A stretch of DNA of 64,000 bases, taken from positions 800,001 to 864,000 of the forward strand of contig CAWABA010000006.1 in the NCBI GenBank assembly GCA_963780185.1. The letters are read 5' to 3'. Below, in pieces: positions 1-64,000 of the stretch. Within the stretch, counting starts at the first letter, position 1. Each line of letters starts with the position of its first letter. Made by a program: the position numbers and the translations under genes. The DNA comes from Candidatus Bathyarchaeota archaeon. GTDB taxonomy: Archaea > Thermoproteota > Bathyarchaeia > Bathyarchaeales > Bathycorpusculaceae. The notes below the pieces were generated by a model. It searched no databases and was not told where the DNA came from. It saw only the letters and a program-made list of their open reading frames with translations.

Positions 1-82
1 GCCTGGGAAGCAGCGGCTTCAAAGTCTCAATATGCTTCCTAACACTATCTAAAACGTTAAATGGCTTCTTAGACTCCGTCAT
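1..82 (-). CDS. 5' end of a gene running off the left edge (MTESKKPFNVLDSVRKHIETLKPLLPR...)
   Basis: ATG at 82, frame open to the window edge, divergent from the 144 ORF; too short to assign a product. Confidence 0.45.
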   Translation of the reverse strand, partial: MTESKKPFNVLDSVRKHIETLKPLLPR

Positions 83-143
83 CCGAGGTACCTACATAAC
101 CTTTAAGAAGCCTTCACCTAAAATAAGGTTTTAGGTTATCAGC

Positions 144-2591
144 TTGAAGAGACCCTCGCTAAAAATCTCTGGTATGAAAACGTGGTATAAAGAAAAGCAG
201 CAGATAAGAAAAGAAAAAGAGATCGAGCGAAAAAAGAATGAGTCTTCAACGCTGAAGATGCTTACCTTCTTAGTAACACTTGTCGCCATGATAGTCGGGA
301 TGTCTATTCTGCCGCTTTTCCCGTCGCCGCTGCCGATTTTCCTCGCAGTTTTGGTTGCATTCCTGGTTTATCAGTACCCAATTATAGGGATGCCTATAGG
401 AGGAGCCATCCTCGGGTTAGGTTTGCTGTTTAACATAAGTCCCCCGCCTCCGCCTTTCACTACTACCCAGCCCATTTATTATTTCATTTCGTATTTGGGA
501 AGTGAGCAGACGCGAGTGGGATTTGTTGTCGCGATTATGGCTTTGTTTATTGGTTTACCTATAGCTTTTAACCGCTACAAAAGCGTCCTTGCCATTGATT
601 TCGGGATACTTGCGGTTGCTTGTCTTTCTTCTTCATCCACGTACTTCTTAGCTATCCCACTGCTTTTTGCTTCAGCAGTCTATTTCAAAAGACACGTTGC
701 TCTATCCATCGTCTACTACGCCCTAATCACTATACCCCTTCAAGTGCTCCAGTATTATCAGTTTACAGTCAGCACCATTCCTCAACACGACTGGTGGAAC
801 GTCGCTGGCTCGAGTCCTCCTTTTTTTGTTTCGCTGCATCCGATTTTCTCCAGCCTTGGCTCGTCCATTTCTCAATTTCGATTGTTTGACATATCCTCAG
901 TTTTTAACCAAATCGCGGGGCAACTGACTTGGATTCCGAACGCAAACGACGCATACGGGCACAATCTTGGAAACGCCATGACCCAGTACCTTGACTCAGC
1001 GCCTGGCTTGATAATGTTCGTGATTATCGTGGTCGGTCTCGCCCTGGGAGGAATCTTCTTCATGAGACAACTAATCAGACTAGGCTCAGGCGGGTTAGGC
1101 GACAAACTTATGCCGATTTTCACAGCCACAATCGGCACTGCATTATTCTTCATCCTTATGGGTTCGCTTTCAACGCCTCTGGCTTTTTCCGCAGACGCTT
1201 CGCCTGGAACCCTGATTCTGGGAACCTTAGCCACCCTGGTCTTTACGCTTCCAATGGCTTTCGTAAACACCACACCAAAGCAGACGACGACGCCCCAGAT
1301 GATATTAGACAAACTTAACGGGCTCATCCAAAAGGCGCAGACGCTGGTTGACCAAATAAAAAATGTGAAAGCCAACATCCCCGTTGCCGTAAGTGTGCCT
1401 GAAGGAAAAATCTTAATCATCAAAGATAACCTCGAAGACATCTTGCGCAAATCGGAAAGCCAACTCTACGACCCCATCGAAATGGACAAAAAATTCGCCG
1501 AACTCGACACTGTCGGCGGAGAAATCGACCTGGTTGACTCGGAACTCAACGCTATTTTGGCGGAGTACCAGATTTTCGTTAACTGCGAATACGCAAATTG
1601 GGTAGGCAAACTTCGAGACATCGGCTTAGACGTAAAATCGACGCCAAACGCTGATTACCTAAAAGCGATGACTCTTGATGAACGAATTGAAGCCATCAAA
1701 CAAACCATGGAAGCGGGAAGAACCCTCGCAAAAGACGCCATGCAAACCACCGAGCCAATATACTTCGTTGTCAGGTCCCTCTACGACCCGAGCCTGCCCG
1801 AAACCAGCAGAGCAATAGAGTTCGCTAACCAAAAAATCGAGCAGAAAGAATCGCCGTGGATCGGCATAGAGGCACTGTACAACAGTTTGAACAACATGAG
1901 CCGTCAATACGGCGACGACATCAAAGCCTCAATGAAATACCTCAAAGAATCACTCTCGCCAATAGCAAACCTAAGCAGTGAAAGCGAGATGCTGCCTCCT
2001 GTTTTCGGCGACAACCTGCCCAAAGTGCTTGACTACGCCAAAAAAGCAGAAGGCATGAAACTCATCGTAGGCAAAAAAGCCGAGAAGGAAAAACTAAGCA
2101 TTGTCGACGTAATCTCCCTCAAAGACGACCTCCGAACATTCCTCGCAATGGCACAAGACGTCCTATCCATGCTCTACACAGAACTCGTCAGCGAAGAAGA
2201 CACAATAGACCGCCTGCTACCGACAAAAGAGTACCTCTGGGAATCAAACAGCACCCTACGCGAACGCCTAAAAAAAGCCACCGACGCATTGGCAAACACA
2301 TCAAACTACAAAATCAACCAAATAATGGAAAACCTGCCCAAAAGCTTAGCCTACGTAGACGAAACCGTGCAGACGCTGTCGCTCTACTGGGAACGCCGCG
2401 AGTTCCTGCTCAACTACCCCACAGCAGAAGCAGCCATAGAAGAACAACTGAAAACAAAGAACCGCCTCACGCCCAAAGACCTGCCTTTCAACCCTAAATT
2501 CGCAGGAGAATACCTAAGACTCTACTACAGCCAACGATTCAGCGATTTCGCCTTCGACAAAGACAACATGCAACTAACCAAAAAAGACTAG
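144..2591 (+). CDS. Large hypothetical membrane protein: multi-TM N-terminal half, long alpha-helical/coiled-coil C-terminal half
   Basis: 815-aa ORF; about 10 hydrophobic segments in the first ~375 aa, then a charged helical region. Confidence 0.8.
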   Translation: MKRPSLKISGMKTWYKEKQQIRKEKEIERKKNESSTLKMLTFLVTLVAMIVGMSILPLFPSPLPIFLAVLVAFLVYQYPIIGMPIGGAILGLGLLFNISPPPPPFTTTQPIYYFISYLGSEQTRVGFVVAIMALFIGLPIAFNRYKSVLAIDFGILAVACLSSSSTYFLAIPLLFASAVYFKRHVALSIVYYALITIPLQVLQYYQFTVSTIPQHDWWNVAGSSPPFFVSLHPIFSSLGSSISQFRLFDISSVFNQIAGQLTWIPNANDAYGHNLGNAMTQYLDSAPGLIMFVIIVVGLALGGIFFMRQLIRLGSGGLGDKLMPIFTATIGTALFFILMGSLSTPLAFSADASPGTLILGTLATLVFTLPMAFVNTTPKQTTTPQMILDKLNGLIQKAQTLVDQIKNVKANIPVAVSVPEGKILIIKDNLEDILRKSESQLYDPIEMDKKFAELDTVGGEIDLVDSELNAILAEYQIFVNCEYANWVGKLRDIGLDVKSTPNADYLKAMTLDERIEAIKQTMEAGRTLAKDAMQTTEPIYFVVRSLYDPSLPETSRAIEFANQKIEQKESPWIGIEALYNSLNNMSRQYGDDIKASMKYLKESLSPIANLSSESEMLPPVFGDNLPKVLDYAKKAEGMKLIVGKKAEKEKLSIVDVISLKDDLRTFLAMAQDVLSMLYTELVSEEDTIDRLLPTKEYLWESNSTLRERLKKATDALANTSNYKINQIMENLPKSLAYVDETVQTLSLYWERREFLLNYPTAEAAIEEQLKTKNRLTPKDLPFNPKFAGEYLRLYYSQRFSDFAFDKDNMQLTKKD

Positions 2592-2691
2592 TCAGCAAGC
2601 CCCAAAAACCGCCCCTTATTTACGGCGGCATCAACAATTTTTATATCCCAACCTGCCTAATACTCAAATGAGAAAGTTCTGAGGAATCAAA

Positions 2692-3366
2692 ATGGCTTAC
2701 TTTTCAAACCGAGTAGACGCTGGAAAACGTCTTGCCGCATCGTTAACCGATTTTGTGGGCAAAAACGCAATTGTCCTAGCCATCCCGCGAGGCGGCGTGG
2801 TGGTAGGCTACGAAATCGCCCGAGCGCTCAATCTGCCGCTGGACCTCATTATTCCCCGCAAGATAAGGGCGCCTGACAATCTTGAGTTGGCAATTGGAGC
2901 CGTAACCGAGGACGGAACCATCATACTTGACAAAAAATTGGCTGCCTACATCGGGGTTTCAGAATCATACATCAAAGAGGAAAGTGAACGGCAAAAACTT
3001 GAGATTGAACGCAGACTCAAAATGTACCGTCAAAATGAACCCTACCCCAGCCTCAAAGGCAAAGACGTCATCATTGTCGACGACGGCATAGCCACGGGCT
3101 CCACCATGAAAGCTGCCTTGGCTTCCGTGCGAAACAGGGGGGCAAAAACCGTGACCATCGCCGTACCCGTTGGTCCCCCTTCAACCATAGAGGAGCTGGA
3201 GCGGCAAGCAGACCGAGTCGTATGCCCCTACACGCCCGAATACTTCGCCGCCATCGGACAATTCTACCGCGATTTTAGGCAAACCAGCGACGACGAAGTA
3301 ATCGAACTCCTCAAGCAGAACAGGCAGAGAAACCGCGAGAACCAACCGGGGATGGTGAGAGCATGA
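2692..3366 (+). CDS. Phosphoribosyltransferase family protein
   Basis: PRPP-binding motif VIIVDDGIATGST; N-terminal FSNRVDAG...LAIPRGG typical of Rv0571c-like PRTases. Confidence 0.9.
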   Translation: MAYFSNRVDAGKRLAASLTDFVGKNAIVLAIPRGGVVVGYEIARALNLPLDLIIPRKIRAPDNLELAIGAVTEDGTIILDKKLAAYIGVSESYIKEESERQKLEIERRLKMYRQNEPYPSLKGKDVIIVDDGIATGSTMKAALASVRNRGAKTVTIAVPVGPPSTIEELERQADRVVCPYTPEYFAAIGQFYRDFRQTSDDEVIELLKQNRQRNRENQPGMVRA

Positions 3367-4088
3367 TGTATCAGGAAGCGGATATGAAAATTCCCGTCGG
3401 CAACGTCGTTGTCGAAGGCAACTTAGACATACCCACGGGCGCCATAGGCATCGTGCTTTTTGCGCATGGAAGCGGGAGCAGCCGTTTCAGCACAAGAAAC
3501 CAGACCGTCGCAAGAGAATTCAACAAGGCAAAAATCGGCACCCTACTCTTCGATTTGCTAACCCGCGACGAGGAAGAGCAAGACACCTTCACCGCCGAGT
3601 ACCGCTTCAACATAGGCTTGCTGGCGGAGCGCCTCATCGGAGCAACCCAACACCTAAAGAAAGGCAAGCAAACAAAAGACTACCCCTTCGGCTATTTCGG
3701 AGCCAGCACAGGCGCCGCAGCCGCCCTCATAGCCGCCGCAAAACTCCCAGCGAACGTCGCTGCCGTGGTTTCGCGCGGAGGCCGACCTGACCTGGCGGCG
3801 GAGTATCTGCCGAAAGTGAAGGCTCCAACCCTCTTGCTCGTCGGCGGCTTAGACACCCAAGTCATCGAACTAAACAAGCAAGCCCTCGCACAAATGACCG
3901 CCCAAAAGAAACTCACAATCATCCCAGGCGCAACACACCTCTTCGAAGAACCAGGCACACTAGAACAAGTCGCCAAACACTCAACACAATGGTACACAAA
4001 ACACCTAGCTGAAGAAATAAAAAATGTTCATCAACTCCCAGCATTGGGACAGAATTTGTCGCTGGCAAGAAAAATTGGAAAGTGCTAA
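3363..4088 (+). CDS. Dienelactone hydrolase-like alpha/beta hydrolase
   Basis: FAHGSGSSR, GYFGASTGA elbow, SRGGRPDLA, GATHLFEE; ATGA overlap with the PRTase gene. Confidence 0.88.
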   Translation: MMYQEADMKIPVGNVVVEGNLDIPTGAIGIVLFAHGSGSSRFSTRNQTVAREFNKAKIGTLLFDLLTRDEEEQDTFTAEYRFNIGLLAERLIGATQHLKKGKQTKDYPFGYFGASTGAAAALIAAAKLPANVAAVVSRGGRPDLAAEYLPKVKAPTLLLVGGLDTQVIELNKQALAQMTAQKKLTIIPGATHLFEEPGTLEQVAKHSTQWYTKHLAEEIKNVHQLPALGQNLSLARKIGKC

Positions 4089-4157
4089 CGATTTATTCTT
4101 ACTAATCACTTAGGGATAACTTATTAGCTCATCCAACAGAATAATCCCTAATCTTCA

Positions 4158-5786
4158 GTGGAGCGGGTAGCTACGGCGAAATCATCAGGCAAAAATGGCA
4201 ATGGTTCAAACGGGGCAAATTTGGGTTTTGAACAAAAATTATGGGCAGCAGCGGATAAGCTACGCAACAACATGGACGCCGCCGAATACAAACACGTCGT
4301 CTTGGGATTGATTTTTCTTAAGTACATTTCGGACAGCTTCCAAGAGGTCTATGAAGAACTGAAAGCTGACCAGAAAAACTACAGTGACCCAGAAGACATC
4401 GACGAATACAAAGCCAAAAACACGTTTTGGGTACCACCAGACGCCCGCTGGAGCTACCTGCAAAAAAACGCCAAGCAACCGACCGTGGGAAAAATAGTTG
4501 ATGACGCCATGTACGCCGTCGAAAGGGACAATGCGTCCTTGAAAGGGGTTTTGCCAAAGAATTATGCCCGCGAAAACCTCGACAAAGCCCGCTTAGGAGA
4601 ACTCATCGACTTAATCGCCTCCATACCCCTCGGCGACAAAGAAAGCCGAAGCAAAGACGTCTTGGGCAGAGTCTACGAATACTTCCTCGGACAATTCGCG
4701 GATGCAGAGGGCAAAAAAGGCGGCCAATTCTACACGCCCCAAAGCATCGTGCGGCTGCTTGTGGCTATGATTGAACCGTATCGGGGCAGAGTCTTTGACC
4801 CCTGCTGCGGCAGCGGCGGCATGTTCATTCAAAGCGAAAAATTCATCGAAAACTCAACCTCACTGCTACCCATCTCCCAAAAACCATCTGAACAGCTAAG
4901 AAGCGACAACCTCAGCATCTACGGGCAAGAATCCAACCAAACCACCTGGCGCCTCTGCAAAATGAACCTAGCCATACGCCACATCGACAGCCAAAACGTA
5001 GTATGGAACAGCGAAGGCAGCTTCCTAAACGACGCCCACCCTGACCTAAAAGCCGATTTTATACTTGCCAACCCACCCTTCAACGACAGCGACTGGAAAG
5101 GCGACTTGCTCCGTGATGACAAACGCTGGAAATTTGGGGTTCCACCTGTTGGTAACGCTAACTTTGCATGGGTGCAGCATTTCATCTATCACTTGGCACC
5201 TTACGGCATCGCAGGATTTGTCCTTGCAAATGGCTCCATGAGCAGCAACACATCAGGCGAAGGAGAAATCCGCAAAAACATAATCGAAGCCGACCTCGTA
5301 GACTGCATGGTAGCCCTACCCAGCCAACTATTTTACAACACAATGATACCAGCCTGCCTATGGTTCATAGCCAAAGACAAAATAAACCACAAATTCAGAG
5401 ACCGCAGAGGAGAAACCCTCTTCATCGATGCCCGAAAACTCGGCACCATGACAGACCGAAGACATCGCCAACTAACCGAAGAAGACATCAAAAAAATCTC
5501 TGACACATACCACGCATGGAGAGGCGAACCCATAGACGGACAAAAAGTAGCTTACCAAGATATTGCTGGGTTATGCAAAGCGGTAAAACTTGAAGAAATA
5601 AGAAAACAAGGACACATACTAACGCCTGGAAGATATGTTGGTTCAGAAGAAGAAGAAGACGACGGAGAAGAATTCGGAAAAAAGATGAAACGGCTCACGA
5701 GTGAGCTCAGCAGGCAAATGCAAGAAGGAAAGACGCTTGATGCAGAATTAAAAAGGGAGTTAGGGAAAATTGGCTACCAATTATAA
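4158..5786 (+). CDS. hsdM: Type I restriction-modification methyltransferase subunit M
   Basis: [10 protein letters not shown]-terminus, [14 protein letters not shown] (motif I), ANPPFN (motif IV). Confidence 0.97.
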
Positions 5787-6213
5787 GGCAAGAGCAAAGG
5801 CATGGTTTAGCAGAGCGATAAGTGAAGATGATAGTTTTGTCAAGTTTATTCTACTTTACATATCCTTTGAAGTTCTCGCTAAGGAACAACAAAACAATTT
5901 AAGAAGCCTAAAACATGATGAGCGACTCAGAGAGCGTTTTTTTAAATTAACACCAACTGAAAAAATAAGCGAACTAAAGAATGTGCTAGAATACAGCCCT
6001 CTTCTAAACATGAATCCTAACGGTGACCACCGATGGTCAGGTCAACTGGAGAGCATTAATGATTTCGGTGGAATAATCGAATTTATCATACGAGCCAGGA
6101 ACAACCTGTTTCATGGAGACAAGGGTTTAGATGTTGAACGGGACCTATTTGTCATTAAATGGGGAAATTTCCTTCTTCAACCGTTGGTTGGAGAATTGTT
6201 GAATGATCAGTAA
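5770..6213 (+). CDS. Stand-alone HEPN-domain protein (Apea/MauJ-like), putative RNase
   Basis: RxxxxH motif RNNLFHG; N-terminal [12 protein letters not shown] helix; overlaps both hsdM and hsdS. Confidence 0.7.
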
Positions 6214-7525
6214 GGAATATACCGTTAAACAAACAGAATTAGGGGTAATTCCAGCTGATTGGAAGGTTGTTAAATTCTCAGACACTTTACAGGATGAGCT
6301 AAGAAATGGTCTAACTAAACCTTCTTCTATTAGGGGCAATGGAATTAAAATGGTCAACATGGGCGAACTGTTTAGGCATGACCGAATCAAGCATGCCGAA
6401 ATGGAAAGAGTGCCCTTGTCGGAATCAGAGAGAAAAACATATCTCTTAGAGACCGGTGATCTCCTGTTTGCCCGTCAGTCTCTTCAGCTTTCTGGAGTTG
6501 GTAAGTGTTCAATTTTCATCGAGGATAAAGAAGACGTAACTTTTGAGGGGCATCTTATTAGGGCTAGATTAAACAAAAGAAAAGCAAACCCAGCGTTTTA
6601 CTATTACTTTTTCAAATCAAGTGTAGGTAGAAAGGTAATCGAGGCATATGCTGAGCAGGTAGCTGCCGCGGGTATTAGAGGAAGTGACCTAAAGAACGCA
6701 CATGTTCCCCTTCCTTCTTTGGCTGAACAGATTGCAATCGGCAATATTCTAAATGTTATTGACGGAAAAATTGAGGTCAATGAGAATATGAATTGCTCTT
6801 TTGAAGCTGTTGGGGAGGCTTTGTTTAAGCGTTGGTTTGTTGATTTTGAGTTTCCCAACCAAGAAGGCAAACCCTACAAGTCAACAGGCGGAAAAATGAA
6901 ATACGACGATGAGCTCGGACTCGAAATACCTGATACCTTCAAATCGGGTACGATCTATGATTTATGCGCCATTGTCTACGGTTTCCCGTTCAGTTCAAAA
7001 TACTTCAATTCTAAACAAGAAGGCAAACCACTGATTAGAATAAGAGACCTCAAGACGTTGAATCCTGATTTTTTCACAACAGAAGAAGACCCGAGAATGA
7101 CCTTGATTAAACCAGGCGATATTATTGCTGGTATGGATGCCGAGTTTACCCCTTGGATTTGGTTAGGTGAATCAGCGTATTTGAATCAGCGGCTTTGTAT
7201 GTTCAAACCAAGCTCAGAAAAAAATGTGCACGAATTCCTTATTTATCAAATCGTAAAGCCATTGCTAAAGAGGGAAGAACGAGCGAAAGTAGGGACTACT
7301 GTCATACACTTAGCAAAGAGTGACATAGACCGCTGGCGTGTCACAATCCCAAATGATGAGACGTTAACTTCATTTTCGAAGTTAATCAAGCCTTTTTTTG
7401 AACGATTAGTTGTCAACAGTCAACAAATTAGAGTTTTGACGCAGCTTCGAGATTCATTACTCCCTAAGCTTATGTCTGGAAAAATTAGAGTACCCATTAA
7501 CAAAGAAAATGTGGAGGCTACTTGA
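6203..7525 (+). CDS. hsdS: Type I restriction-modification specificity subunit S
   Basis: GVIPADWK, PLPSLAEQIAIG, LFKRWFVDFEFP, LRDSLLPKLMSG; two-TRD layout. Confidence 0.96.
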   Translation: MISKEYTVKQTELGVIPADWKVVKFSDTLQDELRNGLTKPSSIRGNGIKMVNMGELFRHDRIKHAEMERVPLSESERKTYLLETGDLLFARQSLQLSGVGKCSIFIEDKEDVTFEGHLIRARLNKRKANPAFYYYFFKSSVGRKVIEAYAEQVAAAGIRGSDLKNAHVPLPSLAEQIAIGNILNVIDGKIEVNENMNCSFEAVGEALFKRWFVDFEFPNQEGKPYKSTGGKMKYDDELGLEIPDTFKSGTIYDLCAIVYGFPFSSKYFNSKQEGKPLIRIRDLKTLNPDFFTTEEDPRMTLIKPGDIIAGMDAEFTPWIWLGESAYLNQRLCMFKPSSEKNVHEFLIYQIVKPLLKREERAKVGTTVIHLAKSDIDRWRVTIPNDETLTSFSKLIKPFFERLVVNSQQIRVLTQLRDSLLPKLMSGKIRVPINKENVEAT

Positions 7526-7627
7526 TGTCTAAAGCGATTCCTGGGCAGGTTTGTAGCTTGCGAACCTAAAAATCGCGAATATCTTAAATAGTAATGGCTC
7601 AAAATATTGGGCATAAGGGATAATAAA

Positions 7628-8170
7628 ATGGGCGCAAAACTTGGCTTTATCACGCCGACCGTGATGCAGGTACTCGAATTCTTTCTGGAAGACGGCATAA
7701 ACGAGTATCACGAAAGGGAGATTGTTAGAAGAACAGGCGTAAGTAAGGGGTTGGCAAGTAAAATTCTAAAATTGCTAACCAGCCTTGGCTTTTTGACAAG
7801 GGAAGAAAAGGGCAGGCTGGCAATTTACCGCCTTAAACAAAATGAAGCCGCAGTAAAGCAGTTCAAGGTACTCCTCAACGTATTTGCCCTAAAACTGCTG
7901 ACAGATAAACTGAAAGAGAACTCTAAAAGAATCGTGCTCTTTGGCAGTTGCGCCCAAGGTACAGACACAAAAGAAAGCGACATTGACCTGCTGGTTGTAA
8001 CAGAAGAAAAAGAGGCTGCTGTAAAAACAATCAGCGAATTCAACAAAAAAAGCCAGCGAAGGGTAGCCCCAATAACAGTAAACATGAACGAGTACATCAG
8101 CCTGAAAAGAGAAGACAAGCCTCTCTACGAAAACATCGAGCGAGGAATAACCCTTTGGGAAGCAGAGTAA
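7628..8170 (+). CDS. HTH-fused minimal nucleotidyltransferase (MNT), antitoxin-like
   Basis: N-terminal wHTH (REIVRRTGVSKGLAS); LFGSCAQGTDTKESDIDLLV = GSx10DxD; alternative TTG start at 7607. Confidence 0.9.
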   Translation: MGAKLGFITPTVMQVLEFFLEDGINEYHEREIVRRTGVSKGLASKILKLLTSLGFLTREEKGRLAIYRLKQNEAAVKQFKVLLNVFALKLLTDKLKENSKRIVLFGSCAQGTDTKESDIDLLVVTEEKEAAVKTISEFNKKSQRRVAPITVNMNEYISLKREDKPLYENIERGITLWEAE

Positions 8171-8592
8171 ACCCAGAAATCCAGCGGCTTGTAAACGAAA
8201 GAAAGCTCATCAAGGCGCAAATAGGCAGCGACATGATTTCAAAGGAAATAGCGGCTGCTGAGGCTGATTTGTCAGATGCCCAAGATTCTCTTCAAAACAG
8301 CAAGTTCAAGTGGGCAACAATACAAGGTTACTACTCGATGTTTCACAGCGCCAGAGCATTGCTGTATAGCAAGGGTTTGAGGGAGAAAAGCCACTTTGCA
8401 TTATTTCTCGCTCTAAGAGCGCTCTTTCAAAATGAGGTTGAAGATTCACTGATACGTCAATTCGAGGAATGCATGAGTCTTCGGCAAGAAGCGGATTATG
8501 GCTTAAACTTCTCAGAGAACGAAGCACTAGACGCAATTGATGGCGCAGAAAAGCTGCTTGCAAGGTCAAAGGAGATACTGAAAATAAAATGA
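8155..8592 (+). CDS. HEPN-domain protein, partner of MNT
   Basis: [15 protein letters not shown] and RQEADY (RxxxxY) motifs; overlaps the MNT gene. Confidence 0.9.
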
Positions 8593-8614
8593 AGCCCAGC
8601 TGGGAGGCGCTTGG

Positions 8615-11600
8615 ATGTCTAAAGTGATGACTGAGTCTGAGGTTGAGTATGTTTGTCTTTGTTTGCTTGGCGACTTAAACTATGCTGTTGCTTCTGGTCC
8701 TGACATCTCTGAGGGCGGTTTAGCTGCTGAGCGCGGGTATGGGGAGGTTGTGCTTATCGGACGACTCCAAGATGCGCTCAAGCGAATCAATAAGGGTGTT
8801 CCTGACTCGGCTATTGAGGAAGCCATAAAACGGGTTGTGCGAACGGACAGTCAGGATTTAGTTCAGAATAATCAGGCGTTCCATAAGCTGTTGGTTAACG
8901 GTGTGCCTGTTCAGTATAAGCGTGCAGACGGCAGCGTCAAAGACGATTCGCTGTGGCTTATTGATTTTAACGATATTAGAAACAATGATTTTTTGGCGGT
9001 CAACCAGTTTACGGTTATTGAGGAGCGAATTAATCGTCGTGCAGATATAGTTCTATTCGTTAATGGGTTGCCGCTTGTTCTAATCGAGCTTAAGAATCCT
9101 GCAGACGAGAATGCAAGCGTTTCCTCGGCGTACAAGCAGCTGCAGACTTACATGAAAGAGATTCCGTCGATTTTCCGCTTCAACGAAATCCTCGTCGCCA
9201 GCGACGGAACATACGCAAAAGCAGGAACCATCACTTCTCCCCAAGAGCGATTCACCGTGTGGAAAGAAAGCGAGGGCAAAAAACCCAATATCCCTTCTTC
9301 CGAAATCGAGCTACTCATCAACGGAATGCTAAAGCCCAACATACTGCTTGATCTGGTGCACAGCTACGTGGCTTTTGAACCAGAAAAACAAAAAGACGGC
9401 AGCATCAATATTTCTAAAAAAATCGCTCAATACCAACAGTATCGTGCAGTGCGAAAAGCGATTGCAAAAACTGTGGCGGCCAGTAAGGAAGATAGACGCG
9501 GCGGTGTGGTTTGGCATACTCAGGGGTCGGGAAAAAGCCTTACGATGGTTTTTTATGTGGGCAAGATGGTGCTTGAGCCAAAGCTGGAAAATCCCACAAT
9601 AATTATGCTAACTGACCGCAATGATTTAGGCGACCAGCTTTTTGACACGTTTGCCCGCAACCACGATTTGCTGCGCCAAGACCCAGTGCAGGCGATGACA
9701 AGGCAGGATTTGCAGCGGCTGCTTAAGGTGGCTTCAGGCGGCATCATCTTCACCACGATACAGAAGTTTTACCCCGAAGGCGACGATTACCCACAGCTAT
9801 CTGACCGCAGAAACATCATCGTCATCGCCGATGAAGCCCATCGGAGCCAGTACGGGTTTGGGTTGAAGGTGCCAAAAAACCTCGCCAAAGATGACCTCAA
9901 ATACGGCTACGCCAAGTACATGCGCGATGCCCTGCCAAACGCAACGTTTGTCGGCTTCACGGGCACGCCGATTGAGAAAGCAGACCATAACACCAGAAAA
10001 GTGTTCGGCGACTACATCGACGTCTATGACATCAAACAATCAGTTGAGGACGGCTCAACAGTCGGCATCATCTATGAAAGCCGCCTAGCTAAAATCGAGC
10101 TCAAACCAGAAGCACGACCCTACATCGACGAAAATTTTGAAGAAGTCACCGAAGGCGAAGAAGTTGAAGGCAAGGAATACCTCAAAAGCAAGTGGTCGCG
10201 GCTTGAAAAGGTAGTGGGCAGCCCCGACCGAATTAAACGGTTAGCCTCAGATATTGTGGATCACTGGGAGAAGCGGCTTAGCGTGCTAGATGGGAAAGCC
10301 ATGATTGTATGCATGAGCCGCCGCATCTGCGTGGAACTGCACCACGAAATCGTCAAGCTGCGCCCGCAATGGTATGACGCCGACGACAAAAAAGGAGGCC
10401 TAAAAGTTGTCATGACCGGCTCAGCCGCCGACGGACCCCAATGGCAGGAGCATATCCGCAATAAGCAGCGCCGCCATGAACTACTAGACCGCATGAAGGA
10501 CCCTTCAGACCCATTCAAAGTGGTTATTGTTAGGGATATGTGGCTGACTGGGGTTGATGTGCCCAGTTTGCACACGATGTACATTGATAAGCCGATGAAT
10601 GGGCACACGCTTATGCAGGCAATTGCCCGCGTTAACAGGGTTTTCAAAGACAAGAAATCCGGGTTAATTGTTGACTACATCGGTTTAGCGACTGAATTGG
10701 AGAAGGCGTTGGCAGAGTACACCGAGGGCAACCGAGAACTCGCGAAAATCCCGCATAGACGTCGCCGTTGAACGCATGATGGCGCACTACGAAGCAGTCT
10801 GCGACATGTTCCACGGCTTCGACGTCCGCCAATTCTTCACAGCCACCTCCAGCAGCGCATGGGCATAATGATGCAGGCAATGGAGCACATCCTAGCTCAG
10901 CAGGACGGCAAAAACCGCTACCTCAAAGAAGTCACCAACCTACTCTACGCATTCACCGTAGCCATGCCCCATGAAAAAGCAGTCGCAATCCGCGACGACG
11001 TAGGCTTTTTCCAAGCAGTCAAAGCAGCCATCGTAAAGAACACCGACACCAGAACCGTGCAAGAGGAAAACATGGATACGGCAATAAAGCAGATTCTTAT
11101 CTGAAGCGTTGGTTTCTGATCGGGTGATTGATGTTTTTGCAGCGGCAGGTTTCAAAAAGCCCAATTTGGAATTGTTCTCAGACGAGTTCTTGGAGAATCT
11201 GCGAACGATGCCTCAGAAGAACTTGGCGTTTGAAACCCTCAGGAAACTGTTAAGCGACCAGATACGTTTCCAACGCAAAAAGAACCTGGTGCAGGCACGC
11301 AGCTTTGAGGAGCTACTAGATAAGTCAATCAGGGCTTACATGAACCGCTCCATTGACACGGCGCAGGTTGTCCAGCAACTAGCCGATTTAGCCAAAACAG
11401 TGAAAGCGGTGAACGGCAGAGGAATCCCGCTTGGGCTCTCAGAGGAAGAAGTCGCCTTCTACGATGCATTAGCGGATAACGAGAGCGCTAAGCAGTTGCT
11501 TGGCGACAAAGTTCTAATGCAGATGGCGCGGGAACTCGTCGATATGATACGAAACAATGTTACCATTGATTGGACCATCCGCGACAATGTCCAGGCACAT

Positions 11601-11729
11601 CTGCGAGTCATGGTTAAAAAGCTACTTAAGAAATACAAGTACCCGCCTGACAAACAGGAAAAAGCCACGCAAACGGTATTGGACCAAGCTAAACTGCTCT
11701 GCAAAGACTGGGCAGAAACACAAAACTAA
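8615..11729 (+). CDS. hsdR: Type I restriction endonuclease subunit R; three apparent frameshifts (~10754, ~10850, ~11100)
   Basis: [17 protein letters not shown] nuclease motif, [25 protein letters not shown]; C-terminus ([12 protein letters not shown]) continues across three frames. Confidence 0.93.
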
Positions 11730-11983
11730 CCCATCCAGCGCAAAAACTCTCAAAAAAGCCTGTTCCGCATGGAAAGAACAGAAAAGTTTAGGCGACGGTT
11801 ACTTCTTTTTTTGCTATGCCTTCAACCCATTAGGGGAACTATTTTGCTGGCTCTTAGAATCTCCAGGAAAATTTTGTAGGTCATAGCGCTCTCGCCTTGC
11901 TGGATAGAAGGTTATGATAACTAAAAAGTTTTTTTCGCCGCCTTCTCTGGTGCTGTGTTGCTGAGCGGTTGGGTCCATGCCAC

Positions 11984-12001
11984 TTTTGTAATATTACAAA
12001 A
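11984..12001. promoter_or_regulatory. Perfect 18-bp palindrome TTTTGTAATATTACAAAA
   Basis: Read directly; intergenic between convergent hsdR and the CdvA-like gene. Confidence 0.4.
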
Positions 12002-12114
12002 CCTCAAGCAGAAGCCGCCCTTTCCACGCAACTTTCAACTCAAACCCGTAAAAGAATCCAAGCCCAAACCAAAAAAGCAACCCAAAACAAGCCCCCTAAA
12101 ATCCGCCAACCCAA

Positions 12115-12220
12115 GAAGGGTACCCTCATTTTTACATCCAAAAGCCAAGGTAAAGATGGGTTGGAGACCGGGGGAGGGGGTCTAGTATTTACATCAAAAA
12201 ACAAACACAAATACTAGCCC
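12115..12220. repeat. Dispersed hairpin-linker repeat, copy 1 (REP/BIME-like)
   Basis: GGGTACCCTCATTTTTAC...GTAAAGATGGGT hairpin, GACCGGGGGAGGGG linker, second hairpin CTAGTATTT...AAATACTAG; homologous to 56147-56320. Confidence 0.7.
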
Positions 12221-12269
12221 AAAAAAGATGACAAAAAAATAAAAAGAAAAAGATTGTTGAAGAATGCGT

Positions 12270-13466
12270 TTATTCGTGGTTATTGGAGTCTTCTGTTTCT
12301 GCTGCGGCTTCGTTTGCGTCTGTTTCTTGTGTCGTCTCCGGTTGCGCCGCTTGGGGCGCTTCTAAAGGGTGGGCTGGAACTTGTACCTCCTCCAGTATAA
12401 CCGGCTCGATGACGGCTTGCATTTCGGGCTCCATCACTTTATCAAGCGTTGTTTCAATTGGGGCAACTTCCGACGCAACCTCAAACGCGTCAATCGCCGC
12501 TTCAACCTCAGGCTCCTTGGCCGCCTCAACCTCAACAGCAACTTCAGATGCTGCAACCTCAACGGCTGCTTCCTCAACAACTGGCGCTGCTTCAATCGGG
12601 GCTGCTGCTTCCAAGTTAATGACTGGCTCTTCGGGGGCAAGAACGGTTATCGCTGGCTCTTCAGGGGCAACTTCAGGCTCAACAATGGTAATCGGAGCGG
12701 CTTCTGCGATAGCAACCTCAACAACAGGGGTCTCAACCGGCGCAGCTTCTACTGCAGCTTCAACGGGGGCAACTTCGACAACGGGAGCGGTTTCCACGGG
12801 AGTTTCAATGGGGGCGGCTTCGATCGGGGCAACGGTTTCAGCGGGCGCTGCTTCTATCGGGGCGGCTTCAACTGGGGCTGCTTCGGCTTTTGCCGCTTCA
12901 ACTGCAATCTCAACTGGAGCAGACTCAACGATGGTAGCTTCAATGGGCGCTGGCTCTGCAACGGCTTCAATTGTTGGAGCTTCAACAATGATGGGGGCGG
13001 GGGCTGGTTCTTCGATTGCGGGCGGAGCAACTTCCACAATTGCGGGGGCAACTGGCTCTGGGGCTGCGGGCATCGTTGGAGATGAAAGCTGATTTGTAAC
13101 CTGTTTTATCGTGGTTAACTCGTTCTTGGTTGTTTCTAATCCGGTTGACAGAAGGCTTATTTCTCTTTGGTAGATGTCTTCGTCAATTTCTCCGGCTACA
13201 TGCTGAATCTCATAGCTGGCGAGAAGAGTTTCCAAAGTTTTAAGCTGATTCTCCAAATCCTGAGTTTTCGACTGCATTCCTGCAACGAGTTCTTTTTGCT
13301 GCTTCTCAATGGCAACGATGGCCGCGCTGATCTCTATGTTAAAAGAGTCTCTGGTCGACTGTGAAATTCTGCCGCTTGAATAAAGATTGTCTAATGCTTG
13401 CTGCTTTTTCTTAGCAATTTCGTATTCTTCATTTAACCTTTTAAATGTATATTTCCATGAAATCAA
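12270..13466 (-). CDS. CdvA-like coiled-coil protein with a long acidic Ala/Glu/Pro-rich tail
   Basis: ISWKYTFKRLNEEYEIAKKKQQALDNL...GRISQST...GEIDEDIY coiled coil recalled from CdvA-like proteins; TTG at 13466 is the likely start (ORF track 13526). Confidence 0.75.
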   Translation of the reverse strand: MISWKYTFKRLNEEYEIAKKKQQALDNLYSSGRISQSTRDSFNIEISAAIVAIEKQQKELVAGMQSKTQDLENQLKTLETLLASYEIQHVAGEIDEDIYQREISLLSTGLETTKNELTTIKQVTNQLSSPTMPAAPEPVAPAIVEVAPPAIEEPAPAPIIVEAPTIEAVAEPAPIEATIVESAPVEIAVEAAKAEAAPVEAAPIEAAPAETVAPIEAAPIETPVETAPVVEVAPVEAAVEAAPVETPVVEVAIAEAAPITIVEPEVAPEEPAITVLAPEEPVINLEAAAPIEAAPVVEEAAVEVAASEVAVEVEAAKEPEVEAAIDAFEVASEVAPIETTLDKVMEPEMQAVIEPVILEEVQVPAHPLEAPQAAQPETTQETDANEAAAETEDSNNHE

Positions 13467-13766
13467 TTCTAAGGCACCGAACACTTTTAACGCAAAACAA
13501 CAAATAACGTTTCTTAACATGCACATATATCGGTAACTATTAAAATCAGCACTTCAGCCAGCGAAATAGAAACTTTGCAGTAAAATTCCGCACTGCCCAT
13601 ACATGGTTATGCATTGGAAAAGCAAAATATTTTCTGGCACCTTTCCAAGAAATTGACATTTACATGTTAATTGTGACAACTGCCACACCGCGTTATGCAC
13701 GATATATGATCCAGAATCGAAGCTGGGGCAGTGGATGTTGAATAATCGATTTCACCCATGTTGAGG

Positions 13767-13799
13767 CTTGTTTAAACTTGTTTAAACTTGTTATAACAA
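13767..13799. promoter_or_regulatory. Putative operator: (CTTGTTTAAA)x2 + CTTGTTATAA with palindrome TTGTTATAACAA
   Basis: Read directly; about 25 bp upstream of the TTATATAT TATA box of padR. Confidence 0.45.
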
Positions 13800-13866
13800 A
13801 CTATTCCAAATCCGAATAAAACTTATATATCTAAACAAGAATAAACAATGGCGAGCGTGCAAAAAC

Positions 13867-14226
13867 ATGGTGGCATTAACAATAACCGTAAACGGCGAAA
13901 GAAGCGAAGCCCGAATAATCAAAAAAATGCATGAAAGAGTAATCAAAACCTTCATGGACACAATAATAATGAGCGAACTCCAAAACGGCCCAATAAGCGG
14001 CTACGACGTCATTTCATTCATACACAACAAATTCGGCTTCCTCGTCAGCTCAGGCACAGTATACTCACTTCTCTACTCCCTGGAGAGAAACCAGCTGGTT
14101 GAAGGCGCATGGATCGAACGCAAAAGAGTATACAAACTCACCGAAAAAGGCGCAAGAACAATCCAGACAATCCTCAACTCACATGACAAAATCAAAAGCT
14201 TCATGGCAACCGTCCTAAAAGCTTAA
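13867..14226 (+). CDS. PadR family transcriptional regulator
   Basis: SGYDVI...SSGTVYSLLYSLER...RKRVYKLTEKG wHTH signature. Confidence 0.92.
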   Translation: MVALTITVNGERSEARIIKKMHERVIKTFMDTIIMSELQNGPISGYDVISFIHNKFGFLVSSGTVYSLLYSLERNQLVEGAWIERKRVYKLTEKGARTIQTILNSHDKIKSFMATVLKA

Positions 14227-14319
14227 ACAACCCCTCAACTATTTCTTTTTAGTGAAGTTTTAATAGAAACGCTAAAAAACCCCCCGCACATTTTCCTATA
14301 GCCGCAACAAACTTCGAGC

Positions 14320-14397
14320 GGGTCCGTAGCTCAGTCAGGCTAGAGCACCGGACTTTTAATCCGGGGGTCGCGGGTTCAATTCCCGTCGGACCCGCCA
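14320..14397 (+). tRNA. tRNA-Lys(UUU), intronless, CCA encoded
   Basis: Acceptor stem GGGTCCG/CGGACCC, anticodon arm CCGGA-CTTTTAA-TCCGG, T-loop GTTCAATT, ends GCCA. Confidence 0.96.
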
Positions 14398-14538
14398 TAG
14401 TTTGGCGTTATGAGTCAGTAGATTTTTTCTAGGGGTGAGATTTCATTTCTTGAAACTTTTCTGCATCTTCTTTGTGCGAAATCAGAATCAGGATAGCTTT
14501 AAATTCATTAAGAAACAATCAGACAAGCGGAGAACTTT

Positions 14539-15251
14539 ATGCCCTTCTGCGAAAACTGTGGGTCACAAGTTAACCCCGATGCAAAATTCTGCCGCAACTG
14601 CGGAGCCACCTTAAACAAGCCAACGGTTAATGCCCAGCCCAATCCCGTCGCCTACGCAGAGTTTTTCTCCATCACCTGCGCCTCCTGTCACCGCCTCAAG
14701 TCTCGCCTGTCCAAGCTTCGATGGTTCAAGAATCAGCGGGGGTGGGATCCGAGCCGATCTTCGGAGTTATTCTTTTTAGGAAGGAAAAATCGTTCGGGCG
14801 ATGGGACACGTTTAATGGTGTGGTGACGGGTCAACGTTTGATTTTTGCTCAGATGACCAGCGAAATGATGAAGGCAGCTGCGCAGCAGGCAAGGGAGCAG
14901 GCGAAGGCGGAGGGGAAAGGCTTCTTTGGTCAATGGTCGGATCAGCTTAAGGCGACGTACGGTTATTCGCGGAGATATTTGGCGATGGCGCCGTCGGCGA
15001 TTCTTGCGGAGACGCTGGGCAACTTTGAGGTAGGCAACGCCGCGATTAGTGAAATCAGGCTTAGGGAGCGGTTAAGGCGGGAGGATCAGGGGGTTTACGA
15101 GTTTGAGGTGCAGATTCATTCGGCTGCTGGAAAATACGAGTTTGTTATGGATCAGAACGGTGACTTTGTGAAGTTGCTTAAGCAAGTGTATGGTGAAAGA
15201 GTCAAAACGCCTTTGGGATACGTCTCTAAGTCGATAAACATCAAACTCTAA
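14539..15251 (+). CDS. Zinc-ribbon-domain protein, frameshifted in the Pro-rich linker (joins ORFs 14539 and 14721)
   Basis: MPFCENCG...AKFCRNCG zinc ribbon; Pro-rich linker reads in shifted frames into the 14721 ORF. Confidence 0.75.
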
Positions 15252-15334
15252 AATGCTTTTGCTCAGGCACTTCGGTGGCTGGTTTGGAACAGAAAAAGTT
15301 ATAGCTTTAGTGGAGATTATTAGTCTGTGATTTT

Positions 15335-15766
15335 ATGCAGTTCTTTACTGTGACAGACGAATCGAACATTAAACATAAAGTCCTCGTTGTTCCGTTAAGC
15401 GACGGGGAAATGAATGAGCTTATGGCTCAATGCAAAACCTGCATGCCGTCCATCTCCGTTTCGGCTATGGTTCAAAACGGGCACCCGTACGTTATCGTTG
15501 ACTTCGGGGCGGGCGGCTCCTATAAAACGGCGTTGGCGTTGGATGAGGAGTCTGAGGATGGGGACAAAATCGGGGACGAATTGGCGGTTGGAGACCTTTT
15601 GACGGTGATTTTAACTTCGAAGGACAGGGCGGTTAAAGTTTCAAGAGGCAAAGTTTACATGAATGTGCCGTTAGATGAGGTTTTAGCGTTTAGTTTCCTC
15701 TTCACGGCGGATATGGCGGAGAACTACGCAGTTTTCAAAATGTACAAGCAGCCAAGAGCCGAATAA
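15335..15766 (+). CDS. Hypothetical protein
   Basis: 143-aa ORF with an upstream TATA-like element; no recognised motif. Confidence 0.7.
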   Translation: MQFFTVTDESNIKHKVLVVPLSDGEMNELMAQCKTCMPSISVSAMVQNGHPYVIVDFGAGGSYKTALALDEESEDGDKIGDELAVGDLLTVILTSKDRAVKVSRGKVYMNVPLDEVLAFSFLFTADMAENYAVFKMYKQPRAE

Positions 15767-15850
15767 ATCGGCCTAAGCTTTCCCTTTCAGTTTTTGTTGG
15801 TTGTGTTTTGGGTTGCTCGGTTTGTTTGGGGCTTGAGGTGTTTGCAGGTT

Positions 15851-15930
15851 GAGTCAACTATAGTCAATAGTAGTCGTAAATAGTCGTTAATAGTCAGGGA
15901 AAGTCAAGGATAGTCAAGGATAGTCAACAG
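15851..15930. repeat. Tandem array of 8 x 10-bp units with invariant AGTC core (consensus TAGTCAANNA)
   Basis: gagtcaacta tagtcaatag tagtcgtaaa tagtcgttaa tagtcaggga aagtcaagga tagtcaagga tagtcaacag. Confidence 0.85.
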
Positions 15931-16071
15931 TATCAAATCTGGCTTTTGCCGAGCAAGCTACCTGCTTCGTAAGCGAATCGGATGTGCAGTTGCAAAAAAC
16001 AGGGTTCGGTCTCTTGGGAACTTTAGAAAAAAATCGTGGAAAAAAAAGAAAAGGTTGGGTTTTTTTGGTGC

Positions 16072-16215
16072 CTAATCGAAGAGGGGTATGAAGGAGGAGT
16101 TTGGCGCGTTTGGGTTTGCTGCGGTGAACTGCGGCGCGGGGAAGGGTCGTCTTCGTAGGGGCGGTGACGGCATTGGGGATGGGGGTTCTATTTCCAGCGG
16201 GATGTGTTCTATCAG
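16072..16215 (-). CDS. Possible 47-aa Pro-rich small protein coupled to HtrA
   Basis: Open frame (L)IEHIPLEIEPPSPMPSPPLRRRPFPAPQFTAANPNAPNSSFIPLFD; CTG overlaps the HtrA TGA, GGAGG upstream, T-tract downstream. Confidence 0.35.
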   Translation of the reverse strand: MIEHIPLEIEPPSPMPSPPLRRRPFPAPQFTAANPNAPNSSFIPLFD

Positions 16216-17144
16216 TCTTCTTCGCCTCCATGAACAGAGGGCACCACGGTGGCTTCGAGCAGGGTTTCTCTTCGGATGACGGTGAGCTTGGTTTCTTTGC
16301 CTATAACGTCTTCTGCAAGCAGTCGGGGCAGGTCGTAGAAGTCGGTGACTGCTTTGCCGTTGAACTTCACAAGCACATCGCCCATGGCTAACCCTGCTTT
16401 ACGCGCTGGGGAACCTGCCTCAACACTGAAAATCATCACACCAGTCTCCTGCTCCAGTCCTGCTTGCTCCGCGATTTCTTCAGGGATGGCAACGGTGTTT
16501 GCGATTATTCCAAGGTAGCCCCTCTGCGAAACGCGTCCAGTCATAAGGCGGTCTGTGACGACTTTGACTTTGTTGATTGGGATCGCTATGCCTCTCTGCC
16601 AAACGTAAGCTGTGTTTATGCCGATGATTTTGCCTTCGGCGTCTACGAGTGGTCCTCCGCTAAATCCAGGGTTAAGTTGGGCGTCGGTTGCGATGATGTT
16701 TTCCATTTGGGTGGCTCCACGCCATCCTCTGATGGTACTGTTTACGCTGGTGACCATGCCGCTGGTTGCGGTCGGCTGGTTCCTGTTGAATGGGTTAGCC
16801 AGTGCCAAGACATATTGACCTACGTTTAGTTTTTCTGAATCTCCAGTTTCTATGGGTGTGAATCCGCCTTTTTCTGCTTTAAGTAGGGCTAGGTCGCTGT
16901 ATGGGTCTGTGCCGACGATTTTGGCGTTGAAGGTTTTTTCGCCTTGCCCGATTTTGACTGCGCTGCATCCGCCGACGACATGGTTGCATGTAACGATGTA
17001 GCCGTCTGCTGTTAAAACGACGCCTGTGCCATGCGCCATCTCTGCTTTTACGCTGACTACTGACTTTGAAACTTTGCCTATCAGCATACTTGTTGCTTCT
17101 GAGAGTGATTTGAGAACCTCTAACGGGTTAGATATTTGACTCAT
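16212..17144 (-). CDS. HtrA/DegP-like S1C serine protease with PDZ domain
   Basis: VTCNHVV, DLALL, LNPGFSGGPL catalytic motifs; PDZ SPARKAGL; no TM or signal peptide. Confidence 0.93.
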   Translation of the reverse strand: MSQISNPLEVLKSLSEATSMLIGKVSKSVVSVKAEMAHGTGVVLTADGYIVTCNHVVGGCSAVKIGQGEKTFNAKIVGTDPYSDLALLKAEKGGFTPIETGDSEKLNVGQYVLALANPFNRNQPTATSGMVTSVNSTIRGWRGATQMENIIATDAQLNPGFSGGPLVDAEGKIIGINTAYVWQRGIAIPINKVKVVTDRLMTGRVSQRGYLGIIANTVAIPEEIAEQAGLEQETGVMIFSVEAGSPARKAGLAMGDVLVKFNGKAVTDFYDLPRLLAEDVIGKETKLTVIRRETLLEATVVPSVHGGEED

Positions 17145-17305
17145 TTTGTTTTTTCACCGCAAGAGTATATGGCAAAATAGTATATGTTGACTAAGGAACA
17201 CCCAAACCCAGTCACGGATAGGGGCTTGGATGGACTTGGAAACCTAAGATTCACTCGAAACTCTTAAATCCATAACTATAACTATAGTTTAAGCGGGTAG
17301 CCATT

Positions 17306-17506
17306 ATGCCTACAACGGTTCAGGTAAACGAAAAAACTCTTCAAATGCTCAACAAAGCAAAAAAGGAAATGAAGGCGAAAAGCCACGACGAAGTAATAAA
17401 GAAGTTACTTGTCGAACGAGAAAAGATCCCCTGCTCTATGTTCGGCTCAAACCCCAAGCTCACATCATTCACTGAAAAAGACCGAGCTGAGTTTCATGAG
17501 TTGTAA
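17306..17506 (+). CDS. vapB: VapB-type antitoxin
   Basis: MPTTVQV...SHDEVIKKLL...SMFG archaeal antitoxin pattern; overlaps the PIN gene. Confidence 0.8.
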   Translation: MPTTVQVNEKTLQMLNKAKKEMKAKSHDEVIKKLLVEREKIPCSMFGSNPKLTSFTEKDRAEFHEL

Positions 17507-17906
17507 CTACATCATAGACACGTACGCTTGGATCGAATATTTTAAAGCATCCGAAATGGGCAAAGCCGCAAAGGAATTCATAGAAAGTGAGTATTCGGTC
17601 ACTCCGACAATTGTAGTTTCGGAAATCAGTCGGAAACTGAGAAAAGATATTGAGTTGGGAAATGAAACTCGAGAAGGGCGAATACGACGTCTAGAATTCA
17701 TAAGGGCAACAAGCAGGATAGTGGATTTGGATTTTGAAATCGCCGTTGAAGCAGGCGGAATCAATGAGGATTTGAAGGTTGAGACAAAGGGCTGGGGTTT
17801 GGCAGACTCAATAGTTCTGTGCACCGCGAGAAGTCTGAAAGGGAAAGTTGTTACCGGAGACGAACATTTCCGCCGCTTGGACAACGTGGTTTTTGTGAAA
17901 ACTTAA
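17496..17906 (+). CDS. vapC: PIN-domain VapC toxin
   Basis: IIDTYAWIEYF, GLADSIV, VVTGDEHF PIN motifs; ATG at 17496. Confidence 0.92.
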   Translation: MSCNYIIDTYAWIEYFKASEMGKAAKEFIESEYSVTPTIVVSEISRKLRKDIELGNETREGRIRRLEFIRATSRIVDLDFEIAVEAGGINEDLKVETKGWGLADSIVLCTARSLKGKVVTGDEHFRRLDNVVFVKT

Positions 17907-17912
17907 ATTTCT

Positions 17913-17968
17913 TGGTGCTGTGGGGTGGGACTTTAGCCGCGAAGGCCTGCGCGAGAGATTTTAAGTCC
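17913..17968 (-). pseudogene. Degenerate 3' half of tRNA-Leu(UAA); candidate att scar
   Basis: Minus strand GGACTTAAAATCTCTCGCGCAGGCCTTCGCGGCTAAAGTCCCACCCCACAGCACCA follows the layout anticodon TAA, variable arm GCAGGCCTTCG, broken T arm, ...GCACCA end; no 5' half. Confidence 0.65.
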
Positions 17969-18061
17969 CCGAACTTATCAGGCAATCAAAGGCGTTTTAG
18001 TTGGCATGCAATAGCGGTCTACATAACTCATCGTTGAAAAGGCACCTGAAAAAGTGTAAGT

Positions 18062-18712
18062 CTATGCGTCTGCTAGTATGTGAATGAGTAGACGTTGTTC
18101 TGCCTTCCTCAAGTGCTCCCCTAACGTTGCGCTCCCAATGTTAAGCTTTTTAGCAAGTTTCTCTGAATTTATTCTCCGCGGAATGTCATAGTAACCAAGC
18201 TTGTAAGCTGCAATCAAGACCTCCCGTTGCTTTTCAGTTAGCATGCTGAGGGGGGAGTCTGGTGAGAAGTTTGCTTCAGTCAGCAAAACTACTTTATGTC
18301 GAATCCCCAAGGCAGTTGTCTTCTTGATAAATTCGCCTACTTGCTGTTCGCTTCCAAGAAAGGAAATTGTTAGTTTTCCTCCGCGAATTTTAAGCGGGGG
18401 GAACAAATATCCGCTTAATCCTAAATAATCTAGAATTGAGGATAAACTTGGTCCGCCTTTCAAGAAGACGGTGTAGGTTCTGTTTTTTTCTTTTTCAAGC
18501 AGCTGCGCTTCAACTATTAAACCTCCAGCAAGTAGGTCTTCGATTTTGGATGAGTCGTCCTTGAATTCTATCCTGGAAATTACTGCGAATTCTTCATGGT
18601 CTTGCCTTAGGAAATGCAGGAAATCTAAGGATTTTATTTTTTGAAAGGGCATCGTTTCTAATCCAAATTTGGAGAGTTCTTTTTCTGAGATTTCTAAAAT
18701 TAATCGTCGCAT
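18062..18712 (-). CDS. Bacterio-opsin-activator-type (HTH_10) transcription regulator
   Basis: LTEKQREVLIAAYKLGYYDIPRR...LGEHLRKAE. Confidence 0.9.
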   Translation of the reverse strand: MRRLILEISEKELSKFGLETMPFQKIKSLDFLHFLRQDHEEFAVISRIEFKDDSSKIEDLLAGGLIVEAQLLEKEKNRTYTVFLKGGPSLSSILDYLGLSGYLFPPLKIRGGKLTISFLGSEQQVGEFIKKTTALGIRHKVVLLTEANFSPDSPLSMLTEKQREVLIAAYKLGYYDIPRRINSEKLAKKLNIGSATLGEHLRKAEQRLLIHILADA

Positions 18713-18754
18713 AAAAGATACTTTGTTGTCTTTTGATTTATTCTTTTTGTTGAG

Positions 18755-18768
18755 CCGCATCTATGCGG
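18755..18768. promoter_or_regulatory. Inverted repeat CCGCAT-ct-ATGCGG, putative operator
   Basis: Between the divergent HTH regulator and MMPL genes. Confidence 0.45.
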
Positions 18769-18833
18769 TAAAATGTTAATCCGATAGCAAGCAAATGCTT
18801 AACGTTACATGAGTTAGATGGAGTTAGGTTTAA

Positions 18834-21800
18834 TTGCGTAGATCAATTTTCGACTCACTAAACGTCTTCATCAGAAGGCGGTATCGGTCGGTTATTATAG
18901 CGTGGATTGTCGTGGTGCTGCTTTCGCTAGTTCTTATCCCAAGCTTCTTTTCATCAGTCTCCTATGATATCGTGGGAAGTGTTCAACCGCCTGCAAACAG
19001 TGAGTCAGATAAGACGTTAAAAATTCTAGATGCCCAGTTTCCAGAATTGATTAACACTAGCCAAAATATTTTAAGTGTTGTTGTTCAAGGTGCTTCCGTT
19101 TACTCGGATTCATTGAAAGATTCTATTCTCAAGTTGAATGGCACAATTTCAAAAGATAAGGATGTTAGTAACTTTACTGGGGAAACAAGCCTTTATTCAA
19201 TTGAGGCAAGCTTGCTTGATGAGTCCCTACCAGAGATTGTCAGTCAGACTGCAAGCCTCCAATCAAACATAACCACCATTAACTCGGGATTATACGTTCT
19301 GCAAGATAACCTGACAACGCTGAGCACAAGTATATTCCAGCTGCAGTACGGCATCAACCAGACAGCCCAACTGGTATTTGGAGTCCCAGCGGCGTTCGTC
19401 GGGGTATGGCAAGGTGTGGTTCAAGGGTTCAACGCTCAAGGCATAGCAAACCCAGACCCATACATGGTTAACGCTCAAGCAAATTCAACAGTGTTCACAG
19501 TTACTTCGAATTTTGGAAACAACGCCCAATCTATCGGCTACTACACTGCTTTCTTCAACGCTTGGAACAGCAGTTACACAACTCTGCCAGTCAGCACATC
19601 AATTTCTGAACGGGAAGCCTTCGCGGTAGGCCAAGCCGTTTCCTCTCTTATTAGCAGCCCCCAGCTTGACTCGCAGACAAGCCAAATGATAGGGCTGGTC
19701 GCGTCGGGCTTAACGGTTTCAAATTGGACCCAGCTTTCAGCGATTGAAAACTTGACTGCTTCAACCATAGTGTCAAGTATTCCTTCAAACCTTTCATCTT
19801 CGCTCGGGGTCTCGGCAACAAGCCTCGTCAACGAATTGTATTACTTCGGGCCGTCTCCCTCCAGCCAAAGTATCGCAAACTACGCCATAGCCCTCATAGA
19901 AACAAACTACTCGAACCAGACAATTCCCGATGTGGGGTTTTCTGTTTCCAACCTAATACAATCCGCTTACAACCTCGGCAAATCTCCTAGCAACAGTCAA
20001 ACATGGAATCTATCCTGCGACTTCATTTCAAACGCCACCCAAAACGCTTTTTCAGACTCGCCTCTGTTCACAGTAAACAGCACATCGCTAAGCCGTCTCC
20101 TCTACAGCCTGCCCCAGAACGCATCAAATACCGAAATAAGTAGTGCCGTTGACAACGACATATCAACTCAATCATACGCAAACTACCCCTTTGCACCTCT
20201 AAGCGCACTAACCAAGAATTTTGTAAACTCAAACAATGACACAATGCTGATCATCCTCAACTTCGCGTCAACTCCGGCAGCTGACACAGTTGCCCACATA
20301 AGAACCGATGTTGAAGCTGCAGGGCTGCAAAACTTCGGCAAAGTCTACGTGACAGGCGGTCCCGCGGTGTCTTTGGATCTACGAAACACCCTTCTACCCG
20401 TCTTAGACATTACCCTTTTGCCAGGAATTATCCTTTCCATTATAATCGTTGGACTATTGCTTTTTTCGGTAACAGCGGCTTTGATTCCAGTTATGATGGG
20501 CGGTTGCTCCATTGTAGTGTCTCTGGCAGCCATATACCTCGGCATTGTCAAGGTAGGGCACGCCAGCTTAACGTTTCTTACGCCAGCGTTAACGCTGCTC
20601 TTGTTGTTGGGGCTTGCTGTAGATTATTCGGTTTTGCAAATTAAACGCACAAAAGAAGAGCGCCTTCAGGGCAAATCAGTTGAAGAAAGTGTAGGCATCT
20701 CAATTAAATGGGCGGGACAAGCTGTGTTAACTGCTGGAACCACCGTCATAGTTGCATATGTTGTTATGGCATTAGCCAACGTTCCACTTTTTAGTACTGT
20801 TGGGCTCGCTATAGCGATTGGGGTTTCTGTTCTACTTGTTGCGTCAATTACGCTGCTACCAGCCCTTGAAATTGCTTTAGGTGATAGACTTTTCTGGCCG
20901 GGTCTAAACAAACGGTTGATGAGAAATTCCAACCGTAAGGGAATTTTGAAACGAGTGGTCGAAGGAACGCAAAAAAGGAAAGTCTTTGTGGTGGTTATAA
21001 TTGGCTTACTTGCTGTAGGCGCCATATTCGTGACTTTTAACACGCCGTTTAACAATGACGTTATGAAGTTGATTCCGAACTTTTCAAGTAATCAAGGGTT
21101 AAATGTCATATCGGACAACTTTGGAAGCGGAACAGTATATCCAACATACATTACAGTCACAATGCCAACGCAGGTAACGTATGGAGATAACCAGTTCAAC
21201 CAAACTTTACTTAACCAAATCGAGCAAATCACCGCTGCAGCCGCAAATTCAAAAGGCATCACAACTGTTGTCAGCCCAACTAGACCATATGGGAATTCAT
21301 TCAATTACTCAAACATCGAAAACATGTCTGATGCCCTACGTTTGCAATATGAAAACCAAATGTTTGCTGCCATTGGAAAAGACAATAAAACCGTTTTAAT
21401 TACAGTTGGGCTTTCAGAATCAATCTTTAGCCAGGATGCCATCAACTCTTTGTCTCACATGGAAAAGAACGTTAACGACTTGCCGATTATTAGCGGCACT
21501 CTAATTCATTTTGGAGGTCAAGCGCAGTCAACAAGTGATAGCGTGTCATTCGTGAATACTCTTGTTCCAGAAATCACCGCGATTTTAGCCGTCACGATAT
21601 GCATCATCCTGTTTTTCCAGTTAAGATCAGTGTTAATGCCTCTTTATCTGATAGCTACGATACTTTGCAGCGTCATTTTATCCTTAGCGGTAATTTCACT
21701 CGTATTCCACAGCGGTCTTAACTTACCTATTGTTGTCTACGTTCCCTTGTTTGTAGTAGTAACCACGATAGGTGTCGGAGTAGACTACGGAGTATTCTTC

Positions 21801-22112
21801 GTTAACCGAATACGTGAGGAAACGGTAAACGGCAAGGCAGACAACGAAGCAGTAGCCGCGGCTGTTGACAAAGTCTGGGTAACCATCCTTGGCCTTGGGC
21901 TTGTTTTGGCAGCGGTGTTCGCTTGTTTGCTTATATCTGGAATTGGAATCTTCGACGAACTAAGCATTGCCATTGCGACAGCGGTCTTGCTAGCAATTAC
22001 GGTTGGTATCTTATTCTTTGTGCCCGCGCTAATGGGGCTCACGCAGAAACTAAACTGGTGGCCACATAAACGATCCAGAGAAAAGACCAAGAAAACAGTA
22101 AAGAGTGAGTGA
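18834..22112 (+). CDS. MMPL/RND family transporter with a large extracellular Ser/Asn-rich loop
   Basis: GLAVDYS and GVGVDYGVF motifs, two TM bundles, LLPAL/FVPALM. Confidence 0.9.
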   Translation: MRRSIFDSLNVFIRRRYRSVIIAWIVVVLLSLVLIPSFFSSVSYDIVGSVQPPANSESDKTLKILDAQFPELINTSQNILSVVVQGASVYSDSLKDSILKLNGTISKDKDVSNFTGETSLYSIEASLLDESLPEIVSQTASLQSNITTINSGLYVLQDNLTTLSTSIFQLQYGINQTAQLVFGVPAAFVGVWQGVVQGFNAQGIANPDPYMVNAQANSTVFTVTSNFGNNAQSIGYYTAFFNAWNSSYTTLPVSTSISEREAFAVGQAVSSLISSPQLDSQTSQMIGLVASGLTVSNWTQLSAIENLTASTIVSSIPSNLSSSLGVSATSLVNELYYFGPSPSSQSIANYAIALIETNYSNQTIPDVGFSVSNLIQSAYNLGKSPSNSQTWNLSCDFISNATQNAFSDSPLFTVNSTSLSRLLYSLPQNASNTEISSAVDNDISTQSYANYPFAPLSALTKNFVNSNNDTMLIILNFASTPAADTVAHIRTDVEAAGLQNFGKVYVTGGPAVSLDLRNTLLPVLDITLLPGIILSIIIVGLLLFSVTAALIPVMMGGCSIVVSLAAIYLGIVKVGHASLTFLTPALTLLLLLGLAVDYSVLQIKRTKEERLQGKSVEESVGISIKWAGQAVLTAGTTVIVAYVVMALANVPLFSTVGLAIAIGVSVLLVASITLLPALEIALGDRLFWPGLNKRLMRNSNRKGILKRVVEGTQKRKVFVVVIIGLLAVGAIFVTFNTPFNNDVMKLIPNFSSNQGLNVISDNFGSGTVYPTYITVTMPTQVTYGDNQFNQTLLNQIEQITAAAANSKGITTVVSPTRPYGNSFNYSNIENMSDALRLQYENQMFAAIGKDNKTVLITVGLSESIFSQDAINSLSHMEKNVNDLPIISGTLIHFGGQAQSTSDSVSFVNTLVPEITAILAVTICIILFFQLRSVLMPLYLIATILCSVILSLAVISLVFHSGLNLPIVVYVPLFVVVTTIGVGVDYGVFFVNRIREETVNGKADNEAVAAAVDKVWVTILGLGLVLAAVFACLLISGIGIFDELSIAIATAVLLAITVGILFFVPALMGLTQKLNWWPHKRSREKTKKTVKSE

Positions 22113-22326
22113 GAAATTAGGTGAATTTTGGGAATCTAACTTTTCCAACATTTGCCAACACATAAAGGTCAGGCTTTGAAATCGGCTCCACTGAATTCAC
22201 TGTCAAACCACCGAAGCTCCCACAGAGTATGTCTAAAAACCCAATTTAGGCGAGAGTTAGGCAGAATTTTAGATTGACGTCGAAAAAGGGCACTAAAAAA
22301 AGAAAAAGGGGTGTGTCGTTATTCTT

Positions 22327-24294
22327 TTATTTTCGTCTGATGCGTTTGACTGCGGTGATAGCAACTATCGCCGAGAATCCCGCTACGATGGCTGCGATGC
22401 TGCCCCACTGTGATTCAGGCAATGCGAAGAACAATCCGTTTTGACTGTACTCTTTGATGACGTTGGTGGTACTTCCGTCTACAACGTAGATGTTTCCCGT
22501 CGCTGCGCTGACTCCGATGCCGTACGGATAACTCAGTGCTCCTGCGCCTGATGTTCCGAAGCTTAACAGGAAGTTTCCGTTGCTGTCGAACACTGATATG
22601 CGACTGTTAAGTTCATCCACGACGTAGACGTTTCCGCTGTTGTCAACGCTGATCATCTTCGGATAGGCAAAGTTGGTGTCGCCTGTGCCGTAGCTGCCCC
22701 ACATCGTCACGAAAGCGCCAGCTGTAGTGAATTCTTGGATACGATTATTGAACCCGTCAACGACGTAGACGTTGCCTGCTGCGCTGACCGCGATGCCGTA
22801 TGGGCTGCTAAAGCCGCCTCCGCTGCCGCTCCACTGGTTAAGGTAGTTTCCGTTTGCGTCGAAGACTTCAACCCTGCTGTTGCCTTGATCAACCACGTAG
22901 ACATTGCCGCTGCTGTCGCATGCGATTCCGACGGGCTGGTTAAGTTCTCCGTTGCCTGAGCCTGGACTGGCGTTGGAGCTGCCGAATTGAAACTGGAAGT
23001 TGCCGACGGAGTCGAATACCTGTATGGCGTTGTTGTATGTGTCTGAGACGTAAAGGTACCCGTTCTGGGTGTTGTACGCGATGCCTGTGGGGTAATTGAA
23101 TTGCCCGTAGCCAGTGTAGTCGGGGGTTGGAGTCGGGTTGCCCCAGGACCTGATGAATGCGCCTGAAGCCGAGAATTCTTGGATGCGGTAGTTAGCTGAA
23201 TCCGTGATGTAGACGTCTCCGCTTGTGCTGACGGCTGCGTCTACCGGGGCAAAGAATTGGCTTGGACCCGGAAGGGAAGTTGCGCCAGTGAACATTGCTA
23301 TCAGGTTGCCGCTGTTGTCGAATTCCTCGATGACGCCGCTGTAGCTGAAGCCTGTATAGTAGGTTTCGGTCACGAAGATGTATCCGCTTGAGTCGACGGC
23401 GATGTTGGAGCCGTAGTAGGTTGTAGCCCATTGAGTTACGAGGTTGCCTGAGTTATCGAATTCCAGCACCTGTCCTAAGCCTGCATCGAGCACGAATAGG
23501 TTCCCGTTGCCGTCAACCGCAATGTTTGTGGGATAAGAGAATGTCCCTGAGCCCCATTGCGTAACGAAAGTGCCTGTGTCAGTGAACTCTTGGACGACAA
23601 TGTTGCCTTGGTCTACGACGAAGACGTTTCCGTTTGAGTCGATGGCGATGCCAGCGGGATAAAACGGCGATGTATTGGCCAGGTCAGGGTTGCCTCCGAA
23701 CTGGAATAGGAAGTTGCCGCTGCTGTCAAACACCTGCACGAAGCTGTTGTATTCGTCTGAGACGAAAATGTTTCCCGTTATGGGGTCGACTGCTATGCCA
23801 CTGGGAAACGAGAATGCGCCCATGCCTGTGGCGGTGTAATCCTGTGATCCCCATTGCAACAGGAAGTTGCCTGCGCTGTCAAATTTCTGAACCAGAAAGT
23901 GCCCCTGATCTACAATGTAGACGTTGCCGCTTGGGTCGATTGCCATGGAGTCTGGACCCTGCTGGAAGGTACCTGATCCGCCGCTGTAGATATAGCCGTA
24001 ACTACCGAACATGTTTAGGTAATTGTTGGCTCCGCTGTTGTCGCCTGGTACGCAAGCAAATTCATCAACTGAAACGCTCGGGTAAAGCCCATAAACCGTG
24101 TCAACCGCGTAGACGTCGTCGGCGCCTGTGATTGCAATGGCGGTTGGATAGCTATATTGGAAACTGTTTGCTGTGGCTATGGTTCCCCAACCATTGACGT
24201 AAGTTACTGTGGGAAGTGCAGAAGCAAATGTTAGAGTACTTGTGGCTAAAACGAAAATCAGAATTGCCGCTATAACTATTGTTTTTTTGTTCAT
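22327..24294 (-). CDS. Secreted NHL-repeat beta-propeller protein with PE-type C-terminal sorting signal
   Basis: Signal peptide; ~12 repeats of PxGIAVDxxGNVYVxD; tail FALPESQW-TM-KRIRRK. Confidence 0.9.
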   Translation of the reverse strand: MNKKTIVIAAILIFVLATSTLTFASALPTVTYVNGWGTIATANSFQYSYPTAIAITGADDVYAVDTVYGLYPSVSVDEFACVPGDNSGANNYLNMFGSYGYIYSGGSGTFQQGPDSMAIDPSGNVYIVDQGHFLVQKFDSAGNFLLQWGSQDYTATGMGAFSFPSGIAVDPITGNIFVSDEYNSFVQVFDSSGNFLFQFGGNPDLANTSPFYPAGIAIDSNGNVFVVDQGNIVVQEFTDTGTFVTQWGSGTFSYPTNIAVDGNGNLFVLDAGLGQVLEFDNSGNLVTQWATTYYGSNIAVDSSGYIFVTETYYTGFSYSGVIEEFDNSGNLIAMFTGATSLPGPSQFFAPVDAAVSTSGDVYITDSANYRIQEFSASGAFIRSWGNPTPTPDYTGYGQFNYPTGIAYNTQNGYLYVSDTYNNAIQVFDSVGNFQFQFGSSNASPGSGNGELNQPVGIACDSSGNVYVVDQGNSRVEVFDANGNYLNQWSGSGGGFSSPYGIAVSAAGNVYVVDGFNNRIQEFTTAGAFVTMWGSYGTGDTNFAYPKMISVDNSGNVYVVDELNSRISVFDSNGNFLLSFGTSGAGALSYPYGIGVSAATGNIYVVDGSTTNVIKEYSQNGLFFALPESQWGSIAAIVAGFSAIVAITAVKRIRRK

Positions 24295-24471
24295 TCCTTT
24301 ATACGCCTTTCCTTTCTAGTTACCGTTTGGTGTACTACCGAGTTGGCGCTAAAGCTTTAAAAGAGAATGTGACTGTGCGTAGACTACAACAAAGATTAAA
24401 AACGATAATCTGAAACAAAGAGACAGGCATATCTTATTATTTGATAAAACCGTTGTGAAGGCTAAATCAGC

Positions 24472-24945
24472 CTAAAAGTCTTCTTTGACCAAACGATAAA
24501 AAAACCACTCCAAACGTTTGGCGCCGTTCTTTTCATAGAATTCTTGCGCTGACGTATTCCATTTCAAAACGGTAAACTCTATTCTGCCGCAGTCCTCACG
24601 TTCAGCGGTTTCTTTAAGGAAATCGAACATTTGTTTGCCAACCCCTTTTCTTCTGTACTGCTCCAGAACAAAAATATCTTCAAGAAAAAGGGTTGGTAAA
24701 GCAAGAAAACTCGAGTAAGTAAAGAAAAAAATAACGTAGGATACATATTTGTCACCCATTTTCCCGATAAATGCTTGATATTTAGGGTTGCAAGACAAAC
24801 AGTCCTTTCGCAACCTCATCTTCGCTTCTTCCTCGGGCGGAGCCAACTTTTCATACTCAGCTAGCTTAGAAATTAAACCCAAGAAATCATCGAAGTTTTC
24901 TGAATTGACCTTTTCGATAACTACCAAATTCTCTTCTTTATTCAT
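24472..24945 (-). CDS. GNAT family acetyltransferase (SSAT-like)
   Basis: LAEYEKL, LFLEDIFV, YRRKGVG, VLKWNTSAQEFY. Confidence 0.92.
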   Translation of the reverse strand: MNKEENLVVIEKVNSENFDDFLGLISKLAEYEKLAPPEEEAKMRLRKDCLSCNPKYQAFIGKMGDKYVSYVIFFFTYSSFLALPTLFLEDIFVLEQYRRKGVGKQMFDFLKETAEREDCGRIEFTVLKWNTSAQEFYEKNGAKRLEWFFYRLVKEDF

Positions 24946-25064
24946 GCACGTTACTGGTTACTTGAAAAGATAAAAGATTATTGCCACAAGGATGTTTCTC
25001 TAAATCGTGTTTTTCAAGACAAAAGGTTTTTCAAGAGACCCGGCACTTGGTAGCTTGTGGAAAA

Positions 25065-25379
25065 ATGGAAAACGTTTGGGAAGAACTCAAGAAAATCGAG
25101 GCTGAAGCGGAAAAAATTCGAAGCGGTGCTCAGCAGAAAGCCCAAAGCATAACAGCCCTTGCTCAGCAGAATAGTGAAAAACTTGTTGCTAACAGTCAAA
25201 CTTACGCCCAAGAAGAGGGGCAGCAGTTTTATGCGGGCACGGTTGCAGAAGCCAACCGTAAACGGGACGAACAGCTGAAAGCTAGCCTAGCAGCCAACGA
25301 GAAGTTGAAGGTGGAAGCGGGAAAACGAATGGAGCTCGCGGTCAATACGGTGGTTAAAGCAATCATTAAGGGAAGCTAA
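25065..25379 (+). CDS. atpH: A/V-type ATP synthase subunit H (G-like peripheral stalk)
   Basis: Helical EELKKIEAEAEKIR...; first gene of the cluster; ATG at 25065. Confidence 0.7.
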   Translation: MENVWEELKKIEAEAEKIRSGAQQKAQSITALAQQNSEKLVANSQTYAQEEGQQFYAGTVAEANRKRDEQLKASLAANEKLKVEAGKRMELAVNTVVKAIIKGS

Positions 25380-25382
25380 ACC

Positions 25383-26435
25383 TTGAGTCAGATAATACTC
25401 TATGCTTCTGTTCTAGCTAAAATCGGGGCTGAAAAAAGTAAGCTTTTAAGCGAAGCAAAAATGAAGCCTTTAGCAGAAAGCAAAAACCTTGCTGCGTTTA
25501 CGGCTCAGCTGCGGGACACCAACTATCAGACGCAAATTGCCAGATTACCGTTGCCGCTGACAAGTCGAAAACTGGAGCGGGCTTTCAACGAAAACTTGAT
25601 TGAAACGTATGCGAAGATGATTAAGAACTCGCCAGCTAAGGCTGCGAATTTTCTTTCAGTTTACGTTTTACGGTTTGAAGTGGAAAACCTCAAGACTCTG
25701 ATAAAGTCAATTAACGCGGAACTTAGCTCTGAGGAAAAGCTGGGCAGAATTTATTTTTCCGCTGAAGATTTTCTTAAAAGGCGGGTTATGTTTGAGGACG
25801 CGGCTAAAGCTTCCACTTTGAAGCAGATGCAGAATGCCATCAAAAGTTCGTTGTATGCGTCAGCCCTCAGCAAGGGGATGCAGGGTTATGAAGATAAGGG
25901 GTCAACTTCAGGTTTTGATATTCTGCTGGATAAGGTCTTCTACGATAGTCTTCATGATAGGTATGAAGAGTTGCCGCGGAAAGAGAAGCCGCATGTTTAT
26001 TTTTACGCTGCCATCGAAAACGACAGCTTCACGCTTCTGTCGGTTCTCAGAGGAAAAACCCTGAATTACGACGCCAGTTGGCTCAGAGCAGCGGTGCCTC
26101 CTAAAAACTTTAGGGTCACATCTGAAACGTTTGAGGCGATGCTGATGGCGCCTGATTTTGAGTCAGCCGCAAAAGCTGCTTCTGAAACCTCCTACGGAAA
26201 ATTCTTTGTTAAAGCCGCAAGCCCAGATGAGACTTTGGCAGCGGCTGAAAAAGCCTTCAAGAAAGCAGTGTTTTTGCATGCTAAGGCGTACACTATCGGC
26301 GAAATCTTCAATGTCGGAGCGCCACTTGCCTTCATGATGCTCAAAGAAGCCGAAGTGCACAACCTAATCGCTGCAAGCGCAGGCATCGAAGGCGAAGTCA
26401 GCACAGAGAATATTCAGGGTCAAATGTTACTATAG
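25383..26435 (+). CDS. atpC: A/V-type ATP synthase subunit C (d/AC39)
   Basis: RFEVENLKTLIK, KEAEVHNL; 350 aa. Confidence 0.88.
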   Translation: MSQIILYASVLAKIGAEKSKLLSEAKMKPLAESKNLAAFTAQLRDTNYQTQIARLPLPLTSRKLERAFNENLIETYAKMIKNSPAKAANFLSVYVLRFEVENLKTLIKSINAELSSEEKLGRIYFSAEDFLKRRVMFEDAAKASTLKQMQNAIKSSLYASALSKGMQGYEDKGSTSGFDILLDKVFYDSLHDRYEELPRKEKPHVYFYAAIENDSFTLLSVLRGKTLNYDASWLRAAVPPKNFRVTSETFEAMLMAPDFESAAKAASETSYGKFFVKAASPDETLAAAEKAFKKAVFLHAKAYTIGEIFNVGAPLAFMMLKEAEVHNLIAASAGIEGEVSTENIQGQMLL

Positions 26436-26444
26436 TTTTTTGGC

Positions 26445-28502
26445 TTATTTTCCTTTTTCAGCGATGTGTACGTCGGTGTGAATGAAGTTCTGTTTGTAGG
26501 GCTGGAATTCGGTTCCTGTACCTTTGTAGAATTTAGTGAACCACTCGTAGAAATGCAATCTTAAAGTGTGGATAAACACGATTAATCCTTCAAGCGCAAT
26601 GACGAATATGTTTCCTCCGACGATGATTATGCCGCCGATGATTAAGCTGGCAGTTCCAAAGCCGTTGAGTTGGCCTGCGACTGCATAAGTTGCTTGGCAT
26701 AGTGCCCAGTGAGCCATTAGAAGGGCAAGAATACGGCTGTAAGAGACAGTATTGCTGAGAAAACGTGAAATCAAATCTCCGCTTTCAAAAATGCTTTGCC
26801 CCAACGATCCCTCTTGCTCCGCGGCTCCAGCTTCGCCATGAGTTTCTGCGGAGTGAGCGACACCGGCGTGCGCAGGAGTAGGTTTTGCGACAGCCAAGTA
26901 GGCTGGCTTTGAGATAACCATGAAAATGAACGGAATTACAAGTAGCATCACAGGACCAGGGAACCATGCACCGATGTTTAGCCCGTACGTAACCACTATG
27001 TAGACTCCTCCGCCGTAGAAGGCAAGTTTAGGCAGTGACACTAAGATTGCATCGCTAGGTTTATGCTCAAGCACAAAGTTTGCCATTTCCAAAACTACTC
27101 CTAACGTGATCTGTGCTACACCCACGCAAAGCGCGAATATCAAAAAGTGAAGCACGCTAGATGTTCCTGAAAACGGGTCAAACCATAATGGTCTACCGAA
27201 ACCAAGCACCTGCGCTATTGGTTGGCCAAACAATTCGCCATACAGCAGTCCAGCGATAATGGCTGCGAGACCGCACACTGTTATGATGAATGCCATGTTC
27301 TTGATTGATGATGCTTTTTTAAGTGACAGGTAAACGCCCAATCCGCCTGCGAAAAGGATTAATCCGTGACCGACGTCGCCAAACATCAAACCGAAAAGAA
27401 TCGGGAACGAGATTGCCATAAACGGGGTGGGATCCAGTTCGCTATATCGAGGCAAACCGTAGAGCCTGGTGATTTCTTCGAAGGGCTTTACAAACCTGTT
27501 GTTGCTGATTTTTGTAGGCGACGGTTTAGCTTCGGGTGCTTCGTCCTGCATGATTATTGCTTTGTCGTCTAGGATAGAATGGACTTTTTCGTTGAGTGCA
27601 GCCAAGTTTTTCTTGGGAACGAACCCTACGATGTTTGCGAGTCTTCCTGACTGAACCATTTTTTTCTTGGCGTTCAACTGCGCTAAAGTGTTTTCAACTG
27701 TTTCTTTCCATGCGGGAAGGTTGTTCTTGTTTTCCACGCCCAATTTATGCAGTGATTCTGAGATCGCTTTTTCTTTTTCAGAGTTTTCTTTTAGGCGATT
27801 ATTAACTTCTTTAATTGCATTCTTAGTGTTGCGCGGCAGATCTTTGGGGATTGAAAAAATCTCCGCATGGTGGGCTTTGACGATTTTTTCTACTTCTGTG
27901 CCTTGTTTGCTTGGAACGGCTATGTTTACAAAGTTGGTTTCTTTTGTCAGAATAGAGTGGCTTAGGATAAGCGGGAACTTGGCAAGCTCCGTTTTTAACG
28001 TTTCAAAGTTTTTGTGGGGGACGGATGCCGCTGTGACATGGATTAATTGGAGGTTCTGTATGGCTTCTAGGTCCGCGTGGTTTTCATCAATTATTGTAAG
28101 CATTTTTTTGATGTTGTTAAGCTGGACAGTTTTTTCTTGGAGGCTCGTTAAGGAATTGTTGAATTCGTCAACTTCCTTCTTTAACTGCGAAACTTTTTGT
28201 CCAGTGGATTCCGCGAGGGTTTGCCAGTTTTCAGCCGTAACCTGTGTTCTTGTCGGTTGAAACGTTTTGAAAAGGTCAAATGGGCCTGGTTTTTCTTGGC
28301 TGAGCTGTTTTGTTAATTCGTTAACGTTGGATAGTGACTCTTCAGCTTTTTGGATTTCTTGGTTATACTCGAGGAGGCTAACGTTTTCGTTAGTTTCTTC
28401 GATGTGAAATTCTCCGAAGTTGCTTAACGCTTCCAGTAGTGACTCAGCGTCTTTTTTGACGCAAATTATCGACATTAAAGCCATTCTTTCTGGTCGGAGC
28501 AT
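26445..28502 (-). CDS. atpI: A/V-type ATP synthase subunit I (a), inverted relative to the rest of the cluster
   Basis: YGLPRYSELDPT, FGLMFGDVGHG, SYSRILAL (essential Arg), HTLRLHFYEWF. Confidence 0.96.
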   Translation of the reverse strand: MLRPERMALMSIICVKKDAESLLEALSNFGEFHIEETNENVSLLEYNQEIQKAEESLSNVNELTKQLSQEKPGPFDLFKTFQPTRTQVTAENWQTLAESTGQKVSQLKKEVDEFNNSLTSLQEKTVQLNNIKKMLTIIDENHADLEAIQNLQLIHVTAASVPHKNFETLKTELAKFPLILSHSILTKETNFVNIAVPSKQGTEVEKIVKAHHAEIFSIPKDLPRNTKNAIKEVNNRLKENSEKEKAISESLHKLGVENKNNLPAWKETVENTLAQLNAKKKMVQSGRLANIVGFVPKKNLAALNEKVHSILDDKAIIMQDEAPEAKPSPTKISNNRFVKPFEEITRLYGLPRYSELDPTPFMAISFPILFGLMFGDVGHGLILFAGGLGVYLSLKKASSIKNMAFIITVCGLAAIIAGLLYGELFGQPIAQVLGFGRPLWFDPFSGTSSVLHFLIFALCVGVAQITLGVVLEMANFVLEHKPSDAILVSLPKLAFYGGGVYIVVTYGLNIGAWFPGPVMLLVIPFIFMVISKPAYLAVAKPTPAHAGVAHSAETHGEAGAAEQEGSLGQSIFESGDLISRFLSNTVSYSRILALLMAHWALCQATYAVAGQLNGFGTASLIIGGIIIVGGNIFVIALEGLIVFIHTLRLHFYEWFTKFYKGTGTEFQPYKQNFIHTDVHIAEKGK

Positions 28503-28833
28503 AGTACATGCAAAGGGTGGGTTACCTTAGGCATTTAAAGTTAATTCTGCGGAACCCAAATTTAGGAAGGTCTCAGGGTTATAATTGGCGATAAGAAGCT
28601 TGCCGCCTTGAAGAAAGAAGCGAACGTGACCATTTCAAGCTAAGGCTGCTACAAAGTGGAAAAATGATCAAACAAATTCTTAGACATTCATCTTGAGGAG
28701 CCACCGCCCTTACGGCGCTATGTTGCTTTTCGAAAACCTGCCTTGTTTTGAAGTTTTTTACCTTCCTAAAGCGAGCGATTGTGACATGGTACTTTATTAG
28801 GTACTGAATTTTAAGGTTCATTAGGCGAACCTA

Positions 28834-29142
28834 ATGCTTGGTTTCGTTATCGGCGACAACGACATGGTTACGGGTTTCAGGCTTGTCGGCGTTGAAGGCG
28901 TTGAAGCGACCTCCGCTGATGAGGCAGGACAAGCTTTAGACAAAGCGCTAGCACGCACTGACATAGCAATTGTAGTCATAAGCGAGGAATTTTCCACTCA
29001 GCCGCACCTGCATGAGAGGATTGAGAAGATCCGTCGTGAACGTAGAGAACCTTTGATTGTTGAGGTCCCCGGAAGCAAAGGAAAACCAAGTGAAACCCGG
29101 ATGTCGGACCTCATCAGTAAAACTTTAGGTGTAAGAATCTAA
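28834..29142 (+). CDS. atpF: A/V-type ATP synthase subunit F
   Basis: VIGDNDMVTGFRLVGV, PLIVEVP. Confidence 0.95.
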   Translation: MLGFVIGDNDMVTGFRLVGVEGVEATSADEAGQALDKALARTDIAIVVISEEFSTQPHLHERIEKIRRERREPLIVEVPGSKGKPSETRMSDLISKTLGVRI

Positions 29143-29158
29143 CAGAAGGGAAACAGAA

Positions 29159-29779
29159 TTGAGCATTAAAGATGGGCTATCGGCGATTGCGAACGAGGTC
29201 TTAGCAGACGTGCAAAAAGAAGCTGTAGCCATCGTTTTAGAAGCTAAAAACCACGCGTGTGAAGCTTTAAGGACAGCTAAGCAGCAAGCAGACAAAAACT
29301 ACCAGGCAATTCTAAGCCAAGCCGTCGCTCGTGCGGAAGCCGAAAAACGAAGGATTGCCTCTGTAACTGAGGTGGAGATGAGGAATTATCTGCTTGAGGC
29401 AAAAGAGGAGCTGGTTGACGCTGCTTTCGAGAAAGCTCTTGTGAGACTTAAGGAATTCGCGGCGACAAAGGACTACCAACGTTATCTGTTAAAGCTCATA
29501 AAAGAGGTTGCTGCAGGACTGGGTCAAAAAAGCCTCGTTATACAAGTTAACGCCAGAGACAAAGTATGGCTCACTCAAGAAGAGTTGAACCATGTGTCTA
29601 AAAGGCTAAATTGCGAATTAAAATTGTTAGACGAAACGGAAGATTTCATCGGAGGCTTTAAAACGCATACGGTGGATGGCAAAATAACTTTTGACAGCAC
29701 CATCGACAACAAGTTGAATGAGTTGAAGCCCCAGTTACGTGTTGAGTTAGCAAAAATTATGTTTAAGGAGGAAAAGTAA
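29159..29779 (+). CDS. atpE: A/V-type ATP synthase subunit E
   Basis: Coiled-coil N-terminus, IGGF...DGKITFDST. Confidence 0.92.
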   Translation: MSIKDGLSAIANEVLADVQKEAVAIVLEAKNHACEALRTAKQQADKNYQAILSQAVARAEAEKRRIASVTEVEMRNYLLEAKEELVDAAFEKALVRLKEFAATKDYQRYLLKLIKEVAAGLGQKSLVIQVNARDKVWLTQEELNHVSKRLNCELKLLDETEDFIGGFKTHTVDGKITFDSTIDNKLNELKPQLRVELAKIMFKEEK

Positions 29780-29784
29780 GAAAC

Positions 29785-31554
29785 ATGCCCCCTAAAGGAA
29801 GCGTAATTCGAGTTGCAGGACCAGTCGTTGAAGCCAAAGATATGGCTGGAGCAATCATGTATGAATTGGTTGAAGTAGGCAACGAAAACTTGGTCGGCGA
29901 AATCATTCGGTTAGAAGGCGAACATGCCACCATCCAAGTCTACCAGAACACCACCGGACTTAAAGTCGGCGAACCCGTTTCAGGAACCGGAAGTTTGCTT
30001 TCAGTCGAGTTGGCGCCTGGGCTGGTCGGAAACGTTTTTGACGGTATCCAGCGCCCCTTAGAGGTTTTGAGGAAGCTTACAGGGGCGTTTATTAAGCCAG
30101 TGCAGGGTGTGACGCCGCTTGCAAAAGACAAGAAATGGCGTTTCAAGCCTAAAGCTGAAGTTGGCGCGAAACTCGTCGGCGGCGACATCATCGGCACAGT
30201 CGCTGAGACCGATTTGGTTGAGCACCGCATAATGATTCCGCCGCTGATGCGTGGCACCTTGGTCAGTATTGTGTCTGAAGGCGATTTTACGATTACTGAG
30301 CCGATTGCAACCCTTGAGGCGAACGGTGTGAAAACCGACGTCGCAATGCTGCAGAAGTGGCCTGTTAGGAAGTCGCGTCCGTACGGTCGAAGGCTTCCGC
30401 CCTCTGTTCCCTTGATTACTGGGCAGCGGATAATTGACACTTTCTTCCCCATCGCTAAAGGCGGCAGCGCCTCGATCCCAGGCGGATTCGGCACAGGCAA
30501 AACCGTCACTCAGCAGCAGCTTGCCAAATGGTCAGACGCGAAGGTCATAATCTACGTGGGCTGTGGAGAACGCGGCAACGAAATGGTTGACGTGCTGGAG
30601 AGTTTTCCCAAGCTGGTTGACCCCACCACTGGGCACCCGCTTATGGAGCGAACCATTCTGGTGGCTAACACAAGCAACATGCCAGTTTCCGCACGTGAAG
30701 CAAGCATCTACACAGGCATCACCTTGGCTGAATACTACCGTGACATGGGCTACGCAGTGGCTTTGATGGCTGACTCCACCAGCAGATGGGCTGAGGCGCT
30801 ACGTGAAGTTTCAGGAAGGCTCGAAGAAATGCCTGCCGAAGAAGGCTTCCCAAGCTATTTGCCCTCTAGGCTGGCTGAGTTTTACGAGCGAACAGGCGTT
30901 GTTGAAACCTTAGGCGCGGATAAACGCCAGGGCTCAATCTGCGCGATCGGAGCGGTTTCTCCTCCAGGAGGCGACTTCTCAGAGCCTGTCACACAGCACA
31001 CTAAACGTTTCACAAGGGTTTTCTGGGCGCTTGACTCCGAACTGGCTGATGCCAGACATTACCCAGCGATCAATTGGATGCAGAGTTACAGCGGCTACAT
31101 CGCTGAGCTTGAAGGCTGGTGGCATACGCAGGTGGATAAGGACTGGAACACCTACAGGGTTGAAGCGATGCGTATTCTGCAATCGGAAGACGACCTCAAA
31201 AACATCGTTAAACTGGTGGGTCCAGAGGCTTTACCAGACAAGCAACGTTTGATTTTGGAGACGGCGCGGGTTATCCGAATTGCTCTTCTGCAGCAAAACG
31301 CCCTAGACCCCGTGGACACGTACTGTTCTCCGAAAAAACAGTTCAGGATGCTTAAGATTATCGTGGATTTCCATCACTACGCTGACAGGGTCGTAAGCAA
31401 GGGTGCGCCGATTTTCAAGGTAACCCAGATGCCGATCAATGAGGAGATTATGCGTATGAAAACTTCGGTTCCAAATGAGAAAGTAGACGATTTGAACGAT
31501 TTGGAAACCAGAATGCAGAAACGTTTCGAAGAGTTAGAGGCAAGTCTGAGGTAA
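29785..31554 (+). CDS. atpA: A/V-type ATP synthase subunit A
   Basis: Walker [31 protein letters not shown]; no intein. Confidence 0.98.
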
Positions 31555-31559
31555 AGAAT

Positions 31560-32960
31560 ATGGCAGGTATAGGCTTAGAATATAAAGGAGTCGCTTCGAT
31601 TTCAGGGCCAATTATCATTGTGGAAAACGTGCAGAACGTCGGTTACGATGAACTAGTCGCGGTCAGAGCCCAAACTGGAGAGATACGGCTGGGCAAAGTT
31701 ATTCAGGTAACTCAGAAAGCCGTAACCGTCCAAGTCTTCGAAGGAACCACGGGTCTGTCGCCTTCCGAAACACGCACCCGATTTCTGGGAAAACCGCTGG
31801 AGGTGCCTGTGTCGACTGAGATGCTTGGACGCGTTATGAACAGTTTCGGCGAGCCTATTGATGGTCACCCAAGGTTTTTCAATGAAGAGCGGCGGGACGC
31901 AAACGGGTTTCCGCTGAATCCTACTGCCAGAGAGTACCCGAGCGATTTCATTCAGACAGGCATATCGGCAATTGACGGATTGGACAGCCTTGTGCGTGGT
32001 CAAAAGCTTCCGATTTTCAGCGGACCAGGCTTATCGCATAACGAGCTTGCTGCACAAATTGTTAGGCAAGCAACTATTCGGGGTGCGAGTGAAGAATTCT
32101 TCGTTGTTTTCATCGCGATGGGGTTGGAGCATGATGACGCAGCGTTTTTCAGAAGAAGCTTTGAGGAAACAGGCGCAATAAAGAACGTTGCAATGTTCCT
32201 TAACTTGGCTGAAGACCCCCCTGTGGAGCGTATAATTACGCCGAGGGCTGGTTTGACTTTAGCGGAGTATTTGGCGTTCGATCAGGGTTCGCATGTTCTG
32301 GTTATTATGACGGACATGACGAATTACTGCGAGGCTCTGCGGGAAGTCAGCGCTTCAATGGAGGAAGTGCCAAGCAGAAAAGGATATCCAGGCTACATGT
32401 ACAGCGACCTTGCAAGCCTGTACGAACGGGCAGGAAGAGTAGCGGGCAAGAAAGGCTCAATCACCCAGATGCCTATATTAACTATGCCTAACGACGACAT
32501 AACACATCCTATCCCTGACCTCACCGGCTACATAACTGAAGGACAGATTGTGCTGTCCCGCAACTTAGAAAAACAAGGCATTTACCCGCCAATCTACATC
32601 ACCACAAGCTTGTCTAGAATAATGAAAGACGGCATCGGTAAAGGGCGAACGAGGGCGGACCATGCCGACGTCGCAAGCCAGTTGTATGCGGCTTATGCAC
32701 AATACAACTCGGTAAAATCGCTCGCTACTATCATCGGCGAAGAGGGGCTAGGTGTAAGGGACAAAGAGTACCTGCGTTTCGGCGAACGCTTCGAGAAGAT
32801 GCTGATTAACCAAGGAAAAAACGAGAACAGAACGATTGAAGACACCCTTAACATCGCATGGGAAACCTTGTCGGTTTTGTCTAACGAAGAATTGATCCAT
32901 GTGCACCCCGAATACATAGAGAAGTACTACGCGAAAGTGGACAAAGGGGTAAGTAAGTAG
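31560..32960 (+). CDS. atpB: A/V-type ATP synthase subunit B
   Basis: [46 protein letters not shown]. Confidence 0.98.
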
Positions 32961-33602
32961 TTGTCAGCCGAAAACATAAGCCCCACAAGAATAAACCTGA
33001 TACAAACAAAAAAAACCTTAAACCTCGCCCAATCGGGACGAGACGTCCTTGAACGCAAACGTGACATCCTGCTACGGGAACTTCGAAGCAGCATCTACGA
33101 GGCAGAGCGGGCACGCATGGACCTGCTGGAAGCCCTAGCAAAAGCGTATGAAGCGATAAAAGAAGCAAACATGGCAAAAGGCTCAGAGACCATAGCCAAC
33201 GTCGCAGGCGGTTCACGTTTCGAAGCGGATTTCCTGATGGATTTCAAAAGTATAATGGGGGTCGTCGTTCCCGCAGTTGAATTCCAAGGAGCCGACGAAG
33301 TTAAGCCTGACTACGGTTTCGCTAACACCAGCTCCGAACTGGATAAAGCGTTCAAGAATTTTTACAGTTTGCTCGGGTTAATCGCTGATTTAGCCAGAAC
33401 TGAAGGTGCAACGTTTCAGATTGCTGACGACGTGAAGCGGACTCAGCGGCGGGTTAACGCTTTGAATTACGTTCTTATCCCTATGTACCGTAACATCACC
33501 AAGCAGATCGCGCTGGTTTTGGAAGAAAAAGACCGCGAGGAGTTTGTTCGCACTAAAAGAATTAAACAGATGATAAGGAAGCGTGGAAAAGTTGAGTTTT
33601 GA
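32961..33602 (+). CDS. atpD: A/V-type ATP synthase subunit D
   Basis: PTRINL, LERKRDIL, TQRRVNAL, EEKDREEFVR. Confidence 0.96.
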   Translation: MSAENISPTRINLIQTKKTLNLAQSGRDVLERKRDILLRELRSSIYEAERARMDLLEALAKAYEAIKEANMAKGSETIANVAGGSRFEADFLMDFKSIMGVVVPAVEFQGADEVKPDYGFANTSSELDKAFKNFYSLLGLIADLARTEGATFQIADDVKRTQRRVNALNYVLIPMYRNITKQIALVLEEKDREEFVRTKRIKQMIRKRGKVEF

Positions 33603-34035
33603 CTTTAAATCTATTAAGAAGATCTTAATCCCAACCGACGGGTCTGAACATAGTTTGCGCGCCGCCGAATACGGCATAGGCATAGCCAAAATGGTTGGGG
33701 CACAAATCCTTGTGGTTTTCGTCGTTGACGAGGTTGTTCTTGACCAGTTGGCGAAAGTAACCGAGCGGGAAGCTACTGAACGGGAACTGAAGGATGACGG
33801 GTTAGGCTACGTCAACTATGTCCTTGGCTTAGCAGAAAAAGCAGGCGTAAACGCTTCTTCCATGGTCGCGGAAGGAAGGCCGTTTGAACGAATTGTGCAT
33901 TTAGCGAAAGAGTTAAACGTTGATTTGATCGTGATGGGCACGTACGGGCGAAGGGGCGCCGAAAGGATTCTCATCGGCAGCGTCGCGGAACGAGTGATTG
34001 AATACGCTTCTTGCCCCGTCTTAGTCGTCAAATAA
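33583..34035 (+). CDS. Universal stress protein (ATP-binding type)
   Basis: KILIPTDGS, DLIVMGTYGRRGAERILIGSVAERV, CPVLVVK; overlaps atpD. Confidence 0.95.
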   Translation: MEKLSFDFKSIKKILIPTDGSEHSLRAAEYGIGIAKMVGAQILVVFVVDEVVLDQLAKVTEREATERELKDDGLGYVNYVLGLAEKAGVNASSMVAEGRPFERIVHLAKELNVDLIVMGTYGRRGAERILIGSVAERVIEYASCPVLVVK

Positions 34036-34059
34036 ACATTCAGATAAGGTGGAAAACGC

Positions 34060-34230
34060 ATGTCAAAAGCAAAGTTAGAAAAAGACTTCCAAGAGTTTAA
34101 CCTGCAAATTGAAAAGTTAGCAGAGGAAGAAATAAAAGACATCAAGGAAAAGGCGGATGCGGTGCAGGCGGAAGCTGCCAAAGTCGGCGCAAAGGTTGAA
34201 GTCTCAATCAAGGAAACGAAGGCAAAATAG
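34060..34230 (+). CDS. 56-aa charged helical protein, absent from the ORF track
   Basis: MSKAKLEKDFQEFNLQIEKLAEEEIKDIKEKADAVQAEAAKVGAKVEVSIKETKAK; AAGGTGG RBS-like upstream; fills the USP-atpK gap. Confidence 0.7.
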   Translation: MSKAKLEKDFQEFNLQIEKLAEEEIKDIKEKADAVQAEAAKVGAKVEVSIKETKAK

Positions 34231-34289
34231 GAAGGAAAAAGGTTAATAGCTAGCGGCAACTTGTCCGTTTCTAACGGAGAGACATAGGT

Positions 34290-34625
34290 ATGAAAGGAAA
34301 AGTAATTGCTTTATTTGTGCTTCCACTAGCGCTCCTCATACCCATCGGGTTCGCAGCAGCCATAACCGTTACCACCTTACAATCAACTACATCCACAACA
34401 ACAGGACAATACGACACGTTCGGCTTAGCGATCGGCGCAGGACTCTCAATCGGCTTAGCAGCGTTGGGCGCGGGAATTGGAATTTCAGCCGCAGGCAGCG
34501 CAGCAATCAGCGCATTAGCAGAGAAACCTGACACATTCTTCAGAAGTTTCTTGATCGTTGCGTTGGCTGAAGCACTGGCAATCTATGGCTTAATCATGGG
34601 TATTCTGCTCTGGATTAAGATTTAG
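34290..34625 (+). CDS. atpK: A/V-type ATP synthase subunit K (c, proteolipid) with N-terminal presequence
   Basis: GLAALGAGIG, AEKP loop, ALAEALAIYGL with the essential Glu. Confidence 0.95.
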   Translation: MKGKVIALFVLPLALLIPIGFAAAITVTTLQSTTSTTTGQYDTFGLAIGAGLSIGLAALGAGIGISAAGSAAISALAEKPDTFFRSFLIVALAEALAIYGLIMGILLWIKI

Positions 34626-34947
34626 AAAACCATTTTTTTATTTTATTTGTTCGCTGTAGATTTTTCGGCTTATTCATCTTTCTGCAAAAAACCTGATTCT
34701 TTCTTATTTTTTGGTTCTTGAAGGGTAGAGCCAGAATTCCAGGTTTGTCTCTGCGAAATTTTATTAAACTCAGAATTTCGGGTAACGCATCTCTGACCCC
34801 TGCGAAGATTTGGCAACTTAGACCTGTTGTCGCAATCTACAATCACATCGACTTAAATGTTGTAGTCACAAAGATTAACATGCATCATTTTGAGTCAACC
34901 TGAATGCGCCCTCAGGTTAATCGATAAACAAAAATGGCGGAAAAGAA

Positions 34948-36037
34948 ATGCGGGAAAACCTGAAAAAATACGTTTCCGTTTCGTTCTTCATCGGCTTCTC
35001 CGCCTTTGTCCATCTATCTTCTATCCTTCTCCAACGTCGGCTCAATCATAGATGTCATGGGAAAAACAAGCATAACCGTTTACGCCTTAGCGTTCATTTG
35101 CGTTTTATGCGGAGTAATCTTCGACGCCCTCACGTGGCACCAGATACTCGGTAAACTCTCCGTGAAAACAACTTTCCGCCGCGTTTTCACGTTAAGTTGG
35201 GTAGGAATTTTCGTTGACGCCATCGTTCCCAGCGGCTGGTCAGGAGACGTGTTCAAGGCTTACTTGTTGTCCAAAGACGGAGCTGACGGCTCAAAAACTG
35301 CAGCCTCCATTGTGGTGAAGAAGGTTTTTGAGCTAGTAATGACTCTGGCAGCGTTGCTTTTTGGCTTAGTCCTCTTGGTCGCCAATTACTCGTTGGACAA
35401 TGAATTAGTCATTGTCATAGGCGCAATGATGGCATTGATTTCTTTGCCCTTAGTGTTGATTCTTTATCTTAGTGTTAGCGCGAGGACGAGCCAGATGGTT
35501 TTCAAGTTTATGCGCCGATTCTCCACTTTGATAAGAGGGAAAAATTCTGATACCCCCGAATTTGAAAACAAGCTTAGAAAATCCCTCGGCGAATTTCACA
35601 ACGGAATCATGATGCTCAAAACAAACCCCAAAAAAATGTTTCAGCCACTGATATTCCAAGCAATCTCATGGATTTTCAGCATATTAACTCTGTTTCTGAT
35701 TTTTGCGTCAATAGGATACATAATAAGCCCTGACAAAATCATAATAACAAACTCAATAACAGCTAATTTTCAAACTCAAGGGTTCGCCGCCGCCGGGTTT
35801 TTGCCGCTTATCTCAAGCTTGCTTTACCGTATGCTGGGCACGGCGTCGCTTGTGAGTGTAGCGTCAAGTCTGTTGGCTAGTTTTCCGACTTTCTGGTTCA
35901 GGGTCATTATCGCCTTCGTTGTTTTCCAAGTTATGGTGTTTGACCGCGCTGTCCCTTTTTTGAGGGCAGAAACCAAGGGTATAACCGCTGAGAAACAGGG
36001 TTTGCTTGATTTCCCCGAAAAGCCAAAGCCCATTTGA
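34948..36037 (+). CDS. UPF0104/lysylphosphatidylglycerol synthase TM (flippase-like) protein; probable indel near 35010
   Basis: WHQIL...FVDAIVPSGWSGDVFKAYLL; N-terminal TM encoded in the 34948 frame. Confidence 0.8.
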
Positions 36038-36167
36038 AAAGCACTAAGTAGACGCCAACTGAACAAAAATAATAGCAGACTGTGTTCTGAAATTGTCGTT
36101 TTTCCGAAAAGATAATAATGCCTGATTACTTAACCTTATTTTAGTTTGAAGGGATTTGTTGTTTTGA

Positions 36168-37604
36168 TTGCTAAAGGTGCGTAGTTTGCAGGCGAATTCA
36201 CTATCGTTTACGATCGTTCCTGAAATTCCGGCGGATTACTTTAGCAAGTTCTACGAATACATGAATCGGTTCTTCCTCGCCCCTCAAAAAAACAGGTTCG
36301 CTGATATTTCAACAGGCGATTTCTCGGTCAGCTATTCAATTTTAGATTCCAACGGCAAGAAAATTCTAAATGTGCGCGCCTCCGGCAACGAAGCTATCAA
36401 CGCGGTTATCGAGCCTCTTAACCAACCAGTTCCAGAAGAGGAGGTTTCCAGGTCCAAAGAAGACATTAGGATAGCCGTGGATGCATTTGAAGAACAAATT
36501 AGAAAGAACAGTCTTTTCTTCGCTTGGAGAGAAGGCGAATCAATTGTGCCTGAAAAGGTTTCAAGTAAAGAAAACAAGTCTCTGCGCCGCATTTTTTTGG
36601 AAACTCAGATTTTGCTTATCGCCGCGTTCATGACTGTGGGAATATTGCTGTTCCTCATCATTGGACCACTGGTTCCCATCGTTTTACTTGCTATCCAATT
36701 CGTCTTTGTTTTTTACTCAAACAAGATAGTTGCTAGGTCGGCAGATTGGCACATCACGGAGAAAGATCCTTACCTTCACATCCTGCAGTATCCCCTGTCC
36801 GCAGAGTTGGATGCGTCAAACAAGAAGCTGTCGAAAAAAGATTTGGCTCAGCTTAAACAAGAAATTTATAAGTTAACGATAGCTGAGAACGGCGAACTTG
36901 ACTGCCAAACGGCACACGACGTTTTCGCCAAGTACGGGATTGACTGCAAAACCCAAGATTTGATTGCCAAGAAAGTTAACGTTTACGACATTGTTAAGAG
37001 AACTGCTGACAAATTCGGTTACAAAGTTCCAGAAATCATAGTGTCTAACACTTTGCTGCCAAACGCCGCAGCTTCAGGTCCCACGCCCAGCAGAGGCATA
37101 GTCTTGGTTACAACTGGAACGTTTCTGCAGCTTAATGATGAAGAAATCGAGTCTGTTTTGGGTCACGAGTTCGGGCACCTGAAAGGTCATGACCCGCTTT
37201 GGCTTTACGGTTTATCAGCGATTCAGTACCTCTTCTGGTTCTACATAATTTTCACGTTGGTAAAAACCAGCTCAACTTTTCTGCTAATAATCTACTTGTG
37301 GGCGCTTCTGACGTTGACTTACTTCGTCTCCAAGTTCTTTGAGGCACGAGCGGACTTAATTTCAGCGATTGTAATAGGGAAACCGAAGGTTTTGGCTGAT
37401 TCGCTTGAAAAAATAGGCTTCCAAAGACTGCTTTACGAGCGTGTCCCATCTTTCCGTTTCCAAGAATGGCTGAATTGGGATCCACATCCGCCGATTTATT
37501 TTAGAATTGCCAGACTTCGCGGCATAGAGGACCCCTCAAGAATTAAGCATCCTCTTCGGCAATCAGCAAGGGAAGTCATAAGAGGTTTCATTAAAAGCTT
37601 CTAA
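36168..37604 (+). CDS. M48 (HtpX-like) membrane metalloprotease with N-terminal extension
   Basis: PNAAA, LGHEFGH, FEARAD, HPPIYFRI. Confidence 0.92.
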   Translation: MLKVRSLQANSLSFTIVPEIPADYFSKFYEYMNRFFLAPQKNRFADISTGDFSVSYSILDSNGKKILNVRASGNEAINAVIEPLNQPVPEEEVSRSKEDIRIAVDAFEEQIRKNSLFFAWREGESIVPEKVSSKENKSLRRIFLETQILLIAAFMTVGILLFLIIGPLVPIVLLAIQFVFVFYSNKIVARSADWHITEKDPYLHILQYPLSAELDASNKKLSKKDLAQLKQEIYKLTIAENGELDCQTAHDVFAKYGIDCKTQDLIAKKVNVYDIVKRTADKFGYKVPEIIVSNTLLPNAAASGPTPSRGIVLVTTGTFLQLNDEEIESVLGHEFGHLKGHDPLWLYGLSAIQYLFWFYIIFTLVKTSSTFLLIIYLWALLTLTYFVSKFFEARADLISAIVIGKPKVLADSLEKIGFQRLLYERVPSFRFQEWLNWDPHPPIYFRIARLRGIEDPSRIKHPLRQSAREVIRGFIKSF

Positions 37605-37763
37605 ATTACGGGCCTAAACTCCAAAATTTCACTATGGATTCCTAAGTGCCTTCGTAATAATCGGTCGGTGTTGAGTCGCTAACTAAGCGACTTGAGACTT
37701 GAAGTAGAAAACCCGTATCTAATTGGACAAGAAGGATTTAACAAAAATAGTGCGAGATGGATG

Positions 37764-38342
37764 CTAAACGTATTTTTTGTCGTTGTAGCAGTACCATCGG
37801 CTATACTGGGGAATCCACGTTAGAGGCTTATTGCAGGTTGGGCACAGCGGCGCAGTGGATTGTTTCGGGGACGTTTTTGTCTTTTCATCTTTGAATACTT
37901 CTTCCCAATCTTCCTTTTTCGCAGATTCCTCTGGATTAACGTATTTCTTGTCGTTGTAGCAGTACCACCGCTTATACTGCGGAATCCAAGTAAGCGGCTG
38001 ATTGCATGTTGGGCAAAGCGGCTGGGCAGATTTTTTAGGTTCGGCTTGCACCGTCGGTTTCGCCTCTTCAGCTTGAGAGCTTTCGGTTTCTTCCTTTTTG
38101 CATTCCGCGTGGCTGCCAGTCAAAAATTCGGGTTTCAGCACAATGAAATCTGACGCTGCCTGAATATCTTGCCATTGGATGCATTGGAGTTCGCCAGCAG
38201 TGTTTTCCACTGAGAGTGAAATTCCAAGTTGCCCAACGACGAAGGCAACATCTTTGACTTTTCCAACCAAGTGACCTTGAGAATCTATTACTTGCATAGA
38301 GACAAGTGCGTTTTTAGTTAGAGGTTTATCGGTTTTAGCCAT
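37764..38342 (-). CDS. PRC-barrel protein with two tandem zinc-ribbon-like motifs
   Basis: VIDSQGHLVGKVKDV PRC motif; CPTCNxPLTWIPQYxRWYCYNDKKYV twice. Confidence 0.85.
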   Translation of the reverse strand: MAKTDKPLTKNALVSMQVIDSQGHLVGKVKDVAFVVGQLGISLSVENTAGELQCIQWQDIQAASDFIVLKPEFLTGSHAECKKEETESSQAEEAKPTVQAEPKKSAQPLCPTCNQPLTWIPQYKRWYCYNDKKYVNPEESAKKEDWEEVFKDEKTKTSPKQSTAPLCPTCNKPLTWIPQYSRWYCYNDKKYV

Positions 38343-38395
38343 CTTGATACAGCCCTACTCTGATTATAGCTAGCTTGTTTAAAGGATTTTCGTTT

Positions 38396-38953
38396 TTAAC
38401 TCGAAACGTGCTGCGAATCCAGATTTGTGGGGATTTCCCAGTAGCTGATGATGTCGCCTTTGACCCATTTGCCGCCTAAGCTGCGAACAACCTCGTTAAT
38501 GTCTTCCCATTCAGCCTTCAAAAACTGAATAGGCTTAACCACAACACAATCCTCCTTGGCATGGAAACTAAGCAGTTTACGTTGGTCTGGGCTGAACTCG
38601 TTTTCCCATTTCGCGGTGGATTTAGGGGGCTGCGAGACCTGCGGTGCCTTCGCGGTTGCAGGCTTAGGCTCAAGTTTGGGTTCAACTTTGAGGGCTACGG
38701 CGGGTTTAGGGGCAGCTTTTGGCTCCGCGCCTTTGGTAAGCTTCATCTCTGGAGTTGGGCAGCCTTCAGCTACGTCCTCAAAAGTTTCGCTTCTCACTAC
38801 AGCAAGCACCTGCCTAAAAAATAGATCGAACTTTAGGTCTAACAGTTCGGCGTCAGCAGGCAAATTTGAAGCAAAAGCCGATGCCTCACCCTGCAGCAAC
38901 TTGACGAGCTGTTCGGGGGTTAATTTGATAACTCGGATCTTCATTTTGAGCAC
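38396..38953 (-). CDS. Hypothetical two-domain protein with a Pro/Lys linker
   Basis: 185-aa ORF; C-terminal INEVVRSLGGKWV...YWEIP domain. Confidence 0.75.
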   Translation of the reverse strand: MLKMKIRVIKLTPEQLVKLLQGEASAFASNLPADAELLDLKFDLFFRQVLAVVRSETFEDVAEGCPTPEMKLTKGAEPKAAPKPAVALKVEPKLEPKPATAKAPQVSQPPKSTAKWENEFSPDQRKLLSFHAKEDCVVVKPIQFLKAEWEDINEVVRSLGGKWVKGDIISYWEIPTNLDSQHVSS

Positions 38954-39017
38954 TCAGTGCCTTTAGGTCATCGATAACTTAAAAGCGTTATCCACAGGTA
39001 CACAGCAAAGCTTTTTC

Positions 39018-39665
39018 TCATTTTTTGAGAATCTGCCGCTCAACCGTGGTTCGCTGGGCTTTAGCTCTGGTGGCTCTCCACTCGGCAAAGTTGCCAGAAT
39101 AAAGCCCCCAGCTTTTCAGCTTCGGCGTAACCGCTCTGAGTAGAGCGGGGCAGACTGCAAGTTGGATAACCAGATTTAGGCTGTAGGTGGAGGCAAGGAC
39201 GATTGCGAAGGAGAAGTTGCCGATGAAATTGAATGGCAGAATCCCGATGTTGAAGAGGTATAGGTATTGCCATAGTATGTAGGTGGTGCCTACGAAAAGG
39301 GTAACCGCGTACACAATCATGAGCATAAGTAAGTTTCTTTTTGATCTGCCTTCCGACGCATTCCGGGGGATAAGAGCCCAGTTTAAACTGAAGATAATTA
39401 GTGCAGTAACCGATTCTACCCATGCCGCGTAAGGAGGCACTCCCTCAACGTACAATCCGCCGATGAAAGCGCCAACCATGCTGCCGACAAGCCCCGGCCA
39501 ACCGAACCAGACGGGGAGGACACCGAGCAGAATGACGGGAAGATAAAGAAGCGTAAATCCCGGCAGCATGCCTATGGCTGAACCATAAAATAATACAGCG
39601 TAAAGCGCCGCTACCATAGCCATTATTGAAACTTGTTTTGCTTTGTTTTGTCTTTGCGGCAGCAT
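39018..39665 (-). CDS. Membrane protein, QueT/ECF S-component-like
   Basis: AMVAALYAVL and FGWPGLVGSMVGAFI; about 6 TM; ATG at 39665 likely. Confidence 0.65.
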   Translation of the reverse strand: MLPQRQNKAKQVSIMAMVAALYAVLFYGSAIGMLPGFTLLYLPVILLGVLPVWFGWPGLVGSMVGAFIGGLYVEGVPPYAAWVESVTALIIFSLNWALIPRNASEGRSKRNLLMLMIVYAVTLFVGTTYILWQYLYLFNIGILPFNFIGNFSFAIVLASTYSLNLVIQLAVCPALLRAVTPKLKSWGLYSGNFAEWRATRAKAQRTTVERQILKK

Positions 39666-39864
39666 ATTATTCGTCCTATGTTGGGTTTGACGGTTGGAAG
39701 GAGGAAATTGAATAAAAGGGTTTTCCCGCGTATTACGTGTGTAATACGTGTGGGTGAACCTGATTTCTCCGCAGAAAAATGCGCAAAATATAAAATAATT
39801 CACAGCTAAAGTATAAAAGTTCCAACAATAGTATTAAATAAAAATCGTCAAACCCGGGTCAACG

Positions 39865-40845
39865 ATGACTTTCAAACATCCATCAACCAAAACCGTTTTC
39901 GTCATAGCGGTCGCCGTCATCCTCGCCATAAACCTATACACCCTCGTTTTGGCATACCCCGAAACCCATACCCCTTCACACGGGATTACTTCGACGGCGC
40001 CGATACTGGCAAAAGACTTCTCAGCCTATTACATGGGCGCCTGGCGCCTCTGGAACAACCCATCACACATCTACACCTCCGGACTCCTAAACGACGGAGA
40101 ACCAACAATCCTGCCTCACCCTGAAACCTACAAGTACCTGCCATCCTTTCTGCTTCTCGTCTCACCTTTCCTCGCGTTGAACTATCAGCCTGCGCTCACG
40201 GCGTTTGACATCGTTCAGTTCCTGATGCTTCCGTTCATGGCGTTTTTCATTTACAAAATCTTAAGCGGTAAACCTCTTGCAGTGACCTTCATAGTTATCC
40301 TTGTTGCCCTTCTTCTGCCTCTCCCGTTCCCGCAGTGGGGCTTCTCGCCGAGTTACTATTGGCAGTGGGGCGAAGGACAAGCTAAAGTCTTCATCACCTT
40401 CCTGCTTCTGCTCAGCTTCTACCTTGGCTGGCGCAACAAACCAATCCTCTCAGGAATCGTCTATGCATTCGGGTTCTTTGACCCAAGGTTCGGGCTGCTG
40501 GCGATACCGCTTATCGTTGCGTACAACCGAAAAAACCTCAAACTTTTCGGGGCAAGCGCCGCCGTCTCTCTCGTTGTGTCAAATGGAATGCTGCTGATTT
40601 CAGGCATCCGCACAAGCTTCGTAACCATGGTTTTCTCCAACGCCGTAGCAACTCCGCTCTTCTACTACTCGTTAATCCCGCTAGTTACGTTGTCTGTGTT
40701 GATCGCAGTTAATTTTAAAGAGGAAGGCCGCGCGTTCGGTTTAATAAAAACCCGCAAAAATCCAGATGAAGCCAAAAAAAGACGAGAAACTTCCGAAAAA
40801 GCCTTGACACCCAAAAAAATTCAAAGTCAACACAGCCAAGAATAA
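39865..40845 (+). CDS. GT87/DUF2029-like membrane glycosyltransferase
   Basis: DFSAYY, YKYLPSF, GQ motif, multi-TM. Confidence 0.75.
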   Translation: MTFKHPSTKTVFVIAVAVILAINLYTLVLAYPETHTPSHGITSTAPILAKDFSAYYMGAWRLWNNPSHIYTSGLLNDGEPTILPHPETYKYLPSFLLLVSPFLALNYQPALTAFDIVQFLMLPFMAFFIYKILSGKPLAVTFIVILVALLLPLPFPQWGFSPSYYWQWGEGQAKVFITFLLLLSFYLGWRNKPILSGIVYAFGFFDPRFGLLAIPLIVAYNRKNLKLFGASAAVSLVVSNGMLLISGIRTSFVTMVFSNAVATPLFYYSLIPLVTLSVLIAVNFKEEGRAFGLIKTRKNPDEAKKRRETSEKALTPKKIQSQHSQE

Positions 40846-40939
40846 TATCCAGAAAACGCGTTTTTAGTCTTTCAACGCCTCTGTCGACGCTGTGGGTTTA
40901 CGCAAAAATTTAAGAGGGCACCTGTTCTTTTTTGTTCGC

Positions 40940-43900
40940 ATGAGAGTGGGGCATCGGAGCTTGGTTAGGCAGAGAGCCACAGCTGCGGCTTTGCTTCTCA
41001 TATGCATCTTTCTCATTGAGGTTCTAGCCCCCGCGTTGAATGCGTCCGTGGCAAGCGCCAACCTCCAACCCGCGTCAAGTCTAAGCCCGAACACTTCCGC
41101 CGAGAGTGAAACCTCAAGCTTAGGCCCGATGCAGACGGGAACCGTGAAGGTTTCAATAAGTTTAGCTGCCAGAAACGCCGCTCAACTGGACAGTTTCACT
41201 TCTTCGAATAAGACGCAACAAAACGGCGTGTCCCAAGCTCTTTCTGAAGCGCAGTTTGAAGCCGATTTCTCGCCTGCTCAAGCAGACTATGACAGGGCGT
41301 TAGCTTACCTTGTGAGCCAGAATTTGACTGTTACACAGACATGGACTAACAGGCTCCTCATCGACGCGGAAGGTTCCGTTTCCGACGTTGAAAGGGCGTT
41401 TGACACCGAAATCGGCTTATTTTCGTACATGAACCAAACTTTCTACAAGAGCGTGAACCCAATCACGGTTCCCTCGGCTTTAACCGGGTGCGGGATCACT
41501 GAAATCAGCGTTGACAGTTTTCCCGTCACTTCGTACGTTAACGTTGAAAAAGGGCACATAGCCCCTGCCGCCACGTCGAACGCCCTGCTTTTCGGGAGCC
41601 CAAGTGACTTTAGAACCCTCTACGGCACAACTCAAGCAATCCAAAACGGGTGGAACGGCACTGGAACAACAATCGCGATAGTAGACGCCTACGGTGACCC
41701 AACAATCGTCAGCGACGTAAACCTTTTTGATGCAGAATACAACCTGCCCGACATAAATTTGACTGTAGTAGGAACGTCTGGGAGTGACAACCAATGGGCT
41801 TTGGAAACGGCGTTAGATGTTGAGTGGGCACATGCGATGGCACCTGGAGCTACAATCAAGCTTCAACTTTCCCAAGACGAATCCGACCCAAACATGTTTG
41901 CGGCATTGCAAAACCTCGTTGCCAGCCAGAATCCTCCGAACGTAATCTCGCTAAGCTGGGGTATATCTGAGTCTCTTAGTTTGAATAATGCTTATTCGAA
42001 TATTTTCGCCGCGGCAGCAGCTAAAGGAATCGAGGTTTATGCCTCAACGGGCGATTATGGAGCGCACAACAACAAACAACAAATCGGTTTTTCCGTGAAT
42101 TACCCAGCCTCCAACCCAAATGTAGTTGCAGTTGGAGGAACTGAAGTCTACTACAACACGGTGCAGGGAGTAAATCAAACTTACGAGAACGGGTGGAGCG
42201 GAAGCGGCGGCGGATATTCAGCCCTATTCTCAGAGCCGAATTACCAGAAAAGCGCTGGAATCCCCAACCCAACTGGGAAAAGAGAAATCCCCGATGTGTC
42301 TTTAGACGCTGGAAGCGCCTCCCCTGTAAACATCTTTGAAGGCGGGAGCGAGACTGGCGTTTATGGAACAAGCTTAGCATCGCCTTTGATGGCCGCCATC
42401 GCCGCGGTTGCCTTAAACGAAGGCTACAACCTCAACAACACCGCCTTGTACAGCATGTACAGTTCAAGCAGCTACGGTGTTGCATTCCACGACATTTACC
42501 TGAGTGGAAACAACGGTTACCCAGTCCAGCAGGGTTGGGATGCAGTCACCGGATTAGGAACAATTAACTTTCAAAACTTTGTAGCCATCTCTGGCCAATC
42601 CTCGGGCGTATCCCTTGCGGCGCAATCGTTGACCCCCTCGGTTTTGATGCCAGGGCAAAGTTTCTCTTTGAATTACACAATAAACAATCCCAACAGCGCA
42701 GTGTCTATGACGCAAATCGGGTTAGGCGCAAGCATTCGTCTCCACGGAGCAAACGCATCAATAAACGACGCCTCCAACGACATATACCTCAACGTTCAAG
42801 GCGGCTTAAGCAACCAAACCAGACAGTTCTCAACAACCGCCTCTTTGGCTCAGGGCAGCTACGACGTGAACTGGCAGGTATGGATGGGTCAACCCGGCTT
42901 CGGCAATCTTCTGTCCTCCAGCGGCTGGCAGATGAATCAGCTTCAAATAGGTTCGGTCCCCACTGCAACTGTCATGCCCGGTTCTTGGACGATGGATGTC
43001 GGACAATCTGAACTCTTCACGGCTAATCCTTCAGGCGGCTCAGGAAGCTACTCTTCTTATCAATGGTACCTCAACGGCGCCTCCCAGAACGGCGCGACTT
43101 CGCAGACGTTTAATTATCAAGCCACATCCGCGGGTTCACCAACGATTACCGTAACCGTCACGGACGCGTTAGGTTTGACCTCCACGCAATCCACCGCCCC
43201 ATCAGTCACGGTGAATTCGGCTCCCTCTGTGAATGTTTCGCCAACCCTCGGCACCATAGATGTCGGCCAACCCCAACAATTCACCGCTCACGCCACAGGC
43301 GGCTCAACTCCGCTAAACTATCAATGGTACCTTGCAGGTTCTGCTGTTCCCGGCGAAACAGGCTCAACCTACACGTACACGGCTTCATTTTCGGGTTTCC
43401 CCCAGATTTACTGTAACGTAACTGACAGCGCCTCGCACCCAGTTACAGTTCAATCGAACACTCCTTCGGTCACCGTAAACCCAGCTTTGAATACGCCTGC
43501 CGTTTTTTCTTCTGCAAGCACGATAAATCAGGGTCAATCTTCAACCCTTTCAGTAACGGATCTCACGGGCGGCACAACACCATACAGCTACCAGTGGCTG
43601 CAGAAGGCTCCCAGTTCCAACTCTTACCTTTTGATTAATGGCGCAACGTTGCCGAGCTACGCGTTCATGACTTCAAGCTCGAACGAGACGGGGGGATGGT
43701 CATTTGAAGTCCAGGTAGCAGACGCCACGGGAGCATCGGTGACATCTAACCCTGTGTCAGTGACCTTAAATTTTGCGTTGGAAGCTCTGACCGTGACTTC
43801 GACTCTTGACACGGTGAATCAGGGTCAAGCATCAACTTTGTCATCTAGCACAATAACGACAGGAACATTGCCTTACACGTACCTGTGGCTCAGCGAGTCG

Positions 43901-44716
43901 CCTGGCACTTCATCTTACACGCCCATCAACGACGCGACTGCATCAAACTACAACTTTGCAACCTCAGCTTCCACTGCCACGGGAACATGGCGCTTCATCC
44001 TTCAAATCACCGACGGCGCAGGGACACAAGTGAATTCCACCGTAACCACAGTGACTGTCAACGCGCCCACGCCAACCGCCAACCCCACTCCAACCCCAAC
44101 AATCCAATCCACACCTTCCACATCGCCCACCCAATCACCAACACCCACGCCAACACCAACCCCAAACCCAGCCGTCATATCGACCGCCACCTCAACAGCA
44201 ACAGTGACCCAAAACTCAGCGACAGTTGACCAGACCTCTGCAACAGGCGTTAATGTTACCGTCAGTGGTTCTTCGTTGCAAGAAGGCGCACGCCTGAATG
44301 TAACTTCGATCTATTACGGTGACAATGCGCCTCAAGGAACTGGCGCCGTGTCGGTCAACGGAGCAGTCTTCTACGACGTCAGAGTCACATCAAGCAGCGG
44401 AGCCTTAAGCTCAAGCGTCTCCGTGACAGTAAGTCTCACGAACCCAGATTTCACTAGCGCCAGCGTCATAAAATACTGGAACGGGAACACCTGGGTCGCA
44501 GTCGCCACCACCTTTACCGCGCCACACACAGTGTCAGGCAAATTTCCCGCATCTGCCTTGACTGGAACCCCAATTTTAGTCGGAGTTCCCAAGGCATCCA
44601 CCCCGATTTCGTTTGCCCTAATAATTATCGTTTCAGCCGTTGTTGCCGTCGTGTTAATTTTGGGTGTGGTCTTTGTCTATGTAAAGAAGCGCCCTTGGGC
44701 AAAAAATGTTTTATAA
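40940..44716 (+). CDS. Surface-anchored S53 (sedolisin/kumamolisin) protease with prodomain, Ig-like repeats, PT linker and C-terminal TM
   Basis: ETALDVEWAHAMAPGA, STGDYG, GTSLASP, GWDAVTGLG; YQW repeats. Confidence 0.93.
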   Translation: MRVGHRSLVRQRATAAALLLICIFLIEVLAPALNASVASANLQPASSLSPNTSAESETSSLGPMQTGTVKVSISLAARNAAQLDSFTSSNKTQQNGVSQALSEAQFEADFSPAQADYDRALAYLVSQNLTVTQTWTNRLLIDAEGSVSDVERAFDTEIGLFSYMNQTFYKSVNPITVPSALTGCGITEISVDSFPVTSYVNVEKGHIAPAATSNALLFGSPSDFRTLYGTTQAIQNGWNGTGTTIAIVDAYGDPTIVSDVNLFDAEYNLPDINLTVVGTSGSDNQWALETALDVEWAHAMAPGATIKLQLSQDESDPNMFAALQNLVASQNPPNVISLSWGISESLSLNNAYSNIFAAAAAKGIEVYASTGDYGAHNNKQQIGFSVNYPASNPNVVAVGGTEVYYNTVQGVNQTYENGWSGSGGGYSALFSEPNYQKSAGIPNPTGKREIPDVSLDAGSASPVNIFEGGSETGVYGTSLASPLMAAIAAVALNEGYNLNNTALYSMYSSSSYGVAFHDIYLSGNNGYPVQQGWDAVTGLGTINFQNFVAISGQSSGVSLAAQSLTPSVLMPGQSFSLNYTINNPNSAVSMTQIGLGASIRLHGANASINDASNDIYLNVQGGLSNQTRQFSTTASLAQGSYDVNWQVWMGQPGFGNLLSSSGWQMNQLQIGSVPTATVMPGSWTMDVGQSELFTANPSGGSGSYSSYQWYLNGASQNGATSQTFNYQATSAGSPTITVTVTDALGLTSTQSTAPSVTVNSAPSVNVSPTLGTIDVGQPQQFTAHATGGSTPLNYQWYLAGSAVPGETGSTYTYTASFSGFPQIYCNVTDSASHPVTVQSNTPSVTVNPALNTPAVFSSASTINQGQSSTLSVTDLTGGTTPYSYQWLQKAPSSNSYLLINGATLPSYAFMTSSSNETGGWSFEVQVADATGASVTSNPVSVTLNFALEALTVTSTLDTVNQGQASTLSSSTITTGTLPYTYLWLSESPGTSSYTPINDATASNYNFATSASTATGTWRFILQITDGAGTQVNSTVTTVTVNAPTPTANPTPTPTIQSTPSTSPTQSPTPTPTPTPNPAVISTATSTATVTQNSATVDQTSATGVNVTVSGSSLQEGARLNVTSIYYGDNAPQGTGAVSVNGAVFYDVRVTSSSGALSSSVSVTVSLTNPDFTSASVIKYWNGNTWVAVATTFTAPHTVSGKFPASALTGTPILVGVPKASTPISFALIIIVSAVVAVVLILGVVFVYVKKRPWAKNVL

Positions 44717-45635
44717 ACAAAGCAAACGTAGAAGGAAGCCAAAGGGAAAGAATTTGCCAAAACAATTGTTAAGCCAAAAAGGCAAAGCGGTATTTTACAC
44801 CATTTTGGCTGGCGCCCTGTGGGGCACCTCTTTCCCAATCATCAAAATCGGCTTAGCATATACTGACCCGTTTGCCTTTCTCTTCTGGCGGTTTTTAGTC
44901 GCCTCTGTTGTGCTCGTAATCGCCATGCTGTTTATGAGGAAACTTGAGTTCAAGAAAGCAGACTGGAAGCTTCTTGTTTTTCTCGGCGCTGCAAACGCCG
45001 CTGGTTACCTTCTGCAGTACGTCGGCATGAATTACACCACAGCGGCGAAGGCGGCTCTTTTCATAAACTTAAGCGCAATGTGGGTTGCGCTGCTTAGCCC
45101 GAAACTGCTGGGTGAACGTTTCTCGAGGAAAAAAATCTTCGGTGTCCTTTTCGGTTTGGTTGGGATAGTTTTTGTAAGCACAAACTTGGATTTTCAAAGT
45201 TTGATGGGCGGACAAATAGTGGGCGACGTGATGCTGGTCGTTTCAGGCTTTGCGTGGGCGGTTTTCATGGTTTACAATAAACGGCTACTTAATACCTCCA
45301 CTTCGGCAACGTTCCAGTCGATGACGTGGGTGCTTGTGTTCACGATGCTTTCGATTCTGCCGTTTTCTTTTTTGGCTGGGTCACGGTTCTTTGCTTTAAG
45401 CGGGTCTGCATGGCTCGCCGTTTTCTACACAGCTATCGTATGCTGGGTCATACCGTACTATCTTTGGCTTGAAGGACTAAAGCATCTGTCGGCGTCCACC
45501 TCAACCGTTCTGCTTCTGTCCGAAATAGTAGTTGCGGTTGCCGTTTCCATTCTGGTGTTAAAAGAACCAATAACCGTCTTCTCCACGATAGGCGCTTTCT
45601 TCATTGTAATTGCAATTGCATTGGTTTCCCGATGA
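44706..45635 (+). CDS. EamA/DMT family transporter
   Basis: LWGTSFPIIK, two EamA repeats; TTG at 44754 is a plausible start. Confidence 0.92.
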   Translation: MFYKQSKRRRKPKGKNLPKQLLSQKGKAVFYTILAGALWGTSFPIIKIGLAYTDPFAFLFWRFLVASVVLVIAMLFMRKLEFKKADWKLLVFLGAANAAGYLLQYVGMNYTTAAKAALFINLSAMWVALLSPKLLGERFSRKKIFGVLFGLVGIVFVSTNLDFQSLMGGQIVGDVMLVVSGFAWAVFMVYNKRLLNTSTSATFQSMTWVLVFTMLSILPFSFLAGSRFFALSGSAWLAVFYTAIVCWVIPYYLWLEGLKHLSASTSTVLLLSEIVVAVAVSILVLKEPITVFSTIGAFFIVIAIALVSR

Positions 45636-45689
45636 ATTCTCGGCTTCAACGCTGAAAAAAGCAGGGCAAGCGTGTTGGAGGGTTTTGGC

Positions 45690-46265
45690 TTAAGCTTTTA
45701 TTTTTTTGATTAGCCAAGCCATGTTTTTGCCGAGGTTATCCATGGTTTTCAGGGCTTCTTCATCTTTGTCTGCGTCGCCTTTCTTGTTTGCCACTCCGAT
45801 GTTCCAGTATGAGGAACCTGGGACAATCATTTGGTTGATGAGGAAGAAGTGATTTATGGCGTCGAAAGTCGTCATGGCGCCTGCACGTCGGGCAACGGCA
45901 ACGGCGGCACCAACCTTGAACTTCAACACGTCAGGCGTCGCCCTGCAGACGAATCCTGCACGGTCGATAAGCGCCTTCATTTCAGGCGACATCATCCCAA
46001 AATACGTGGGCGAACCCAAAATCACGCCGTCAGCTTGCAGCATCTTCTGAATGTACGCGTTCACGTTGTCTGTGGTGATTGAGCAGCGTTGATTCTTAGT
46101 TTCGAAACATGCCCGGCAGGCGGTGCAGCCCTGGATTTGCTCTCCCGCAAGCTGAACCAGCTCGGTCTGGATGCCTTCCGCTTCGAGGACGCCGAGAACC
46201 CGTTTCAGAAGAATCGCGGTGTTTCCGTCTTTCCGCGCGCTACCATTGAAAGCAACAACATTCAT
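45690..46265 (-). CDS. Iron-sulfur flavoprotein (flavodoxin family)
   Basis: GSARKDGNT, CTACRAC...C, GSPTYF, KALIDR. Confidence 0.93.
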   Translation of the reverse strand: MNVVAFNGSARKDGNTAILLKRVLGVLEAEGIQTELVQLAGEQIQGCTACRACFETKNQRCSITTDNVNAYIQKMLQADGVILGSPTYFGMMSPEMKALIDRAGFVCRATPDVLKFKVGAAVAVARRAGAMTTFDAINHFFLINQMIVPGSSYWNIGVANKKGDADKDEEALKTMDNLGKNMAWLIKKIKA

Positions 46266-46358
46266 TTTTTTGAAACCTCAAAGTTTATCATTGAAAGTTA
46301 AAATAAAAAAGTAGCGGCTGAGGAGTCCCCGAGCGGGTTTTCCCCGACGCTTAGGTTT

Positions 46359-46853
46359 CTAGGCTTGCTTGTAGGTTACGTGGAATGTTCCTTGTCCACC
46401 GTTGGGGAAAATAAAGAAAATCGTGTAGCTTTGCGCGTCTGCTGCTCCGGTGAATGTTTCGGTGAAGGCTGTGTTTCCCTGTATGATTTTGTGGGCGTCC
46501 TGTATGTTGCTTAGGATTCCGTAGGTGTCGCCTGCTTGGCATTTGTAGTTTGTTCCGTTGTCCCAGTAGCCTTTGTAGATGTACAGCTCCGTCCAGCCTT
46601 GCGAGCCGCCGGGCATCTGAGTGCAATTTATTGTGAGCTGCCAATCTTGATGTGTACCAACCGTGAAGGGCACATAGCAAAGCGAAATGTTGCTCTCCAA
46701 GTATCTTAGGCAACTGTTTGTTCCTTTGACGGTGAAGTCAAGTGCTTGAGGCTGATGCTGAGCCTTTGCGGGTCCGATAGACAGCAGAAAAGCGCCTGCC
46801 CCAGCACAAGCCACAACGACTACGATTGTTAAAGCCACAAATTTCCAGTTCAT
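46359..46853 (-). CDS. Secreted/membrane-anchored hypothetical protein
   Basis: N-terminal hydrophobic segment; beta-rich domain with 4 Cys. Confidence 0.75.
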   Translation of the reverse strand: MNWKFVALTIVVVVACAGAGAFLLSIGPAKAQHQPQALDFTVKGTNSCLRYLESNISLCYVPFTVGTHQDWQLTINCTQMPGGSQGWTELYIYKGYWDNGTNYKCQAGDTYGILSNIQDAHKIIQGNTAFTETFTGAADAQSYTIFFIFPNGGQGTFHVTYKQA

Positions 46854-46881
46854 ATTTTTCCTCTCTTTCCAAGTTTTTGAT

Positions 46882-47916
46882 TCATTGTTTCCCTCGATAT
46901 GCTTGATTGGTAAGTTCGAGGTACGTCAAAACAAATGCCCCCACCGAAGCATTTAAGAATTTTGCATTTTCGACCTTCCCGCCCCGCCTACGCCTGATTG
47001 CAAGAACAGCAGCAGCCACCACGACAATCGCCAAGGCGACGCCTAAGGCAACCCACTCAGGGGTCACGGAAACCTTCGAGGGTGGAGAAGGCGGCTTAAC
47101 GGGGCTCTGAGTAAGCGGGTAGCGGTCATAGTCTAAAACGTCGATGACGTAGGGTGTGTCTCCTACGCCGTCGTGGTTAGCGTCGGTCCCGTTGTAGTCG
47201 CTCCAGTAGTTCCCTTCTCTGCCTTTGTCCCAGTCATGCGGCGTTTCTGACAGGTTGTATGATTTGCATTGGCAACCGCTGATTTGGATGTTGTTTTTCA
47301 AAAACGCGTTCTGATAAACCACCATATCGGGGGGGAACTGTCCCGAAGGTGAGTTGAACCCGAAGAAGAGCCCTTCGATGTTGTCTGAAACGTAGTTCCG
47401 TGTTATGGTGGAGTTTGAGCCTGACATAAGCAAGCCGACGATGCAGCCTGAAAATGCGTTCCCAACTATTGTGTTGTTTTTTGTCCAGATGTACATGCCG
47501 ATGCTAAAGTTTTCCACGTTTAAGTTCTCAACCGTGACGCCCCCGACGCTTTTGCCGCCTAAGTCAACACCTATCGTGTAGTAAGCCATCGTTGGGTCGG
47601 GTCCAGTTCCGACAACCCAGATATCCGTTGAATTACCGTTAAACGAACCCCTAAGCGTGTAGCCTGCGCCGTCCAGAACTACGTTGCTTCGCAGAACGTT
47701 GATTGCTCCGTAGATGTCGCGTGTAAAGGTGTAGGTGTCGCCGCTTCGTTGAATCGCTGCTGTGCTTGGGGAGATGGTTCCGTCTGGCTGAATAGTAATC
47801 GTCGGCAGAGTTGTTGGCGTCTGCGAAGCCGCTGGCTTAGCCAGCAAAACCGTCGAAGTAAACATTAGGAAAATAACCGCCAAAACGATTAATTTTTTCA
47901 TGTAAACCTTAGTCAT
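46882..47916 (-). CDS. NosD/CASH right-handed beta-helix surface protein
   Basis: Signal peptide, LDGAGYTL, GNYWSDYNGTDANHDGVGDTPY, DRYPL, C-terminal TM. Confidence 0.88.
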   Translation of the reverse strand: MTKVYMKKLIVLAVIFLMFTSTVLLAKPAASQTPTTLPTITIQPDGTISPSTAAIQRSGDTYTFTRDIYGAINVLRSNVVLDGAGYTLRGSFNGNSTDIWVVGTGPDPTMAYYTIGVDLGGKSVGGVTVENLNVENFSIGMYIWTKNNTIVGNAFSGCIVGLLMSGSNSTITRNYVSDNIEGLFFGFNSPSGQFPPDMVVYQNAFLKNNIQISGCQCKSYNLSETPHDWDKGREGNYWSDYNGTDANHDGVGDTPYVIDVLDYDRYPLTQSPVKPPSPPSKVSVTPEWVALGVALAIVVVAAAVLAIRRRRGGKVENAKFLNASVGAFVLTYLELTNQAYRGKQ

Positions 47917-49538
47917 TCAGACTCCGCCTTAACTTCATTTCCGTCGGCTAACCAATTTCTGGATTTGCAAACGGTTTTTCCTGCAAACTTGAACTCTAAG
48001 CAGCCTTCGTATGGGCACATTTCGACGCAGCGCAGACACCAAATGCACCCAGCTGGGGCGACGTCGCCGCTTTTTCGCTCATAAACCTCCTTAACCTGGG
48101 TTGGACACACTCGTTTGCAGACACCGCATTTCTTGCATTTCTCCTCATTCTTGTTCAGCTTAACCCCTGAAACCCACTTGAAAGGTGGAAACCGATTAAA
48201 CAACGCTATCAAGCCGCCAAGCGGGCAAATTCTGCACCATGACCGCCTGAAGTAGAATGCGGCGGCGGTAACCACCCCCAAAATGATTAGGTTTATCGAT
48301 GTCAAGTAGAATCCAAGTTGCCAAAATTGGCCGCCTGTGGTTTGGGTAAGCCAACCTGGCAGCTGCAGCCCCAACGCGACGTCAGCCAGCATGCAAAACG
48401 GCTTCATCGGGCAAACCTGGCAAAACGGAGCGGAATAGTAGTTCCAGACAAAGCCGCCTTTTTGGGTTCCTGGAACAAGCTGGGCTCCTGCTATGGCTTG
48501 TGAACCGAAAAGAATGCTGATTACGATGATGGCTGCCAAGATGACGTAGCTTAACTGGTGAAGTTGCTGGTTGAATTTGTCTGAAAAGTTCCGTCTTTTA
48601 ACCCTGAAAAGTTTTCTTAGCCGAGTCATCAAATCCAAGTATAACCCGAAGGGGCACACCCACCCACAGAAGGCCCTTCCAAGAACGACGGCTGCCACGA
48701 TGACCACGCCGAAAACTATGCCCAGCCGTTCAAGCCCCGTGGAGGTGTAGTGTACGCCCCAGCCGTTGCCGACGTTGAAGAACGGGTAAAGGTACGTTTG
48801 GATTTGCCACAGGGCGCAGGTTACGGTTCTTCCGCAGGGGTAGTAGCATCCGAAGAAAGGCGCTGGAAGCCCATCAGGCATAGAAACGCCCAAAGCGTTT
48901 GTGGCGACGAGAGATTCATGCGTCGAAAGCATTTCCACAGGCAAAGACAAGTACTGATGATCCCAGAAAACGCCGAAGAAAATAAGAAACAACAACCCGA
49001 TCTGGATAAGCAGCCGAAGTGAACTGATTTTTATAGTCATTTTTTTCAGGCTATAGACGAATCCGACGACGCCTAGGATCGACAGCGCCGCTGCTGAACC
49101 CAACACCGTGTAGTTGGGGTGATACTTTAGAGGTATGACTGAGGGCGGTGCGGTTGGGTTCGGGTTTGCTGGATCCGTCACCGTGGCGAAGAGCCTGTCG
49201 CATAAGACGCCGTTGATGGCAAATATGTTCCAGTATCCAGCCACGTCAAGTTTTTGCGTAACCGAGAAATTTCCCGTTTTAGGATCCGTCACGGGTTTTA
49301 CCTCGATGTATGAGAAGTCGGGTCTCGTGAAAACCACCCTTACAGTCTTGTCTGGTCCTGGGGGACAGATTTGCCCAGTAACCGTGACGGTTTGGTTGAT
49401 GTTGATTTGGGTGGTGTTTATGTCGGCGGTTACGCATGGACCATAACAGGCGTTGGCTGGCTGAACGTAGTATACGCTAACTAGATAAACAGCGATTATA
49501 ACCGCGATAGTTACGCAGAGAACAGCACGCTGTTTGAT
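47913..49538 (-). CDS. NapH/MauN/NosR-like 4Fe-4S membrane protein with N-terminal exported domain
   Basis: GRAFCGWVCPFG, CQVCP, WCRICPLG, two CxxCxxCxxxCP; frame stays open 67 codons upstream of the track start (49337), to an ATC at 49538, and encodes a signal-like segment. Confidence 0.85.
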   Translation of the reverse strand: MKQRAVLCVTIAVIIAVYLVSVYYVQPANACYGPCVTADINTTQININQTVTVTGQICPPGPDKTVRVVFTRPDFSYIEVKPVTDPKTGNFSVTQKLDVAGYWNIFAINGVLCDRLFATVTDPANPNPTAPPSVIPLKYHPNYTVLGSAAALSILGVVGFVYSLKKMTIKISSLRLLIQIGLLFLIFFGVFWDHQYLSLPVEMLSTHESLVATNALGVSMPDGLPAPFFGCYYPCGRTVTCALWQIQTYLYPFFNVGNGWGVHYTSTGLERLGIVFGVVIVAAVVLGRAFCGWVCPFGLYLDLMTRLRKLFRVKRRNFSDKFNQQLHQLSYVILAAIIVISILFGSQAIAGAQLVPGTQKGGFVWNYYSAPFCQVCPMKPFCMLADVALGLQLPGWLTQTTGGQFWQLGFYLTSINLIILGVVTAAAFYFRRSWCRICPLGGLIALFNRFPPFKWVSGVKLNKNEEKCKKCGVCKRVCPTQVKEVYERKSGDVAPAGCIWCLRCVEMCPYEGCLEFKFAGKTVCKSRNWLADGNEVKAESE

Positions 49539-49632
49539 GCCACCTCACCCTTCTCTCCGCATATGAGGTATATGTTGATATACCTTTTCAATTTACCGCT
49601 TGCAGGTCAAGCAGGCGCCGTTTAGGAAAACG

Positions 49633-50961
49633 CTAGTCCAGGTGGTATGCTTCTTCGCCGTGCTGGCTCATGTCTAAGCCGTCTTCTTCCTCTTTCTGGC
49701 TAACGCGCAGAGGCGAGAAGCGGTCAACGATTTTCAGCAGAACGTAGGTGCCTGCGAAAGCAAAGGCGGATACTACTCCGACGGCAAGCAACTGCACTAA
49801 CAACTGGTGTACGTTGCCGTAAATTAAGCCTGTAACGTTTGGGTCAAGTGTGGCACTTGCAAACAAGCCTATTGAAACAGCACCGATTATGCCGCCGATT
49901 CCATGGCAAGCGAAAACATCCAGTGAATCATCGATCCTTGACCGACCAGCCCGCCAGTTAGCCACCAAGTTCGAAATTACTCCTGCAGCTAACCCGATGA
50001 CTACTGCACCCCAGAAGGTAACGTAGCCTGAAGCTGCTGTAACCGCGGCCAAGCCACATACTGCGCCGACCGCGATGCCGATTGCCGAAGGCTTCCCCTT
50101 AATCGTCCAATCCATAAGCATCCAGCTTACCGCCGCCGCAGCCGCTGCCAAGTTGGTTGTAATGACCGCTGAGACGGCGATGTTGTTGGCTGCTAATGCG
50201 CTGCCTCCGTTGAATCCGAACCAGCCGAACCACAGCAGACCCGCGCCCAAAATCACATAGGGGATGTTTGTCGGCTTAAACTCCGAACCCATCGGCACCG
50301 TTTTGTTTGTGCTTTTTTGGTCGAGGGCTTTTAGTTGGTCTTTCCAGTAAACGCAGCCTTGCCGTCTGCCGAGGACGACCGCCGCAGCCAACGCTGAAAC
50401 CCCCGCGGCTATGTGCACAACTATGCCTCCCGCGAAATCCACGGCGCCAAGAACATGCAGCCACCCGCCCGGGTTCCAGATCCAGCTGGCAATCGGCGAA
50501 TAAATCAGGGTTGACCACAGAACGACAAAGATGAGGAGGGATTTGAAACGGATTCTTTCCGCGCAGGCGCCTAGAATCAGGGCAGGTGTGATTGCTGCGA
50601 ATTTAAGTTGGAACGCGAAGAACAGGATTTCTGGGATGGCTGGCGCGGAAGGGTAAACGCTGGATAGGGTTATGTTGTTTAATCCGAGTTTGGATAGGTT
50701 GCCTATGACTCCGCCGACGCTTGGCCCGTAGACGAGGCTGTAGCCCCAGAAGAACCAGACGAGGCTTACTACGGCAAAGATTATCATGCATTGCACGAGG
50801 GTGGAGACAAGGTTTTTTCTTCGGACTAAGCCGCCGTAGAAGAAAGCCAAGGCTGGAGTCATCAGCATTACAAGAGCTGTTGACATTAACACCCATGCTA
50901 TGTCTGCTGCTCCCACATTTGTCCCCTCGACAGCACCGCTACAGGTTATTTGTTCATCCAT
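49633..50961 (-). CDS. amtB: Ammonium transporter
   Basis: LAFFYGGLVR, DFAGGIVVH, WFGWFGFN, DVFACHG. Confidence 0.97.
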   Translation of the reverse strand: MDEQITCSGAVEGTNVGAADIAWVLMSTALVMLMTPALAFFYGGLVRRKNLVSTLVQCMIIFAVVSLVWFFWGYSLVYGPSVGGVIGNLSKLGLNNITLSSVYPSAPAIPEILFFAFQLKFAAITPALILGACAERIRFKSLLIFVVLWSTLIYSPIASWIWNPGGWLHVLGAVDFAGGIVVHIAAGVSALAAAVVLGRRQGCVYWKDQLKALDQKSTNKTVPMGSEFKPTNIPYVILGAGLLWFGWFGFNGGSALAANNIAVSAVITTNLAAAAAAVSWMLMDWTIKGKPSAIGIAVGAVCGLAAVTAASGYVTFWGAVVIGLAAGVISNLVANWRAGRSRIDDSLDVFACHGIGGIIGAVSIGLFASATLDPNVTGLIYGNVHQLLVQLLAVGVVSAFAFAGTYVLLKIVDRFSPLRVSQKEEEDGLDMSQHGEEAYHLD

Positions 50962-51192
50962 TTCAGCAAACAAATATTTAAACTATACATTCGCATCGAT
51001 TATCAGCTTAAATATAGATAAATGTCCAATCAAGCGCTCACAAACACGATATTCATAAAACAGTCAAACAAAAAAAGCCGAATAAACATGAAATTGTCCA
51101 AAATAAACCATGTAAAATCGAAAATTGTCAAACAACCTCAAAACTGGAAAAACTGTTTAGAACAAAAAAAGAAAAAGCGGCTAAGCTTTCGC

Positions 51193-52492
51193 TTAGTCTA
51201 GCTGGTAGGCTTCTTCGCCATGCTCACTCATGTCTAAGCCTGCGTCTTCCGCTTCCTCACTTACTCTCAGCGGCGAAAACACGTTCACCACCTTAAGCAA
51301 CGCGTACGAACCGAAGAACGCAAACGGCACCACTATACCAATCGCCACCAACTGAACCAGGAATTGATGTACGTTTCCAAAGATCAAGCCGCTTGCACCA
51401 TTTATTGCAGCCGACGCAAAGATTCCTGTTGCGATTGAACCCCAGATTCCTCCGATGCCGTGGCATGCGAAGACGTCTAATGCGTCGTCGATTCGGGATC
51501 TGCCTGCTCTCCAGTTAGCCACTGAGTTTGAGATGATGCCGCCGATTAAGCCAATGACTATAGCCGCGCCTACGCTGACATAGCCAGCTGCCGGCGTGAT
51601 TACGACGAGTCCAACAACCGCACCTGTCGCCATGCCTATTGCCGAAGGCTTCCCCTTCCTGAACCAATCTGCCAACATCCAGCTTACCGCTGCTGCGGCT
51701 GCCGCCAAGTTCGTCGTCACCAACGCCGAGACAGCAAGCCCGTTTGCAGCCAAAGCGCTACCTGCGTTGAAACCAAACCAGCCGAACCACAGCAACGCTG
51801 CACCTAACAACACGTAGGGGATGTTTGTCGGCTTAAACTCTGTTGCATGATCCTTTTGGTCTAAGGCTTTCATGTGGCTTTGCCATGGGACGGCACAGCC
51901 TTTTCGTCTTCCAACCACAAGCGCCGCCGCTAAAGCTGAGATGCCTGAGGAAATGTGTACAACTATGCCGCCTGCAAAGTCGATGGCGCCGAGGTTATGG
52001 AGCCAACCGTTCGGGTTCCAAACCCAGCAGGCAATGGGAGCGTAGATGAAGGTAGACCAGAGAACTATGAAGATAAGCAGTGACTTGAAACGTATTCTCT
52101 CAGCGCATGCGCCAACTATGAGTGCCGGCGTGATGGCTGCGAACTTTAGTTGGAACGCGAAGTACAGCAGTTCAGGGATGTTTGGGGCGAGTTTGGTGTT
52201 GATTGCATTTATGCCGAGTCCGTTCATGCCAAGAAGGCTTGGGCTGAAACCGATTATGCCGGTGCTTGAGGTCCCGAAAACAAGCATGTAGCCCCAGAGC
52301 GCCCAGACGATGCTTATGACCGCGAATATTATGAAGCATTGGGCGATGGTTGATACGAGGTTCTTTTTTCGTACTAGGCCGCCGTAGAAGAATCCTAAGG
52401 CGGGGGTCATCAGCATGACTAATGCTGTTGCGGTTATTACCCATGCGATGCTTCCTGGGTCTGAGACTCCAACAACTGACATATTCATCCAA
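51193..52492 (-). CDS. amtB: Ammonium transporter, tandem paralog; probable indel near 52470
   Basis: Same motifs; TTG at 52492 gives MDEYVSC, matching MDEQITC of the paralog, one frame off the main ORF. Confidence 0.95.
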
Positions 52493-52866
52493 TCCTTTTC
52501 GACATTTGTTTGCTTAGTTAATTTTTACCTTTACAGCTACACACAGTTATATTTAAAAGCTGTGCATATGAAACATGTTTTTGCCGTTAATTGTGCAATC
52601 GTTGATTAATCCCGTGGTTTCCATAGTGTTCATCCAATTTTTCAAGGATACAACGGCTTAGCCTAAAAAAACGTCCAAAATAAACGCCAAAATTGTAAGT
52701 TTGACAAGCATGGAAAACCCCGCCGATTCAGCTACTCTTACACAATATACAGGTTCAATTAAAAACAATCAAGTCAGCTTCAAAATAAAAAAGCAACGGT
52801 TTTCAGCCTTGCACAAAACACTTATTTAGTTTTTCAACCGCTTCTTTGCTTGAAAAGGCGCATCAA

Positions 52867-53772
52867 ATGAAGCTTGGCTCATACACTTTCAAACCTGAAA
52901 AAGCAGAGGGCTTTGACTTTCACGTATTGCGCGTGAAAATTGAGACTGGAGCCAAACAACCTCCGCTTAGGAATATGTCCAGCAACGTCGCCGTCTTCGC
53001 CGATAACAGCGCCGTGGAAAAACACCCTGATTGGCTTTCTCAATCACCCACGGGACCAGCAAAGATGGGAAACAACACCCTCAACATTTGGTGGAACATA
53101 GTATGTGCTACTCAGCCGCAACACAGAGCAGAGACACTGGACTACATCGCCCAAGTAGATAGGCAATCACACGGTATATGGCTAACAAACCAATATTTTG
53201 CCAACCAAGGATACTGCACGTGCCCCAGATGCCAAGAACTGTGGAAAAAAAGCGGTTTAAGCTGGCTAGATTGGCGGCGCCGCGAAGTCACCGAATACGT
53301 CTCCCAAATCCGCGACCGAGTAAAGGGCGAGTTGGTTTTCTGCGTTCAGCCAGACCCTGTAAATTCTCTAGAGCGTTATGGAGTAGACTTCGATGACTTC
53401 GCCAAATACGCTGACAAATTCTGCGTCGTCATGTTCAGCAAAAACTACGCCACACCCTGGTACTTCGAAATGCTAACCCGCGCATTCAAGAAGCTGCTCA
53501 AAAAACCCTTCTACGTTGCCCTCTATGTTTATGGTCCAGGCGACAACCCAAAAGACGTGCCAACCACACAGGAGTTGCTTGTGACAAGCGTCCGCTGTGC
53601 ACGTTCAGGCGCAGATGGCTTGCTGTACTTGACGGAAGGCGCCAGCCAAATCCGAAACTTCCAAAAAGAAGCAGTCGCACAAACCCAACTAATAGAAAAG
53701 CTGAGGACATACGGCGGCCAACCCGTGCAGGAATTTCTGGACAGAGTCGAAGACTGGAAAAGCTTAATCTAG
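52867..53772 (+). CDS. Hypothetical protein, glycoside-hydrolase-like (GHL10/DUF187-type) barrel with CTCPRC motif
   Basis: EKHPDW, GYCTCPRC, WLDWRR, YGVDF pattern; family call tentative. Confidence 0.6.
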   Translation: MKLGSYTFKPEKAEGFDFHVLRVKIETGAKQPPLRNMSSNVAVFADNSAVEKHPDWLSQSPTGPAKMGNNTLNIWWNIVCATQPQHRAETLDYIAQVDRQSHGIWLTNQYFANQGYCTCPRCQELWKKSGLSWLDWRRREVTEYVSQIRDRVKGELVFCVQPDPVNSLERYGVDFDDFAKYADKFCVVMFSKNYATPWYFEMLTRAFKKLLKKPFYVALYVYGPGDNPKDVPTTQELLVTSVRCARSGADGLLYLTEGASQIRNFQKEAVAQTQLIEKLRTYGGQPVQEFLDRVEDWKSLI

Positions 53773-53804
53773 TTTTCCAAGTTTTTTCTCAAAAGAAAGG
53801 TAGG

Positions 53805-55292
53805 TTAGATAGGTTTTTGGTTTCTTCCGCCGCTTTTCATTCTTCGCATCAGAAACACAAAGACAACGACAAAGCCTGCAATAACCGCCATTAGCACAGC
53901 AATTATCGCCAAAAGCATCGTTTGATCCAGCGCGACTGTGGTTTTTTGGCGTTGGGCGTTGGATGCGGCTGGTGTTGCTGATGTTGTTGGTTGGCTTGGC
54001 TGCGTTGTTTCCTGCTGGGTTGGGGTTGCGGTTGGCGTTCCAGTTGAATTCTGCGCAGGCGAGGGTGAGGTTGTAGCCGACAAGGTGGGTGGGGATGCGT
54101 TTTGGTTGGGCAGTGCTTCTGGATTTGGAGTTGTTAAGAATGGGTTGAAGTTGATGGTTCCCAATGTGAAGTCTTCTTTGTAATCGTACATTGTTTGGCT
54201 GATTGCGTTTTGGTCTGTTGTTCCCCACCAATTATTAGGCAAGTTAACTTGAGCTGATGCCTTGTTGACGAGTTTGACACTCAGCGTGTTGCCGTATATG
54301 TTGTTGTTCTGTATTGTTGAGGCATAGGGGGTTCCTATCTGGATTCCAACGGAATTATTGGTAACCGTGTTGTTTTCTATGACAGCTTGATTGTTGTTGG
54401 CGTTTTGAAAGTTAACGGTGATTCCCGTAGAGTTGTTGCTTACTAAATTGCGTTCGATCAAAGTTGACACTGGGCAACTATAGGTGTCAGCCACCGTTAA
54501 GCCTCCTGAGATCGTGTTGTCTGTTACGGTGCCGCTTCCCGCTTCAACGTAGAGGCCGCCCGTAATGATGTTGTTGGAAACTGCAGGTGACAGTTGGCTT
54601 GACGCCAGAGGAGTTTCACCGCCGCCGACAAGACCCCGGACCAAATCTATTCCGTCGATTAGGTTCAGCCCGCAAGCAATATTGTTATCAAAGACTATTG
54701 GTGAACCGCCCAGAAGGGTGAAGCTACCAACCTGCAGAAAATCGCAGTCTCTAATCATGGCTCCGTTTGCCACCTCAAAATCTGTTTGGTTAACAATTGC
54801 ATCTTCCACGATTGACCCTGAATTTGTGTTTTGATTCCATCCTTGACTGCTTGAATCGAACCTCACGGTTGAGGTCGATGCGAAAGGAGTTGGAAATTCA
54901 TGCCATTGTGCTGCGCCATTAAAGTGAATCGGGTTGTCGCTTGTGCCTACCGCAGACAGAACCCCGTTGACATCGATTGCGTCGCCTATTATGCCCATGT
55001 TTATGGCGGCGCCCGGCTGAATTATTACCGTGCCGTTGACCAATAGGTAGAAGCTGCCGAGGTTAACGGTTGCGTCTGTGCCGATTGTCAAAGTGACTCC
55101 TGGATTAACCAATACGTTTCCCGTGAAGTCGTAGGGGCTGCCTGCCTGCGTCCACGTTGTGTTCTGGCTGATTATGTAGCTTACGTTGGTTCCGCCCTGC
55201 GCTTTGCCAAGATGCAAAGAACCCACATAGATGAGTGACGACAAAATCAAAAATGCCAAAAAAAGGGTTTCACTTAGTCGGCGACTGTTCAT
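53805..55292 (-). CDS. Surface protein with right-handed beta-helix repeats, S/T/P linker and C-terminal TM
   Basis: Signal peptide, WTQAGSPY, NNNIYGN, NNWWGTTD, TM followed by RRMK. Confidence 0.88.
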   Translation of the reverse strand: MNSRRLSETLFLAFLILSSLIYVGSLHLGKAQGGTNVSYIISQNTTWTQAGSPYDFTGNVLVNPGVTLTIGTDATVNLGSFYLLVNGTVIIQPGAAINMGIIGDAIDVNGVLSAVGTSDNPIHFNGAAQWHEFPTPFASTSTVRFDSSSQGWNQNTNSGSIVEDAIVNQTDFEVANGAMIRDCDFLQVGSFTLLGGSPIVFDNNIACGLNLIDGIDLVRGLVGGGETPLASSQLSPAVSNNIITGGLYVEAGSGTVTDNTISGGLTVADTYSCPVSTLIERNLVSNNSTGITVNFQNANNNQAVIENNTVTNNSVGIQIGTPYASTIQNNNIYGNTLSVKLVNKASAQVNLPNNWWGTTDQNAISQTMYDYKEDFTLGTINFNPFLTTPNPEALPNQNASPPTLSATTSPSPAQNSTGTPTATPTQQETTQPSQPTTSATPAASNAQRQKTTVALDQTMLLAIIAVLMAVIAGFVVVFVFLMRRMKSGGRNQKPI

Positions 55293-55439
55293 TTCACTTA
55301 CCTTCTAAACGCTTGTTGATTTGTTTCTCTTAATAGCGTTTCCGTCAAAGTTTCTTGACTAACCCAAGTCAAAATTCCTTGACCTCAAAACAAGAAAAAT
55401 GAACAGTACAAAGATGAAGAAGGTTGGTTTCTTCTTGGT

Positions 55440-56006
55440 TTATTCTTGGGGTTTGTTGTTTTCTGGCGGGATGAAGACGGCTGCTGCGACGGTGGTTGTC
55501 CACAAGCCATTCTTGTCGCCTGCTGCGCTCTGGGTTATGTTTGCGGTTTTGATGATGAGCCCGGTGGTTTTGAAGAGTTGTTTGCGTTCGTCCCATGCTG
55601 TTTCAGGGTCGAATTGGATGCCCATGGTTGTTGCAAGCATCGTGGCTGCGAGGTCTTCTGCGTAGTCGCCGGCGATTTCGTCGGTTTGCCCAAACGTGTG
55701 GTGCTCTGAGAGGTAGCCGTACTGGTTTTTGCCTGAGGGGATGGCGACGCCGATGGATGATGCGACGAGGCGGTGGGGTTCGTTGGTGGAGTTGCGTGCG
55801 ATGACGACAAAAGTGATTTCGCCTGGGCTTAGCATTTTTAAGCCTTTTTCGCGGGGTAGCTGTTCACATCCGGGCGGGACGATGCTGGATACGCTGACGA
55901 GGTTGCACATTTGTATGCCTGCGTCTCTGAGGGCTAATTCGAATGATTGGAGTTGCTCTTTGTGTTTGCCGACTCCCTTTGTGAAAAAGAATGCCTTGGG
56001 TATCAT
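55440..56006 (-). CDS. pdaD: Pyruvoyl-dependent arginine decarboxylase
   Basis: [22 protein letters not shown] self-cleavage site, YGYLSEHH. Confidence 0.95.
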
Positions 56007-56146
56007 TTGGATTCGGAAAGAATGATAACAGCATGTGTTTAAAAAGTTTTTTATCCCAAAGACCTCAAGTCACATCGTGCTGGGAACTTAATCGGGAAAA
56101 AAGAAGCACACTTCCCAAAAATTCTTAGACACGTCTATTTGGTTCT

Positions 56147-56320
56147 TCTAGATGCGGCTATTTGGATCATCTAGTAAACCGAGGGGGTAGGCTGAGAGAG
56201 AAAGAAAGAGAGCGACCGAGGGAGGGTACCCCATTTTTACATCAAAATTTCAACGTAAATATGGGTAGCGAAGACAGAGGGAGGGGAATGATATTTGCGG
56301 TTGAAAACCAGCACAAAAAC
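56147..56320. repeat. Dispersed hairpin-linker repeat, copy 2
   Basis: CTAGATG...CATCTAG hairpin; ACCGAGGG(A)GG linkers; GGGTACCCCATTTTTAC...GTAAATATGGGT hairpin; matches 12115-12220. Confidence 0.7.
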
Positions 56321-56341
56321 AGCCTTGAAAACGCGAACCCG

Positions 56342-57343
56342 TTACTTTACGTTGCCGACACGCATTTTTTCAACTTCAACTTCGCTAGGCACCGCAACGG
56401 TCACGGATTTGTCGAGGATTTCTCTGCCGAAGGTAACTTTGACCTCGCCTGTTTTGGCGTCGGAGTAGTAAGCGGTTAGTTTGGCGGCGGTTTCTACGGC
56501 TTTTTTGGTTTTTGGTCCCTGCAGAATCGTTGTTGGACCCACGATTTCGGGCAATTCAAAGCGGTATTCGCTTGGTGTTTTTCTGGCGACTAAGAGTTTG
56601 TTTTCAGCTTCGTTTCTTCCGACAACGATTTTGTTTTTGCCTGCCCTGAAATGCCTGCCAACACGTAGCAAAGCGATGTCAGACATCGAAACGTGTTTTT
56701 TGTGGTTGAAGAGGTCGCGGATTTTTTTGGCGTATTCCTCGCAGGTCAGAAGACAACCGCCCGCGGGACAAGGATAATCCTTAATGCTGTATTCCTTTGC
56801 CAGCTTGAACTGGGGCTTTCTTGACCTTCCCTGAATATCCATCAGTTTAGAGCGGTCAACCAAACCTTTCCGTTCAGCTTCCGTTTCAGGCAGCAACCTG
56901 GCGGACAGGGGCCTTAGAACTTTACCTTTCAAACCGCCTTCCTTTTCAATAAGCATCATTGCTGGGTAATGCTGAGACATAGGCCGCTCATCCAAAACTT
57001 CGCCTGTAAAAATGAAAGCTGCACCCATCTCCTTCGCGTACTTCTTGGCTTTTTTCATGAGGAAAATTCTGCAGTCAATGCAGGGATTCATGTTTCTGCC
57101 GTAGCCGTGCTTGGGGTTGCGAAGCATCCGTAAGTAATCGTTTCCAGCGGCAACAACTTTCAGAGGCACGTTTAGCTGTTTAGCTGCGTCTACTGCGGCG
57201 CACCCGTCTTTTTTGCAGAGGCAGAAGGGGCTTCTGACGTTGAAGGCGGTGACTTCGATGCCTTGTTTCTGAATCATTTCTGTGGCAAGAATGCTGTCTA
57301 ATCCACCTGAAAGTAAACCTAAAGCCTTAACGCGCGGAGTCAT
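56342..57343 (-). CDS. PP-loop tRNA thiolase-like protein (ThiI/MnmA-related)
   Basis: SGGLDS, NPCIDC, TGEVLDERPMSQ, PAGGCLLT, VGRHFR. Confidence 0.88.
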   Translation of the reverse strand: MTPRVKALGLLSGGLDSILATEMIQKQGIEVTAFNVRSPFCLCKKDGCAAVDAAKQLNVPLKVVAAGNDYLRMLRNPKHGYGRNMNPCIDCRIFLMKKAKKYAKEMGAAFIFTGEVLDERPMSQHYPAMMLIEKEGGLKGKVLRPLSARLLPETEAERKGLVDRSKLMDIQGRSRKPQFKLAKEYSIKDYPCPAGGCLLTCEEYAKKIRDLFNHKKHVSMSDIALLRVGRHFRAGKNKIVVGRNEAENKLLVARKTPSEYRFELPEIVGPTTILQGPKTKKAVETAAKLTAYYSDAKTGEVKVTFGREILDKSVTVAVPSEVEVEKMRVGNVK

Positions 57344-57521
57344 TTGCCAATAGATTCTTTGGCTTAGATAATAATTTAGCGATGCGTTAGACAGGAAAAC
57401 CCAGCCAAAAAGACCTTTTTCCTTCTACCTGCCGCTTAGTAGCCATTTTTTTCAGAATAATTTAAAAACCTAAAAGAAGATAAAACATTTGGGTTTATGC
57501 CGAGCGACCGTGTGGACTATC

Positions 57522-58631
57522 TTGGACGTCAGTATCTTCATTCCTGTTTACAGAGAATCGAATCAAATAGGGGGCATGCTGAAAGAGCTTGTTTCTCAAA
57601 ACGTCAGCAAAGAAATCTTTGTAACCGTTGATGAGCCCACTGACGAGTTCTCAGAAGAAATAAAGCAGTTCCAGAACGAGCAAATCAAATTCTTCATCAA
57701 CAAGGAGCGAATTGGAAAAGCAAACGCGTTAAATGAAGCTGCAAAGTTGGCTTCGGGTAAAGTGCTTCTTTTCTTAGACGCCGACGTCCAAGTAACCAGT
57801 GACCCTGACTTTTTGAAGAAAATCATCATGGAAATGCAAATGACCGATGTGCTTGACATCAAAAAAGAAGTGTCAAAAGGCAAATCGTTCCTCTCCCGAA
57901 TGGCTTACTACGAATACTTCACCTTCAACGTCAGCGCATGGCTATCCTCAAAATACATGAACAAATGCCCATGCGTAAACGGCGCCGCCTTCGCCATTAA
58001 ACGGGAAACATTCGAGAAAGTCGGCGGCTTCCACAAAGTTGTCGCTGAAGACATCGACCTTGCAACCCGAGTTTTCCTGCAAGACGGCCGCTTCGCTTAC
58101 ACCACCGACGTAGAAGTCAAAAACGTCGTTTACAGCGACTGGACCAGATGGTTTAAGCAACGTCGAAGATGGGCAATAGGTCAAGGTCTATGGACAGTGG
58201 ACTGGTACCGCGACCTAACAAAAAAATTCGTCAAAAAACCCCAGGTTTTTCTGCCCAGCCTCTTCTTCTTGTACCCGACTATCGTCATTTTCTTAGTTAG
58301 CGCGTTAACGCCGAGCGGCTGGATGTACAATTCCATGCTGTTTTTTTCGCTGTTTCTATCAATGAAGTTTAACATCATGCTGCCGGTTTTCCTTGTTTCC
58401 CTCGCGACAGCAAACGTGCTGAAAATACTGATTATTATGTTGTCGGGTTTCGCTTTGACAGCCGCCACATTCTACGGTTTGTCCAGGAAAATCGGGTTCA
58501 AAGAAATGAAGCTGCATGAACTGTTCGCATACTACTTTTTCTACTCAAACCTTTACATAGCGATACAGGTTATCGGCTTCTTCCAAGTGATTGCCCTACG
58601 CAAAAAATCTGGACCAGGCTGGAAAACATAA
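57522..58631 (+). CDS. GT2 family glycosyltransferase (processive type)
   Basis: IPVYRE, GKANALN, DAD, AED, QRRRW, C-terminal TMs. Confidence 0.92.
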   Translation: MDVSIFIPVYRESNQIGGMLKELVSQNVSKEIFVTVDEPTDEFSEEIKQFQNEQIKFFINKERIGKANALNEAAKLASGKVLLFLDADVQVTSDPDFLKKIIMEMQMTDVLDIKKEVSKGKSFLSRMAYYEYFTFNVSAWLSSKYMNKCPCVNGAAFAIKRETFEKVGGFHKVVAEDIDLATRVFLQDGRFAYTTDVEVKNVVYSDWTRWFKQRRRWAIGQGLWTVDWYRDLTKKFVKKPQVFLPSLFFLYPTIVIFLVSALTPSGWMYNSMLFFSLFLSMKFNIMLPVFLVSLATANVLKILIIMLSGFALTAATFYGLSRKIGFKEMKLHELFAYYFFYSNLYIAIQVIGFFQVIALRKKSGPGWKT

Positions 58632-58656
58632 AGTCCCGTCGATAACATAGCCGATT

Positions 58657-59529
58657 TTAGGAGCCGAGAAGTTTACCCAGCTTTTCAAAGTTATCAAACA
58701 TGACGCAGTGACCTGCCCCCTCAAAAATCTCCAGTTGCGACCCCAAAACGCTTTTCGCAATCAAACCTGCATTGGCAACTCGGCAAGTCATGTCTTCAGA
58801 ACCGTGCCAAATAACCAGTTTGCCCGCGGGAATGCGTGAAAACGAAACAGGCCAAGGCTTCATGAAAGCCTGATGCTCCATAAGCACTGCTTTGGCGCCG
58901 TCGCCTTGACGGAACGCTTCAGCCATGGATTGGTACATCAGCGTCATCCATGAGGGGTTGGAAAAAAACTTTAGGTCGCTTTTGGAGCAGGCGTGAAGCA
59001 TCTGTTTTCCCTGTCTTGACCTCAAGAAAGCGGGGATGTCGCCGTTGGCTTTGAGCACTTGGTTGCTCATTCTTTTCATCGCGAAGAGTCCGAGAAAAGG
59101 AATTTTCATGACGTAACGGGCAAAAGGCATGTTGTGCGCGGTGGAAACGTCGAAAGGCAACGCTGGCGCTCCCGCAATCACCGCTCGGGTTACACGCTCT
59201 GGGCAGCAGGCTAAGTATGCAAGGGCAAAAGCGCCTCCGCCAGACCATCCTAAAACCCCAAACCGCTCGACGCCTAAACGGTCAATTAAGGAATTGACAT
59301 CTGAATTGAAATCTTGAAGATTTTTTCTTGGATTGAAGGTTGACAATCCGTAGCCTGGTCTGTCTATGCCGATTATTTGCAGCCCAGCGGAGTTTGCGAG
59401 CTCCCTTAAAAGCAGAACTTCTAGGCGGCTGCTTGCGGTTCCGTGAAAGTAAACGATCGGTTTGCCTTCGCCCACAGTGCAGTAGCCAAGTCGGCGACCA
59501 TCGGGCAAAACAACGATTTGTTGGTCCAA
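58657..59529 (-). CDS. Alpha/beta hydrolase
   Basis: LPDGRRLGY, FHG, DRPGYG, GWSGG, WHGSED, GAGH. Confidence 0.93.
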   Translation of the reverse strand: MDQQIVVLPDGRRLGYCTVGEGKPIVYFHGTASSRLEVLLLRELANSAGLQIIGIDRPGYGLSTFNPRKNLQDFNSDVNSLIDRLGVERFGVLGWSGGGAFALAYLACCPERVTRAVIAGAPALPFDVSTAHNMPFARYVMKIPFLGLFAMKRMSNQVLKANGDIPAFLRSRQGKQMLHACSKSDLKFFSNPSWMTLMYQSMAEAFRQGDGAKAVLMEHQAFMKPWPVSFSRIPAGKLVIWHGSEDMTCRVANAGLIAKSVLGSQLEIFEGAGHCVMFDNFEKLGKLLGS

Positions 59530-59553
59530 TTCAAAGCCTCCTTAGAGTCGCCG

Positions 59554-60304
59554 TCATGCGTTTGCCTTCTTTAGCACTGCATAGGAACCGAAGAAGAATG
59601 CTACGCCGAAGCCGAACGAGAGCCGCAAGTGAAAACCATGGAAACGCTTGGTTCAAAGCTGCTGCACGCAGGCACTGGCTTGAATGGGTTAGCGGCAGGA
59701 AGTAAAGCGCGATTTTGACGCCTTCAGGAACCTGTGTCAGGGAAAAGAAGGTGCCGCAAAGAAATGTCATCGGTAGATTCACCAAGTTATTGAATGTGCT
59801 CATGTGTACATGGTTGTTAAACATTGAGGCAACCATCACGCCGAAGAGGGAGAAAACGAAGCAGGACAAAAGCAGCGTAAAAACAAAAACTGGGTTGACC
59901 ACTAAAGTCGGCGAAAGAACAAGCCCCAAGATGAGTATAGCCACAGAGCTGATTAAGCCTCGAACAATGCCGATAAGCGCTTTGCCCACGACAATGGAGT
60001 ACAAGTTGATCGGCGAAATCAAGAATTCGTCGAAGCTTCGGTAAAAGAGGCGGTCGATTTGAAGTTTTGAACCGGCGCCGTTGAAGCTGGATGAAAAAGC
60101 CGTAAGCGACACGATGCCTGGGATGACGAATGCAAGGTAGCTGACGCCGTCGACGGTGACGCCTCTGCCTAATCCGTAGCCGAAAGCCAGCAGGTAGAGG
60201 ACGGGTTGGATGAGGCTTGTAGCTACTGTTGACCGCCAGTGATGGCTCAGGTTTCGCAGGTCAACCCAGAGAATGGAGTAAATATCTTTCAGCGGCTCAA
60301 ACAT
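59554..60304 (-). CDS. ABC-2 transporter permease; indel near 59615
   Basis: YLAFVIPGI, PMTFLCGTFF, LPLTH; last TM (GFGVAFFFGSY) lies in an adjacent frame. Confidence 0.88.
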
Positions 60305-61115
60305 CTGTGTTGTCAACCTTCTCGCCTGTTTGCTCCACAAAAACATCCTCCAGGTTGGAGTCGCGGATAACGGTTCTGACGTTGGCTGGCTGCTTCTCAA
60401 CGTACCTTGCCGCTTCAGTGTGGTCATTGAAAAACTGGTAACGCGTCTGCTTGTTGTCAACCATTAGCTCGACGGCGACTGGTCCCAGCTTCCTGCGCAG
60501 TTCAGGCGGCGTGCCTAAGGCAATTAATTTGCCGTGATGCATGATGCCGACGCGTCCGCACAGCGCTTCAGCTTCCTCAATGTAGTGGGTAGTCAAAAAA
60601 ATCGTGGCGCCCTCCGCGTTGAGCCGACGCACAAGGTCCCACAGGCGACGCCGAGCCTGAGCATCCAACCCCTCCGTCGGTTCATCTAGAAACAGCACTT
60701 TAGGTTCATGCAGAAGGCTGCACACAATGGCTGCCCGCTTCTTCATACCGCCAGAGAGCGTGTCAACCATTTTGTCAGCGTATTCTCGGAGTTCGACGTA
60801 GTCAAGCAACTCGGCTATCCGCTGCTTCCGCTCTGCGGAGCCAAGCCGATGAAGCCGCCCGTGAAACTCCATATTTTCCCGCACCGTCAAATCGCGGTCC
60901 AACGTTAAATGCTGCTGCACAACGCCGATGAGACGCTTCACCTTATCAGGCTCTTTCGCGACATCAAAGCCTCCAACCCAAGCGGAACCAGAAGTGGGAC
61001 GGGTCAAAGTTGTGAGGACACGGATGGTTGTGGTTTTCCCTGCTCCGTTGGGTCCCAAAAAACCGAAAATCTCCTTAGGCTGCACCTGCAAATAGAGGTC
61101 TTTGACGGCTTCCAA
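60297..61115 (-). CDS. ABC transporter ATP-binding protein (DrrA/NodI-like); true start probably ~61163-61186
   Basis: GPNGAGKTT, LSGGM, LDEPT, TTHY. Confidence 0.95.
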   Translation of the reverse strand: MEAVKDLYLQVQPKEIFGFLGPNGAGKTTTIRVLTTLTRPTSGSAWVGGFDVAKEPDKVKRLIGVVQQHLTLDRDLTVRENMEFHGRLHRLGSAERKQRIAELLDYVELREYADKMVDTLSGGMKKRAAIVCSLLHEPKVLFLDEPTEGLDAQARRRLWDLVRRLNAEGATIFLTTHYIEEAEALCGRVGIMHHGKLIALGTPPELRRKLGPVAVELMVDNKQTRYQFFNDHTEAARYVEKQPANVRTVIRDSNLEDVFVEQTGEKVDNTDV

Positions 61116-61182
61116 AGTTCCATATTTTTTGCTCAGTTTCTCAGTCGATATCGAGTTTTCCGTCGAAAGCCCCTCTTTTCTG

Positions 61183-61893
61183 TCATTGTTTTTCCATTGC
61201 TTTTACTTTGAGTTCTTTAGGCATAAGCTCGATGGCATAACGTAAAGCGGTGCGCGGCATCACAGACTTGTTCTTAACAACGTAATCGAAAACTTCCCTC
61301 TGATGCGTTCTGCTCTCCTCTTTAAGCAACCACCCGTAACCCTTCTGAACCATCTCATCCCCGTCCGTTAAAAGCACGTCACAGATTTCGAGGGCGTCCT
61401 GCAGAAAATCGCCCTTCTTCGCTGGAACGATGAGTGAAACCGCCGAAGCACGCCTGAGCCAGCGGTTCTTGCTTTTAGCCCAAGTTTTCACTTCGCCAAG
61501 GATCTGGGGGTACTTTTGGATTAGGTCGCCGATGGTGTGGTTGCAGAAGCCGTCGCATTTAGCCCAATTGTTGATGTAGCATTCAATCCATGTTTTGAAA
61601 GTTGCCAAGTCGCCTGGCTCAAGATTGTCCACGTAGTTGGGCAACCAATTAGAAACCACGAATGCTTCTTCCGTGTAATCCGAACGGTAAAGCTCTTCGC
61701 ACAGCCCAAAAATGGCTTGCTTGTCGAGGGTTTTCACTTGTTTCCAGTAATTCATGGCTATTTTGCCGACAGTCGGGGTTTTAACGCCGTAGTATTTTAC
61801 TTGTTCCTTGAAGAAGCGTTGGAAGGTTTTCTGCGTCTGCGGGTCGGCGTTGGCTGCCAAGTCTTTTCTTAGTTGGGCAAGGATAATGCTCAT
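61183..61893 (-). CDS. alkD: DNA alkylation repair protein (AlkD-like HEAT repeat)
   Basis: YGVKTP, NNWAKCD, NRWLRRAS, MVQKGYGWLLKE, MPRTALRYAIE. Confidence 0.88.
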   Translation of the reverse strand: MSIILAQLRKDLAANADPQTQKTFQRFFKEQVKYYGVKTPTVGKIAMNYWKQVKTLDKQAIFGLCEELYRSDYTEEAFVVSNWLPNYVDNLEPGDLATFKTWIECYINNWAKCDGFCNHTIGDLIQKYPQILGEVKTWAKSKNRWLRRASAVSLIVPAKKGDFLQDALEICDVLLTDGDEMVQKGYGWLLKEESRTHQREVFDYVVKNKSVMPRTALRYAIELMPKELKVKAMEKQ

Positions 61894-61977
61894 GTGTGAT
61901 AAAGCGTTTTTTGGTGAATAATAGCTTTTCCTGAAAAAAACAAATTAAACTTCAAAGCAAAAAGTGGAGAGGAAGAG

Positions 61978-62272
61978 TTAGTAATCTTCCATTTGATAGA
62001 GACCCAAGTCGATGTTGAGGGTTTTTTCGGCTTCGTGCGCTCCTTCCAAATCATAGAGGCACTCGTGTAGCTTTGTCCAGCCTGCTGGTTCTTTTCGGAG
62101 CCATCTTCGACTTAGCCATCCCAACCTTCATTTTGCTCTTGTGTTTGGGACCCATGTGTGGACCGCTTATGACCATGGAGTTGTCGATCATTTTTGGGAC
62201 AACCTCAACTTTAACGTCTTCAATGTTCAGCGGGTTCTTGAGGGCTTCGTCGTGTAAGGGGTGTTTAGTCAA
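61978..62272 (-). CDS. ~97-aa protein ending in an FtsZ-like C-terminal peptide; one extra base
   Basis: TTG at 62272 overlaps the RHH stop, GGAGG upstream; span is 3n+1; removing one A near 62093 gives ...APKEPAGWTKLHECLYDLEGAHEAEKTLNIDLGLYQMEDY. Confidence 0.6.
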
Positions 62273-62420
62273 CGCCCTTTCGCCTCCAAACTTCAGCGCT
62301 GATTAAGTCTCGAATTGCGACCCTGATGGCTTCGGCGCGGTTAGGATAGAACCGCTCGTCAACCAGCTGGTCCAAAGCTTTTATATAGGTTTCAGGCAGA
62401 TACAGAGTAATTAGTTTCAT
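62265..62420 (-). CDS. Ribbon-helix-helix regulator, CdrS-like (51 aa, absent from the ORF track)
   Basis: MKLITLYLPETYIKALDQLVDERFYPNRAEAIRVAIRDLISAEVWRRKGVD; YPNRAEAIR matches the CdrS-type RHH signature as recalled. Confidence 0.9.
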   Translation of the reverse strand: MKLITLYLPETYIKALDQLVDERFYPNRAEAIRVAIRDLISAEVWRRKGVD

Positions 62421-62633
62421 TAGTTTATCTCTTCCAATTTGTGATTAAACAACAGAGGGAGGGTCGCAACCTATACATGTATATAATATGCCTGAAATAT
62501 GCCTATAACATGTTGATGCCACAGCATATAAGCGTTAAACAGGCATTGGTGCAGCTTTCTGTCAATTTCCATTCAGCAACCTTTAAGTTTTTATCCCTTG
62601 CTGAAATATCTAACATGCTGGTGTACATGGTTA

Positions 62634-64000
62634 TTGCGGGTTTTCCTTAAAAACTTCGGCTGCTCAGCAAACACAGCTGACGGCGAAGTCTTGGCAGGAT
62701 GCTTATCACAAGCTGGCTACCAACTCACCACTTCAGAAACCGAAGCAAACGTGCTAATCTACAACACCTGCGCAGTGAAGGGACCAACAGAAAACCGCAT
62801 CATAAACGCCATGAAACAAGCGCCAAAAGGCAAAAAACTCATCGTCGCAGGCTGCCTGCCCATGATTAGTTTTGAGCGGCTGCTTCGGGAAGTGCGCTTT
62901 GACGGCGCAGTCGGTCCCTCGGTCGGGGAAGGAATTGTGGATGTTGTTTCCGGGTTGCCGCAGGGGAAAGAGTTATCGATTTAGGCAATTTGAACGGGAA
63001 GCCGAAACTGGACCTTCCCAAAGTCAGGTCTAACCCTGTTGTAAGCGTGGTTCCGATAAATTATGGTTGCCTTGGCTCCTGCGCTTACTGCTGCGTTGTC
63101 CATGCGAGAGGGCATCTGCGAAGCTACAGCGTCAAAGAAGTTGTTGACCGAGTAAGAAGCGACCTTGCAGACGGCGCCAAGGAGTTTTGGGTTACTTCGC
63201 AGGATACCGCCTGTTACGGGAGAGATTTGCACAGTAACCTTGCGGAGCTGCTTGAGGCGTTGGATGGGTTGGCGGGTGATTTTCGGGTGCGGGTCGGCAT
63301 GATGACTCCGAACATGGTAACCGACATGCAGGATCGAGCTAATTGAGCGCTTTCAAAAGCGACAAGGTCTTCAAGTTTCTGCATTTGCCTGTGCAAAGCG
63401 GCGACGACGAGACGTTGAAGCGGATGCGCAGGTTTTACACAGCAGCAGAATTCAAGGCAATTGTCGACGCGTTTAGAGCGACAGTTTCCCGATTTAACGC
63501 TTGCCACCGACGTCATCGTAGGGTTCCCAGGGGAAACAGAGGAGGCTTTTGAGAACACCCTCAGCCTGCTGGAGGAAGTTAAGCCTGACGTGACCAATGT
63601 TTCCAAGTTTTTCGCCAGACCAAAAACCGCGGCTGCCCAAATCCAAGATGGACTTGGTTGAAAAAGAAGAGATTAAGCGCAGAAGCGCAGTGGCGGCGGA
63701 GTTGGCTAGGCGGATTTCTTTGGAGCGGAATAAGCGTTGGGTCGGCTGGGTTGGGGAAGTGCTGGTTGATGAAAAGGGCAAGGTTGATGGGTCATGGGTG
63801 GGACGCAACTTTGCTTACAAACCAGTCGCAGTAAAAAGCACGGAGAATTTGCTTGGCAAAACAGTCAAAGTAAAAGTTGAAGCCGCCGCTGGAACCTACC
63901 TCAAAGGAACGATCTCTGAAGGGATTGAGCAAAATAACAATGAATTTACATTTTTGTGGCAAGATCAAGAGTCTACTAGACATGGGTGTGTACTGCGGGT
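62634..64000 (+). CDS. tRNA t6A37 methylthiotransferase (MiaB-like, archaeal e-MtaB); about four frameshifts; homology ends near 63915
   Basis: FGCSAN, NTCAVK, AGCLP, GCLGSCAYC radical SAM motif, HLPVQSG, TDVIVGFPGET, C-terminal TRAM. Confidence 0.9.

Follow-up and report, generated by a model that had tools for sequence, protein, structure and literature searches.

The open reading frame which follows a small CdrS-like ribbon-helix-helix (RHH) gene in the genome of a Candidatus Bathyarchaeota archaeon is, in our judgement probably, a reduced ftsZ2 gene, which is maintained by selection, carries a SepF-linked C-terminal tail and is split in this particular genome by an assembly error. FtsZ is commonly treated as an all-or-none property, meaning that either the filament is present or the gene was lost. 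Here, a whole clade appears to hold SepF together with the FtsZ2 docking peptide under selection, with the tubulin fold being deleted.

The window, i.e., the whole stretch of DNA that was analysed, comprises 64,000 nucleotides and all coordinates given without a contig name refer to it. The locus consists of a two-gene unit on the minus strand, with the RHH gene (62265..62420) being the first gene. Its ATG-initiated frame (62420..62265) encodes a 51-aa protein starting with MKLITLYLPETYIKALDQLV, which matches Pfam RHH_1 (PF01402) with 1.5e-7 over residues 4-40 and has the size expected for RHH proteins of ~50-60 aa. CdrS was identified as its best NCBIfam match (4.1e-11), whereby the score of 42.7 bits lies below the 100-bit equivalog cut-off of the respective model (NF058555), which was built on Halobacteria. 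An orthologue of this RHH gene is found in 59 of the 60 other family genomes. A second RHH paralogue of this genome is located at C1:206806-207012, where inspection of the neighbouring genes by eye revealed no link to division.

The downstream gene, referred to as mini-ftsZ2, starts with a TTG codon (62272-62270) that lies within the stop region of the RHH gene and is preceded by a GGAGG motif 10 nt upstream. As assembled, this first frame (62272..62051, minus strand) overlaps the RHH end by 8 nt (GCG-TTG-ACT-AA), encodes 73 aa and terminates at TGA 62053-62051; the TTG of the GCG-TTG-ACT-A element is retained in 26 of 28 mini loci, with two outliers deviating. The 5' part of the gene (62062..62272, minus strand) derives from the FtsZ2 N-terminus and the H10-S9-S10 region, and the encoded sequence is acidic at its N-terminus and subsequently rich in lysine and arginine. 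The 3' part (61978..62061, minus strand) is found in another frame, which is open from 62124 to 61978 and ends with LYDLEGAHEAEKTLNIDLGLYQMEDY; here, CLYDLEGAHEAEKTLNIDLGLYQMEDY and the stop codon represent the FtsZ2 C-terminal tail and thus a putative SepF-binding peptide. The ORF listing of the window contains the RHH frame as well as both mini-ftsZ2 pieces. Pfam and NCBIfam searches with both pieces and with the intact copy of genome G003 revealed neither a family match nor a tubulin signature. The original description of a 51-aa RHH gene overlapping a frame of ~97 aa without tubulin signature or GTPase domain is hence in agreement with the minus-strand frames and the family searches. A regular expression search in all six frames identified no second copy of the tail motif in this genome, its sole occurrence being the locus described here.

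The region upstream of the RHH gene (62421..62520, minus strand) holds elements which are conserved within the genus, as revealed by an alignment of 16 genus loci. These are a palindrome (AACATGTT, 62514-62507), a TATA-like element (ATTATATA, 62487-62480) and a purine-rich stretch preceding the RHH start codon, and position and conservation suggest the palindrome to be a candidate operator and the TATA-like element to be a candidate promoter. Downstream of the mini-ftsZ2 stop codon, the minus strand harbours a T-rich stretch (61925..61977), which is likely an archaeal terminator, and within the same interval a conserved promoter-like element (GAAAAGCTATTATT) which presumably belongs to the next gene, encoding a DNA alkylation repair protein (61893-61183, minus strand).

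Homology of linker and tail, together with the genomic slot, identifies the downstream frame as a descendant of ftsZ. The mini-protein corresponds to residues ~1-12 and 284-371 of a 371-aa parent, and an in-frame internal deletion of residues ~13-283 accounts for the absence of the GTPase domain and of most of the C-terminal domain. What was retained are the translation start with ~12 N-terminal residues, a remnant of helix H10, strands S9-S10, the linker and the acidic tail, whereby the H10/S9-S10 remnant is now basic and predicted to be disordered. Alignment of profiles (hhalign) matched columns 24-96 of the mini profile to columns 298-371 of the FtsZ2 profile with a probability of 97.7 and an E-value of 1.8e-12, and blastp aligned mini residues ~13-96 with FtsZ2 residues 284-371 at 62 bits (G003 copy) and 84.7 bits (L046), with the blastp E-values being calculated on a database of 20 sequences. 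At the other end, the N-terminus LTKH.HDEALK corresponds to LTKMRTAEHALKY of FtsZ2. The C-termini of bathyarchaeal FtsZ proteins, exemplified by APTLYDLDQYSGPEKPLNIDLGLYQLENF, align with the mini tail, as had been predicted, in which two L-Y-x-[LM]-E motifs flank N-I-D. The GGGTG[ST]G signature and the T1, T3 and T7 loops of the FtsZ GTPase (PF00091, TIGR00065) are absent from the mini-protein, and of the FtsZ C-terminal (activation) domain, PF12327, which covers parent residues 238-331, only the portion from residue 284 onwards is left; a PF12327 search of the mini-protein yielded no match. The proposed occupation of the ftsZ slot by a GTPase-less derivative is thus borne out by the FtsZ2 C-terminal homology, the identical slot and the lack of a tubulin match. 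The further proposal that only the FtsZ tail was kept stands with respect to the tail but not with respect to the word only, as ~12 N-terminal residues and the last 88 residues survive. When modelled alone with AF2, the mini-protein adopts no fold and is predicted to be disordered (pLDDT 63.6), which limits any structural argument.

The genomic context points to the same parent. In FtsZ-bearing relatives, the same RHH gene resides immediately 5' of a 371-aa ftsZ bearing the same tail, and all 20 ftsZ loci examined in the order are directly preceded by it. Among the 30 RHH loci of the family, ftsZ follows in 19 and the mini gene in the other 11, the latter spanning 10 genera; the anticipated synteny of the RHH gene with ftsZ is therefore found in relatives. 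On the opposite side, a radical-SAM MiaB-like gene is present in 67 of 69 loci. The other FtsZ paralogue adjoins the gene of ribosomal protein L22 and is devoid of the tail. A link of ftsZ1 to genes of translation and of ftsZ2 to 'parD' was reported (Pende 2021, PMC8178401). As judged from neighbourhood and tail, the mini gene descends from the FtsZ2-type paralogue that is linked to cdrS.

An open mini gene of ~96 aa was identified at this locus in 35 of the 36 genus genomes searched, of which 28 were found by a first search and seven of the eight missed genomes by profile. Public protein data contain 382 clusters matching the mini profile at E <= 0.001, ~380 of which are labelled 'hypothetical', and this recurrence places the observation far beyond chance. 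The multi-repeat proteins P0180, P0209 and P0258, which match the mini profile as well, were recognized as TPR-type repeat proteins and treated as chance matches. In a tree of one neighbouring gene, in which many forks are unresolved, the 14 mini rows form a single clade (SH-aLRT 86) that is nested in a clade with a support of 97 together with two full-length sisters. On this phylogenetic basis, the mini gene defines a Bathyarchaeia clade of at least eight genera. The breakpoint was found to be different at L059, where residues 1-75 and 331-369 are retained, and P0202, P0240 and P0222 show further differing breakpoints. Taking differing breakpoints as independent deletions, the tubulin fold was lost at least two times independently. 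Within the same family, genome G160 retains a full-length FtsZ2 whose T1, T3 and T4 motifs are destroyed.

For 19 genus copies from 19 species, NG86 dN/dS values of 0.17 overall, 0.21 for the middle part and 0.07 for the tail were obtained, which are rough as synonymous sites are near saturation (pS ~0.62). Across 46 sequences the tail columns L71, E75, D87, Y91, Q92, M93 and E94 are invariant. By these comparative measures, the mini gene is conserved under purifying selection, and a tail selected in such a way suggests a job of its own that does without an FtsZ filament. The locus had originally also been discussed as a snapshot of FtsZ loss, a view which gives way to that of a selected state, stable across at least eight genera. 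At least five database representatives (P0129, P0135, P0139, P0169, P0198) possess frame-shifted or read-through tails, meaning that real decay is possible in some lineages, perhaps including the one described here.

Within the window, mini-ftsZ2 is split by a surplus base between 62062 and 62066, which is probably a local assembly error. A public contig of 199 nt with 94% identity lacks exactly one base at 62065, and public contigs of 92-94% identity show intact frames at 62065 and at 62949/62954. In none of the sequencing runs searched did the share of sampled words exceed 0.13, and the comparison was hence made via short contigs of relatives. The one-base correction applied originally is justified by the 94%-identical contig and by relatives which read both pieces as one frame of ~95-97 aa. 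The alternative, namely that the base is real, the gene truly broken and the tail untranslated, possibly subsequent to a loss of SepF, deserves attention and is still rather doubtful: neither SepF nor the 486-aa gene adjacent to it was identified in this genome, and other database entries possess frame-shifted tails, with that of the related sequence P0198 being shifted at a similar place. Opposed to this, at least three further frame breaks occur within ~4 kb in unrelated, well-conserved genes, i.e., in the MiaB-like gene at ~62950 and ~63650 and in a gene at C6:865.7 kb, and in a comparison of 28 orthologues with their G003 counterparts, 26 were intact and just two showed a frame change, both located at most 4 kb from the mini gene. 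Moreover, the tail codons past the break are unspoiled, as they contain no stop and encode all invariant residues located there. An assembly error is thus preferred over a broken gene.

An FtsZ GTPase was not found in this genome, and the true FtsZ that is present in seven of the 45 other genus genomes is the tail-less paralogue; the remainder gave weak matches in unrelated long proteins only. Of these 45 genomes, 41 were found to encode SepF, as were 57 of 61 genomes at the family level. The SepF core hardly differs between genera with the mini gene and those with FtsZ, and the relatives' SepF possesses an N-terminal amphipathic start. In the genome under study, SepF gave no Pfam match, tblastn with the SepF sequences of six relatives yielded nothing, and of the 486-aa neighbour gene only a paralogue with 30% identity was identified. 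With 13 contigs and a completeness of 93%, this assembly may simply have missed SepF. Likewise, SepF was not found in genus genomes G004, G011, G027 (94% complete) and G166 (96%), and in G153 (95%), which belongs to a mini-bearing genus; all five possess an intact mini gene. Should SepF truly be missing from these genomes, another role has to be assumed for the tail. CdvA is encoded in all 61 family genomes and a cdv cluster is located on contig C9 of this genome. A search of this genome for full-length ftsZ, sepF and cdv genes, as originally proposed, thus returned the cdv cluster and no match for ftsZ or sepF. As far as gene content is concerned, most members of the mini-bearing clade are devoid of any FtsZ GTPase, yet possess SepF and Cdv/ESCRT genes. 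An extended CdvA-like paralogue was considered as new tail partner and rejected, the extension being a low-complexity Ala/Pro/Glu/Val stretch that is known in print.

The mini tail is predicted to dock on the SepF dimer. A complex model of the SepF-core dimer with mini residues 57-96, a pairing already envisaged in the original prediction, reached an ipSAE of 0.86 as compared to 0.00 for the best of three controls; the mark which it passes was attained by 116 out of 157 solved complexes, as opposed to two of 215 mismatched pairs. Model runs shared at least 94% of the contacts and the partner pLDDT was at least 72. In the model, the x-I-D core of the tail is accommodated in the SepF groove bounded by helix alpha2 and strand beta3, and a single tail touches both SepF protomers via the two LYx[LM]E motifs. 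A similar complex, the M. smithii SepF in complex with the FtsZ CTD peptide (7AL2), was solved before, and the pass may hence reflect likeness. The archaeal SepF-binding motif was described as GID (Pende 2021, PMC8178401). At the GID position, NID is found in the mini tail described here, and G-I-E, D-I-K and N-I-E in related FtsZ2 proteins.

Considering the above, it may be assumed that division proper is carried out by Cdv and that the mini-protein persists because SepF still requires its FtsZ2 ligand. A single tail lying across both SepF protomers would serve as a staple or adaptor, and the basic middle segment could provide a second, electrostatic contact to the membrane, nucleic acid or another protein. 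The supply of mini-protein would be set by the CdrS promoter, with translation still being coupled to cdrS. Going beyond this, the FtsZ2 tail-SepF pair could have been rewired into a Cdv/ESCRT divisome, whereby the disordered mini-protein would staple the SepF dimer via both LYx[LM]E motifs and tie membrane-bound SepF, via its basic segment, to the constriction machinery based on ESCRT or to the nucleoid, an extension which is speculative and rather unlikely as it stands.

Other explanations for a conserved tail need to be weighed against SepF docking. The tail may be kept for a non-SepF partner, such as a component of Cdv/ESCRT or a PRC-barrel-like protein, or the mini-protein may work as an antagonist of SepF by blocking its groove. 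The intact mini genes of G027, G166 and G153 and the presence of Cdv throughout the family speak for another partner, and the sign of an effect on SepF, as would be needed to distinguish an antagonist, is unreadable from sequence. This explanation is nevertheless considered improbable, given the SepF distribution with its nearly invariant core, the complex model, which is confident and specific against controls, and the report that SepF of Haloferax has FtsZ2, but not FtsZ1, as its binding partner (PMC8187382); in addition, no stand-alone PRC-barrel protein was identified above the Pfam cut-off in this genome, the only match being one of 17.5 bits.

A functionless, not-yet-decayed relic of ftsZ2 would be in line with the absence of a domain match, with the predicted disorder and with the GTPase of FtsZ2 being plainly dispensable in the family, as exemplified by the full-length G160 protein. 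Such a relic is very improbable in view of the low dN/dS values, in particular those of the tail, among 19 species near synonymous saturation, and of the start codon, the Shine-Dalgarno-like GGAGG, the length and the seven invariant tail residues, all of which are held across at least eight genera; moreover, the same end state was reached repeatedly via different deletions. Finally, a full-length ftsZ collapsed by the assembler, or an ordinary RHH antitoxin with a small toxin, could be suspected from the local indels of this assembly and from the generic RHH fold, and the probability of either is negligible. A gene of ~96 aa recurs in many independent assemblies, among them the single-contig genomes G003 and G014, which rules out the misassembled deletion that had been raised as a caveat; a toxin pair is opposed by the homology of the downstream protein to the FtsZ2 C-terminus, by the absence of a toxin family match in Pfam and NCBIfam and by the RHH protein being an orthologue of that preceding ftsZ2. 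A selected, SepF-linked ftsZ2 remnant therefore remains the preferred explanation.

No published description of a tail-only or GTPase-less archaeal FtsZ was found in the literature searched. The supplements of Pende 2021 and Darnell 2020 tabulate Bathyarchaeota loci, and such genomes might be listed there as FtsZ-less. Domain-based censuses would count mini-bearing genomes as 'SepF without FtsZ'. What becomes testable with this clade is a SepF function independent of FtsZ filaments, the action of the FtsZ C-terminal peptide alone on SepF, and the handover of division from FtsZ to Cdv/ESCRT in a dual-system lineage. If the rewiring were true, the result would be a hybrid divisome with a filament-less FtsZ peptide as an obligatory, CdrS-timed subunit, and thus an extant intermediate stage in the transition of TACK archaea from FtsZ to ESCRT.

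As compared to the cdrS-ftsZ2 operon of Halobacteria, which Liao and colleagues are also said to have addressed in 2021, the RHH gene and the gene order are kept here, whereas the ftsZ2 slot is occupied by a protein of ~96 aa without GTPase domain and the RHH protein, with 42.7 bits, stays below the 100-bit cut-off of the haloarchaeal CdrS model. In Halobacteria, the small RHH gene is located directly upstream of, and co-transcribed with, an FtsZ2-type paralogue, and conservation of the locus was reported for archaea at large, with Bathyarchaeota among them (Darnell et al. 2020, PMC7439475). The mini tail resembles the FtsZ peptide of structure 7AL2 from M. smithii (Pende et al. 2021, PMC8178401) in being acidic, C-terminal and built around an x-I-D core, its groove placement being predicted here, and differs in being unattached to a filament-forming GTPase. 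For one tail bridging both SepF protomers via two LYx[LM]E motifs, as predicted by the model, no description was found. It was stated that genomes devoid of FtsZ also lack SepF (Pende et al. 2021, PMC8178401), whereas the mini-bearing clade retains SepF without an FtsZ GTPase. Nitrososphaeria (Thaumarchaeota) use ESCRT for division and encode FtsZ and SepF (Makarova et al. 2024, PMC10936438). Both lineages belong to TACK and combine a full Cdv set with remains of FtsZ-SepF, with division presumably being accomplished by Cdv; however, the FtsZ homologue of Nitrososphaeria has the full-length tubulin fold, whereas the mini gene has lost this fold, with only its tail region being under selection. 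Truncated FtsZ paralogues of Hyphomicrobiales reportedly are without linker and tail, and the mini-protein, having the tail and no GTPase, is their mirror image. These paralogues retain the GTPase domain, are kept by selection and were proposed to tune division (Aubry et al. 2026, PMC13732431). They are extras beside an essential FtsZ, whereas the mini gene is usually the sole FtsZ-derived gene.

On the minus strand of the window (C6:800001-864000 of genome G000), an ATG ORF of 51 aa at 62420..62265 encodes a ribbon-helix-helix (RHH) protein. This matches Pfam RHH_1 (1.5e-7) and, among NCBIfam families, scores best with the CdrS model of haloarchaea (4.1e-11, 42.7 bits, the model cut-off being 100). 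Within the last codons of this cdrS-like gene sits a TTG (62272-62270), from which 73 codons are read on the same strand to a TGA at 62053-62051, and a second minus-strand frame, from about 62061 to a stop at 61980-61978, reads CLYDLEGAHEAEKTLNIDLGLYQMEDY. Neither piece matched any Pfam or NCBIfam family, and both the ORFs and these searches agree with the original prediction of an RHH gene overlapping an ORF that needs a one-base correction and has no tubulin signature or GTPase domain. The start context GCG-TTG-ACT-A overlaps the RHH stop and is preceded by GGAGG 10 nt upstream, an arrangement which resembles translational coupling. Of the 28 loci listed for this mini gene, 26 share it, L059 and L068 being the exceptions.

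With the 73-aa piece as query, a match was obtained in 28 of the 36 other genomes of the genus and in none of 24 genomes from eleven other families of the order. In the 19 loci fetched from relatives the match lies within a single open frame of 104-132 codons from stop to stop, whereby the encoded mini-protein comprises 95-98 aa counted from the conserved TTG and has the C-terminus ...HLYDLEDAHGPEKPLNIDLGLYQMEDY. A mini-gene profile recovered seven of the eight genus genomes missed by this query (35 of 36 in total), the profile search being without a match solely in G035, which is 82% complete. The two frames of the window thus appear to be one gene rather than two. Consistent with this, a 199-nt public contig of 94% identity lacks one base at 62065, and its omission rejoins both frames and gives a junction like that of the relatives. 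The MiaB-like methylthiotransferase gene (UPF0004 and radical SAM; window 62550-63773 and beyond, plus strand) changes frame at about 62950 and 63650, is intact in relatives, and has an added base at 62949 or 62954 in public contigs. When orthologues were compared with those of G003, the closed single-contig genome of a relative in the genus, 26 of 28 were found intact and two to change frame, both at C6:862.9-865.7 kb and one of these being a gene at about C6:865.7 kb. The simplest reading, and a likely one, is therefore a local patch of indel errors in the assembly; a truly broken mini gene in this organism would find support in SepF not having been found in the same assembly and in a few database entries which also possess disrupted tails.

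The intact gene of the relatives seems to be under selection, as dN/dS (Nei-Gojobori, 19 genus copies) was 0.17 overall, reaching 0.21 in the middle and falling to 0.07 in the tail of 26 codons, figures which are rough because pS is about 0.62. Across 46 aligned sequences from eight genera the residues L71, E75, D87, Y91, Q92, M93 and E94 are invariant. In public data, 382 clusters (90% identity, 52-168 aa, E <= 0.001) match the mini-protein; those with names are all called hypothetical except for one evident misnomer, and two NCBI names assign such clusters to 'Candidatus Bathyarchaeia'. A profile search of 1.84 billion representatives yielded 170 matches at E <= 0.001, and among the best 150 of these, 130 are shorter than 125 aa and 11 are of full-length FtsZ size (325-380 aa), three TPR-type proteins being regarded as chance matches.

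The origin of the gene was revealed by its position and by its sequence. A normal ftsZ is present in most of the order, 60 of 81 genomes scoring over the Pfam Tubulin cut-off, and in all 20 ftsZ loci fetched ftsZ lies directly behind the RHH gene, many of the encoded proteins ending like the mini-protein (e.g., ...APTLYDLDQYSGPEKPLNIDLGLYQLENF). A family search with one genome per genus gave an RHH orthologue in 59 of the 60 other genomes. Thirty RHH loci were fetched; in 19 the RHH gene is followed by an FtsZ of about 371 aa (one cut by a contig end, one partly masked) and in the other 11 by a gene of 93-114 aa, these belonging to genera g1 (twice), g65, g57, g54, g89, g27, g87, g55, g76 and g28. 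Profile-profile comparison aligned mini columns 24-96 with FtsZ columns 298-371 (probability 97.7, E 1.8e-12), blastp against the closest full-length protein (L047) aligned residues 13-96, approximately, with FtsZ 284-371 (G003 copy, 62 bits; copy of locus L046, 84.7 bits; 20-sequence database), and a likeness to the N-terminus of FtsZ, LTKMRTAEHALKY, is seen over the initial twelve or so residues, LTKH.HDEALK. Therefore, the mini gene is understood as an ftsZ with an in-frame deletion reaching from about residue 13 to 283. With it the GTPase domain is gone entirely and the C-terminal domain (PF12327, parent 238-331) has lost its first half, what is left probably being helix H10 and strands S9-S10. 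The original prediction of a GTPase-less FtsZ derivative in the ftsZ slot was hence right in substance, as borne out by tail homology and RHH synteny. As to the paralogue concerned, ftsZ1 is reported to adjoin mostly translation genes and ftsZ2 often 'parD', which is an RHH gene (Pende et al. 2021, PMC8178401), and the cdrS-ftsZ2 locus is described as conserved among archaea (Darnell et al. 2020, PMC7439475). On synteny, the mini gene would be of the FtsZ2 type. A second, more divergent FtsZ paralogue, of the FtsZ1 type (125-131 bits; L090-L092, G003:C1:710366-710860) adjoins ribosomal protein genes including that of L22, ends ...LGLIRFHR without the LYDLE...LYQME tail, and has a limited distribution (7 of 45 other genus genomes, 7 of 61 in the family) that is patchy even within one genus.

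The number of reductions was addressed with a tree of the neighbouring MiaB-like gene, found beside RHH in 67 of 69 loci. For this, 43 loci were chosen (from the family, all of the 30 RHH loci but L043, the locus of the window, hence 29; from the genus, 6 of the 19 other loci; and 8 ftsZ loci), and removal of L056, with a match below 300 aa, left 42 rows. Here, 14 mini rows from eight genera form one clade (SH-aLRT 86), nested in a 97-supported clade whose other members, G130 and G145, have full-length FtsZ2, and the mini rows L059 and L068 are placed elsewhere, in a poorly supported part of the tree; the tree requires three changes of state, of which the starred branches force two. The breakpoints of L059 differ (FtsZ 1-75 joined to 331-369), and three metagenomic proteins, seen as proteins alone, have other joins (P0202 ~38|259, P0240 ~40|236, P0222 ~10|271). 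Among full-length proteins, the nucleotide-binding motifs T1, T3 and T4 are lost from the cdrS-linked FtsZ2 of G160 (L049, G160:C8; GVNKAGNN, ADLSGKTEADVAR), motifs which are intact in 18 of 20 full-length proteins and mildly altered in L069, and the FtsZ2 proteins of G114 (G114:C3:465-938, 58.9 bits) and G157 (G157:C124, 36 bits) score far below normal for Tubulin. As all three possess a normal C-terminal domain and tail, they are candidate pseudo-GTPases. Taken together, breakpoints and motif losses place intact, motif-dead and deleted FtsZ2 within the family, all keeping the tail.

In the genus genomes other than the seven with the tail-less FtsZ1-type gene, and in G000, Tubulin matches were limited to weak ones (about 20-28 bits), in proteins some 900 aa long and in the products of adjacent genes. 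This pair, an 890-907-aa protein (match at 76-170, 24-28 bits) and a divergently placed, likewise weakly matching neighbour of 385-500 aa, occurs alike in FtsZ-less and FtsZ-bearing genomes (e.g., G003:C1:1538309-1541406) and may be the FtsZL1-type family (Makarova and Koonin 2010); in G000 (C6:796630-796860, 3.4 kb before the window) the open frame has only 236 aa, probably by another frame break. Within the genus, SepF was identified in 41 of the 45 other genomes; in the family it was found in 57 of 61, mini-bearing genera included, and its core is near-invariant between mini-bearing and FtsZ-bearing genera. This contradicts the rule, given by Pende et al. 2021 (PMC8178401), that SepF is missing where FtsZ is absent; a tail-bearing mini-protein as retained SepF ligand would explain SepF without FtsZ. 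In the FtsZ-less genus (L086-L089), the SepF core is separated from the amphipathic N-terminus (MKFSLFRK) by a Pro/Glu/Lys-rich linker about 30-60 residues longer than in FtsZ-bearing genera (L072-L077).

A complex of two G003 SepF cores (residues 64-162, 10-sequence alignment) and segment 57-96 of the mini-protein (45-sequence alignment) was modelled with an ipSAE of 0.86, the best of three controls reaching 0.00; the ipSAE mark is one that 116 of 157 complexes with solved structures attained, as did 2 of 215 mismatched pairs. Runs shared at least 94% of contacts, with a partner pLDDT of at least 72. In the model, strand 129-135 is paired with the terminal FGLYQMENY in one SepF protomer and with HLYDLE in the other, therefore the two L-Y-x-[LM]-E motifs may bridge the SepF dimer. 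The model supports, without showing it, that the tail binds the SepF core; a like complex has been solved (7AL2), although the SepF profile, with six PDB matches at E <= 0.01, did not retrieve its chain. Alone, the mini-protein is predicted to be disordered (pLDDT 63.6, one short helix); it is acidic at the start, basic in the middle (10 K/R in 35 residues, pI 11.3) and acidic again in the tail.

CdvA was found in 61 of 61 family genomes, and G000 has a Cdv cluster (C9:176762-180166) of a Snf7-like gene, CdvA (39.3 bits), a second Snf7-like gene and a Vps4-like ATPase, both Snf7 matches (25 and 20.8 bits) lying below the Pfam cut-off. A second CdvA-like gene in the window (12270-13526, minus strand; PF18822, 1.4e-14) is fused to a low-complexity tail of about 270 aa rich in Ala/Pro/Glu/Val; such Bathyarchaeal CdvA-like proteins are mentioned by Makarova et al. 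2024 (PMC10936438). Its frame has 350-480 aa in several FtsZ-less genera (G000, G013, G131, G155, G089, G120, G079) and about 180-290 aa in most FtsZ-bearing ones, possibly a change correlated with FtsZ loss.

The best-supported reading is that of a selected, filament-less FtsZ2 remnant which still serves SepF in a Cdv-equipped lineage, and the literature searched contained no paper describing such a protein. Among known systems, those nearest to it are the cdrS-ftsZ2 operon in its intact form, the complex of SepF with the FtsZ tail, and Thaumarchaea, which divide by ESCRT and carry FtsZ-family genes. The truncated FtsZ paralogues of Hyphomicrobiales (Aubry et al. 2026), reportedly without the tail, are the mirror image of the mini-protein, in which the tail is kept.

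The palindrome AACATGTT (62507-62514), which precedes the RHH start codon by about 90 nt, is perfect and invariant in 16 genus loci; it may serve as an operator for autoregulation or belong to the divergent MiaB-like promoter. A TATA-like element upstream of RHH is common to the genus, and 3' of the mini stop T-runs are followed by a conserved promoter-like box of the next gene; roles of all these elements in transcription are presumed. A second RHH paralogue (G000:C1:206806-207012, minus strand), with no obvious division gene among its neighbours in G000, is about 46-55% identical to the cdrS-like protein and is present as one copy in nearly every family genome.
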